64,000 nt of DNA from Mytilus californianus (taxonomy: Eukaryota): assembly GCF_021869535.1 (NCBI RefSeq), contig NW_026262734.1:21762001-21826000 (forward strand). The letters run 5' to 3'. This document shows positions 1 through 64,000 of this stretch, one piece after another. The notes beneath the pieces are model-generated. The model was given only the letters and a program-made list of their open reading frames with translations. It ran no database searches and was not told the DNA's origin. A program made the translations under genes and the position numbers. Each line of letters opens with the position of its first letter. Positions within the stretch are counted from its first letter, which is position 1.

Positions 1-366
1 CATACAAGTATATATATGGTTTAGGGGTGGGGATCGCGACCGTTTACAAGATAAAAGCACATTTTCAAATTGAAGGGGGTGGGATGACCCCAGGGACTCA
101 CCCTATATTTTATTGTATTGTTCTATTGTCCTGTTATCATTACTGAAGACTGTGTGTGTCTATCACTTACTATTTTCAAGTAATAGACATTTGAAAATTG
201 AAAAAAAAAAAAAAATCCCATAGGGTTCTATAGTAAACCCCTCCGTTATTAAGGCCCCTCAAAATACCCCTAAATAGACCCCAATGCACAAACGAAAGAT
301 TGATAGCTCCGCTATAAATGTTAGTCTTACATTTTATGAAACCCTAAGTAAATCTGACAAGCGGTT
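1..366 (+). mobile_element. Non-autonomous Helentron/DINE-like element, part of a family copy (full copy at 34981-35990)
   Basis: tatatatggtttaggggtggggatc repeat unit and the aaatcccatagggttct...gtaaaccc...aatctgac.agcggtt block are shared with 34981-35850. Confidence 0.65.
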
Positions 367-1579
367 CGAGTTGTCTTTTTAGACAGTCCGAGTGGACTCG
401 GTCCGACTTGTCTCGGGGACGAGTTGTCGACATTTCGTAAAACATCCCATGAACGTCGATTTTCGGATCTGAAACTTTATTCATAAACAATAACAACTTA
501 GGCAAGTCAGTGATATTATTTAACGGAATAATATAATAAAAGAAGGGAATTTAACTGTGCATACATTTAATTGAAATCAATTAAATAATCACAATCTTCT
601 TAAACATGTTAAACGAAAAGAACATCATGATTAACAAAACTTACTTTATAACATCAGAATACTTACTAGCTTACGAACTTAGGTTCGTGTAAGTTGAAAT
701 TACCGCCAACTGAGACTTCTATATATTTATAACTTTATTTCCTCTATCATAGAGATTTGGTGTACATGAACAACATTCCTGCGCCTTTTGCCATTTGGGA
801 AATATAAACGACTTGTAATTAGAGATTTTCGGCGATGAAATATTTCATACAATTGTTCTTTGACATCTTAGTCAAAAGCACATGGGATAATACACTACGT
901 ACGGATTTCTTTTGAGCACTACTTCCTATGTACAACTTCAAAAATTTTGGGTACTTCGACGATCATTTAAGGTTTTTTTGGTCATATTTTTTCTATTCCA
1001 GAATTGAAAGTATGAAAAAAGTGCTCAATTAGTTATAAATAACATATAAGCCAGCTAGATAATAACAATAGAACTTTTTACACCATTCAGTGGGAAGAAC
1101 ACAAATCTAGTGTGGTAGCATAATGCAGCTTTACTGCCGCATGATAAAAAATAAAAAATATTCCTTGTAGTATAATCAAATAAGAATAAGATATGAATAA
1201 ACAAAAACACCGTGTCCACAGAATTTCATTTATTTATTTATTTATCTATTTTTTTTTTAATTTTATTTATTTTTCTCTTTTTCTTTTATTTATATTTTTT
1301 TTTCTCAATTCTCTATCCTTTTGTTAGGCCTTTTTTCTTCTCAGACTGTGAAAAATACCTCATTTTACTATTACCTTTAATATATCCACTGAAGTGTGCA
1401 TGCTCTGTATAATTGTTATTGTAATATTATGTAAAGGAGAAGACTTCATAAGTTGGTTAAACTTGTGTCCGATCCTTTTTGTATCTTTGAGCAAATAAAA
1501 TTGTTATAAACTACATTACAGCCAGCCAAAATGGCTTACGATATACTGCTAAATTGAAACGCAATATATTTGAAAAGAA

Positions 1580-1836
1580 AAAGAGAAGGTGTCCATGGGA
1601 CACGGATGATGCCCCCGCTTTCATATAACGTGATAAAAGGACATTACTCAAGAACTGTTAAAGTGACGCCACCCAAATGCGAACTTGATCTGTGTTTTGT
1701 GGTAATAAGCATTGTGTAAAAGTTTCATAACATTTGGTTGAGGCAAACTAAAGTTAAAGAACGGAAACCAATTTCGGACGAACGGACGGACGTACAGATG
1801 GACAAGGGTAACACCGCCACGACGGGGTCATAAAAA
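1580..1836 (+). mobile_element. Non-autonomous Helentron-associated (HINE/DINE-like) element
   Basis: 5' hairpin gtgtcc-atg-ggacac (1589-1603), (GGAC)n-like microsatellite near 1786-1803, GC-rich 3' end followed by an A run. Confidence 0.7.
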
Positions 1837-2529
1837 ATAACAAAAACTTTTGGACGTTATTAGAAATGCAACCGTTAAGGTAAAATAATTCGAGAATTTC
1901 TCTTCGGATACGATCACAGTCCAAGATAAAGTTCTCTATGTAATTGTTGTTGTTAGATAACAGATCATTTAAAGCGGCATTTGGAGGAAGTTCATTCATC
2001 TGTAGCGAATAAGACGGATCTGAGGTCAATGCAGTCAATGGTTATTTTCTAAAAACAGAGTAACGAACACAGAATAGAATGAAGTGTTTCTCCTCTTCAA
2101 TATATCACGAGTTGCACATTTTGCAGACTCGTTGTTCGATTGAATGTTTCTATCGCGTCTTCGTTCGACTTCTAGTGGGAACGTACTACAGCGAATTCTA
2201 GCGATTGCGGATCTTTGAGTCCTTTTTAAAATGCCTTTTTATATACGACTCGACACACAATTTTTTTTTTGTATGTCCTCAACTTTGCCATTTACAAGTC
2301 TGCCACAAGTTTACTTTTCAAAGAATCTAAGACAAGTTTAGCTGAGATGTCGGAGTCATATCTTTATATTTCCCTGTACGTGCTACCTTTAAAAATAAGC
2401 TCGCGCAAATTTTATAAAATATTGCGCGCAATCTTTAATATAACAAATCCCGAAATGCACGCAAAAAAAATATGATCTCCTGTGGTGCCATTATTGTTTC
2501 TTAAACATTGTTGATCAGCAATTTCTTTC

Positions 2530-2715
2530 AATAGATATAAGAAGATGTAGTATGAATGCCAATGAGATGTACTCTCCATCCAAGTCACAATTTGTAAAAG
2601 TAAACCAAGTACAGCCTTCAACACGGAGCCTTGGCTCACACCGAACAGCAAGCTATAAAGGGCCCCAAGAATGACTTGTGTAGAACCATTCAAACAGGAA
2701 AACTAACGGTCTGCA
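2530..2715 (-). repeat. Dispersed repeat family A (probable Naiad/PLE 3' end), partial
   Basis: Reverse complement of blocks at 17941-18333 and 34580-34980 (gagccaaggctccgtgttgaag...cataccacatcttcttat). Confidence 0.75.
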
Positions 2716-4773
2716 TACTAAATATAATGCCATCTCCAGGTCTATCCCACTGGCCAATACTGAAAATCTATCAAAACATTATTCCTTTGTTGCTATGTTC
2801 TCATATGTTGTTTAGTTTTAAATTGAAGCATTTTTTTTCTCTTATATTATTTTTTTTACTACTTACTATAAAATTTTGGAAATTTTCAGGATCTGGTTTA
2901 ATACAGAATACGTATTTCGACCTGGCATCATGAATTTCGTATCGGAAACCACATGGCGTCCAACTGCAAAATAGTATAATAAAAATTAAAAGTGGAAAAA
3001 AAACCTGTATCGATCATCGGTATCACTGCAAAAACTGATCGAGTACCACAAGCATTAAAGTCACAAGAGACGAGTTTTCTGTAATTATAATTTTCAGGAA
3101 ATTATTGAACAAATGCATGCATATATACATGTACTTAACTAAGTCCTCTATTACGAATAATAGACAAAAAAAATGTTTCATTCAATGATTGTTGATCGCA
3201 CATACCAGCTAATTAATTTCCGGGTTTGTTGCCGAAGTTTACCGGATCGTGACATTGATAAACAATAAACACAGAGTCATGGAGCACATGAACAATAAGT
3301 GAGTTTATACAGTAATAATAAAACTTTGCCATAATAGTTGTTAAATGAATTGGTGTTTTAAATTATTCTTTCGGAATCCTTAATACTATTTATAGTCCAA
3401 TGCACGCGGGTTTTCCCTCGCACTGGCACTGTGCGGTTGCCGAGGTTATATCAAAAGGGCTCATGATTATCGTCACTGCATACGAAAAAGCTATTGACGA
3501 ATTAGAGTACGGGAAAACAATAATGCAATAGCAGTACATTTCTGAAGATAAAGGATTTCTTTCCAAGAAAGTCCATGTACACTTGTTTTATTGTAAGGTT
3601 GCTCGACAAAAATAGGTTTCTTTTCATGTAAAGTTTGTATGTAAGAGAACACAATCAATGATGTTTTTCAAATAATGTACAAATTCAAAGAGCCATTAAG
3701 CTTGTTAACGTTTTTTTTTACTCAACATTTATTTCAAACTAAATAAGATATTATTAGCATAACCCATGCATATATATCATACTACAACCCTCAAGGATGA
3801 TGCGTTTACAGGGCAATTTTTCTCTTAATTTATGATTGTTCTTATGTACGTTTCAATTACTGAAATGAATAACACAATTTGCAAAACACGAATGCATAGT
3901 GGCCTCTAAAGCGATTTTGGTCATTTTTTGTGTTGGTGAGCTGCTGCTTCGTTTACGCTTACTCCACACGTTTTTCTAATTCCAAATTATTTTCTAGATT
4001 TGTATGTGTTAATGTCGCTATCTAATTTTTCCTTCTTTTCTGTTTGTTTCCTTTTTTGGAAGCTACCTTGGGATATCAAGTAGACAGTTATGAAACTACT
4101 ATACTTACATATACTGTATAGAGCACCATAAAAATTTATCGAGTAAAACATTAACTTTGCGAACCACTGTAACAAATTGTGAAATGCAGTTGTGTGTCTC
4201 GTTGTGCATCTTAAGGAAATTCTGAACCTGTCCACCATTCACAATTACTTTCATTAACATTCTATTTTCTGATAAAAGTACATTTTTTGTCAATTTTATG
4301 TATTATCTTCTTTTCAAACGATTCAAACATCAGCAAATATGAAACAATAGTAGAAAGGTTTTGTTTACAAGTCAAATGTCCCTTATCAAATGGCAAAATT
4401 AAAAGCTCAAACACATCAAACGAATGTTATATTCCTGACTTGTACAGGCATGTCCTTATGTAGAAAATGTTGGATAAACCTGGTTTTATAGCTAGCTAAA
4501 CCTCTCACTTGTATGACAGTCGCATAAAAGTCCATTATATTGACAACAATGTGTGTGGATGGCTATCTAGGAAAAGCTTCTTTAGTTTCATATTTCAACA
4601 AAAAGGTAATAGAATATTCTTTTTTTTTTTCAGATCAACAAATGTATTTGCATCGTATATGAATACAATTATCGTCTTTTGTTTATATTTTCCCTGAAGT
4701 ATTAACATTGTACGATTTATTATTGCATACAGTTCCAAATAATATATTTTGATTAACAAGAGATAAAATTAAT

Positions 4774-5190
4774 CAGATTCAAATATATTATGTATTTTAG
4801 TCCTTGTCTCTTTTGTTGGGAAAACATACATAAAGAACGTTAAAAGCAATTATAGTTTGTGAAACTAAATATTTATAAATACAGAGGTTATGAAAAAAAA
4901 CTAGAGTAAATAAAGCTGTCATAAATCTTTTTTTCTGATGGGAGGGAATGGAAATGTTAGTTTGATAAACAAGAGAAAAAAGCAACCAGATTTAAATATA
5001 TTACATATTTCAGTCCTTGTCTCTTTTGTTGGGAAAAACATACACCAAGAACGTTAAAGCAAAAGTCTGTGAAGCTAAAGATTTATAAGTAAAGAGGTTA
5101 AGATCTAAATAAGACTTGAATTAACGAAAGCTGTAAAAAAGCTTTTTTTCTGAGGGAGGGATTTGGCAAGTAAGTTTCTATAAAAATTAT
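4774..5190. repeat. Diverged tandem duplication, period about 213 bp
   Basis: agtccttgtctcttttgttgggaaaa...aagaacgttaaa occurs at about 4799 and about 5012. Confidence 0.7.
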
Positions 5191-5368
5191 ACATTGAGAA
5201 CTTATCAAATACCTTGTATATGCAAAGTATGTCAGTGTCAAAACAGATGATTCTGAGAGGAATTAACAATCAACAAATTTGGTATGGATTCCGTTGCAGT
5301 GAAAACAAAATTAATAAGTTGCTTTAATAAATTTTAAAACTTTACAGTTAGCACTGATCATTCGTCTG

Positions 5369-5400
<32 letters not shown>
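5369..5400. repeat. (GT)n microsatellite
   Basis: Direct reading. Confidence 0.95.
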
Positions 5401-5402
<2 letters not shown>

Positions 5403-6759
5403 TTAAGGGGAAGGTAATTGTTTTTAAAAATAAATTGTTTCAATTGATGTTTCTTGAAAAATATTATTTGTTTCAGAAGGTAGTTGCAAAAATAGTTCGT
5501 TGCTATCAAATACAAGTTAAAACAAGATCAATTGAAAAATATGATATGACACAACAACCGCTGACGAGATTCCGGACTTTGAATAGGCATATGAATAATA
5601 AAGGAGATCCTCCGGATGGATTAAAATGGATAAAAGCCATCCGACTCTTCAAAAATAGACATACGACAAAGACAAGTATCAACGTACAACATATGGCACA
5701 GAATCCGATAGTTGGACTTTGTAATTTAAGTGAGAAATATGGTGTGGTAAACACATTTTAGAGCGGGAAAACCTTCTCCATTTAAAATAGACGTATGTCA
5801 GCACGTTCAATGAAGCCAACATGCATAATCATTAATTGCGATTAGAAGACGAGTACTGGTATGCGAGTTACTGCGATTTGTTAAACGAGTTAATAATAAT
5901 TCATTAAAAGGGTATAGATCGGGTTAGAATTCGTAAATTAGTGAGGTATTACGTTATCCAACTTGATCCAAACGCAAAGTTATTACGATAGGCTACTTAT
6001 TGGAAAGTTTTTTTTTTATATATGATATTCCCCTGTATCACAAAAGCAGAAGCAAATAGCAAAAAGATAAGAAACCGTACCTCCATCTAAAGTAATATTG
6101 ATCCTGTTAATCCCAGCACATCCAACTTCAAAACCTGAACATATGAAATAAGACTTAATGAAATAGTTTTCAACTGGACTGTCAGCACATGTAAGTAAGT
6201 AAGTAAATAAGTTTTTTTTCCCGCTAACAATTTCGAGGATCCTGGAGTCTGTTGATATGGAATATAAATGATAACTTCTGTCCTGTAAATATTCATTCTA
6301 ACACAATCGAGTTTCTTTTGATTTATTTATTTTTTGTTTGTTTTATTTTATGATATTTCATTGTTCAATACATGAGCTAGGTGTAAATGTCTTTTCTTAT
6401 AAAGATTGATTTCATTTCAAGATTTCACCTTTGCCCATGAAAAGGGTTATATAATTTGCGTGTACCGATGGTTGTTATGCTTAGATATGTTTTAGGGTAA
6501 GAAAAGAGACATAATCATTATTTTCCCCAATCCTTTATTGCAAATTACCTTATTATTGATTATGACTCATCAACAGATTTTAATAGGGGTAACTCGATTT
6601 GTCACTAATGGGACATGAACGGCTTACTTTCTTTTTCACCTGAGTTCACCCCGGTTTAATTTTTTTTATTTTTGTTTTTGAAGGTTTGCTTGAAGGGGAG
6701 GGGTCCTTGTTGCCCATTCTTTAGTTTTCTAAGTTAGGTATTGTGGACTGTACTGTAAA

Positions 6760-7055
6760 AAGTAAAATAACAAAAATACCGAACCGCAAGGGACATTCAA
6801 AACGGAAAGTCCTTTATAAAATGACAAAATCAAAAGCTCAAACACATCTAACGAATGGAACACAACTGTCATATTCCTGACGTGGTACAGGCATTTCCTT
6901 ATGTAGAAAATGGTGGATTAAACCTGATTTTATAGCTAGCTCAACCTCTCACTTGTATGACAGTTGCATAGAATTCCATTATTTTGACAATAATGTGTGA
7001 GCAAAACAAACAAACATAATAGGTAAAAACGTCAAAAATAGGGGTACAGCAGTAT
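6760..7055 (-). repeat. Dispersed repeat family C (probable Naiad/PLE 3' end); other copies at about 4370-4560, 7165-7355, 25395-25530 and 33255-33395 (opposite strand)
   Basis: Shared text ttcaaaacggaaagtcc...caactgtcatattcctgac...tatagctagctaaacctctc. Confidence 0.75.
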
Positions 7056-7944
7056 ATAGGCGATACTTATCTGGCTGTTCTTGTTTGGTCTTACCAGTGA
7101 CTAATAAAAATGACACAGTAAAGAGTAATTTATAGTAAAGATATCTAATATTATATATGTATGACAAAAGGTAAAAAATATCAAACTCCAAGGAAAATTC
7201 AAAACGGAAAGTCCTTTATCAGATGGCAAAAACGAATCGAACACAACTGTCATATTCCTGACTTGGCACATACATTTCCTTATGTAGAAAATGGTAGATT
7301 AAACCTAGTTTTATAGCTAGCTAAACCTCTCGTTTGTATGACAGTCCCATAGAATTTCATAAGACATGATGAACTACATATAATGTATGTGTATTTGTAT
7401 TTGTAGCAATCAATACTTAAAAACATATTCTGTAAAATAAAAAAAAACAAATGTTTTCTTACCAAGATCAACAGGTACAACATCCAATACATGTTCTAGT
7501 GCAACAGCTCTAAGTTCAGGATATGTAATAAGAAGCCTATTTTGACCCATACTCCCAAAACACTTCCTGAATCATAGTATTGCTAATATCGCAATGCATT
7601 CTTTCGTTGTCGTAGATAAAGATTGTTATACCTTTTGTACAAACAAACTAGTTTTTGAAATGAAATCTATAAATTGGACATCAAATGTAATCACTATGCG
7701 TGACATTTAAAAGATATTCTTTGAAGATTACATATTGTTTATTTTTAGCATTTGTTTATCCATGTTTTAAAAACGTTATCTGTTTTTTTTATATATATAT
7801 TTCATCCTTCAAAATAAATATAAGAACATGTGAAGCTAGGATATAAAATTAAGCATGTATCCTGTTACATTAAGTAGTTGGATAGAAATAAGTTCATCAC
7901 GTAAGAATATCACGTTTGTTGTTCTTATTTGTCCTTTTCAACAT

Positions 7945-8680
7945 AATGGCGACGAAGTAGAACTCGGGTTTTAATACGACAAATTCCTTCCATGTGTCGG
8001 GCCTCCGGACGTCAACATTTTGGTTTCCGGACAAACGCTTAAGAAAAATCTTCTTGGTTTTATAATACCCAATGTGAGAGGAAGACCCTATTGATTTTGG
8101 GATTATTAAATCAAACAACTATTGACAGACGGACATTTTGGGCTAACATTTGATTTTCAAATATCATTCTTTTATCAAACTGGGATGAAAAAGACTCTTC
8201 TGATTTTGAAGTCACTAGGTCAAACGTCAAGGTAACAACCTTAATTGACAAACTGATATTGGGTCAGCAGTGTGATTTCTAGATATCTCGTGAAGCACTT
8301 GTCCAAAGTTTCACAAACAAACCGGAGAATGTTTCTTTAAAAAAGACAAGACCCTTCTGTGTTTTGGGTCATTATGTAAAACACCATGGTCACAGTTCAT
8401 ATACATTGATTGAAATTTAGGAAACAGATAAATCCAGACTATATCGTATGAGCCATTAATCAGTTCTCTACCAAATATGAAGCCACTAGGTGAAATGTTA
8501 AGGTTATATCAGCTATTGATAGACCGAAAGGTTGGCAAAATTTTGGTTTCCGGATAATATCTTTTAAATAGTTTCCCTTGGGGTGTAAATCAGCCTTATT
8601 AAGTTTAGGGTCACTTAGCCAAAGGCCAAGGATACACTAGCAATTATAAACTGAAATCTGGGCATGGTTGTCGTTTTTCA
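7945..8680. mobile_element. Degraded Helentron/DINE-like element with internal diverged repeats
   Basis: Recurrent gaagaccctattgattttggg / gaagtcactaggtcaaa..tcaagg motifs at roughly regular spacing. Confidence 0.45.
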
Positions 8681-8949
8681 TCATTTAAAATAAATAATCA
8701 GCAGATTTAACAGGTTTTATACAAAAACAAAAATAATAAGTAAATGACTCAAAAAATGTTTTTTTCTAATACAAATCTGCAAATATTGCAACACGGCTAA
8801 GGCAGCCATGGTTCCTCTGCAAACATACGAAATAAAGGTATCTTGCCAAATTCTTTAATTTTATTTTAAAATATATTGATTATGTCCTCGGCCAATCTCT
8901 GAAAAACCCATCATTTCAGTGAGTGCTTGCATCTCATATATCCCATACA

Positions 8950-9242
8950 TAAAGTACCAACCGTGACATCAGCCTTTCCATTGTCAACTTTACTTTTCTA
9001 GGCATGTATGTTTACGGTATATTGAATAAATTAACAGAGATTTGCTCCTGATGCAGAAACTGCTTCCGCAGGGTAAAGAGGAAGAACTAGAAAAATCGAA
9101 ACTAACCATGTTTTGCGAATTGGTTGACCGATACGATTCCCAACTCATAAGATGAATGTTGTCGCGGTCTTAGATCTTTATACGTAAGAATGTTTTTTCC
9201 TTTTCCTATTGAACAGCGGTTTACTACTGTTGCCTTTATTTA
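8950..9242 (+). pseudogene. Degraded Naiad-type Penelope-like RT C-terminus plus 3' end
   Basis: Translates to DISLSIVNFTFLG...NRDLLLMQKLLPQG...ELVDRYD, matching FSFPIVNFPFLCS...DRRLLLTRKLLNQ...KLVDHYG of the 54151-54444 ORF. Confidence 0.6.
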
Positions 9243-10291
9243 CTGAGTGGATTCGAATGGCGGATGAAGCATATATAGAAGGAGACGCTTACATTATCTA
9301 TTGCCCCAGTAACTTTTTTTTTATCTGGAATTGCGTATTCTAAATAGATTTACGAGATTTCAACTTAGGTATTTACCTCAAACTGGCTGCAATACATTTC
9401 TCATTTCACAGCTTTATATTTGTCAGTTGCCTCGTCCACAAAGACATTGTTTTTAAAGAACACCTTTAACCAAAACAAATAAAAACGTATAACCGATATC
9501 CCCTGTTCTTGTTTTACTCAAGTGGTCAAAATCGGGAACATAAACGTAAAAGATTTTTATAGCAATTTCACATATAAATGTATTCATTTTACCATAATGT
9601 TATTCAGCGCGATGCATTGCTGTTGAAAACATAAAACGTAAACTATTGCAAATCATTTTTGGTTTTTGTTGTAAAACTTCAAATCAAATGACACCCTTTA
9701 AACATTAGTTTAGTATTTCAAAGACAAGACCAAAAAAAATAGCGTTACTTACGGTAGCATTTCGGTTTTGGTGAAGAATATCAATCTTAATCACTTGTTT
9801 TAAATGACTTGAAATTGCCAAAACATATCAAAATTACAGAATTGACATCTTACAATGAAGGTTGAAAGACATTTTGAAATTAACCCTGCTGTTAAATAAA
9901 TTTAAAGGGAATTGTCCCTACCTTTATATATATATATATATATAAACAAGTCTAAATTGAAAACAACGTTCAAACCTATGATTGCGTTGGATAAAAACCG
10001 CAATTTTTATACGTGTGCATGCAAAACAAATTTCTTGGTAGAGTGGTCTAAATACAGCACAAACAACATTTTCCAAAAGACCAAAAAAAGTGAAAAAGTA
10101 TATTTTAACAAAACGCATTTGACTAGCAGGTCGAACAACGGATGTTCTTAAACCCTGCTGACTGCCATGGCGATTGCCAAATAAACGGATCACCAGATGT
10201 AAAAATGGATCTTATTAATTAAATACCAAAAAGAAAACAATAAACTTGCGGAAAAGATGGTATACCGCAAACATGAGGTGCAAAAATTTGT

Positions 10292-10335
10292 ACACCATAT
10301 CCGGATTTCGACAATTAATGTCTCTTCAGTGATGT
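10292..10335 (-). ncRNA. Minimal type I hammerhead ribozyme, unit 1
   Basis: acauca-CUGAAGA-gaca(uuaau)uguc-GAAA-uccgga-UA|ugguguc-type fold: helix I acauca/uggugu, helix II 4 bp, palindromic helix III AUCCGGAU; predicted cut between 10298 and 10297. Confidence 0.9.
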
Positions 10336-10824
10336 TAGGAATCGAAACGGTATTTGGAAGGCCATATAATTTACCTCAATTTGGGATTGACTCTTGAATT
10401 TTGAAGAGTCAAAATAGGATGAACGGATCATATAAACCCGAAGGCAAATATAATACAAGCCCAAACGAAAAAATATAAACAAGTCTAAATTGAAAACAAC
10501 GTTCAAACCTATGATTGCGTTGGATAAAAACCGCAATTTTTATACGTGTGCATGCAAAACAAATTTCTTGGTAGAGTGGTCTAAATACAGCACAAACAAC
10601 ATTTTCCAAAAGACCAAAAAAAGTGAAAAAGTATATTTTAACAAAACGCATTTGACTAGCAGGTCGAACAACGGATGTTCTTAAACCCTGCTGACTGCCA
10701 TGGCGATTGCCAAATAAACGGATCACCAGATGTAAAAATGGATCTTATTAATTAAATACCAAAAAGAAAACAATAAACTTGCGGAAAAGATGGTATACCG
10801 CAAACATGAGGTGCAAAAATTTGT

Positions 10825-10868
10825 ACACCATATCCGGATTTCGACAATTAATGTCTCTTCAGTGATGT
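10825..10868 (-). ncRNA. Minimal type I hammerhead ribozyme, unit 2
   Basis: Identical to the 10292-10335 motif. Confidence 0.9.
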
Positions 10869-11357
10869 TAGGAATCGAAACGGTATTTGGAAGGCCATAT
10901 AATTTACCTCAATTTGGGATTGACTCTTGAATTTTGAAGAGTCAAAATAGGATGAACGGATCATATAAACCCGAAGGCAAATATAATACAAGCCCAAACG
11001 AAAAAATATAAACAAGTCTAAATTGAAAACAACGTTCAAACCTATGATTGCGTTGGATAAAAACCGCAATTTTTATACGTGTGCATGCAAAACAAATTTC
11101 TTGGTAGAGTGGTCTAAATACAGCACAAACAACATTTTCCAAAAGACCAAAAAAAGTGAAAAAGTATATTTTAACAAAACGCATTTGACTAGCAGGTCGA
11201 ACAACGGATGTTCTTAAACCCTGCTGACTGCCATGGCGATTGCCAAATAAACGGATCACCAGATGTAAAAATGGATCTTATTAATTAAATACCAAAAAGA
11301 AAACAATAAACTTGCGGAAAAGATGGTATACCGCAAACATGAGGTGCAAAAATTTGT

Positions 11358-11401
11358 ACACCATATCCGGATTTCGACAATTAATGTCTCTTCAGTGATG
11401 T
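11358..11401 (-). ncRNA. Minimal type I hammerhead ribozyme, unit 3
   Basis: Identical to the 10292-10335 motif. Confidence 0.9.
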
Positions 11402-11890
11402 TAGGAATCGAAACGGTATTTGGAAGGCCATATAATTTACCTCAATTTGGGATTGACTCTTGAATTTTGAAGAGTCAAAATAGGATGAACGGATCATATA
11501 AACCCGAAGGCAAATATAATACAAGCCCAAACGAAAAAATATAAACAAGTCTAAATTGAAAACAACGTTCAAACCTATGATTGCGTTGGATAAAAACCGC
11601 AATTTTTATACGTGTGCATGCAAAACAAATTTCTTGGTAGAGTGGTCTAAATACAGCACAAACAACATTTTCCAAAAGACCAAAAAAAGTGAAAAAGTAT
11701 ATTTTAACAAAACGCATTTGACTAGCAGGTCGAACAACGGATGTTCTTAAACCCTGCTGACTGCCATGGCGATTGCCAAATAAACGGATCACCAGATGTA
11801 AAAATGGATCTTATTAATTAAATACCAAAAAGAAAACAATAAACTTGCGGAAAAGATGGTATACCGCAAACATGAGGTGCAAAAATTTGT

Positions 11891-11934
11891 ACACCATATC
11901 CGGATTTCGACAATTAATGTCTCTTCAGTGATGT
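11891..11934 (-). ncRNA. Minimal type I hammerhead ribozyme, unit 4
   Basis: Identical to the 10292-10335 motif. Confidence 0.9.
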
Positions 11935-12342
11935 TAGGAATCGAAACGGTATTTGGAAGGCCATATAATTTACCTCAATTTGGGATTGACTCTTGAATTT
12001 TGAAGAGTCAAAATAGGATGAACGGATCATATAAACCCGAAGGCAAATATAATACAAGCCCAAACGAAAAAATATAAACAAGTCTAAATTGAAAACAACG
12101 TTCAAACCTATGATTGCGTTGGATAAAAACCGCAATTTTTATACGTGTGCATGCAAAACAAATTTCTTGGTAGAGTGGTCTAAATACAGCACAAACAACA
12201 TTTTCCAAAAGACCAAAAAAAGTGAAAAAGTATATTTTAACAAAACGCATTTGACTAGCAGGTCGAACAACGGATGTTCTTAAACCCTGCTGACTGCCAT
12301 ATATATATATATTAAAAATTAAATACACAAAAAGAGTTTTAA

Positions 12343-12956
12343 GGTAGATGGGGTGTCTAAATTATAATCCATAGAATTTTTTAATAATTTGCCAAAATGT
12401 AGTTTATATCATGCTTTTTTAAAAAAAATAATAAAAAGAATGGGTCACGGGCCTTATTTTCACGCTACAGGTTGTGAAAAATTGACAGATTTTGTAAAGA
12501 TTATGCATGGAAAACCCAATTTTCTGCCATAAAATGAAAACTACACCATAGAATTTTGAGATAAAATATGAGAAGATAGGTCTTATAGTATGCTTTCAGA
12601 TAAGAAAAAGAAAAAATGGGGTCACCGGACCCGTTTTCTTGCTACATAATAAAATAGGTAAATTCCTAACACATTCTATTGTAAAAGTAACATTATGTGA
12701 ATTATCTGCCCTTACATTTGAGTTGCCTCCCCTTATGTGGCAAAGTTGGAAAAAATAGAATCAAACAAAAGTATTCTGTTTTTTTGTAAAAAAACAACCA
12801 TAAATATGATAAAATATGTCATTTTCTATATTGAAATGAATATTCTTACACATGAATTACCACCTACTCTCAAAATTTGCACCTTTTATTATAAATCTAG
12901 ACCGACTGTTTTCTGGTATTTCAAAATCCAAGATGGAGGAAGACACCCTATCTACC
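12343..12956. mobile_element. 614-bp MITE with TTAA target duplication, Kolobok-like
   Basis: TIR GGTAGATGGGGTGTCT / AGACACCCTATCTACC (15/16 match), TTAA at 12339-12342 and 12957-12960; the empty site is present in the inverted arm near 13555-13570. Confidence 0.85.
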
Positions 12957-12966
12957 TTAAAAGCAG

Positions 12967-13011
12967 CATTGTCTAGCGCTTTCATCCATCTTGGGAATTT
13001 TCAAGACTATG
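12967..13011 (-). ncRNA. Variant (U3-A8) minimal hammerhead in the PLE pseudo-LTR, left arm
   Basis: cauaguc-UUGAAAA-uucc(caagau)ggau-GAAA-gcgc-UA|gacaaug; lies downstream of the GIY-YIG stop codon; helix II closing pair is U.U in this copy. Confidence 0.65.
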
Positions 13012-13141
13012 AACGTCGTTATGAACGTCGTTATGAACGTCGTTATGAACGTCGTTATGGGGAACACATTAGTATTATGACGTAACGTCATTGTTCGTAA
13101 CATATAAGTAGTATGACGCAACGTTATTGTTCATTTAACTA

Positions 13142-13469
13142 CTAAGCATTAAGCATGGCGTCAAACACTTTTATGAATTTTCTTTCTAGTTCTTTATGGT
13201 ATTCTTCTGTTGGTTCCGTACATTTGAAGAACGGGAAAAATTTGAATTTTCCTCCCGCACAAATGTCTAAATGTTCGCTCAACGGAATTTGTCTGTACTT
13301 GGGTTGCCGTATTTGCTGTTTATGGATCCTGACCCGTTCACACACACACTATTTCCTGTTTGACCTATGTAGTTTTCTTTACAGTTGACACATGTTATAC
13401 AATAGAGTAAATTTTCTGATTTGCAAGTCATATTTGCGTTTACTGTAAATTTCTTACCGTTTTTGAAAT
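13142..13469 (-). pseudogene. C-terminal GIY-YIG endonuclease of a 5'-truncated Penelope-like element
   Basis: FKNGKKFTVNANMTCKSENLLYCITCVNCKENYIGQTGNSVC / ERVRIHKQQIRQPKYRQIPLSEHLDIC...ELERKFIKVFDAMLNA*; one 2-nt (GT) slip frameshift near 13340-13349. Confidence 0.88.
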
Positions 13470-13471
13470 AT

Positions 13472-13597
13472 TACTAATGTGTTCCCCATAACGACGTTCA
13501 TAACGACGTTCATAGTCTTGAAAAGTCCCAAGATGGATGAAAGCGCTAGACAATGCTGCTTTTAAAACTCTTTTTGTGTATTTAATTTTTAATATAT
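13472..13597 (+). mobile_element. Inverted pseudo-LTR at the 5' junction of the PLE
   Basis: Reverse complement of 12311-13074 once the MITE is removed; the 12-bp repeat has 2 copies here versus 4 in the left arm. Confidence 0.85.
13511..13555 (+). ncRNA. Variant (U3-A8) minimal type I hammerhead in the PLE pseudo-LTR, right arm
   Basis: cauaguc-UUGAAAA-gucc(caagau)ggau-GAAA-gcgc-UA|gacaaug; helix I 6/7 paired, helix III palindrome AGCGCU, predicted cut after 13548. Confidence 0.75.
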
Positions 13598-13631
13598 AAT
13601 TCTGTACACCGCTTGAAAAGAAACTTTTTTT

Positions 13632-13664
<33 letters not shown>

Positions 13665-13667
<3 letters not shown>

Positions 13668-14378
13668 ATTCATTTTGTCATATCTGGTGATCCGTTTATT
13701 TGGCAATCGCCAATGGCAGTCAGCAGGGTTTAAGAACATCCGTTGTTTGACCTGCTAGTCAAATGCGTTTTGTTAAGATATACTTTTTCACTTTTTTGGT
13801 CTTTTGGAAAATGTTGTTTGTGCTGTATTTAGACCCCTCTACCAAGAAATTTGTTTTGCATGCACACGTATAAAAATTGCGGTGCTTATCCAACGAAATC
13901 ATAGGTTTGAACGTTGTTTTCAATTCAGACTTGTTTATATTTTTTCGTTTGGGCTTGTATTATATTTGCCTTCGGGTTTATATGATCAGGTTCACCCTAT
14001 TTCCACTCTTTCAAAATTCAAGAGTCTATCCTTAATTGAGGTAAATTATATGGCCTTCCAAATACCGTTTCGGTTCCTTACATCACTGAAGAGACATTAA
14101 ATGTCGAAATCCGGATATGGTGTAAAAAATTTTGCACCTCATGTTTGCGATATACCATCTTTTCCGCAAGTTTATTGTTTTCTGTTTGGTAATAAATTAT
14201 TATAAGATCCATTTTGTCACATCTGGTGATCCGTTTATTTGGCAATCGCCAATGGCAGTCAGCAGGGTTTAAGAACATCCGTTGTTCGACCTGCTAGTCA
14301 AATGCGTTTTGTTAAAATACACTTTTTCACTTTTTTGGTCTTTTGGAAAATGTTGTTTGTGCTGTATTTAGACCCCTC
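13665..14378 (+). repeat. About 1.3 units of a 539-bp variant of the retrozyme repeat, inverted relative to 9941-12300
   Basis: gatccgtttatttggc recurs at 13689 and 14228; starts immediately after (TA)n at 13634-13664. Confidence 0.88.
14079..14124 (+). ncRNA. Minimal type I hammerhead ribozyme, 539-bp variant
   Basis: uacauca-CUGAAGA-gaca(uuaaa)uguc-GAAA-uccgga-UA|uggugua; helix I 7 bp. Confidence 0.9.
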
Positions 14379-15087
14379 TTTATCCTTCTTATTCACTATT
14401 TTGAAAAAATATATAAAAAAATCAGTTTTCAGCATGTTTAAAAATGTATTATTTAGCTACTTTTTAAATAGATACGCCGTAATTATATCGCAAATTCAAA
14501 TGTACAAAAGATGTTTATCACCGAAAGCGTGACACTGTCTTATTTAACAATGTTTTGCCACATTTCAGAAAAATAGTCTATGTACGATAACAGAAATTGC
14601 AATTAACAGATTTTTTTTATCACTTTCTCAATGATAAGATGTTGGGAATTAGTTGTGTTATTCTTTTTGTTTTTTGTTTTAGTTTCTATACATGTTTTTG
14701 AGGACCAGAGTAAAATGATGTCAACAGAACATCTGAAATTCGGGAAAGAGAGGATACTTATTCCAGAAGAATTTTCGCACAAAGCAATTTCAGAAATAAA
14801 ACTGCTTATTAAATTTGTACACAGTCTGATCTGTTTTACGAGTGTTTTTACTATGAAAGTAAAATTGAGTAGGGCATTTAAAAGGAACATATCAGAATAC
14901 ACGGCAAAAATTCATATTTCATTTGAAGAATTTTCTCTTTTCCTGTAAAATAATAAATTCTACGGTGCATAAAAATTGGTTTCTTGATTTACCACAGATT
15001 GATTTTGAATATTTATGCAATGCGTACGAAAGTATTATTGAGGTCTTTCCTTTCACTATAAGGAAAGACCTTACTGTATTTCTTCTG

Positions 15088-15124
<37 letters not shown>

Positions 15125-16090
15125 TTTCCGCCAAACTTTAACGACATTTGGGAAAACGCGACATGTTAAAATGATATTAGGTATCTAGTATCGGTTGACC
15201 AAAAGCTATCTTGTGGTGAGGGCACGACCGCGTAACATTTCCTTTATAGCGGTTATCTCCCCTAACACCGAAAACCTTGTTATCATTCTGACTCCATAAC
15301 CATAATAGGTAGAAATAAAACAAAGGGTGGAATTTGTCCAGGAGCAGACCCTGGTTCTTCGTAACATTGGAAGGTTTATGCCCCTTTGAAAATTGACTAA
15401 CGTCGGTTGGCCACTTAAACTCAGAAACCGTAAGTTGTAGCCACCTAGAATCTTCACCAATGATCACCAATTCACGTGACCATGAAAATTGACCTAAGGT
15501 CAAAGGTCAAGGTCATGACCTAGATTTTGACCTTAGCTTGTTATCGGATTTACTCAATAACCGTAAAAGATGGCTGATAAAATGTATGTCTTGGCGAGAT
15601 CTACATTTGTTATGTTGGGTTCAAAATTTTTGGACCAACTATTTTGGACCTAGGGCATCAAAACTATTTTTCGGGTCCGAAATGATGATTTTTTGCTTAT
15701 AACACAAAAGAGGTTAGAGATAGAAAGAAACTTTGAATGCAAAAATGTTCAGCATAATAAGATCTATAAAATTAGGTCAATATCAGAGGTCGGTCAAGGT
15801 CCCTAGCAACGACATAAAACACCTTAGCAACCATATATTTTTGAACATAGAAGGCTATGAATAATATAAACATGAAATTTTTAATACTGGAAATGACATT
15901 TTTGTCCCTAGCAACGACATATAAGTCCTAAGCAATCCCTTATTTTTTTTAAACTTGAAAGACTATGAATAGTATATGACATTTTTAATACTGGAAGTAA
16001 TATTTTTATCCTTAGGAATGATTTTTGTCCTTAACAACTACTTGTTATGAACATAAACGTCCTTAGCAACCATATATTTTTGAACTAAGA
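15088..16090. mobile_element. Helentron/DINE-like non-autonomous element with (ATT)n and internal cctagcaac minisatellite
   Basis: (ATT)n at 15088-15123, ggtcaaaggtcaaggtca motifs, repeated c(c/t)tagcaac blocks at 15800-16070. Confidence 0.55.
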
Positions 16091-16281
16091 AGGCTATTAA
16101 TAAAAGAAAAAAAGAAAGACCTTTCAATTGTTCATGAATAGTTGACTTTTTAATTCATACTGTTTTTCGTCTGTTCATCCATTCTTTCATAAGTCATGTC
16201 CAACCGCTCGTGTTTCCTTCAGGTGAAATTATAAGTTTATCTTATCAATCTTAAAGTCGTGGTCACATTAACCATACATAA

Positions 16282-17025
16282 TATATATCACAACTCGTTC
16301 GCTCTGTCCGTGTCTGTATTGACGTTTTGGATTTCAATGAGAGTAATCTATGTATTACTGGTAAATTATTAAGTCAGGGATTTCGTTACCACAAATTACT
16401 TAAAACCTTTACGAAATTCTTCCATAGATACAAAGATTTGGTTTGCAAGTTTGACTGTACCTGTAATAAACTTATTTCAGACGGAATAGCACATCCTCAA
16501 TTTTAAGGTGATGTTGTTTACCGAGCCTGGACATTTATATACGATCTAGGTAAACTTATCAATCCTTTAAATAAACTTATTCTAAAAGGTTACCAATTCA
16601 ACACTGAATTTGATGAGTTAAACCGTTTTCAACTGATTTTAATACTTTGTTCCTATGTTATGCTGTAACACCACTGTCCCAGGTTAGGGGGAGGGTTGAG
16701 CACTCACAAACATGTTTAAACCCGCCGCATTCTTTATGTGCTGTCCCAAATCAGGAGCAGGTAGTTCAGTGGTTGTCGTTGGTTCATGTCTGTCATACTT
16801 ATTTTTCGTAAATTGTTTTGTTATAAATTAGGACACTAGTCTTCTCAATTGGATTGTTTCATATCTTTCATTGCGGGGCTTTTTATAGCCGACTATATGG
16901 TATGAGTTTTTTTTTTGTTGCATTGTTGAAGATCAAACGGTTGCTATAATTGCTTACATCCAGTTCATGTGAACTTGGGTGGATAGTTGTCTCGTTGGCA
17001 ATCATACCACATCTCCTTTTTTTTT
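16282..17025 (+). mobile_element. 5'-truncated Naiad-type PLE: RT thumb/C-terminus (16282-16605) plus 3' UTR
   Basis: YISQLVRSVRVCIDVLDFNESNLCITGKLLSQGFRYHKLLKTFTKFFHRY...GIAHPQF*GDVVYRA...KLILKGY, then the ...gttgtctcgttggcaatcataccacatctcc(T)n terminus. Confidence 0.75.
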
Positions 17026-17940
17026 TTATATATGTCAAATTAGGGTTTTTGTGGTTCACCGAACACTGAAACGCTATATTGCGAGTAGTGTTGAGAGCAT
17101 TAAGTGTAACCCAGGTCTGCAAGTCTGATTTTTTGTTTATTGTCATAACATAGTTTTAAAACACGTCAACAGATTCGATTGAAATTTTCAAATGTTTGAA
17201 AGATCAAGATGAAATATGTTGTATGTAGCTTTTCTGAATTAAGAATTGAATGCTTCTTTTTGTAATTCAATGGGGTACAAAAGCGTTGACCGAGGCACAT
17301 TTTGTATGAAGCGCATATATAAACATCCCGAATATGAACTTGAACACACTAATCCAAAGCCAGTGATCTTTGTATAATAGTGCTGAATATATTTAAATTC
17401 CCTTTTTCTAATGAACGTAGTTCACCCTGACCCTCCTTTGTGTAAAAATGCAGAACACAACAAACAGAAATCCTTTTCTTTGTTTAACATATACACGACT
17501 AGTATAACAAAATGTTTTGTAGTCTTTTCCATTTATTGACATCACTTTGCGTCCGTCGTCGTCGTCGTAATTTTTACAAACATCTCTAATTCCGCTTGAC
17601 CATGCAATGACAACCAAGCTTAAACTGAAAGATCCTTTATTTCTAATATGAAATGTGTATGTGTTTTGTGTTCTAAAAATAGAACATAAGGGTAAACTAT
17701 ATGTTTAGTCTTATATCTTGTAAAACATATTAGATCGCAGAAAAGTATGAAGAGGAAGAAATGTTCATAATGTTAAGAATTACCTCCTTCCTATTTCCAC
17801 CATAATTATCAGACGATTCCTAACAGCAGTAATTGCCATTAAATGACGGTTTTTGACCGATTTTCGATTTTTTTCCTTTTATCTTGAAAACAGTGATTTC
17901 TAAGTAGAAACTGTAAACAACAAAAATGATAATCCATACA

Positions 17941-18333
17941 AGTTGATATTTTATAGTGTGTCTTTCTATGTTGTGATGTTACACTATTGTTTCAGAAAAA
18001 GGGTGAAGGTTTGGTACCATTAAAACGTTTAAACCCGCTGCATTTGTTTGCACCTGTCCTAAGTCAGGAATCTGATGTTCAGCAGTTGTCGTTTGTTGAT
18101 GTGGTTCATAAGTGTTTCTCGTTTCTCGTTTTTTATATAGATTAGACCGTTGGTTTTTCCCGTTTGAATGGTTTTACACTAGTAATTTTTGGAGCCCTTT
18201 ATAGCTAACTGTTCGGTGTGAGCCAAGGCTCCGTGTTGAAGACCGTACTGTGACCTATAATGGTTTACTGTTATAAATTTTGACTTGGATGGAGAGTTGT
18301 CTCATTGGCACTCATACCACATCTTCTTATATC
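17941..18333 (+). repeat. Dispersed repeat family A copy
   Basis: Near-identical to 34580-34980; ends in gagttgtctcattggcactcataccacatcttcttat. Confidence 0.85.
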
Positions 18334-18404
18334 TAAGATCTACAAATGCTGTTAGGCCGAAACAATTATATGACTTCTCGTAGACGCTATTGTCTTTTAA
18401 TAAA

Positions 18405-18710
18405 ACTGAGGGGACAGTGAAACTCATAGATCGAAAACAAACTGACAACGCCATGGCCAAAAATAAAAAGACAAACAGACAAATAATAGTACAGATGACA
18501 CAACATAGAAAACTAAAGACTTAGCAACACGAACCCCACCAAAAACTGGGGGTGATCTCAGGTGCTCCGGAAGGGTAAGCAGATTCTGCTCCACATGTGG
18601 CACCCGTCGTGTTGCTTATGTTATTTCAAAACCGGTAAATAGTCTAATTCGGTAGGTAACATTCGTGAAAAGGGAAGGGTATTGTTGTTACGACATATAA
18701 CAGTTTTGAC
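18405..18710 (-). repeat. Dispersed repeat family B (3' UTR of the 54-kb Naiad); further copies at about 23270-23520 and 49230-49440
   Basis: Matches 53845-54140 (gggacagt.aaactcatagatcg...gatctcaggtgctccggaagggtaagcag). Confidence 0.85.
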
Positions 18711-21486
18711 TGGGATCGAGTTTTTGCCTATTATGCGGAAAATTGTAAGAGATAGAAAGTGAAAACAACAAAATAATTATCAACAGTACAAGATCAATAA
18801 ACATGCCAAATGACCGAAACCATCGGATAACTCCGTATATCTGTTATTGCCAATAAGATTTTTTTTTACCAATTTTCTATAGATTTTGCCATTTATGTTG
18901 AAAAAGATAAAAGATAGGCAGAATCTGCAGAAACAGCAAAAAATATAAACAATGCAGGATCTACAGGTATGCCAATTGACCGAAATCATTGGATGACTCC
19001 TCATAGTAGGTATTGTGATTTAATAACAATTTGAATAATTGTATATCTAGAAAACTCTATAAGGTAAGTAGATAATGAGCAAAAAGGTTAATCAATACAA
19101 GATCTACAAAAAAGTCAATATGACTGAAACAATCGGCTGTCTCCCTACGCGAGTTATTTTTGCCTATTATTTCAATTTTTGACAGATGAGTGATTCAGTC
19201 TCTTAGTTTCATAGTAACGTTCTCAAAACGTCCCACAAGAATCGACCTAAGTTCATACATGAACATAGGTCATTATCACTAAAAATTCTCCGTCATAGGT
19301 TTACGTTCTACATACAAAATGCGCATGGCAACTCTACTTTGGCTTCATAACAACCACAATTGAATGGATCGTCAGCCATTGAATGGTATGAACTCTTTGG
19401 GAAGAAAATGATTAAATATACTGTTTCGAATCAGAAAATTAAATATAAGTATAACATGAACATTACCATTTGAATCGTGGTCAGTGGAAGGAATTGAATC
19501 TGAATACGCATGCGGTTGATGTATGCATAGCGAGAGACGCTTGCCCTGTAAACTATAGGTTCGCTTCGTTTGGAGTTCATGCGAATACCTCAATTTGTGT
19601 TTGCTACCTCGAGTTTTCTTATTAATCAATTTATGAGATTTGAACATTTGTAAACTACTGTCTTCATTTACATAAATTTACAAAGGGGAGACGACATTAG
19701 GTCATGGTGTTGTAACCATCCTGTACAACCTTGAAAATGATCTAAAGTCATTTTGTAAAATTTGTCCTTTACATGGCAAACATTATCTTTGTTTGACATC
19801 GGTCATATTGGTATTTCGTCGATCTTGCATTGTTGATCCTTTTTGCTAATTTCAATTTCTATCTGTACACCACAGTTTCCCAATAATGAAAAAAAAATCA
19901 GTCAAAAAAAGGCAATTACTACTCTAAGGGGTCATATGGAAGTTTTGGTTATTTTCGAATACTTGTAGATCTTGAATTGTGATATGTTTTACTTTTTCCA
20001 ATTTCTACTTGTTTTGAAGATAAAAGACAAAAACTCGACAATTAGTTTGTTAATTATAATATTTCATATTTATTTATTAAAAACTTCATTTATCTGACAA
20101 CTGCTTTACGATTTAATCCGATGGTGCCGGTCATATTGGCATTACTTGATCTTGTATCTTTTCAAAATCTAACGTTCTATTACAGTTTTCAAGATAAAGG
20201 GCAAAAGCTAGAAATCGATTAAAAATCACGATTTTTAGACAATGACACCTGATAATTTTGGTGGAAAAATGAATGAGGTAGATCTTGACTTTATGACCAC
20301 TTCTACCTTATTATGGTTTTAAAGATAAAAGACAGTAAATTTATTTTACCCTTAAGTTCATTTTTAACCACAGCTGCCATGTTGGTGGATTTGCAAGAAA
20401 AAACAATCGCACCACATCTCCTTATTTTATATTTAATAATAAACAGTTCTTTGCATGATGCATGCAACGAAGTAAAACATACATAAACGATATAAAAAGT
20501 AAGACAATAACTAGACAAACAACCTGTAAAATGTTTCTCGACAAATTGTGTCTTAAATGTTCAACTATTCAAATGTATTAGGCCACAACCGCAAAACTTG
20601 ATTTTTTTTTACAAATATGGAAAGATTGCAAAAAATTACTTAAAACCTACCAATTTCGTGTGTATAAAATTAGGCTAACTGGACCCTGTGTTGTTCGAGT
20701 TGTTTGTCTTTGTTTGTACGTCTGGTTTTTTTCCGGAGGAGTCGGATGTTTGTGATTGATGTACTGTCCAATATTTTTGTTGATTCCTTTTTATGTATTA
20801 TTTACACATATTTTGATATCAGATGAAGACATGGTTTATACAATTGCAGTGGTAGAAAAGGGCATACAAAATATGGTATTGCAAAAAACGAATCCATCAA
20901 ATTCTTAAAACATTCACTGCAAGAAATTTTTCAAGAAAATGTAAAAGAATATAAAAACAGATATCAATGAAAACAAAGTTAATATACATATATATATATA
21001 TATATAATTGCCATTAAATATAACACACGATAATATGATTGTTCTTTAAAATTAGATTTACGGGTAGTAAAGTACAAATCAAATCTCCTACTGGCTGAAA
21101 AGATGATGTGAACACACATTAGTAATGTTCAAAAGTAGACCGGATAAGTACGTGTAAAATATAAACAAAATAATATACACTGGTAAGATTAAGACTTTTG
21201 AATTTTGTTCATTAGACAAATTTAATCAGGGGGGAACTTATATTGACTTAGATATTTAGTGGAAGATGGAAAACACCACACATGTATGTGCAATACTCGA
21301 GACTATCTTAATAACTATTATTTTATTTATTATTTGAAAACTATGCAAGATAAATATAATTTATGCAAACATGTCATATTTGTTATTTATTTAAATATAA
21401 GTGATGTTCAAAATCTGAAAAGCTAGCCTCCTAGAATAACGTAGTGAAAATTAAAAGAAACCAAATAGAATATTGCATATTTGTTT

Positions 21487-21785
21487 TTATCCAGTGTTAA
21501 ATTCTGATTTATCACTGTGTGCTGTCCTTACAATTTCTGCCTCAGCAGTTCTACCAATCTTTTCTAATGCGTCTTCAAGTACTTCTACCAAAGATGCATT
21601 TGGAAGGCTGTGCTTAATTCGCCATTCTTCGAAAACCTTGTGCTGAATTTTTCCTTTTCCTTTTTTGAGCTGATCAAGAGTTTGCTTTTCTAAACGCAAC
21701 AATTTACCAAGTTCATAACATTCTTCATCCGTCAAAAGTTCTCCAATTCTCCTCAAAGACCTTTTTCGGAGTACATATATAGTAC
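21487..21785 (-). CDS. Terminal exon, Death domain
   Basis: tttag|gt acceptor; SLRRIGELLTDEECYELGKLLRLEKQTLDQL...FEEWR...LEDALEKIGRTAEAEIV, a DD helix pattern. Confidence 0.88.
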
Positions 21786-24700
21786 CTAAAGTATTGAAAC
21801 ATGCTTTTTATGGTTAATATTTCATTTACCATCATGACATTTACCGGCAGTTTCAATTTGTTGAAAAGCCGATGTTAATGTATATGATAGTATATAATTA
21901 AATCATGTATTGGTAAAATGTACTCAGTCTGGTATTCCTCCGAAATTTTAACAACAAGAGGAAGATATTTTATAAAGGTGCAAAAACAATGGGGCTCGTG
22001 CGAAATAGCAAAAGTATGAAAAAAATAAAAACACAATAAGGCAAGAATAGAACAGCCCGTACTGCAATCTGTAATTGATTACATTTTTATAGTTTGCTCT
22101 CATTGTCAATTATACAACATTACTCAATCATATATCTACAGGTTGACATACTGTTCTCAATAATAGACATTTTTTGTACAGTGTTCAGCTCTAGACGAAT
22201 TAACAAGTAAAACTACGAATTGTAATGATGCCATAAACGTGTTAAGGGTAGTTAAAAAAAACACACGTAATTAATAGGGGCAGGCTTATTAAAGGGTCTC
22301 ATTTTGCAAAAAAATCGTGATGAAAATCAAATTCATTACCGTAAATGGTTTGCCTTATATGAAAAAAGATTTATCATTAAAGCTTTTAAAATTGTAAATG
22401 TATTGCTGATGTTTTGAGTGCCATTGTCGTTGTGGATTACGCAATGTTGTCAAATTTTGATAGAAAATATTGATGATTGGTCGTTGCGCAGTATGTTTAA
22501 ATTAAAACAGTACGATGTTCTTTGCAAATAAAAATTTCTATATTTTTCATTATTTTTGTCGAATTGACAAGTTACGATTATAGTAATAACCTTCATCTAT
22601 ACTCTATTCATTTAGAGAACATATTGCACATTTAGTACCTTTTATAATGTTAATATTGCTTATATGAACTTTTTATTTTTATTTTACGACTTTGAAATTT
22701 TCCGAAGCTCTTTTGTTTTGTATCGCAGTTGTACAAGTACACGAGATATCACAAAAAGAACATCATGCGTAGCCAACAAAAAACGTCAACTTTCGGCCCT
22801 TCTTGAAAATCTTATTTAATCTGTCTGTATAATTTAGAAAAAGAGAAAAAAAACAATAAATGGCATGCATATTAAATTGAATTATACGTGGTCATGGTAT
22901 AAATGTATGTATGAACTGCAAGTTAAAGCATATTTGTAATTAACCTCGTCTGGTAAAGTATAATATAACATAAATTAATGTACCCGATTCAGAAAATGAC
23001 AGTCGTTAGCTTTTTATTTTGTTTGACGTGCAGGAAATACCAAATGTTATGTTTAATGATTTTGTGTGGTATTTGGTGCTAAATCAATTATGTTAGTACA
23101 CTTCTTATTACAGTTTCCTTGCTTACTTTTTCGATAATACTGTCAACCTTCTTTTACTAATGATTTCTTACAAACACGTGGCTATTTGTGTACCTTGCGA
23201 TAAGCGTTCACAATTGTTGCTGTAATTTCATCTCAGTGATGAGTTATTTCTCACTATTGAAAGAGGATATCCTTATTCTCACTGAGTACCTGAGCTCACC
23301 ATCTGTCAGTGATGCCAGGTCTTAAAGTGCAAGAAAAAACATTTTGCAGACTGGTTATTTCCGTCAATTAACACTTTATCGTGATTGCTCAGTCTTAAGG
23401 TTTCTATGTTGTGTTTTGTGTACTGTTATTTTTCTGTTTTTCTGATGGTCTTTTTTTCTTTTTTAGCCATGGCGTTGTCAGCTAATTATGGACTTATGAG
23501 TTTGAATGTCACTTTGCTTCTCTTTTATGGATTAAAAAAAATGGTCAGTCCAATATATAGTCAGAATAATATGCTTCAACTTCAGATATTTTTGTTCTCT
23601 AAGATTTGTCATTTTAACAGATTTTGTTTGATAATTATGTAATGTTTTGAAAAAACAAAAACAAAAATTCAGAAGGTACAACGAGCTGAAATTTTCATTA
23701 GTAAACTGCATTATATAAAATTACTCAAATAAGAAAAACGAGTGACATGTAAGGTGTCAAATCTTACTGATGGAAAATGTTGAATATCGCATAGATGTTT
23801 ATATGATAGTAATGTCATTCAGTGACTGGATATTCTTTTGTTTGTTGATCTTTTCAAATTATTAAGTTTGTCATTAGCCATGTTAACTGACCATATATTC
23901 ATTGAATCCGCATATGGTTTTTGAAAACAAATTATTAGACTTTTTTTTTTTAATTTGGAAACACACTTTATTCCTAATCTATGAAAAATGTCTTCTTAAA
24001 AAAATTCGAAAAATAATAACAATTGTGTTAAACATTATTGATGTGATTGAAGTGTGTTAGCCTTGCTTGAGTAACAGATGGTATGATTCAAATAACATTT
24101 GCTTTCATACCCCGACGACCAAGTTTTCAAAGCACAAAAGTAAGTTTAAAAAAGCGGCTTTATGTGCTTCATTTTAAGAGTACATCTTCCGTTGGAAATT
24201 ATAATGCAATCGCGACAGAAAATAGAAAGTAATATTTCTTAACTTTTTTTGGTTCAGTATGAATAACTTTTAAATGTTTAACTCACACTGCGGGTCTTCC
24301 GGGTCAACTTTCACTTTATATTTTTTATCTGAAACAGAAATTACAATATTCACGATTACAGCGTCTGACACTGGATTACACGGACAGTTTGATAGTTGAA
24401 CATTATTGTACAATTGTCTTATGGGTGCATGGTTAAAATAAGGCTAATCGATATCGTCTTTATTATTCTAAAATCTATAGTCTATATTACATGTAGACAT
24501 ACATATTCATTTAGATTTGTAGGGTTGTATATTAGTTCTCCTGCACATGTCCTCGAAAATTTGTCCGGTGACTCGTTTTTAACATATGATGTACATATTT
24601 TAAGATTCCTTAGGTTTAATTTTGCAAACAAGATCCGGAGATATCATGATGATGGTAAAAAGATCGCAATTATTGAAATCATTCATTTGTGCTATAGAAC

Positions 24701-27087
24701 TCACATGTAATTTCTTTTAGTACTCTTTTGCTGGTGTCAATATCTGCAAAACAAATTAAAAAAAGTACTTAGTATGAAGAAATCAGGGAACAATCAAACG
24801 CATGAACCAAAGACGAACAGACAAGACGGTGTAAAAGTAGAAAAGTAGAAAAGAAAAACCTTACACAACACCTTTAACATAAGACAAAGTATAAAGCATC
24901 ACATATAAATCCTAACAAAAGGCTTAGGCAGTTGTTTCTGAATGGAAAGCTGTACTATGCCCTCAATAACAAATGTTAACAACCAGTGATTTCATATTCA
25001 GTGATAATACATCAATACACCTTTTGTTATCCCACTGATCGGCAAAGATAAGTTAAGGTGTTTTTCTTTGTTAAAATAAGAGTGCTGTAATCAAGTCTAA
25101 TTTTGTTGCTACAGTAAATACTATCCTGATTGGACGCTACAATAATTTCAAATGTGGCGTTTCGTATGTGTTTCGATTATCAGTTTACAATGAAAATGTC
25201 TTCTACATGTTTTAATTGTTTCACATAACATCAAATCATCCATATATTGACAAGAAGGTATCTTGTAACCATCCGTTTTAAAGTGTAAGGTATGATTTCC
25301 AATAGTGCAATTATCCACCAATTATAAATCAAATGAGATTGACGCCCTTTACAATGAGTAAAACTCATACCGTATATCCGGCTATAAAAGAACTCGACAT
25401 GAAAAAGTAAAATAACAAACACACCGAACTCCAAGGAAAATTCAAAACGAAAAGTCCTTTATCAAATCAAAAGCTCAAACACATCAATTAAACGAATGGA
25501 CAACAACTGTCATATTCCTGACTTGAAAACAATTCTAACAATTCAACCAAGAAAAGAAACAGCCTTATTTATGACAAAACAATAAACGGTAAACACATGA
25601 CAGACATCAACCAATGAAACCCATTAGATGACAAGCTGCTGACAAAGGAAGGACACATAAAGAATGTGGCGTGGTTAAATGTGTAAGTGAGCGGTCAATC
25701 TCCCTAACCTGGAACAGTTATTTAACAGCAAAACACAAAAAAGAAGCTGTACAATTAATGTAAAGATAAAAGACATAAAGTAACGATCTAACAGTATTCA
25801 CAGTTACTGAAAGCTAGTGAAAAGCCAATTACAACTCATTGATAAAACATGTTCTCCTAGACTAAAGTATCATTCAGTATACATCCAATAGCTATATAGT
25901 GTAAAGACGTCATATTCAGTCTGAGAAAAACTTGAACGTATGCAATGTCAGATCATTTGCACAAACTGGATGTAGGACTTAATTAGTTTATATCAATAAA
26001 TATTCAGTAATGTTTATTTTATAAAAAAAACAACAACATTAATTTAAGTACTGATAAAACAATATTCAAAACATGTATGCGATGTTCAATTGAAAACTTT
26101 TAAGAATAAAAAAATAAGTTTATTCAAAGAATCAATGTGTTTACAGATAGTATCTAAAATGATGGGCTCTTTAAACATCATTTCCGCAAAAAAATAGGAT
26201 GCGATAACCTGTTTGTTATTAGATTTCTACAAGTTGCGTCGAATATCCAAACCAAATCAAGTCTTTGCATCTATGAAAGAATTTAGTTAAGGTTTCATGT
26301 AATTTGTGGTCGCGAACCCTGATTTGATATTTTACCAGTCACACGTATATTATGCACATTTAAATCTAAAACGTCACTACAGAACAAGCTGAGAAATATA
26401 CAATACCGTACGAAAGGGGAATAGTAGTTTTATAGTTTCCCATGGATTTTTCATAGGACATTTATTTAATGTCTCTTTAGTAAATTTTCGTAATATAACT
26501 AGAGTGTTCTTGATAATAGGAAGCGAAAATATCCAAAGTACCGGTAAATGTTAAATTGTACTATTAAACGGAATTTTGACGGAGTTTGGCTATATTTACA
26601 CTGTAATTGATAACAACACAGTAACAAGTATTCAGCAAATAAAAGGCTAATAGGAAACCCTGCAACCTGTCGCTAAACGTTATTGCCGAAACGTGCATAG
26701 ATGTTGTAAAGGAAAGAATAACAATTTTAATCATCTTATCACAGTTCCAGTCAGTTTATCTAGCATACTAACCATTTTTTTTCGTTTTTTCGTTAAGAAA
26801 AGGGCGGCTTTGTATGAGTTTCAAAAACACTATTTGTTTGAACAAGAAAGCTTCAGTTTGCTCAGATTGTATTGAAGACTTGCAACCGAACTGAAAGGAC
26901 CATAAAAAGTACGCAAGTTATCTAAATCATCCAAAAGGTTGTGTTCACTTCAGAAATAATAAATTCCACAATTTTAATTTGGTGTAATTGTGTTAAAAAA
27001 ACTGTCAAATCCCTCTTTTTAAAATTTAAATGACGGTAAAAAGTGATCAAGTGAATTTGATGATAACCAATCCTACAAATTATAAAG

Positions 27088-27146
<59 letters not shown>

Positions 27147-30100
27147 CTCTAAATATCAGCACAACAATGTAAAATCGCAAAATTTTGTTCTTCCCTCGCT
27201 GGGATTCGAACTCATGCTATTGGGATACCGTGACAACAGCGCATATATATATATGTCTTGCATCTTTTTCATTTACGACCATTCTTGTAAGATTACACCT
27301 ACTATTTAATAGCGTCTAAGCTCTGTTTCAGATCTCTTATCGGTTAATTAAAGAGACAAATTACGACGTCAAAAAATAAAATTGACATAAAAGTCCTAGG
27401 TCCCATCTTTGACAACAAACTATCAAAAATCAAAGCGACTTGACATTCGCTTATTAAAAAGAAACTAGAAAAAAAGCGTATCGTGTACTTAAATACACTG
27501 GATGAAGAAGCAATAGATTTGTCTTTTCGTATTGACATGTTTGAAAAATCATTGTTGGACTGCAGCAATATTAAATGTAAGGGATTCATTATTAACATGT
27601 GTATTACCTTCGCCTGTTGCATAACTATCCTGGTGTATCGCTCTAACTCCGTTACTGTCATCTAAAAGCAACGAAATAGAAGTTTTATTGTTGTTATCAT
27701 TGAAAAAATGAATAGCCGTTCAAGATTATTTACATACTATGAGGTGAGGTTAACAAATAAATGAAATAGAATTTCGATAACTAGTACTCTCTTCGTATGT
27801 AGATTTTGTGCTTATCGAATTTACTATTGGCACATAACAAATGCGTGGCTAACAGGAAACATACATCCGATTTTCACAGGGAATAAATTTGATCCAAATA
27901 ATTATAGACCAATTACTGTATTGAGCTGTTTTGGCAAATTGTTTACTTCTGTACTAAATGAAAGACTAACTAAATTCACTTATGAAATTTCCTTGATTGA
28001 TAAAGTGGGTTTCGGAAAGACAACTCGACTGTTGATAATGTATGCATCATTTAATCAATCTTAAACTTAATGTCAAATCGAAAGAAAAAGCTCTACTGTG
28101 CACTCATTGATTTTGCAAAGACCTTTGATAACAGCTGGAGAAATGGACTTTGGAATAAACTAATTCTCAACCACAAATGTATAAAGTAATAAGAAATATG
28201 TATGATAACATCAAATCAAGAGTTATCTATAATAACGAAAAATCGGAATTATTTCCATGTACTAAGTACCACTGGAGTAAGTCAAGGGGAAAATCTATCA
28301 TCCTTTGTTATTTTCTTTATATATCAAATATATGATAAACTTCTGATCCAGTAATCATATTAAAGGTCTTGAAAGCATTTCATGCACGTTTGAAAAGGAC
28401 CTGTATAAATATGTCAAGTTGTTTGTTATTCTATATGCAGATAATACTGTTTTAATGACAAAATCGAAAGACGATCTCCAAAGGCAACTTCAATGCTTTA
28501 GCGATTATTGTAAAATGTGGAAATTAAAAGTGAATGTATCAAAAAAAAGTAATGATCTTTGGCAAAGGAAGACAACCAAACTTCATAAAAGAACAAGATC
28601 ATTTAACAAAGCTATCTTTATAAAAATCTAACTGAAAAGGCTACAAAAGCTATGTACGGGGGTATTAAAAAAAGGTAGAACGTACAATCTTTTAATAAAA
28701 TGTCAAATTGGTTTGTTCGACAAAATTGTAAAACTCTTCTATGGAAATCGAAAGGACAAATCTCCTCCCATCATATTATTACACAAGACCAAATACCGCT
28801 AAATTTCACTCTCTGTTTAAAAGAAAAAAGGATTTTAACGTTAAAAAGACTGTGTAAAATTTATTAGAGTAATAAATGTAAAAGTTAGTTCCTCTGGCTA
28901 ATGAACATTCTATTATGTATCTATTTCTAACTTTTTAATTGTTTATCAAAATCATATTTCTGGGTTTCTGTTTGTTTCTTGATTGTTTGTTTATTATTCT
29001 TTTTTTTTTTGGTGTGGTGGTTTTTTTCTATTTCTGTATTGTCTTTTGTATAAATTTAAGCCATGTATCACCTTAAGCATTGTGCGTTAATTTATTATGT
29101 TTCCTTCTCTCTACTTTTGTTTATTGGTTTTAGAGAATAAAGTATCTATATATCTAGTGAAACTTGGTGAAAAATGAAAACCAAACAGAACAAAAAACAG
29201 AACGAACAAAACAAACATAAAAACAGAACATTTGTCTTTGTGCATTACCTCCGTCTACAGCAGCATTTATTTGAAGAGTCGCCGTATTTCCTTTGCCACC
29301 ATCTACAAAGAGCGAAAAAGAAGTTAGAATTGTTTAGAATTTGTATTTTTATCTTGTAGGGATGTTGCGAGAGGATGACGAATAACAATCATCGATTAAA
29401 AACACACAAGTTAACGTATGAATAAATGAAATACAGATTTGAAAATAGAAGAATGAATACTAAGGTTTCATTTTCTCTGCATCAGCTTGAATTGTACCAT
29501 AAATATATGAATATAATATGAACTAAAAATATGGCGAGTGTATCTATTTTTTTTTTATCTGCTTTATGTCCTATACATGTTTATAAAACAACAATGAATA
29601 CCTTTGACTGAAATGTCAGTGTTCTGCATGCCAATCGGTAATGTCAAGCATATCTCATATTCTATTTTTTTGGGCTTTTTAATATTCTTCATCCAACTGT
29701 TCTCTACAGTTTCAATTTTTGGTTCGAAGTCATTTTCTTGTATCGGAGTGACTTGTCGCTTGATGTAAACTTTTCCTGTTGGTGGTTTTTCTGATGACAG
29801 CAAATGAAACATTTTTCTACTTCTTTCCTTGTTTTTATCAAAATACATATCCATCATGTTTTCACTTAACATAATATCATCGACAATGAGATCTTCTGAG
29901 AATGACATCTAAAAGAAATCAATAAATTAACGTAAATTCGATTTCAGTCCGAAAACAAAAAGCAAAACAAATTCAAAACAAAACTAGAAAAATAAAGATA
30001 AAAGAACGGAAAAAAATAACATTAAGTTATCAAAACAATCAATAATAGACAAAAATGCAGGCAAAAATGCACATGATATATAATTAAAGAGGCAATATCT

Positions 30101-33100
30101 AAAATTTAAATCGTTTCAATTATTGACGATTCGTTCAACATTCCTTAGAATACTATAAAACTATGGATAAATAATTGAGTACAACTCCATTGGTTTCTTG
30201 ATTTTTCTGTGATATGTGCTAATATTGATGTTTTTTGTTAAACAATCTTTCCTCTACGGTCCTGTATTTCACAGCATTTTTATTATCTTTTTTAAGACAG
30301 GTGTTGTTTAGATCAGAACTGATTTTCTGCGCTGATCCTTTTGTTTCCTAGTATTGTTTTAAATATAGTATCGGATCTTTAAAATTCTGATCCTTACCAT
30401 ATCAAAAAACACAACAAAAAAGATAAAAAAAAGAAATAAAACATGAAAGTTAAAAAGAAATTGAAATAAAATAAGACAGGTAGAAGGACTCTATAATCTA
30501 TTTAAAAGTAGGTCAGCTGAATAGTTAAAATGTCAGAATCTGTAAATCATCGTATGAGGTCTGGACATGCACAATGGTCATCTACGACGAAACGAATACT
30601 AGATCTGCAACTTATCATTATACACTTTCATGTATAAAACATCATCAGGAACACTGGTTTGCACGAACGTCATTCAAAGTTGAGACTTTCAAATTAATTA
30701 TGAACCAATTCAACAGATTTAATCTAAAATCTAGGAATATCATCGAGAACAAAAATGACTAGAAAAATATTTGACGTGGGACGCGAGGTAATCGGGAAAA
30801 AACCAGATCGATTTCTATCAATCATAAGTCATTTACTTTTATTAAGTGCATGTACAATCGTTCATGTTGTGATCTACACAAACTTTTGAATTACAAATAA
30901 ATATAAAAATTCAACAATTCCATCGACCTTATGGTAAATATTTCAATTTTTTTAACCTTGTAGCAACGGTTATTTTGTATTGTTAACGTTTTAGAAGATT
31001 GTTCTTCATAGCCTCTTTTTCTCCAATATTTCTTTCTTTCTTTTGCATTCCTCAGCACTGTCCACTCTATGACAAGATGGAAACTGTTTTCTGATTCTTT
31101 TTTTAACATGGCATATATTTCTACTTGTCTTTCTCCATTTACTGCTTTCGTTGCTTGAACAATACCTTCAAACAGACTGGGTTGTTTAACAGCAACATTC
31201 CTGTAGAATAGAATACAAATTGTCGTTTCTGTTAAGTTTACACAAACAGTGCGTTATGCTTATCAACCTATAAGCATTATGTCTTTTTTCGTTTTTCGCC
31301 ATGGCGTTGTCAAATCATTTTCGACTTATGATTTTTAATTTCCCTTTGGTACTTTTTACCTCTCTTTTATAGAAATAAACAAAAATAGTTCCAAAAAGAA
31401 GTCAATGGATAGTGTAAAACCGCAAAACGAAATGAAGCCACAGCGAAACTGAACGTTTATTTCAATTTGAGAATAAAACAAAATACTAGTAATAAGACAA
31501 AATTAGTATGTTTTACACGTTTTATTACATACATGTTAGATATTTCAACTGGATTTCCATAAAAATAAATAAAATGATTTTATAATACAATGAACGCAAA
31601 TGCTTACCACGAAAAATGAGACACTTCAAAAACTATTTTGGCATTCTCAATCTTTGCCTTGGCGTTTTCAACAACTTGCCAATCGCCCTCTTCCGTTGGC
31701 ATTGCTTTACTTGAAGAAATGATAACAATGTCGGATTCCTTCATTGTCTCAGAGTGTAAAGGTAATGTCATTATAACAGGTTTTTTTGGTTGAGCTCCTC
31801 CTTCAATAACTACCTTTAAAACGTTTGTGTACAGTACATCAGACTTGCCGGATATATCAGTTTTCCAGTCGTATGTTTCCGCTACCTAAATATATTTGAA
31901 TAATTATGGTTAAATTTTTTGTTTAGCTTTCCACTAAATAAATATGACGACACCTCTAATAAAGAAGCAGAACTTGAAATGTCTCTTATTTTTCATTATT
32001 TTTCATTTGTAATATACTTTTATATATCAAATATACATATTGAAGGATATACAAAATTCAGCATGTTTTGAAATTTTGACCATATATCGCATGTATCGGT
32101 CTAGGAAAAAAACTAAACAGGGAGATAACGATTTTATTAAAAAAAAAATCATAGTTTTCAGCTATCTAAATAATAATTCCAAACATGTGTTACATGAATC
32201 TTTTATCTACAATTTGATATGTGAACTTTTCTGTTATTTCAAATACATCATTACGGGTACACTGAATAATATCCTATGCTGTAATAAGAGGTCTACAAAA
32301 AGGAAGATGATACCAAGGGCAATAGAAAACAACAAGTCGACGAAACGCAGACCACTACGAAAAGAAAAAAGTCAAACAACATAACGCTATACAGAAACAT
32401 TAAATTGAGCAACACGAACCTCATGAAAACCTTGAGATTTTTGCATGTTTTTAAAAAACATAAGAAATATGTCTCCATTTGAATTCGATTGAATTTGAAT
32501 AACAATCATAAAAAACATCACAGGTGATAAGTTAATCTATATCTGTATTTGTCAATACTTTCAAGCTCTTTGTAATAAAAAGATTACAAGACTGTCTTTT
32601 TCGAGTAAATGAGACCAAAATATGCAACTTCATCAATCTAGAGGTAATACGTCCTTCGATAAGAAATGAGTTAAATCGTCTACGTTCTCTGTCGTACTAG
32701 TTATAGTCCTTGTTAGCTCTTTGCTTTTCCTTTCCAAAACACCATTAATACATACAAATGATGATAGAATAAGCCTAGAATTGACAGAGGACGGGAATTT
32801 AATGCTGATGTCATTTTAGAATTTTTACAATGTTTCATTCAAGTCGAATTACTTTATGAGATACAAAATTTGCAAAGCTATACTTAACTAAACATGATAA
32901 GAAAATAAAGAAGAACTTTGTATCTACATACATTCACACTCATAAGTTTTTCAGATTCAAATGTTCCTTCTGATATTTTAATGCAGGACCCTGGTTCCAT
33001 TTTTGGTTCAATCTTGGTTCCAGACTTTTGTACTTTGAAGATTTCTGGCAATATCGTCGCAATTGTAACAAATTGTATGTCCTCGTCCTTCCCATAAGTT

Positions 33101-36100
33101 TGACTAACCATCATTTCTGTTATCTGTAAAACAATCCACCGTGCAAGTTTCAGGTAAATCAGATAAAACATTTAGAGCTATATGTCATGACATTTGAATT
33201 ACTCAATTCGTACAATAATCATGTTTAATAGTATCGAATAGTTCACATTTCCAAGTCAAATTGTACCAAGTCAGGAATATGACAGTTGTTTTCCATTCCT
33301 TTGATGTGTATGAGCTTTTGAATTTGCCATTTTATAAAGGACTTCCCATTTTGAATTTTCCTTCGAGTTCGATATTTTTGTTATATAACTTCTTTCTATA
33401 TAACAGAAATTCAGATATCTATAAATATATTTAGGCAAATTATTAGTAATTTATTTGTCCTTAATATGTGTTTCTTCAAATGAATCACACGTTCAGCGAA
33501 ACATTAATTGATTTTACGGCATTTGATACAATGAGTTACACGTGTGGATTTGAAGAAAAGCATGCAGTTTATTGATAATAAATATTGGTCTCACCGGATT
33601 CTTTTGATCCTCTGAATTCGTTACATTGTTCAATGTAACTTTTTGTTTCCCTTCCACTGGAACAACAGAAAGACGTTCATTACAATTGGCCTGGCCAGGT
33701 ACCCTTATCTTCATATTTGTTGACATTTTAGCATTTCCCCAACATTTAGTGTAATAAATGTCACTGAAAATCCGTTGCTTGTTTTCTAGATACCGTTCTA
33801 CTGGGCTATAATCTGGAGATGTTTTTGAAATGTAAAAGTAAAAACTGTTACCATTTGTAGAGAAGTCCACTTCAGCACCAATGCCAGACAGTATACTCTT
33901 ATCACAGTCCTTTCCGACATGAATCAACTTTTGTTTGATCAATCTTCAATACAAGATTGGAGAACTAATATTTATATATTATAAACAAAAACAAAAACAA
34001 TATACATAAGTGTCATCGCGACTATAAAAGAAATAATGTTTGCAATTTTCAGATATGTGACGACTGTCTATTCAAAGATATAAGATTTTGTTGGTTTTCT
34101 TTAAATTCTGTTTCATATTGAACAAGAAATGATTGTAACAGGATGCTGTTGCGAAGTCTCCCAAACGAAGCTCCCATTATTCGTCATTCCCATGGTCGCC
34201 TGACATTGGACAAAGTCAATTACTAATTGGTTTGGTCCAGTAAAGTGATATGTATTAGTGATGCATAGGGACTGACCCTGTATTTCATTCAAATCTTCGT
34301 GAAATGACAAACAGGTGTATTTCCTTTCTCCATTTGAACTGTACACGTATACCTAACAACAAAATTATTTTCATTTACCTGTGTTTAAAGTAATTGCAAA
34401 TGGCTGATATTTTGGTTCAGGCATATTGTTTTTCTTAAATTGTTTAACATTTCACAGCGGTATAACATGTTACTTTAATTATTCTTCCCTTAGTTTATTT
34501 ATTTTGTATTTACATTGTATCATAGATCAAATTTATTTGTTCAGTGTATGTTCACTGGTGTTAATTTGTCTTTTGATTGAGTTAAGCCACTTCAATTGAT
34601 ATTTTATAGTGTGTCTTTCTATGTTGTGATGTTACACTATTGTTTCAGATAAGGGTGAAGGTTTGGTATAACGTTTACACCCGCTGCAATTGTTTGCACC
34701 TGTCCTAAGTCAGGAATCTGATGTTCAGTAGTTGTCGTTTGTTGATGTGGTTCATAAGTGTTTCTCGTTTCTCGTTTTTTATATAGATTAGACCATTGGT
34801 TTTCCCGTTTGAATGGTTTTACACTAGTATTTTTTGGGGCCCTTTATAGCTTGCTGTTCGATGTGAGCCAAGGCTCCTTGTTGAAGACCGTACTTTGACC
34901 TATAATGGTTTACTTTTATAAATTTTGACTTGGATGGAGAGTTGTCTCATTTGCACTCATACCACATCTTCTTATATCTATATATATGGTTTAGGGGTGG
35001 GGATCTCGGCCATCTACAAGGTATTAGAACATTGGGGGTGGGGGACCCCTTGAGACTGACGCTATATATCATTCAAATCTTTTTGACATGACGATCAGGA
35101 AAATGTATGGTTTAGTGGTGGGGATCTCGACCGTTTACAAGATATTAGAACATTTGGGGTGGGGGAACCCTGTGGACTGACCCTATATATTATTAAAATC
35201 TTTGGATCATGTCAAACAGGAATATATGGTTTAGGGGTGGGGATCCTGACCATTTACAAGATAGTAGAACTTTCTCAAATGGCAGGGGATCGGGATGACC
35301 CCTGGGGACTAACCCTGTTTATCATTCAAATCATCTTGGCATGAAAAACCATAATATATATGGTTTAGGGGGTGGGGATCTTGACCACTTACAAGATATT
35401 AGAACTTTCTCAAATGACAGGGGTGGGGTGACCCCTGGGGACTAACCCTGTATTTCATTTGATGTGCTTTATCATGACAAACCAGAATATATATGGTTAA
35501 GGGGTGGAGATCTTGACCACTTACAAGATATTAAAACTTTCTCAAATGGCAGGGGGTGGGGGTTACCCCTTGGGACTAAACTTTTATTTCATTTAATGTG
35601 CTTTATCATTTAGAACATTTTCAATTATAAAGATTGTGTCTATCACTAACTGTTTTCAAGTTTTAACCTTTAAAAAATAAAAAAAAAATAAAATCCCATA
35701 GGGTTCTTTAGTAAACCCCTCCTTCCTTTTTTCCCCTGAAAGTTCCCCTTTACAAATCCCATTGCACAAACAAAACCCTGATTGTACCACTAGACTTGTT
35801 AGTCTAACATATTGTGAAACCCTAAGGTAATCTGACCAGCGGTTTTGGAGAACGGATGCTGACAAGTTCAAATTTAAAAGCGGCGCAAGAAGAAAAAGAA
35901 GAAGAAGAAGAAGAAGAAGAAGAAAAATAATAAGAACTGAGCAAAAACAATAAGTCTTCCCAAACTTCGTTTTAAAGACTTAATAAACTGGTACTAAGTT
36001 ATTTGATACACTGCATGTGCTTTTCTAAACTTTATTTCTTGGTGGACCTGGTAAACAGAATCCGTGAATAAGAGAGAATCAAACCGGATCAACCTGAAAA

Positions 36101-38705
36101 AGAGGGACAATTTATGCTATGAATCCCATGTGCATGATCAGGATGGCCATAGAAATAAATCATCAAAGTATAACCATGAAGTTACAGAAGCACTTGGGAC
36201 TTTATTAAGCTTACAGTCCAACAATCATCAAAGTATTACCATGAAGTTACAGAAGCACTTGAGACTTTATTCAACTTACAGTCCAACAATCGTTACATTA
36301 ACATTGTGGTAGTCATACAAAATTCCAACATACCGAAGTTATTTAATTTCCAATATGTGGTTTTGAGAATTAAATGCTACTATAGTTTACCCATGTGCTC
36401 GTGCCTTCATTCTGGTATTATGTTCTTTTACCAGTTCAAGTATAGTGCGGTCTTGTCCTCTGAGCATGCCTATATTCATCAAAGCCAAACCCCATTCTGT
36501 GATATCTACTTCAGCACCGACATCGCACAGAAACTTACAGATGTCGATATTCTTCTTGTCTACAGCCAGAGAAAATGGGCTTTTATGATTCTAAAATTAA
36601 AAAATATCAGTATTCAGTTACTGTATGTTTATACAGTTTAAGTTATTTGAAATACTGAGAGATCCTATGCATCACAGTTACATCGACAGAAATTAATCTA
36701 TTATGACAGTTTTAAGTGCTGATTTGCGGTTTTAAACTGTTTTGTTAACCATACTTGGCTATAATTGCTTACATCCACTTTATTTGAACTTTAGTGGATA
36801 GTTGTCTTATTGTCAATCATACCACATCTTCTTATTTTTATATTGATTCATCGCAAATGTAACTTTCAAGTGGTGCTTAGCATTATCTCTAACCGTGTCT
36901 TATACCAATGCGATTTCGACGTTGTAATATATTATGTTGATACTTACTTTGTCCTTGATATTAAAATCAGCTCCAAAAGCAACCAAGGCAGGCAACACTT
37001 GTAGCTGATTATGTTTAACAGCATAGTAAATTGCAGTTTCTCCTTCCTGTTGGAATAATGAACAAGGTCAGTTTTATAATGAGTAATTCATTCTTTATCT
37101 TGTAAATGCAAAATTACTCAATTATTTTATACTGGTACATAACTTCACTATTGAGATAAGTCATTTCCAACTGACTTTTACAGTTCGTTCTTATGTTATG
37201 CTGTACATCATGTACACCACTGTCCCATGTTAGGGAAGGGTTGAGTACTCACATTCTTTCGTTAATTGAATTGTTATAAATCATGTCGTTCGTTTTCCCG
37301 CTTGAGTTTTTTTTCCATGTCGGGGCCTTTTATAGCTGACTATACGGTATGGGTCTTACGATGACCTATAATTTCTTACTTCAAAGTCATTTGAATTCTG
37401 GTGATCATACCACATTTCCTTATTAAATATTAATATTATGAAACGTTTACATAAAAACTATAAAAAGAGTAAACATTTCTACTTTAAAAAATGTTCCAGA
37501 AAAAAAAAACCTTCTGTAAATTTAATTAGAAAACAAATACTAATAATGTACTTGGTGAAGTAGATCAAGTTCTGTACACTTAACCTTAACAACATTCAAC
37601 AGTGGTGATATAAATAAGTGCAGTGCTCAGTTGTCTGTTTTGCCTAATTTGTATACTTACATGGTTTTTGGCGTCAAAACCTTTTGTCCTGTTCTTATCC
37701 AGCTCACCAATTGCTGTTATTACATCAACGAGACCATTTGATGCAGCATAATGTAGCACTGTGCAACCAGTCTTTAGAATGTGTTAATCAAAATGTAACA
37801 AATAAATACACAAGTAAGTTAGTTGTAATGAAAGTTTAATATTTTCACATCATTCTTATTTCCACTTTCATTCAATATCAACTTCAGTATATATCTTACG
37901 AGCTTTTTTATTGTTCGTCTGGTATTCACCAGTCGCTCCAATTAGTACCAAACTTGTCTTTCTATTAGACTTTATACAAAAGTTTCATTTCAATGTGGTA
38001 CCGTTTAATGTAATAATCAAACAATTTACAAAATATGCAAATAATGAGTATCAAACAGACAACGGGTGATAAATAAATCATCGAACTACGAGTAGTTCTT
38101 TATTCGCTTGTTTTAGATGTTGTAGTTTGAATCTACCATATTGAAACAGCGGTTTTCTTCTTTTTAAACGGATTGACGTGTCAGCAAGAATTACATTTGG
38201 AATTATACAGAAAATGTGGAATATTTAGTTGATCATTAAAACTTGAACCTAAAATTCTCACCTGATCGGTATATTTGACATCAACACTTTGCTGGAGCAA
38301 CAATAAAACCTCTTTCGACTTTTTAGCTTTGACAAACTCTATTAGCCTCTGAAAGATTATAGTTGAATGATGTCACAGCAAAATAATAGATTGTAAAGCA
38401 TGTTCCTACAAAGCTATTTTTTTCGTTTTGTGTCCATTTCAAAATTAAGTCTATTAAACGAACGTTAAACACAATTTGGTCTTTTATTGATTTTCATTTA
38501 CCCCTATAATGTTTGTATTACAGAATAAGTACATGTAATGTGTAAAAATAGTCAGCAAATGATTCAATACTTTTTAAGATACAATGCTTAACACAATCAT
38601 CATCAATATTACATAATTCCACTGCAAACATGTTCATACTTATGTAATGTCCGCAAGCAGGCATATTACCTTTGTGTCTAGATCTGTATCTTGTTTGCTT
38701 GCCAT
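21487..38705 (-). CDS. Spliced gene: ANK repeats-ZU5-ZU5-UPA-Death domain protein (DTHD1/PIDD-like), about 749 aa
   Basis: Exons 38670-38705, 38262-38348, 37661-37771, 36391-36590, 33595-33943, 32932-33123, 31608-31885, 30957-31200, 29602-29908, 29249-29302, 27608-27661, 24705-24743, 21487-21785; all GT-AG, phases consistent, total 2250 nt. Confidence 0.8.
24705..24743 (-). CDS. 39-nt phase 1-1 microexon (DIDTSKRVLKEIT)
   Basis: ttttgcag acceptor, gtgagt donor, frame joins to the DD exon. Confidence 0.75.
27090..27245 (-). mobile_element. tRNA-derived SINE fragment with (TA)n tail
   Basis: B-box gagttcgaatcccagcgagggaag on the minus strand; (TA)n at about 27091-27141. Confidence 0.55.
27608..27661 (-). 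CDS. 54-nt phase 1-1 exon (DDSNGVRAIHQDSYATGE)
   Basis: cttttag acceptor, gtaata donor. Confidence 0.7.
27864..28740 (+). pseudogene. Degraded non-LTR retrotransposon RT (CR1/L2/RTE-X group), intronic and antisense to the host gene
   Basis: DPNNYRPITVLSCFGKLFTSVLNERL, IDFAKTFD, GVSQGENLS, ILYADNTVL...LKVNVSK with stops and frameshifts. Confidence 0.85.
29249..29302 (-). CDS. 54-nt phase 1-1 exon (DGGKGNTATLQINAAVDG)
   Basis: ctttgtag acceptor, gtaatg donor. Confidence 0.75.
29602..29908 (-). CDS. Exon, UPA domain C-terminal part
   Basis: ttcttttag acceptor, gtattc donor; MSFSEDLIV...TGKVYIK...EICLTLPIG. Confidence 0.8.
30957..31200 (-). CDS. Exon, end of ZU5-B / UPA N-terminal part
   Basis: ctacag acceptor, gttaaa donor; (W)NVAVKQPSLF...SFHLVIEW...RCYK. 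Confidence 0.8.
31608..31885 (-). CDS. Exon, ZU5-B domain ending FEVSHFS
   Basis: QPKKPVIMTLPL...GDWQVV...IVFEVSHFS; gtaagc donor. Confidence 0.85.
32932..33123 (-). CDS. Exon, ZU5-A/ZU5-B junction
   Basis: EIFKVQKSGTKIEPKMEPGSCIKISEGTF resembles the ZU5 N-terminal motif; gtatgt donor. Confidence 0.8.
33595..33943 (-). CDS. Exon, diverged ZU5-A region
   Basis: Open frame LIKQKLIHVGKD...QRIFSDIYY...KNP with gtgaga donor; the acceptor choice (AAG at 33944-33946) is inferred. Confidence 0.65.
34580..34980 (+). repeat. Dispersed repeat family A copy (intronic)
   Basis: Near-identical to 17941-18333; a short 3' piece also lies at 56717-56817. Confidence 0.85.
34981..35990 (+). mobile_element. 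Helentron/DINE-like element with internal about 115-135 bp tandem repeats and (GAA)n
   Basis: Five tatatggttta.ggggtgg.gatc units, (GAA)n near 35895-35925, terminal aagtctt...aagactt inverted motif. Confidence 0.7.
36160..36289. repeat. 65-bp tandem duplication
   Basis: tcatcaaagtat.accatgaagttacagaagcacttg at 36160 and 36225. Confidence 0.85.
36391..36590 (-). CDS. Exon, ankyrin repeat
   Basis: NHKSPFSLAVDKKNIDICKFLCDVGAEVD; attttag acceptor, gtaaac donor. Confidence 0.85.
37661..37771 (-). CDS. Exon, ankyrin repeat
   Basis: TGCTVLHYAASNGLVDVITAIG; gtaagt donor. Confidence 0.9.
38262..38348 (-). CDS. Exon, first ankyrin repeat
   Basis: RLIEFVKAKKSKEVLLLLQQSVDVKYTDQ; ctttcag acceptor, gtgaga donor. 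Confidence 0.85.
38670..38705 (-). CDS. First coding exon (MASKQDTDLDTK)
   Basis: tagATGG start, aag|gtaata donor in phase 0. Confidence 0.7.
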
Positions 38706-38856
38706 CTATCATGTACGTCTTGAGTACACATGTAAACTACTGGATACAAACTACTTGTTTAATACCTGTTTGGTATATGAAAAAAAACTTATATGAATAC
38801 CTTGGGTGAATAATTTCAAATGACTTTTTACCAATCTCAGATTCAAACACGAATAC

Positions 38857-38940
38857 GAACACATCAGACCAGACATATATACGAACTCATCAGACCAGAC
38901 ATATATACGAACACATCAGACCAGACATATATACGAACAC
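38857..38940. repeat. 26-bp minisatellite, 3 copies
   Basis: gaacacatcagaccagacatatatac x3. Confidence 0.9.
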
Positions 38941-39478
38941 TTAAGGTATAGCTTCAGCAATAAGAATTCCAAATCAATATCAAGATCGATATATGTTGCT
39001 CCGGAAAGTTAAGTATGTCATATTTGTTTAGCGTGCGACAATCGTGGTATTGCCCAGTTGTATACGCTGATAATATAAGTTGATGCTATTTTTAATATAA
39101 AAGCAGTTGATTCCTGCACCTTTTATAGAGGTATTTCTCATCAAAACATCTTTGCATCATTAAAAAGAATTGCCAGGTAGAGATACCAATATAATTTTGA
39201 GAAAGGGACAAAAAATACGTTGCAATTTATTCTAGAAAAAAAATGCTTAAAACTGGCATCGTCTAGATGCTTGATTTTCGGTTGACATAGCATATCTGTT
39301 ACATTTGATGGAATTTTTTTTATATTAAATATTCTGCACTCTTGCGAATACCGATTGTGCTGAATGAAATGAGACTAGCATTATTCGCTTATTTCACATT
39401 CCGCAGTGTAGAAGATGACTTAATTTAAGTATTGTGACGAACTTTATCTCAACTATCTCACTGAACTTTAATAATAAT

Positions 39479-40915
39479 AAACTAGAGGCTCTAAAGAAAC
39501 TGTATGCTCACCTAGCTAGGTCTATGTGCACCTTCCACAATGGACCTTCTCCAACATTGTGGATTAAAATAGAAATCATGACAAAAATCTCTTTTATTGT
39601 TGATCTTGTTTGCTGATCAGTTTAACAGTTTATAGTTTCTCTCTATCGTCTTTATTTTTTGCCAAAAAACACAAAAAATGTTAAACAATAAGTCTTTTAA
39701 GGGCTTCCTATAAAGAGTCTTCTAACGATTTCGGCAAAATTTGAATTATTTTTAGATCTTGTTTTGCTGGTCAGTTTTGTTATTTAAAGTGTCTATCTGT
39801 CTTATATTGTTTTCAAGATAATAGGCAAAAACGTAAAATATTGGTAAAAGTCGTCATTTGAAAGCAAAAATTCCCAACAAGGAGTCAACTGACGATTTCC
39901 GCTATGTTGACTTATTTGTAGATCAAATGGTGATGATGATGGAAGTGTTTAACGACCTTGACTGGCTTTACAGCCCTCGCACGGTCGGTAAACATCAAAT
40001 GGTAAGCAATCGTTATTAAAAGATTACAACTCCAATAAGCGGCCACCAAAAGATTTCAACCATGTTAATTTATTTTATAGATCTTGTCGACCTGCAAATC
40101 AATTTATCTTCTTTATGTTTCTATTTATCTTTTATTGTTTTCAGATATTCAGCAAATACGCAAAAAAAATGGTAAAAATTTTCATTAAAGGGCAATAACT
40201 CCAATAAGGATCGTCAGATGATTTCAACAATGTAATTTTTTTGTAGATCTTGTCTTGCTTATCAATTTAGCTTATTAAGGTTCTATCTACATGTATTTTA
40301 GTTTTTTTTTCAGATAATTGGCAAAAACGCATAAAAATTATAAAAAATCGTCATTAAAGGGCAATAACTCGAATAAGGAGTCGTTTGACGATTTCGGCCA
40401 TGTTGACTTATTTGCAGATATTGTCTGGCTGATCATTTTTGCTTTTAATTTTTTTTCTCTCTATCTTTAATACTTTCCAAGATAATAGGTAAAAATGAAA
40501 AAAAATTGAGAAAGAAAAAACGTTATTTAAGGGCAATAATTCTTATAATAAGTCGTCTGGCAAATTTGATGTAAATAGACAATAGGTAGATCTCATCATT
40601 CTGAACATGTCTGCTCCTGTCAAATTTTCTCTGTTCATAGCGGTTTTCGATATAATAGATATAGCTTGCATTTTACCCCTATGTTCTATTTTTAGCCATG
40701 TCGGCCATGTTGATTGGCAAGCAGAGTCATCGGACACCTTTTTTAAAATAGATAAACTAATGATGATTGTGACTACTAAGCTTTTGGTTAAATTTTGCCC
40801 AGTAGCTTCAGAGGAGAAGATTTTTGTAAAAGTAAAGGACGACGACGGACGACGGACGACGGACACCAAGTCATGAGAAAAGCTCACTTGGCCCTTTGGG
40901 CCATGTGAGCTAAAT
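39479..40915. mobile_element. Helentron/DINE-like element(s) with about 165-170 bp internal tandem repeats
   Basis: aagggcaataactc motif recurs; (GACG)-type microsatellite and gctcacttggccctttgggccatgtgagc hairpin at the right end. Confidence 0.7.
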
Positions 40916-41629
40916 AGGATATCATCTTGATATACACCTAGAAACCGATAGTGAAATGCCAAACATAAAGAATATACCACAGTTGTAAGGTTTGCTTATA
41001 TCAAGACTTACACCTAAAACTTGACAGTGGGTGTCAGCTTATAACGACACTTAAAAAACGTGACTTCAACTTTCCGATTGTAAAAATAAGAAAGAAATTA
41101 TACGTTGTATAATACAAAATTCACATGACACAAAAATACTATACACAATAGACAAACTATACAATAGGTAAATTTGTTGTTCTCCATCTCAAAGTTACAC
41201 TGAGGTCTCAAACACGGTACAAATTCACACTTTTGGGGTAACATCATGATTTGGTTGACCGTTGTGTAATATTATTGTAACATTTGTTTATTTTTGTATT
41301 TTGTAAAGTACGATGCTCATGCAGGAATTTGTATTTGATTGATAGCAAAAAGCTATACACTTGATATAATATCGGTTTTGGTGTTGTGTTTCCTACTTAT
41401 TCATTATGAGATAACAGTTTTTCATTTTCTACGTAAGATCATGCAAAGTTTTAATGCAATATACATGATATATCTATGCTTTCATTAATTGTTATGGTGT
41501 TCATAAAAACCGCGTGAGATTGTTAGCAGCTTAAAATGTACGAATGAAAATAAATTACTGTGAACTTTAGTACTTTAGGACTTGTTGAAAAAGATCATAG
41601 TGTTAAATAAATTACTGTGAACTTTAGAA

Positions 41630-42019
41630 ATTTCCAATAGAAACTGGAAGATGGCAAAACATAGAAAGAGAAAACAGAAAATGTGTATTGTGTAATTCAG
41701 ATGCCATTGGTGATGAATACCATTACATTTTTAATTGTTCAGCTTTTGATAACTGTAGAAAACAATGTATTGCATTTTACTATAGAAATAGACCAAACAC
41801 ATTGAAGTTTTATGACTTAATGAATTCTAAAAAATGTACAGAACTGAACGAACTATGAAACTTATTAAGGAGATCAATAACAAATTGAACTTTTCTGGGT
41901 GAAGAATTGTGAATGCCTCTATCTACTTTCGTACATTATTTATTTATGTAATTGTATTGAAATATGTATAATTATCTCTATACCTTTGTAATTTGGTTTG
42001 TGAGAATAAAGATATATAG
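41630..42019 (+). mobile_element. 5'-truncated LINE 3' end with a long target duplication
   Basis: IGDEYHYIFNCSAFDNCRKQ...NRPNTLKFYDLMNS, AATAAA at 42005, 35-bp direct repeat at 41568-41602 and 42017-42051. Confidence 0.75.
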
Positions 42020-43316
42020 TACTTTAGGACTTGTTGAAAAAGATCATAGTGCCAAATAAATTTTGTTGAAATTACTCATTCCTCTTAATTTCATTAAGAT
42101 TGGGAACTTTTCGATATAGGGCAAAAGTAATTCATTATCCCTGAAAAGCCCGTGGTATTTTTTTTTTAAATTGAGAAAAATTAAAAATAAAAAAATCTAT
42201 TTTTTCAACTGCCATAAACAAAATAAATATTACATACCATTTCCTGTTTCACAATTATAAATCCAATTGCAAAAATCAAACAAATAGATAAAGCAGTACT
42301 GAAATCTTCAGTCACTATGATTTTTAACACGTTCTTTTGTTCCATAATACGTTTTATGTAAATTGAACTATATATATTGATATAAAATTGTTTACCCCGT
42401 CATATGTCTTTTTTTTTGATAAATTAAATTTTACAGGTCAAAGTTTCACGTATGTTCTAGTCAAGTTAAACGCTTGCACCTAATAAACGTATGAGCATCG
42501 ATTATAAGTCTAAACTGTGAAGTATAATATTTATTGTTACACGAGATTTATTAAATTAAAGTTATTGCATATTTGGTTTACCAAAGCGTTTTGATTGATT
42601 TTTGGAAATATGCTGGCCTCCACTGAGCACATATCAGTACTTCCTTGTTTCACCATTTACTTGTAAATCCCTACATTACCAGATACTTGATTTGATCTTT
42701 GTTCGGTTTAAAAATTTTCCATGAGTCAGTAGGGAGAAATTTTGATTTTTTATTTTGTTTCCACTGAGTCTCTCCTAAGTACTTGTTAGTGTGTCTCTTC
42801 AACATTATTTTTCTTTCCTAATACGGCTGAATTTAGATTTCTGTTTCACGAATATATGAAATTACATCCGTAACTTTACAACATCTCTCTATTCATTTGA
42901 ACTCCTAGTTATTCGTTATTCTACGAATTGTGCTCTTGATAATGTAAAAATATGTATTAGCAGGTGTAATAACCGCAACGGAGATCACTTCTCATGTGGC
43001 CATATATTTATATTTATTTAACTTGACATATGGTGTCCATGTTTTCTGTCAGTGAGGAGATTGTGGTAGACCAGAGGGTAGATTTGAATTTAAAGGTTTG
43101 CAGGTATTTCCATTCCAATTTAATATCTTACTTGATTAACATTTTTTCTTTTCTGAAAGTTGAGCCTTCAGACAGTGAGTTCCATATAAAACATGGGTGC
43201 AGAATTTTAAGGGAGGGCATCTGAGGCTGAGCTACACCCAGCAATGTTTCACTATCTAAAATGTGATTGTTTAATATAAATCTCAGAGCTTTTTCCTAAA
43301 TGTTTATCTGTTTTAC

Positions 43317-43342
43317 CAGAGACATAGTATTATATGTCTCTG
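43317..43342. other. 26-bp palindromic insert with 7-bp TSD (gttttac); putative P-type transposon excision footprint
   Basis: gttttac-CAGAGACATAGTATTATATGTCTCTG-gttttac. Confidence 0.65.
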
Positions 43343-43595
43343 GTTTTACTTACAATTGATTCACTACAGAATGCCATGAAAGGAGTTCAGGACGCAAATT
43401 ACTTGAAAATTTGACCGATATATAAAATTTGTGAAAAAATCGTCAAATTGGTTTAGTGGTAATAGTAGTAGAATGATATGTCTGCGACTTAGAGCTTCTA
43501 AAAGGGCAACTTGTCTATTGTTCAAGCTCAACGCACACACTAGCGTAGTAACTGTAATGAAATCAAACTGCATGTAATATATATGTTGTGTACAA

Positions 43596-44100
43596 ATTGT
43601 AATGTTGTACAAATTATAATTTGTACAGAAGTTTTGTACAAGTTATCAGTATTTTATGAACCGCATAACACAAATGGATGATACAAGCACACAGTCTTTT
43701 GTTTCCGATATTTCTGTCATATTTCCATGACTACATGATACAGTCTAATACTGAGCATTGATACAAAAAAAACTTATAAGAAAACAAACAGACTTTTTAT
43801 GGATATGATTTTGGTATAAGGAGAAAAATAAAAATAGAATTTAAATTATTCAGGTGTCCTCATTTCCTGTTTTAGGACAAGGAAAATAGCACTAAATCAG
43901 TGTTTGGTTGAAGCAGAGACATGTGTATATATGTCTCTGGTTGAAGTATAAAAATTTGAATTTAAGACATTAAGCTGATAAATTTTCACTTAAATTTTAG
44001 AAGATAATCTTGTATCACCTGGTACAAAAAGGTATGTGTTCAAAAACTTATAACTTGTACAAAAACACTGTACAAATTACAATTTGTACAAACTTACAAT
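43596..44100. mobile_element. MITE-like element with about 51-bp imperfect TIRs
   Basis: 43596-43646 is the approximate reverse complement of 44050-44100. Confidence 0.6.
43914..43939. other. 26-bp palindromic insert with 7-bp TSD (gttgaag); putative excision footprint
   Basis: gttgaag-CAGAGACATGTGTATATATGTCTCTG-gttgaag. Confidence 0.65.
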
Positions 44101-44125
44101 ATATATATAAGAAAAGTTGAAATAC

Positions 44126-44145
44126 CAGAGACATATATGTCTCTG
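44126..44145. other. 20-bp palindromic insert with 6(7)-bp TSD; putative excision footprint
   Basis: gaaatac-CAGAGACATATATGTCTCTG-aaatac. Confidence 0.6.
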
Positions 44146-45640
44146 AAATACGAATACTCGTTTCTCTTCTCTCTTCCTAAACGTCCCGTTGATACACAGA
44201 GAAAATCCATCTATCTATTTTAAGATTCAATTATCAGGTGTTGTCGATTGTTTAAAATGGCACATCTAACATGGGTTCTTTATAGCTGATAGTTCAAACC
44301 AATAATATCAACTAAATAAGCATGGGTAAGCATATACATAAAAAGCAAAAGACTTCATCTGCATGTTCATTAATTTTATACAAATAAATGAAATAAATAA
44401 AACTAAAAAGGGCATGCAAATATAATGCAAGCAGATATATATAGCTTACTTGATTTCTAATATTCCAAGGTCAATGTTCTCAGAATAGAGGAAATATAAT
44501 AAAAATACTAGCAAAACTTAAAACCATTATAAAGTAAAATGAATAAAGTATAATAATTAAGCACTCAGGTGCCATATAATACATATTTTCAACAGGTTTG
44601 AATATTCTGGCAAGTTAATTGTGCATGAAATAAACTTGTTAAAAAACAATATTGTTGAACATTGGTTTGCTAGAGGAGTTTGTCATTTGAGACTTGAATA
44701 TCTCAAGTGATTAAGCTCTGCATGCACATGGCCAACTATTTTCCTCAGTGTAAGCCAGTACGAGTTATCGCGCATGATTTTAATTTCTTATCCAAAGATC
44801 AGTCTTTTCTGTGTGTGATAACATATCAAGACAGTATGCATACCTGTGAACTGACCTGTATTCTGCGGGTAACACCCATGAATTTCCCCTTCCACACAGG
44901 ATTTTTTTAATACAGGCCAGGTATTCAAATAACTTTGGATTACAGAAAATGACTTGTTTTCACCCGTATTTCATGGTAAGTGGTTATTTTGAAAATAGAA
45001 ATAAGACTTTTTGTATTTCTGTTCCACTATTTTACTGTGTCAATGTGTGTTGTGTCATAATATTATAATGCTTGTGTTGCACTAATATATATGTTTTCTT
45101 CTTCTAGTTAACTTTTGATGTTGATGTATTTTCAGTTGCTGTTGCTAGAACATTTCCACAAGCAAGACTAATTAGAAACAAGTTTTAACATATTGAGTTC
45201 AAGGTTTATTTAAGTAAGTGTTTAAATATTTAAGATAAAGTATTCTTTTAAAGAAACAAAGGAATGCTAAGTACTCAAGGAAGAATTCTTGAGATTTTGA
45301 ATTGTGAGAAAACCTCACTCACTCACATGTAGATATTATGTTTGTGATGCTTTTGAAATAGAGAAAAAATGTCTTTGGTTGAAATGATTGAGCTTATATA
45401 GAATTGATATTATTTTTCTCATAAGGTGTCAGTGAATTGCTTTATTATTTTAAAATTAGCAAAATTATCTCCCCTGATATTTCTAATCAATTTTGCTTTT
45501 GAGTGATTTAGAGTCGCTATACATGTATTTTATTCACCCCACTGCCATTGGTTTATAATCTGAAAGATTGAAGATTCTTGATACACAAAAATGCACAAAT
45601 TCAGTTAAAATCAAAACTTAGTACTGTCACATAATCATTG

Positions 45641-45867
45641 ACTGTAAATTCAGAAATTATTGCAAGGTTTTTATAAATGCAAATAATTTGACTTTGTGAT
45701 TAACATGTTTAATGCAATAATAAGAACTCATGTTCTGATATCTGATGCATATATCTGTATGTAGATTTTTCTGAAATCACAATAATTAATCTGCAATATT
45801 AATGATATTTGTCCATTCTTCAAAAATTGCAATTTTAAATACATGCAATAATTTCTAAATTTACAGT
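45641..45867. mobile_element. MITE, Tc1/mariner-like ends
   Basis: 24-bp TIR actgtaaattcagaaattattgca with 1 mismatch. Confidence 0.75.
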
Positions 45868-46564
45868 TTTTAATAACATGAATAAGAGGTCAGTTTAATA
45901 ATAGAAGTGTAGGTTTATTGTTATAATTAAATGTGAGAATTTATGTCAAATCAGTGAACATAAATTTGACAAGTAAAGCCCACTTTTTTTACTGAAATCA
46001 AGCATTATTTCTAAATTCAGATCTTGTAAACTTTAAATGACCTACAATCATATTACTGAGTGTAAGAATGCACACAGTGGAGTAAAGTAGCTATCAAAGT
46101 CCCAATGCAATTCCTTAAACAAATTTACATGATTGTATAGGTCACTAAATAGCTGTGATCTAACAGAAAACATTAAAACTTAATCAAAGTAAATGCAGCG
46201 TAAAATATTGGTCAGAATGAACTACTTTTTGTTGGAGGCTTTTATCATGCTTTATATACTCCTCAATTTGCATATTAACATTAAGTTATATGAATGTAGG
46301 TACATTTTGATTTATATACACCAGATGTGCATTTCGACAACAAATGTTTTTTCAGTGATACTATTCTTGAGGCCAAAATATTTCAAAACCCAAACCTTAT
46401 ATGAAAAATTGAAGAGCTGGTCAAACCAAAACAAAATGTATAGCCAAAGACAGTAACTGTAATCTGAATTTAAAATAAAAATCTTAATCAAAGTCTTAAA
46501 TAAAGCATTAAATATCTGTTGTAGTATTTGCTGAACCAAGTTCTCTCACTATGTTAGTCAAGGG

Positions 46565-46845
46565 GGGTCTTTTGGTCCATAGTGGACGGATGGTCTAAGA
46601 AGTTTATCTACTGTATCACTAGCTATATATATATAGCCTGTCAACAATGAGGTTGTGCATCGAACATCGCTCATGGCCGGTGTGTTCCACTTCAATCTTT
46701 ATTTACTTGGATTCTTAGTTTTACTGGTGAAGGCTGATGGTTTTCTCCAGGGTCTCTGACTTCCTCCACCAAAAAAAAAATGACCACCACAATATAGCAA
46801 TTAATAGTGCTGAAAGTGGCATTAAACACCAACAATCAATCAATC
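46565..46845 (+). mobile_element. tRNA-derived SINE (V/Meta-type body)
   Basis: ggttttctccagggtctctgacttcctccacc core and gaaagtggcattaaacacc(aatc)n tail. Confidence 0.6.
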
Positions 46846-46925
46846 ATATGCATGTGTTCATTCAGACATTGATTTAAGATATCAAATGGAAACCATTTTG
46901 TCATCGAAACTTTTTTGCAGGTAAA

Positions 46926-47173
46926 ATGGAGGACAATAACCATTGGCAGATTGGCAAGTCTGTTTTGGAACGTAATGAACATATGCTGACCAATCAGGTG
47001 ATGTGTGATGTTACCTTCATAGTAGGACATGATCAGTCTCCTATTAAAGCACATAAATACATGTTAGCCAGCAGTAGTCCTGTATTCTTTAACATGTTTA
47101 ATGGAGCAGTGGCTGAGAAAGGCAATGTGAGAATTCCAGACGTAAAGGCTGATGTCTTTAATGAACTACTACA
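46926..47173 (+). CDS. BTB-BACK-PHR protein (BTBD1/2/3/6 family), coding exon 1, BTB domain
   Basis: CDVTFIVG...IKAHKYMLASSSPVFFNMF...IPDV; acceptor ttttgcag at 46920, donor ca|gtatgt. Confidence 0.92.
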
Positions 47174-47200
47174 GTATGTATAGATAAGTGATAGAGTTTA

Positions 47201-47418
47201 CTGTAAACCAACTAATTTTTGAAAGCGATTTATTTTAGTGACTTTCGCGAGTAGAAAAATAACGTGAATATAAATCGTCGTAAATATGTAAAACTTGGAT
47301 CTTTTCTTACTTAATTACATTAAGCAAATTTGAAAATCGCAAAATTAAATCTCCGCTGAATGGTCTAGTAATGGCTAAACGCAAAATAAAGTATCCGCGA
47401 AAATAAGTTGGTTTACAG
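47201..47418. mobile_element. 218-bp Tc1/mariner-type MITE with TA TSD
   Basis: TA-ctgtaaaccaact...agttggtttacag-TA. Confidence 0.8.
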
Positions 47419-48709
47419 TATAAGGATGTGAATAGGAGATCCTTCATTTCTGAATTTCTTTAATTTTTAACGTTTATTTTTCTCTATTCTTTATATTTTA
47501 TGCCCATTATTCTCTATTCCATATATTTTATCAGCCAGGGATGGGGTAATTGAAAATGTAATGGTAATTAAGTGTAATGCATTACAATTTTCCATGTAAT
47601 TGAATGTAATGTGTAATTGAGTATTCTTTTAATTACATGTAATGGTAATTTAATTAATTACAATGAAAAAAGCATGTAATGCTAAATTACTTTTGAATTA
47701 CATTTCAATTACATGCACTTTTATGGTGATAATGATAAGACATTATGTTAATATAAGTTGTAAAATAACATTTATTTTACAAATATTAATATATCAGGTA
47801 CATACTTTTTTAATACACAAGTCTGTAATTTTTCCCTATTTTTTTTTCAATGTTATTTATTTGACATACAGAATGGTTTGCTCAATACTCTTATAATTTG
47901 AAGAAAAAAAAGTGAGAATCACACAGTTCATTTAGAATTTTTAATCACTACACAATCATTTTGTCAAATTAGTATACACAAAAGGATTATAGAAATAAAA
48001 TTATCAGCTGTAAAAACAAACAGCAATTAATCCGATTAAAATGTGTAATAAAATAGCCTAGGGACAATGCCACAATTGCATGTATTTTATCTAATTAGCA
48101 AAATATTGCTAATATTTAGTCATTATACATTGTTTGTACTAAATATCATTTTCAATATTGTGACAAGAATACTTTTTAATAACGTCAAGTAAAAAAAAAA
48201 ATGGAGACATTTTAAAATTTATTTATAATTTTTTAATTTATATGATGTTTAATTTAATTACTTCATTTCTGAGATGTCAATAAATCCCTCAATGTATTGG
48301 CAAGTTAATAAGAACAAATACCCTCTTCTATCAACACATCATATGATCTAGCAATACATGCCACATCAGCTCCTGTCGAAAGACTATTTAGAATTGCTGG
48401 CAAAGTGTACAGACCAAAGAGATGCAAACTAAATGACAAAACATTAAAAACTTCAAATTATGATCAAATGCAATGCTAAAACTATGTTGTAAGCTTACAT
48501 GAATCTTTTTCATATGCTATAAAAAATATTGTTTAAAAAAATTATGATTAAATGTAATGTGTAATTTAATTAATAACTTTAGTAAAGTAATTGTAATTTA
48601 ATTTATTACATTTCAAAAACTGTGTAATGGTAATTAGTGTAATTGATCATTTTTGCAATGTAATGTGTAATTTAATTAATTACATTCCAATGTAATTGAC
48701 CCCAAGTCT

Positions 48710-49197
48710 TATTGGTATGCAATTGTATAAGCATTAGCACATCTCATTTCCACGGAGAATATTTGGCCCTGCCCCCTCAGTCATGGTCTATTGACTTTGA
48801 AACTTTTGCTTAGTTAACATGTATTCTTTTGTGATTAGATCAGTTTTAGATGATATTTGGTATGCAAATTTATTGGCATTTGCAAGTCTCGTTTCCATGA
48901 AGATTATATAGCCCCACCCCATCATCATGGTTCATTGACTTGGAAACTTTTACATAGTTGACAAGTTAATGTTTGTGTTTAGGTTTGTTTAAAGGGAACG
49001 ACTAAGGATAAGTCAATGGTATTTGGTATGCAGTTGTATTAACATTGGCATATTTCATTTCCATGGAGATTGTTTAGCCATGTACATTCAGTCATGGTTC
49101 ATTGACTTTGAATATTTGCATAACTTACATGTTAAAGTATTGCTATTTTAATTTAAACATAAATTGCATTATCAAATTTACAAAAAGGCGAGACATA
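48710..49197 (+). mobile_element. Partial copy of the HINE at 51251-52075 (intronic)
   Basis: Same ttggtatgca...tccatggaga repeat units and aaaaggcgagacata end. Confidence 0.75.
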
Positions 49198-49499
49198 AAA
49201 TCAATTTTAGCAATGAGCAACATCACAGGTGCCACATTTTGAGCAGGATTGGCGTACCCTTCCAAAGCACCTGAGATCACCGCCCCTTTTGGTTGGCTTC
49301 ATGTTGTTTCTTAGTTTTCAATTTGGTGTTTTGTAGATTGTCGTTTGTCTTTTTATGGGTTCCTTTTTTTGCCATGGTTTTGTCAGTCTGTCTTGGACCT
49401 TTGAGTTTCCAAAGTCCTTGTTGGATCGTCCTCCTCTTTTTTACTACCAATTCTTGATATTTACATGATTTAGTTTTGCACTCTTTATATGTTTTATAG

Positions 49500-50574
49500 G
49501 TTTATTTACACAGAAGAAAATAACATCACCAATGAAAATATTCATGACATGATTTATGTCGCAGACAAATACATGATGGATGAATTAAAGGTCAAATGTG
49601 ATCACTTTCTTAAAATGAAAATGAATGAAACCACGGCAGTTGCAATTTTACATACAGCACACAGTTTCAATTTAGAAGAAACTATTGATAAAGCTATGTT
49701 CATTATATGCTGCAAACCAGAGGAATGCCTTTCAACAGCAGAATTTATTCGTCTATCCAGGCGATGTGTCGAGATGATTTTGAAGTGCAATGTAATGATT
49801 TGTCTAGAGGAGTTCCTGTATGACGCGGTTCTAAAGTGGGGAGGACATCAGTTGGAAGAGAAAAATCTAGAGATGAATGATAAGAATGTAAGAGATGAGC
49901 TTGGAGATCTTTTATACCTTGTTAGGTTCCCAATCATGAAACAAGATTACTTCTCCAGACAAATTTCCACCAGAGATATCTTAACTAAAGACGAAATAGT
50001 CAATGTTTTTCAATCATTTAATGATCAGCAATTAACCAGTTGCAAGTTTAGAACAGAGAAGAGACTTCCAAAACCAATACCTTTCTTCAGGTGTGAGGTA
50101 AACAATAATCGCAACGCCAGATGGATAACCAAATATGATGATGACTTAGATTTCAAAGTTGACAGAGATTGCTTTTTAAAAAGTGTGATCATATTTACCC
50201 CAAGGGTGACAGGTAAGACCTTGCCAGAGTTAAGCCCGACCATCCTCATAACATCCACTGAAGGAAATAACCTGAGACCCAAAACAAACTGGATGGAGAA
50301 ATTGGATTTAACAACATCAAGTGTGCATTCAGAAACTGTTACCCATGTGTTTTATATTCCAGTACCAGTCAAAAAGGAAGTAAGATACACCATTCATTTC
50401 ATGATGGACATTTCAGCTAACTTTTTTTTCTTTAACACAGGTAAAGACTATAGACCTACAGTGACTGTAGATGATATTACAGTTACCTTTCTTAAAGCAA
50501 ACGCACAGAGCCAGACAGATGTCAATCAAGGTCAATACATGGGAATTGAACTTGGTAAAATAGAATATACATAA
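49500..50574 (+). CDS. BTB-BACK-PHR protein coding exon 2 (spliced product 440 aa)
   Basis: ttttatag|g acceptor joins LLQ-FIYTE; ADKY, BACK helices, LVRFPIM, and a PHR-like C-terminus ending GQYMGIEL. Confidence 0.92.
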
Positions 50575-51250
50575 TAAGAAACTTTCAAGTATTTCTTAGA
50601 GAGTATATAACAGTTTATTATCTCCCTTTGAAGAAATTGCAAAGTGAGACATTATCTTAACCTATTATGAAGTGACGGCATCCTCGGTACCTTATGCTAT
50701 TTTTAGTAAGGTTCATTTCAGAATAAGTTGTTATGAAACATTATTGACTGTTTGGTACATGTATAGGATTGTATCAGTATCCAATTAATGTTGCATCATC
50801 ATTTCTAGCTACATGTATATGTATGAAGCCAGTCTCTTCCAGGTCATGCTATATAGTGACTATAGAAATGTATATTTTAAGTTTACTGATAAGGAAGGAT
50901 TATGAAGATTGTATAAATTTGATATATGATATGCTGTTACATACATGTAGCATATCTAAAAATAAAAGATGTTTAGTGTATAACTGCATCATAACTAACA
51001 TGACTAAATTAACATTTTTCAATGTTTTTGATTATAAATCATGTAAATAGCACAATTGCATCTTCTATAAATACGGTATCATTGCCCATATATATTACAA
51101 ATCATATATAGATAGCTTTGTTGAACACTCAATGTGGCTCTTTGTGGGCATTAAATACATTCATAATTGATAGCCTTATTGAACACTCAATGCGGCTCTT
51201 TGTGGGCATTAAATACATTCATAATTGATGTGCTATATATACATACAACA

Positions 51251-52075
51251 TTTTTGTCTCGCCTGAATGGAGTCAAAAAGCGAGACATAGGTATGCTATT
51301 TCCGTCGGCGGTGGCGGTGGTGTCAACAATGTATTTATAGTTTGTGATTAGGTCTAGTTTATGGTGAACCACTAGTGGTAGGTCAGTGATATTTGGTATG
51401 CAGTTGAATTAACATTGGCGCATCTCATTTCCATGAAGATTATTTGGCCCTGCCCCCTCAGTCATGGTCTATTGACTTTGAAACTTTTGCGTAGTTTACA
51501 TGTATTAGTTTGTGATTAGGTCAGTTCAAGGGGAACCATTAGTGGTAGGACAATGTTAATTGGTATGCAATTGTATAAGCATTAGCACATCTCATTTCCA
51601 TGGAGAATATTTGGCCCTGCCCCCTTTGTCATGGTCTATTGACTTTGAAACTTTTGCTTAGTTTACATGTATTAGTTTGTGATTAGATTAGTTTAAGATG
51701 AACTGCTAATGTTAAGTCAATGATATTTGGTATGCAAATTAATTGGCTTTTGCAAGTCTCGTTTCCATGGAGATTATATAGCCCCACTCCCTCATCCTGG
51801 TTCATTGACTTTGTAGCTTTTACATAGTTTACAAGTTAATGTTTATAGGTTTGTTTAAAGGGAACAACTTATGACATGTATGATAAGTCAATGGTATTTG
51901 GTATGCAGTTGTATTAGCATTGGCACATCTCATTTCCATGGAGATTGTTTAGCCATGTACCTTCAGTCATGGTTCATTGACTTTGAATATTTGCATACCT
52001 TACATGTAAAAGTATTGCTATTTCAATTTTCAACATTTGCATTATCAAAATTACAAAAAGGCGAGACATATCTTT
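51251..52075 (+). mobile_element. Full HINE/DINE-like element
   Basis: 5' tgtctcgc/gcgagaca inverted pair, (GGCGGT) microsatellite, about 130-bp tandem units, 3' gcgagaca subterminal repeat. Confidence 0.75.
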
Positions 52076-53819
52076 ATGTTAGCTATAATGTGGTCATAAT
52101 GTATGAAGTTTCAGACAATTGATTGTTATTCATTTGTTATTTGCCTAAGCTTAACATTACTTTATATAAATTATAAACAACTTTGTAAGCTTAACTTTTT
52201 TGTATTGGTTGTTAAGAATTTTGTTATATATGTCTTCTATTTTTTGTGTTGCTTACTCGTTGATGTAAACTAGCAACTCATTTACAAAAAATCTTACGAG
52301 AAAATACTCATATGTAATGAACATTTCAGTATTATTCTTGCGATCGGTTTTTGTTGTAAGACTTTTTATGAAAAGAGCCCCTGACATCTAACTTTAATCA
52401 TAATTATTTATACATTTATTGTCATGATACTTTGAATACTATCTTAATTGATGAAAACCAACTTATATGTCTTCTGACAAAGCTGATGTGATAACATGGT
52501 TCTTTATAGTAATCATTCAAAATTTGAAGGCTGAAATTTCATTGACCTATGTAATAACTTCCAAAAAGTACAACGGATTGTTGTCAGGTTCTTGTAAGCA
52601 AAGTGTGGACATAGGATCTGTGTTTTGATCAGATTGCATTTCATTGATGCTAATGACAAAGTACTTATTAAAGACAGTGCTGACTATAAGTACTATAATT
52701 ACAGCAGTACTATTTCACTGTGTACATTTACCTAATATGTCAAGGTTTTCTTGTAACATGAGCAAAATGATGAATGGATTAGCTAAAGCTTAGCCTAATA
52801 AAAAATTACTTGAAATAAATAGGCCAGGTTTTTTCAGTTATTTTGATTGGCTACTGATATTACAATTACATATGCATTGCTGTTAAATAAGATATAAGGT
52901 AATCATTATGAACAGAATATTTATTTCATGGATGACCAAAGAAACAGGCAAACTTTAATTCATTGTTCGTTGTACAGATTCAGATAGGTAAGCTATAAAG
53001 CACAATGTTGAATATTGCTGCTAAAGCATATTAGGGATAATTTTTACATCAATTATTTTTCAAAGCTATGTATTTTGTAGTAACAGTGATCCTATATAGA
53101 TTTTATCGTTTGAAGATGGACAGTCAGTGTCTAATGAGTTTGGTGCAACATGGGGTCTTATCTTTAACTTGTTCAAAAAAGGGGGACAAATGTAAAAACT
53201 GTATGATGTTAACTACAACAGTTATAGTAATATTTGATACAGTTATCCAAAGAAAAATATGAAACTAACATGAAAAAGTGGATGCCTTTAGGACATTCAA
53301 AATCACTGTAACATGTGTAAAGGAAGAGAATAATAAATTAAATTTTGTATTTTTGATAGAGAGTGCTAATTATTTATCAACTCCATTTTGTAATTTCTTT
53401 TGGAACTTAGTTTGGTGTCTAAATTTGTTTTAACTGATGAGGTAAATCCTGTGAATTTGACCAATATGATTATCACTTGTTAGTTTTTATATGTAAATAT
53501 ATGATTTTTGCATGTTAAATTTTGCTTTACAAGAATGTAAAAGTTCTTGCTTTAATATTAGTTAATATTATTCTTGTAAAAATATACATTTCATTCACAA
53601 GCTTCTAGAATGTGATTTATAAAGAGGTTAACATGTTTTACCCATATTTTTTATAAGCATAATTTCAATGATAATTTTTGTGAGTTGTTGAAACAGTTAT
53701 TTTACTTCCTGATGTTCTTCCTTTTAAATTTGGTGAAAACTAGTTAAAATCTGTGCTTTTAAAAAGTTATAAAGAATCATATAATGTGATTAGACGAAGT
53801 GCAATTTACTTAATTCTTT

Positions 53820-54594
53820 GTAAAAGATGGGCGAAAGATACCAGAGGGACAGTCAAACTCATAGATCGAAAATAGACTGACAACGCCATGGCTAAAAAAG
53901 AAAAAGACAAACAGACAAATAATAGTACACAAGACACAACATAGAAAACTAAAGACTAAGCAACATGAACCCCACCAAAAACTGGGGGTGATCTCAGGTG
54001 CTCCGGAAGGGTAAGCAGATCCTGCTCCACATGTGGCATCCGTCGTGTTGCTCATGTTATTACAAACCTGGTAAAATAGTCTAATTCGGTAGGTCACATT
54101 CGTGAAAAGGGAAGGGAATTGTAGTTATGACATAAGGAACATATCCGATATCATCTGTGAAACGGTTTTCCATAATGGTCAACCAACTTGTGATGGCGTC
54201 TGTAAAATTTACGAAAAGATGATTTCAACTTCACCATTTGGAACTCTTGGTTTAATAGCTTCCTTGTGAGCAGCAACCTTCTATCAAGGAAATCATGATA
54301 GGAAACACAAGCCCGGGAATATCGTATCAATTGGGAGATATATACTCCGTATGCAGGCACTGCTGGAATGTTGCTACATAGAAATGGAAAGTTCACAATT
54401 GGGAAGCTGAAATCATCTCTTTTGTCATAAAGTTTTGTTTTCAACTGACCCTCATTGTCAATTTCTAGATGTAACTCAAGATATGAGGCAGACTTAACTG
54501 TATCTGATGTATCCTTTATCTCTAGTTCGATGGGATAGATGCGTTCAACATAGTCACAAAATTTTAAATTATTTAATGAGATAACATCTATGTA
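53820..54594 (-). mobile_element. 5'-truncated Naiad-type PLE: RT palm/thumb (54151-54594) plus 3' UTR
   Basis: YID(D missing)VISLNN...ELEIKD...KTKLYDKRDDFSFPIVNFPFLCSNIP...AYGVYISQLIRYSRAC; no endonuclease follows the RT. Confidence 0.85.
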
Positions 54595-55962
54595 ATATGA
54601 GTGTTTTCTCTGAATTCTTTTAGTGCAATATTCAGAGTTTAGTCATTGTGTACAAAGCAGAGTTGTTTCAAACTACATTTTTTTAGCATACATGTACATA
54701 TTAGTTACACATGAGGTCATATTTTTATTAAACATCGGCATTATTATTCCAATCAATTTTGTTTATCTTTATTATTTTGGCTCGACAACAAAACTTATCT
54801 AACCTCAAAATGATCTATAGATTCAGTTATTTTTGTGGATTGAGGAAAATTTAAATATTTGATTCACGGTTTTCAAAAGTCTGCATACAAGCCTATAGAA
54901 AATTTGTACTTCATTGAACTTTTAATTTGGTGGTTAACCTTTACCCTCTAAATCCACAAAAATAGGAATCCCACAAATAATGAATCCATGGTATTTGATG
55001 TTCTTTGTTATGAATGCAAAAAAAATGGTATGTATGCACAAATTATGTATGGTTCATTAAATCAAAGAAAGTATACATTCTAAGTGTAAAACCCTAATCA
55101 TGTTTAGTTGGTATTCCAATCACTTCCTTGAAATAAGCCCGGGAATATCGTATCAATTGGGAGATATATACTCCGTATGCAGGCACTGCTGGAATGTTGC
55201 TACATAGAAATGGAAAGTTCACAATTGGGAAGCTGAAATCATCTCTTTTGTCATAAAGTTTTGTTTTCAACCGACCCTCATTGTCAATTTCTAGATGTAA
55301 CTCAAGATATGAGGCAGACTTAACTGTATCTGATGTATCCTTTATCTCTAGTTCGATGGGATAGATGCGTTCAACATAGTCACAAAATTTTAAATTATTT
55401 AATGAGATAACATCTATGTAATATGAGTGTTTTCTCTGAATTCTTTTAGTGCAATATTCAGAGTTTAGTCATTGTGTACAAAGCAGAGTTGTTTCAAACT
55501 ACATTTTTTTAGCATACATGTACATATTAGTTACACATGAGGTCATATTTTTATTAAACATCGGCATTATTATTCCAATCAATTTTGTTTATCTTTATTA
55601 TTTTGGCTCGACAACAAAACTTATCTAACCTCAAAATGATCTATAGATTCAGTTATTTTTGTGGATTGAGGAAAATTTAAATATTTGATTCACGGTTTTC
55701 AAAAGTCTGCATACAAGCCTATAGAAAATTTGTACTTCATTGAACTTTTAATTTGGTGGTTAACCTTTACCCTCTAAATCCACAAAAATAGGAATCCCAC
55801 AAATAATGAATCCATGGTATTTGATGTTCTTTGTTATGAATGCAAAAAAAATGGTATGTATGCACAAATTATGTATGGTTCATTAAATCAAAGAAAGTAT
55901 ACATTCTAAGTGTAAAACCCTAATCATGTTTAGTTGGTATTCCAATCACTTCCTTGAAATAA
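54309..55962. repeat. 826-bp near-perfect tandem duplication
   Basis: aagcccgggaatatcg at 54309 and 55135; at least one difference seen (caactgacc vs caaccgacc). Confidence 0.9.
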
Positions 55963-56344
55963 ACTGCATTTATGTTAACATGGGAAAATGATTGAAAGAC
56001 CTAATTATTGATTTGTATCTGTCATATCAATATACATGTTCTTACAGATAGTCAATACTTAACAACTTCATATTCATATATTTTTTAAGAATTAAGATTT
56101 ATAACTGAGATCATGAGTTCTAGTAATGGAATTACTGTTTGTATATATATAGCTGTTGTAAAGTGTTTGTGAAATTTTATATAATGAATATATGCTGCAC
56201 TTGTTAAAAAGATTATGAAAATTTTTTTCAGGAATAATGCATAAAGAAATAAAAAAGATTATTTTGAATCTTGTGTTATTCTACCTTTATATATCTATTG
56301 TACTCATTTTTTGTCCCTATTATATGTTCTCTTGCTCAAAAAAC

Positions 56345-56610
56345 CATGGTAGTCTTATGGTCGAGTTTTCTGCAGTACAGGACATCATGGGTTCGATTCA
56401 CAACAGATTTATTATATCAAAGACTTGAAAATTGATATTTGCACTTCTCCACCAGCACACAGATTTAGGAGTAAGAGGAAAGACTAGTTGGGTTGGAGTC
56501 TGAATAGGATGAAATATTTACCTGTTCTCTTGTGAGCTAGTATATTAATAATCTGACACAGTGTGTCAGTCTAGTACAAAACAGGGTATAATGATATCTC
56601 ATTTAAACAT
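56345..56610 (+). mobile_element. tRNA-derived Meta-type SINE, degraded
   Basis: gggttcgattc B-box, then aaaattgatatttgc...taggagtaagag.aaagact core. Confidence 0.55.
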
Positions 56611-56920
56611 GTTATCCTCCTTAATATGCATGTTATATATTTGCTGATGGACATTAAGCAGATATTAATCTATCAATCAATATTCTGTTGTCAATCATCA
56701 CATAAACATATACATACTGAAGACCGTACTTTGACCTATAATGGTTTACTTTTACAAATTGTGACTTGGATGGAGAGTTGTCTCATTGGCACTCATACCA
56801 CATCTTCTTATATCTATTAACTAATATAAATATAAGAAGATTTTTTAAAATTTTTAATGAGACAACTATCTATCTGAGACCAAAGGGTTATAGGATGTAA
56901 ACAACTAGAGGGTGCTAAAC

Positions 56921-57262
56921 TGCCTCGGTGGTCTTGTGGTAGCATTTTCTCCTCGACCACGAGAGGTCTTATGTTCAAACTCTTGCATGGTCAATCCAGA
57001 CTTTAAAATTGGTATTTGCTGCTCCTCTGCTATGCAAGTGGCTTTAAGGAGTAAGAGCAAAGACTGGTCGGCTCTAACAATGGGTGACAGGGTCTTTCTG
57101 TGGACTGCTACCTTGTGACCTAGGACGTCAAAAGTCCAACTCAGCATGTCGGTCTTGTTCAGAGCAGGGTTAATATTTATATTACATGTTTATGTTCTCT
57201 TCCTGAATATGCACTTAATTTGCCCCTAGATGTTAAACAGACATCCATCATCATCATCACTA
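56921..57262 (+). mobile_element. tRNA-derived Meta-type SINE
   Basis: A-box-like ggtggtcttgtggtagc, core aaattggtatttgctgctcctctgc...aggagtaagagcaaagactgg, (CAT)n tail. Confidence 0.6.
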
Positions 57263-60200
57263 TAGGGTGCTGTACTGAGGTATATGCTTTATTTGGTTAC
57301 ATCTGATATTTCCACTTCAACAAAAGTAAGGCCTGGTTACAATTTGGAATTTTGATTCTCATACAAAATGTACCCAATCTGCTGGTTCTAATTACCATAC
57401 TAGTTTACTTTTACCTTTACTGAATTATTCAGATAAGTGGTTGAAGATATGGAATCTATGACAATTTCAGCTTTTGTAAAGTGAAAATAAGATATTTTCT
57501 TAATATTTGTACTTCATGTTGTAAACTTACTGGCTTACATTTTGTTTTATGTTTCTCAAACTCCATCAAAAATAGTAGTCAGAGGATCTGTATACCTCTC
57601 ATGATTTTCATTAAACTTAGTTCATGCATTTATGCTGCATATTTCCTATGTGGCTTGGATTATTATCTCATCAGGACAAAGTTGTCTAATACATGAGTCC
57701 GTTAACATATGTGCAATGTGTGCGTTCTACAACTTTTTATTTAAATGGTACAGCTTTTTTGTTGTTTATTTGAGGCTTCTGTTACTTTTATGTGTCTATA
57801 CAGTAATGAGAGAGGATGATTATAGATGTAGGTTCTGATTGTGTGTCTGTATGTCACACTCTTGTTTATGCCATACTTTTAGTAAAATTACTGTGCTCAT
57901 TTAATTTTATACAGAAGCTTTATAATGGAGTAATTTGGATGGTAACTAGACATAAGTAATTTGTTAAATATTTTTGGGGCAAATCTTAGCAACTTAGTAT
58001 CATGTTGGTAGAAGAATAATATTAATATTTTGAATTGAGTATTGTTGACAGGATTGAGTAAATTTTGTGTATGAAGGTTGCTAATATAAATATCTTTGGT
58101 AATTGGATGTGATGGAAGCTTATTGAATATGTTTGGAATAAAAATCACTCAGATAAAAAATTGCCTTTCTCTATACAAGAAGTATATTTTATAAAAGCCA
58201 AATATGGTCAATATAAAAAGTGAAAAGGCTGGTTTTCAAAATTTATTTATTGTATAATAACTATATGTACTAAACCCACATGTAAATGCTAAATAGAACA
58301 ATCTCTAGTTGTTTGTCACTGAGTAAACATGTACATATAAATTCAAAATAATGATGAGATCTGTTTAACAAAATTGATCTTCAAAATTCCTTAACAAGCA
58401 AGCACTGCAAGCAAAGTCTGATCCGGCATAAAAAGCACTATGATGATCAGAAATATATGTAAAAATATAAACTCTTTTTATGACATGTATGATACCTTTT
58501 ATCAGCGTCTGAGCATTGATTTTATTTACAATAGATAGTGCTATGCAGTTTCCAGCCTCTATTCTGTTCTTTGTTCTCATTTAAAGGGACTGTAAATAAA
58601 AGGAATTTGCTTTTGAAATTCAGAGAAATGTTAACATGTCTTTTAGTTCAGGGCCTTCTTGATTATTATGATATTAAAACTGACTATCATTAAAAGAAAT
58701 TAATGTGTCAAATTTATCACAAAAGTCATTCAGCCTATTACCTGTATAGATGACAACAAACCTTTATTACTGAAAATCAAAACATCATAAAGCCCATAAA
58801 CTTAACAAAAAATAACAGCACCTAGTAATAAACATAAATTCTAAATGCATAAAATTAAAGTATCAACAATTTCATTGATCAAAACCATTTTTCAAAAAAT
58901 TTTAAACAAATTCATTTTAATTGTCCTTCTGTCCTTTTACTTATACACCAATCAACTTGTCTATATAATTGTGCAAAACAAAAATGTATGAAACATGAGT
59001 AAATATGAAATTCACCTATATTCCTCTTCCAATATTTTTCTGATTATTAATATATAAATTTGCCTAATTTACTACAGACAGGTAATCTCAATAAAACATG
59101 AAAACAACACTTTATAAATTTCATGCATCCAAAGAATTTTTCTAGATGTACTTTCATCAGGAACGCCCAAAGCCAAATATTTAAAAGCCAAGAGTGTACA
59201 ATTGTTAAATTTTCTAACAGTTTTCAATTTGCAGTATTAAATGATTATCTTTCTTTAAATAGAGATAGTTCTAACCAATCCCTTCTAAAAGGAAGTATTT
59301 ATGGGTCATTTACTTTATACCATTAGTAGTTATTGAAAAAAAAGGGGGGGGATCACCTGTTTTCAAATCTATTTAATTCTGAACATATTCATCACACCAT
59401 TCAAATTATAAGCCTGGTATAATTGATGAGTTTTTCCATAACATGAAGAATTGGTTCATTCAAATGTTATACACAAAATTACCCTGGTGCAGGATATTGT
59501 AAAAGCAATCAATGAAATATATCATCAAACATATCTTTCACCAAATCAAACATTGTGATTAATGGTATACCTGAATAAACTTTGTTTATGTATAATGTAA
59601 ATGGCGCACAAAAGTTAAATGTTTTCCAAAAAAATGCCCTTTCTAAAATTTATAAAAGTTTATTCTTTCAAATTGAATTCAAAATATAGGTCACCATTAT
59701 ACATTTCTATACTGTTTTAAACTCCATCATTTATATCTATCTCATTTGAAGAAATCATTCTTTTATGAGAGAACTCAAAAACTCAATAGTAGAAATTTAT
59801 TAGTTGAGAATGATCTGTTCACCAAACATTTCCCAGATAAAAAAACGGGTACATCCATTCTTATTTTCTTGATATTTACGCACACATGCAAAGCTGTTGT
59901 TTTCATGTAAACAAAACTCAAAATTGTATACAACCATTATAAGCTGCCTACCATTGGGCTGTTGTTTCTATAGAAACCATCTCATATCCCAATAATTCTA
60001 AACCACACATATATCAAACAGTATACAGAGAAAATACAGGGGAGGGAATAAATCCATCATCACTCAGAATTAAAATAAAATTTCAAATAACAATAAAATA
60101 AAACTTGTCACAATATTTACAAGTAAATGAGATTGAATCCTTCACAACATTGAATATCATTCTTTCTTTGTTTAAACAATAGCAACATTTTTATCACCTT

Positions 60201-60519
60201 TCATGCAAAGCAATTTCTTTTGGCACACAAATTGATAATTAAATTCAATTAATATTGAAATATATTTCAAATTGGAATATATACAATAAAACAATAGGAC
60301 TGTAACAATTATACATAAAAATCATTTAATCTTAGGCCAGTGTTCTTACAGTCAACGATAATGAGGACCCTGATCTGTTTATGATCCACAAGTTTTTATA
60401 CAGCTGCACTGACTTGACGGAGTAAGACTAACAGGCCAATAATTAAGCATCATTTAACACATACAGATCTTAGAGAATCATCAGAAGTCATCAGATCAAA
60501 TTTTACCATTACCATGTTT

Positions 60520-60720
60520 ACAGGTTTTAAATAAATGTTACCCTGAATTGCTATGTGAGATTAAATTCCTGGGATCTAGGCCAGAGATACAGATTTTTAA
60601 ATAAACCTTAACCATGAATTGTTTTGTGAGATTTATTTTCTGGGATCTAGGCCAACAGTACAGGTTTTTTTATAAATCTTATCCTGAATTGTTATGTGAG
60701 ATTTATTTTCTGGGATCTTT
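60520..60720. repeat. About 71-bp minisatellite, 3 copies
   Basis: c(c/a)tgaattg..atgtgagatt....tctgggatct at about 60542, 60613 and 60683. Confidence 0.8.
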
Positions 60721-61991
60721 GAAGTTTACCAATACTTGCTATACTTGTTACAGTTCATGAAATTAATGTTACCTCAATACAACAACATTATGTTATCCTA
60801 AGATGTCTGCCCTATGAGGAGTGTATATTTATTAACCTTTCTCGAAATTTTCAATGGATTTCCTTATCCTGTAAATACTTTTTTTTTAATTTGTGGAAAT
60901 AGGAATTCATGGATTTCATTTTCTTTAATAAAATTTTAATGAGTTAAAACTTATCAATAACTTACTATTTTACTGCTACAGAAGAGAAATTGCATGTAAA
61001 CAGTCTTTCAATAAGTCAATAAATTGACAGATAGCAATCTTGATTCAAAAATTACTTACTTTGACATTACTTTTTTATACAGATAATTAAGACGGGGGAG
61101 GAGTCTCAGAAAAGTCACCAGTGATAAAAAAAGTACATAGTACATAGTGATATAATAAACACAAAAATAATACTGCTGTTAATTCATGACATATAACCAG
61201 CTTGGGTTAACAAAAATAAGCAATAGTGTTTGAAATAAGATAAAAACAAATGCAAATACAAAGTAGACAAATATTTTGTTTAACTTATAAAATGACTAGC
61301 ACATATAACAAAGGACTTAGAGTACCACACAGTTTCTTACTTCACTTGAACTTTATTCATGAAATACTTATTTTAATGGATTTCAAGATTTGTTACAAAA
61401 AACTCAATGAACAAGCAAATCTTCAATAATTATTGATGTGATTGTGTTTAAAGTTTTAATTTTTAAAATGGACATGCAAACCAATTCTTGATAAAAAAAA
61501 TTATGAAAATTGGTGATTTATTGAAAATGGTTTTCACCTTTTTTATAAAGTTGACAAAATACTGAAAAGTCTTTGGTTTAAACTATGAATAAAATCTGAA
61601 TACATAAATATAGATAATAAAAAGCTCTTAGGATAATTTGTCATACAGAAGCATCATTTAAAAATAGCTGAAAACAATATCTTCTCAAAAACAATAACTT
61701 TTTTTTCTGAGAATTAACCTGAGGGAGTGAACAACAGAATTATTGCATAGCATGTTTGATAACTTGTTTGGTTGAATTTGATTAAATTTCAGTAAATGTA
61801 TTTCGGTAATAAGAACCTCCAATGAAATGAAATGGTCTTTAAGCTATAAATTTTTAAACAAAAAATCTGGTTCATGTCAATTTTGTACTATGCAATGTTG
61901 AGATTTCTAAATGCTCCACTGGTACAACAGACTGTTATGTAAGTGTATTCAAGAATCCCTGGAATGTTAAGATTGTCTGGTCTCCATGAAA

Positions 61992-62066
61992 TCACAAGTT
62001 GCCTCTCGCTGCTTGGTCAATTTCTATGGCTTCAAACAATGATTTGAAGTTCCCAGCACCAAAACC
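61992..62066 (-). CDS. HPD: 4-hydroxyphenylpyruvate dioxygenase, last coding exon (rest of the gene lies beyond the window end)
   Basis: ttttag|GFGAGNFKSLFEAIEIDQAARGNL*, the conserved HPPD C-terminal motif. Confidence 0.92.
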   Translation of the reverse strand, partial: GFGAGNFKSLFEAIEIDQAARGNL

Positions 62067-62967
62067 CTAAAATAAAAAGAAGTTGTATATATAATTCTTA
62101 AATAACAGATTGAAGTTAAGTGCTGCTGAATTATTCATATCTGTCACTAGGGTCAGTTGTCTTGGTTACATGATAGACCTGAGAACACGGTAATTTCGTA
62201 GTGCATTTCTTTTTGACAATAAATGAAATTTAAAAAATTGCACCTGTGCTTTCTCAATAATATTTTTACAGTGTGGTGTACTACTATTGGAACAAATTAT
62301 ATCAAAATTATAGAAAACTTCATCAGATCTAACTCAAAATATGGAACATTTTATTTTTTGGGGCTTGAATTCTTTTGCCAGCTTCAGACATACTAATTTT
62401 TAAAGGCAGTGCTTTAATGCCTTTCTAGTTGCCGGGTTAATCCTTCCTTCCGCGATATCCAACTTATCTACGTGGGGGGTCATTAGACTCCAAGTAGATC
62501 CGGAAATGTTGAATTCTCTCCTCTTCTTATTGCGATATAAAATGTTTTTTGTTTCATTTCATTTACATTGGGAAATAGAGAAACGATTATTGTGTTTTGT
62601 TAGTTTTAAAAACTTTTGATATATTAGTATTTTGCATTATAAGCAGTCAACCGATTGACAAACTAGAATTATTTGAATTCCGTGTGGAAAGAGCTCGGGT
62701 TAATTTCGAGTGTTATCTGCAATCTAGATGTTTATAAATCATTTCAGTCGTTGATATAATAATTAAAGGTCGACTGAACATGAATTATATTATACAATTT
62801 AAAGCGCATTTCTGTTTATGCACGTGAACCCGTCTAACGTTATTTTCGCAGTTATATAAAGTAGCAAATTATCGTTCCTGAATAGGTGGCGCCGTGGTAG
62901 CGGATCCTGTTCCTCTACTTCCGGTTTCTGCACTGTGCAACTATTTCAGTTATATTTTTAATTAACG

Positions 62968-64000
62968 ATGCCAAGTACTTGTTGTTGTGTACCTGGATGT
63001 CATTTAAGAGGAGGACATGCATTTCCAAATGACTTAAAAAGAAGGAAAACTTGGATCAACGCCATGGCCCATACGCAGATTGGACGAGAACACGATGATA
63101 TCGTGGAGTCCATCTCAATCAGCTGTTGTTTGCAAGGCACGTTTTACTGAAAAAGACTACGTGCAGGAAACTATTCATGGTAAAACTCTATTTCCTTGTG
63201 AAATATATAGTTATATATGTAATCGCCATGCGAATAAACCAAAGTCTGTTTACAACCGCAATTATCGTTTTAGAATAAAAGGGGGTGGGTAATTCAAGAC
63301 GTCATAATTTTTTGGATTACGATTCAATGTGATCTGTTTGAGATTTTTTGGTGATTGCTACAATTATAATGATTTCTTACAAGAGGTATATCATACTGAG
63401 AATTATTTTAGCAGTAATTATGCTAATGTAGTAATGACAGGAATGCATAAGCTATGCCTCATAGACTTTCTTGAAAAATATCAATGACAATGTTAACAGG
63501 AACAAAACAATGACATGCTCTCATCTATATTATAGTTATTTTGGTACAAACAATGTACGTTTGTTGCATAAGTCTCTTATTGTTTGTCCTTTGGATTTAC
63601 ATAACATACATTGAATCAGGCAAACATAGTTTTATCCAGATTGTAATGAATAAATCTAGTTAATATTTCGCCAGGTAGTACAAAGTTTACATTGCTAATG
63701 GAAGTTCATTTAATTATAAAAAAACTAATGCTTTATAACCTTTTTCAGGGCGCAAACCCACCATACAGAGACTTAAGTCTACTGCAATTCCCAGCCTATT
63801 TTCCTGGACCAAGCAAGAGACTGAATCGTCCGCAAAAAGAAAAATCAGGGCAGTTTCCTGTGAAAACAAAAGAACTAAACTTGATGAATATTGTAGTAGA
63901 AATCTAGAGGAAAGTTTTGATTGTAAAGTTGGTTTTCCTGAAGAAGTCATTCATACTGCAGAAAGGATTTATGACTGTCCACCACCAACTGCCGAGCTAA
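62968..64000 (+). pseudogene. THAP-domain gene (probable DNA transposase N-terminus), disrupted; exons 62968-63179 and 63749->end
   Basis: MPSTCCCVPGC...FPND...WINA(IRR)...VVCKARF...G|RKPTIQRLKSTAIPSLFSW; 7-nt insertion at 63064-63070 shifts the frame, and the zinc-ligand His reads Arg (63140-63142). Confidence 0.85.

Follow-up and report, generated by a model that had tools for sequence, protein, structure and literature searches.

A locus of Mytilus californianus in which a Penelope-like element (PLE) is stacked with retrozymes at shared (TA)n runs raises the question of whether the PLE moves its neighbors. For the re-entry of animal retrozymes into DNA, PLE helpers have been proposed from co-occurrence and from pseudo-LTR homology in frogs. 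The locus lies in the window, the whole 64,000-nucleotide stretch that was analyzed. Repeat mapping and motif search bore out the order given in the original prediction, (TA)n, retrozyme, PLE, inverted arm and retrozyme variant, and gave the following layout:

9925-9944: (TA)10 run bordering the left retrozyme array at its 3' end, with which the array's own terminal TATA merges
9940-12300, minus strand: left retrozyme array, 4.43 copies of a 533-nt unit
10292-10335, 10825-10868, 11358-11401 and 11891-11934, minus strand: identical canonical hammerheads of the left array
12299-12312: (TA)7 run, flanked by the 5' end of the left retrozyme and the 3' end of the PLE
12306-12342, minus strand: distal portion of the 3' pseudo-LTR of the PLE, in the short form that lacks the tail, 100% match to positions 1667-1703 of the reference copy
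12343-12956: non-autonomous TIR element (MITE) of 614 bp, separating 12306-12342 from the remaining PLE arm
12957-13471, minus strand: 5'-truncated PLE body with GIY-YIG remnant, 3' UTR, TATGAACGTCGT repeats and a hammerhead-like motif
13472-13633, plus strand: 3' end of the PLE, copied in inverted orientation, with a 12-mer repeated 2.3 times, a hammerhead-like motif and the tail
13634-13665: (TA)16 run that separates the PLE tail from the 5' end of the right retrozyme
13666-14378, plus strand: right retrozyme variant, 1.3 copies of a 539-nt unit
14078-14125, plus strand: canonical hammerhead of the right array, with A17 at 14117

The left array contains four full units (9940-10472, 10473-11005, 11006-11538 and 11539-12071) and a fifth, 5'-truncated one (12072-12300, unit positions 305-533). 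They are 100% identical, with 0 differences over 2,360 nt. The right variant, on the opposite strand, shares 93-97% identity with the left array; it comprises two partial units that overlap and show 95% identity to each other. Its 5' end, at unit position 258, abuts the (TA)16 run, but its 3' end at 14378 has no (TA)n and is non-canonical, lying at unit position 433 directly past an internal TTTAGAC. The unit has a low GC content (34.5%), is repeated head-to-tail, is non-coding with no notable ORF, and has no LTR, PBS or PPT.

Our own descriptor search, for which 0.29 matches per 64 kb are expected by chance, detected five canonical type-I hammerheads in the window. They consist of helix I (6-8 bp), CUGAAGA, helix II (4-5 bp), GAAA, a palindromic UCCGGA loop 3 and A17; in the left array, cleavage is predicted after A17 at 10298, 10831, 11364 and 11897 (minus strand). 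An Rfam search of the window returned no hammerhead, even at E≤10, probably because the models do not score a helix III of only 1-2 bp. The hammerhead core is invariant in 60-62 of 62 retrozyme units, and conservation along the unit peaks in two regions, that of the hammerhead and the 3' terminal one. The 533/539-nt repeat is a non-LTR (metazoan) retrozyme.

The PLE copy between the arrays is reduced to the last ~520 nt plus the inverted arm. It has no RT, and its EN is frameshifted: the GIY-YIG remnant consists of two minus-strand ORF pieces (13431-13279 and 13345-13142) with one frameshift between them. Despite a weak Pfam GIY-YIG score (E=0.07), the predicted GIY-YIG stub is confirmed by comparison with a 502-aa RT+GIY-YIG ORF at another site in the genome, whose C-terminus these pieces match with 91-96% identity. 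The TATGAACGTCGT repeat is present in 4.3 copies at 13008-13059, and a 33-nt tail (13601-13633) is found on the right, inverted arm only. The same descriptor search located a hammerhead-like motif with a U3-A8 core at 13515-13551 (plus strand); its mirror copy at 12971-13007 (minus strand) carries a U.U mismatch at the closing pair of helix II. With a 4-bp helix II and a palindromic GCGC, the motif is a candidate ribozyme as judged from its sequence; MFE folding favors a competing hairpin. All seven hammerheads point outward, as originally noted, but only five have the canonical core, the other two being U3-A8 variants. The left pseudo-LTR is likewise present with its hammerhead-like motif, but the 614-bp TIR element that splits this arm had been overlooked. 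This element has 16-nt inverted ends (GGTAGATGGGGTGTCT / AGACACCCTATCTACC) and a target duplication of TTAA (or TA). It landed in the PLE arm after the arrival of the PLE, since the site is seen in its empty state on the right arm, which is uninterrupted.

The family to which this copy belongs has 55 3' ends in the genome, mostly in head-to-head pairs. It displays the inverted 5' copy and pseudo-LTR layout with a 30-40 bp one-sided tail: each of the 25 distinct pseudo-LTR ends leads into (TA)n, with the tail on one arm only. In the reference copy (L035), an RT is followed by a CX4CxxC linker and, at the C-terminus, by GIY-YIG. The canonical EN+ PLE arrangement of RT and C-terminal GIY-YIG in one ORF is thus found in the family, but not in the window copy. 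The 502-aa ORF of the reference copy is colinear with residues 410-853 of an intact 905-aa PLE (E=4e-72), and the linker would place the family in a Neptune or Nematis-like clade. No intact copy was found in the genome, and only two copies bear an RT, the best with 502-538 aa open. The longest lacks the N-terminal ~400 aa, and its RT motif is changed from RFIDD to RFLDY.

Genome-wide counts agree with the predicted insertion of both families at (TA)n. Besides the 55 PLE ends, 6,347 canonical retrozyme 3' ends are fused to (TA)≥4; together with 14,073 internal unit junctions (reversed-pattern controls gave 0), the total comes to ~20,400 units or 0.66% of the genome. The retrozyme is therefore a major family of this genome. 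End positions were taken from 34 sampled loci. Thirty of 38 3' ends fall at unit position 528 or beyond (p=7e-19 against uniform use of the seven TATA sites), and 32 of the 38 abut (TA)n. The 32 5' ends are spread between positions 1 and 476; (TA)n adjoins 19 of these. Because the 3' end is fixed while the 5' ends are scattered, the retrozyme looks target-primed in origin. No poly(A), the mark of a LINE against which the original prediction was set, was found at the retrozyme insertions, and the (TA)n bias is present. Some insertions are head-to-head inverted copies with their 3' ends outward (contig C99, at 130.57 Mb and 5.236 Mb).

The retrozyme unit is covered in three raw RNA-seq runs, with a strand bias of ~5-15:1 in two of them. 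This implies that the hammerhead strand is the transcribed strand, if the libraries are dUTP-stranded. Most aligned reads are only 90-99% identical and may derive from related species or families, and junction reads fit circles and tandem DNA alike. No pile-up of RNA ends was seen at the predicted hammerhead cleavage site in these runs, and the PLE stub has about zero depth.

Physical association is less informative. A retrozyme lies within 1.5 kb in 14 of 23 loci of the window's PLE family, and in 10 of 22 loci (window excluded) the two are in direct contact through (TA)n. The genome contains 46,266 (TA)n runs of at least 14 bp, ~13% of which are bordered by retrozyme 3' ends; the 905-aa PLE and a tRNA-like SINE border a further 4%. 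Because retrozymes overall already border ~13-18% of the long runs, the excess is at most ~2-fold: a shared-target null gives 18-33% adjacency (p 0.003-0.15). The adjacency itself is real; other PLE families are equally adjacent to the retrozyme. As for concordant polarity, same-orientation junctions (PLE 3' end, (TA)n, retrozyme 5' end), the arrangement found on both sides of the PLE in the window, outnumber tail-to-tail ones 10:4 (p=0.09). Template switching would be expected to give a mild bias of this kind. The helper-parasite reading of this locus is tempting, yet stacking by itself is weak evidence, because the elements already hold a large share of a scarce target.

A better helper candidate than the broken local copy is the intact 905-aa PLE, which occurs in tandem 3,169-nt units and encodes RVT_1 and GIY-YIG domains above Pfam cut-offs. 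The family is abundant, with many ORFs of 905-911 aa and 633 3' ends at (TA)n. It adjoins retrozyme arrays in unbiased samples (C57, C130), and on contig C1 four of its 27 ends have the 3' end of a retrozyme (exact match) no more than 800 bp away, against a random expectation of 0.03. Beyond the hammerhead core, no significant DNA homology connects the retrozyme with the PLE pseudo-LTR or with the 905-aa PLE.

The observations are consistent with PLE enzymes moving the retrozyme, given the (TA)n target, the target-primed signatures and the PLE-like insertion architecture. We consider it probable that one (TA)n microsatellite received repeated Penelope-type target-primed insertions, with the retrozyme enzymes supplied in trans by intact PLEs. 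One strike would have left the heavily 5'-truncated canonical PLE (C-terminal GIY-YIG, CX4CxxC linker) in the layout usual for its family, with an inverted 3' arm placed head-to-head and a ~33-nt tail confined to one side. Further strikes would have left the two arrays of the non-autonomous hammerhead element, and the TIR element would later have entered one PLE arm. Every boundary would be (TA)n because each insertion splits the microsatellite. The retrozyme RNA would be the hammerhead-bearing strand, copied from one specific internal site (...UUUAGACUUGUUUAUA) and primed by the nicked (TA)n; a multimer or circle as template would give several units and a random 5' stop. Given unit differences of 1-2% in other arrays, there is no need to invoke rolling-circle copying from one circle. 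The RT and EN would come from intact (TA)n-specific PLEs, the best candidate being the 905-aa family rather than the local copy. We infer the acting RT/EN, the circularity of the template and the order of events.

It is possible that a short signal guides this process. A TAGAC box 3-5 nt before (TA)n is common to the retrozyme, the 905-aa PLE and the tRNA-like SINE (simulation p about 0.005 for a short motif spotted post hoc); the SINE ends in (TA)n at about 1,200 insertions, and all three elements terminate in TATA. We tentatively suggest that a 3' code, UAGAC-N3-5-UAUA, might direct a (TA)n-specific Penelope RT/EN, such that one intact PLE drives itself, the retrozyme (~6,300 insertions) and the SINE (~1,200). 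If true, no PLE recognition signal would have been defined and no PLE-SINE partnership described before this one, and the three families would together border roughly one fifth of the long (TA)n microsatellites, which they may lengthen or create.

The shared target could alternatively be a coincidence, with (TA)n runs acting as fragile or recombinogenic collectors of insertions, and the retrozyme spread by a LINE RT or as a DNA-level satellite through unequal crossing-over or extrachromosomal circles. Retrozyme identity is 98.6% within arrays against 95.0% between them, as in satellites homogenized by crossing-over; the missing pseudo-LTR homology, the near-expected adjacency and the (TA)n end of the SINE also fit. 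We nevertheless regard this as unlikely: thousands of dispersed junctions with one precise 3' end and varying 5' ends are a target-primed signature and not one of unequal crossing-over, the insertions have no poly(A), the outward-facing inverted copies resemble those of PLEs, and a (TA)n bias of PLEs is documented (PMC8557442).

Quite unlikely, in our view, is that (TA)n is a product, in which a telomerase-related PLE RT recopies the terminal UAUA, making the flanking microsatellite that draws later insertions. The share of long runs bordered by the three elements, their common TATA ends and junction runs of up to 54 bp would agree with this. However, the (TA)n at 19 of 32 variable 5' ends fits a pre-existing run rather than 3' slippage, and the literature reads the association as target bias (PMC8557442).

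That the window's own PLE family is the helper, or that PLE and retrozyme cDNAs were joined in one integration by template switching from retrozyme RNA to PLE RNA, is very unlikely despite the contacts and junction polarity described above, given 55 family ends against 6,347 retrozyme insertions, the defective local and family copies, a retrozyme 3' terminus without similarity to the family's 3' end, the shared-target adjacency, the equal adjacency of other PLEs, and blocks of apparently different ages (a uniform left array, diverged PLE arms with a later TIR insertion, and right units 5% apart).

In the preferred reading, supply in trans by intact PLEs, the stacked locus fits the published idea that PLEs move retrozymes, and the local copy is not thereby the helper. 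Our analysis adds integration-site evidence: retrozyme insertions in the thousands that share a single exact 3' start point joined to (TA)n, resident PLEs with the same target and architecture, and an intact PLE family that provides a testable helper with a candidate recognition box.

In LINE-SINE partnerships, passenger and partner share a 30-80-nt 3' tail. The present case similarly combines an abundant non-coding passenger with a less abundant coding element, the same target and similar 3' termini (TAGAC N3-5 TATA, a box also on the tRNA-like SINE), but the shared stretch is only 5-9 nt and the partner would be a PLE instead of a LINE. A bivalve SINE survey did not consider PLEs as SINE partners (PMC11481361).

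The window's PLE family resembles canonical EN+ PLEs, which carry pseudo-LTRs and minimal hammerheads (Cervera and de la Pena 2014, PMC4209133; Craig et al. 2021, PMC8557442), in its RT, CX2-5CxxC linker, C-terminal GIY-YIG, 5' truncation, inverted 5' copy, two hammerhead-like motifs lying 100-700 bp from each other on opposite strands, 30-40 bp one-end tail and microsatellite insertion bias. The window copy is just the last ~520 nt plus the inverted arm. PLE ends running into (TA)n and the one-arm tail were described by Craig et al. 2021 (PMC8557442), and the U3-A8 core covariation is already described in Schistosoma PLEs. The (TA)n preference is chiefly reported for Naiads, whereas the elements here have a C-terminal EN.

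Units of 170-400 nt are reported for metazoan non-LTR retrozymes, and of 350-390 bp for a family in mussel (Cervera and de la Pena 2020, PMC7229834). Like them, the present family consists of transcribed, non-coding, AT-rich head-to-tail repeats in a mollusc genome also holding PLEs, with one canonical type-I hammerhead per unit (6 bp in helix I, 4 bp in helix II, and a short helix III with a palindromic loop). Its units of 533-539 nt exceed the published range, which is probably no requirement, and it is known here from DNA and RNA-seq depth, with (TA)n at the junctions, a precise 3' end and 5' ends at scattered positions. Microsatellite targeting by retrozymes is not mentioned in PMC7229834 or PMC7761336, and receives a passing remark in bioRxiv 10.64898/2026.07.22.740005. 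The PLE-retrozyme link itself has been published before, in 2020 and 2026. In the latter year, Li, Clavereau and Pollet (bioRxiv 10.64898/2026.07.22.740005) argued that retrozymes are non-autonomous PLE passengers, from vertebrate co-occurrence and pseudo-LTR homology in Xenopus. The hypothesis is the same here, in an invertebrate and without pseudo-LTR homology; its basis is the shared integration target, the insertion architecture and the short 3' box.

The best reading of the locus is a (TA)n hotspot that has been struck repeatedly by integration of the Penelope-like element (PLE) type, in which the retrozyme, a non-coding hammerhead repeat, rides as a passenger on PLEs specific for (TA)n. 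The original prediction had joined the retrozyme to the PLE next to it, as parasite and helper at shared (TA)n or as products of co-integration by template switching. The layout that it described agrees with our direct reading of 9500-15000 and with a repeat search, which delineated the arrays and the palindrome arms.

Features of the locus (window coordinates)
9925-9944, 12299-12312 and 13634-13665: pure (TA)n runs
9940-12300, minus strand: left retrozyme array, 4.43 copies of a 533-nt unit, all identical
12343-12956: terminal inverted repeat (TIR) element (MITE), 614 bp, with 16-nt terminal inverted repeats and ends GGTAGATGGGGTGTCT / AGACACCCTATCTACC
12957-13035 and 13487-13565: palindrome arms flanking the PLE remnant, 99% complementary
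13008-13059 (x4.3) and 13487-13514 (x2.3): 12-mer TATGAACGTCGT, immediately upstream of the hammerhead-like motif
13666-14378, inverted relative to the left array: right retrozyme variant, 1.3 units of 539 nt, 93-97% identical to the left

A minus-strand ORF remnant carrying GIY...YIG motifs lies between the palindrome arms. The PLE copy retains ~520 nt of the 3' end and an inverted copy of its terminal ~160 nt. Only one of the arms carries a tail, of 33 nt, and a tail at one end only is a PLE trait (Craig et al. 2021, PMC8557442). The arms are otherwise 99% identical, yet unlike in 12-mer copy number. The predicted left pseudo-LTR is present as an arm, but the 614-bp TIR element that interrupts it had been overlooked; TTAA (or TA) is duplicated, and the unbroken right arm represents the empty site. 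RNA-seq reads map to the TIR element on both strands. Coverage of the PLE stub is essentially zero.

A 502-aa ORF at L035, the reference copy of this PLE family, matches the ORF pieces in the window at its C-terminus with 91-96% identity. The L035 ORF, ordered as RT, CX4CxxC linker and C-terminal GIY-YIG, aligns colinearly (E=4e-72) to residues 410-853 of a second family's intact 905-aa PLE. By its predicted domain content, the window's family is a canonical EN+ PLE; linkers of the CX4CxxC type are assigned to Neptune and Nematis (Craig et al. 2021, PMC8557442). The 67-aa EN piece alone gave no significant BLASTP match to the 905-aa PLE, and its homology is established because both link through L035. 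Genome-wide, the family has 55 3' ends, mostly in head-to-head pairs 50-650 bp apart. The RT is reached in only two copies; in the longest, the catalytic RFIDD reads RFLDY, and none of the candidates scored was an intact member. Enzymes cannot come from the local copy, and the proposed pairing with this particular PLE is not supported. A short non-autonomous PLE unit with a common 5' end was also rejected: the first 14-24 nt of the query are inverted arm, and longer copies exist.

The Rfam search returned no hammerhead at the gathering threshold, nor at E<=10 on 9500-15000. Our own descriptor, which required the core, helix II hairpin, GAAA, short loop 3, U-H and helix I, gave five matches of canonical type-I form (four in the left array on the minus strand, one in the right array on the plus strand), as well as a U3-A8 core variant in the PLE's right arm. 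In Markov-shuffled control windows it gave 0.29 matches per 64 kb. The variant's mirror counterpart on the left misses the descriptor solely through a G-to-U change that breaks the closing pair of helix II. All seven predicted hammerheads do point outward; five are predicted to be canonical, and the two U3-A8 motifs correspond to a variant already described for PLEs (PMC4209133). In PLE pseudo-LTRs, U3-A8 covariation is known and motif pairs occur on opposite strands, 100-700 bp apart (PMC4209133). In the canonical motifs, helix I spans 6-8 bp, helix II spans 4-5 bp, and loop 3 is a palindromic UCCGGA; metazoan type-I hammerheads that function as dimers within tandem transcripts typically take this form (Cervera and de la Pena 2014, PMC4209133). 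Conservation along the retrozyme unit is highest in the hammerhead region and the final ~50 nt, and the helices hardly vary among units, leaving little variation for covariation. The monomer RNA folds moderately better than shuffles; with a z of only -2.2, a clear rod was rejected.

The predicted (TA)n bias extends to other retrozyme copies. In a genome-wide scan of the 1.65-Gb assembly (exact pattern, two mismatches allowed), the retrozyme 3' end ...CAATTTAGACTTGTTTATA is fused directly to (TA)n at 6,347 places, and 14,073 internal unit-to-unit junctions were counted; reversed-pattern controls gave 0. The total of ~20,400 units constitutes 0.66% of the genome. Array ends were analyzed at 34 loci. 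There, 30 of 38 3' ends fall at unit position 528-533 (p=7e-19 against uniform use of the seven TATA sites) and 32 of 38 abut (TA)n, while the 32 observable 5' ends are spread over positions 1 to 476, with 19 abutting (TA)n. Poly(A), the mark of LINE activity that would have spoken against a PLE, is absent from the retrozyme insertions. Target-primed reverse transcription has just this signature, a fixed 3' start with truncation that varies at the 5' end, and the single start site indicates that TA microhomology is not all that the enzyme recognizes. Cleavage is predicted at unit position 175/176, a long way from the 3' end, and the arrays must therefore derive from multimeric or circular RNA; rolling-circle copying is possible, not required. 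Units are 98.6% identical within arrays and 95.0% between them. Because its units are identical, against 1-2% divergence in other arrays, the left array of the window is very young.

Three raw RNA-seq runs cover the retrozyme unit, as does one transcriptome assembly, although many reads are just 90-95% alike and may stem from related species. First mates map to the plus strand ~5-15x more often in two of the runs, which under the usual stranded protocol means minus-strand, hammerhead-bearing RNA. A 5-10 fold depth peak at 11889-11968, in two runs of another species label, coincides with the ~80-nt hammerhead module. Its reads run into unrelated sequence on both sides, and show that the module alone is common to another, more highly expressed retrozyme family. 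The RNA-seq reads have no excess of fragment ends at the predicted cleavage site, and junction reads from circles and from tandem DNA are indistinguishable.

The intact 905-aa PLE at L061 is a better helper candidate than the window's family, and a tRNA-like SINE lies in its right flank.

Elements sharing the 3' box
L061:1166-7052, minus strand (contig C115, 940500-948000): intact 905-aa PLE in tandem, 3,169-nt unit, two identical 905-aa ORFs
L061 PLE right flank (reverse complement), and L016/L023 on contig C1, ~85736030-85736490: tRNA-like SINE, 3' end ...GCTGATGTTTAGACGAATT into (TA)n

The 905-aa ORF contains RVT_1 and, at its C-terminus, GIY-YIG, both above Pfam cut-offs, and dozens of copies have open frames of 905-911 aa with near-identical scores. 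Genome-wide, 633 3' ends of this PLE and 1,191 of the SINE are fused to (TA)n. The 3' UTR of the PLE also carries UUGACA-CCGAAGA-A-GGCU...AGCC-GAAA-UAU-U/UGUCAA, a hammerhead-like motif of atypical form whose core has C at position 4. The sequence TAGAC occurs 3-5 nt before (TA)n in the 905-aa PLE (...TTTTATAGACTTCTATA-(TA)n), the retrozyme (...TTTAGACTTGTTTATA) and the SINE (...GTTTAGACGAATTATA); the window's PLE family is without it. Simulation gives p ~0.005 for a 5-mer shared by three of four tails, for a motif spotted after the fact. It is possible, from the common box, that the SINE is mobilized by PLEs. ARAGORN called no tRNA on the SINE head, where tRNA-like A and B boxes were recognized by eye only. 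The odd 3' end of the right array, at 14378, lies six bases beyond an internal TTTAGAC. Other non-canonical retrozyme ends come after GTTGTT, so the TAGAC rule is not simple.

Descent of the retrozyme from a pseudo-LTR of either PLE family was rejected, as sensitive blastn showed no significant similarity outside the hammerhead core. A further question is whether the retrozyme and the window's PLE family associate beyond their common target. A retrozyme lies within 1.5 kb at 14 of 23 distinct PLE loci, and 10 of the 22 loci outside the window are in direct contact through (TA)n. This adjacency is overwhelming against random placement, but both elements draw on one scarce target. Across the genome, (TA) runs of >=14 bp number 46,266 (the reverse control being equal to the other phase), ~13% of them bordered by retrozyme 3' ends, or ~18% with 5' ends. 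A shared target alone predicts 18-33% contact, depending on element arrival order (p 0.003-0.15 for 10/22); the anticipated adjacency is real, but its excess is at most ~two-fold. Three of 11 arrays sampled irrespective of PLEs abut other PLE families, and the retrozyme is not faithful to the window's family. On contig C1, 4 of 27 905-aa PLE 3' ends lie <800 bp from an exact-match retrozyme 3' end (expected: 0.03 at random, ~2 with a shared target).

Co-integration by template switching receives no more than a hint from orientation: junctions of PLE 3' end, (TA)n and retrozyme 5' end favor the same orientation over tail-to-tail by 10:4 (p=0.09). Serial events are favored because the blocks look unequal in age, though few sites underlie the dating. 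No differences separate the units of the left array and those of the right array are 5% apart, while the PLE arms differ in the number of 12-mer copies and at one base over ~116 nt of overlap, one arm bearing the later TIR insertion.

Together, 3' ends of the retrozyme, the 905-aa PLE or the SINE border ~17% of (TA) runs >=14 bp, and these elements may have shaped the microsatellite landscape of the genome. A link between PLEs and retrozymes was put forward in 2020 (PMC7229834) and argued anew in 2026 from vertebrate data (Li, Clavereau and Pollet 2026, bioRxiv 10.64898/2026.07.22.740005). To this our analysis adds integration-site evidence from an invertebrate, a precise 3' start site, a scale of ~1 in 8 long (TA)n and a candidate recognition box.
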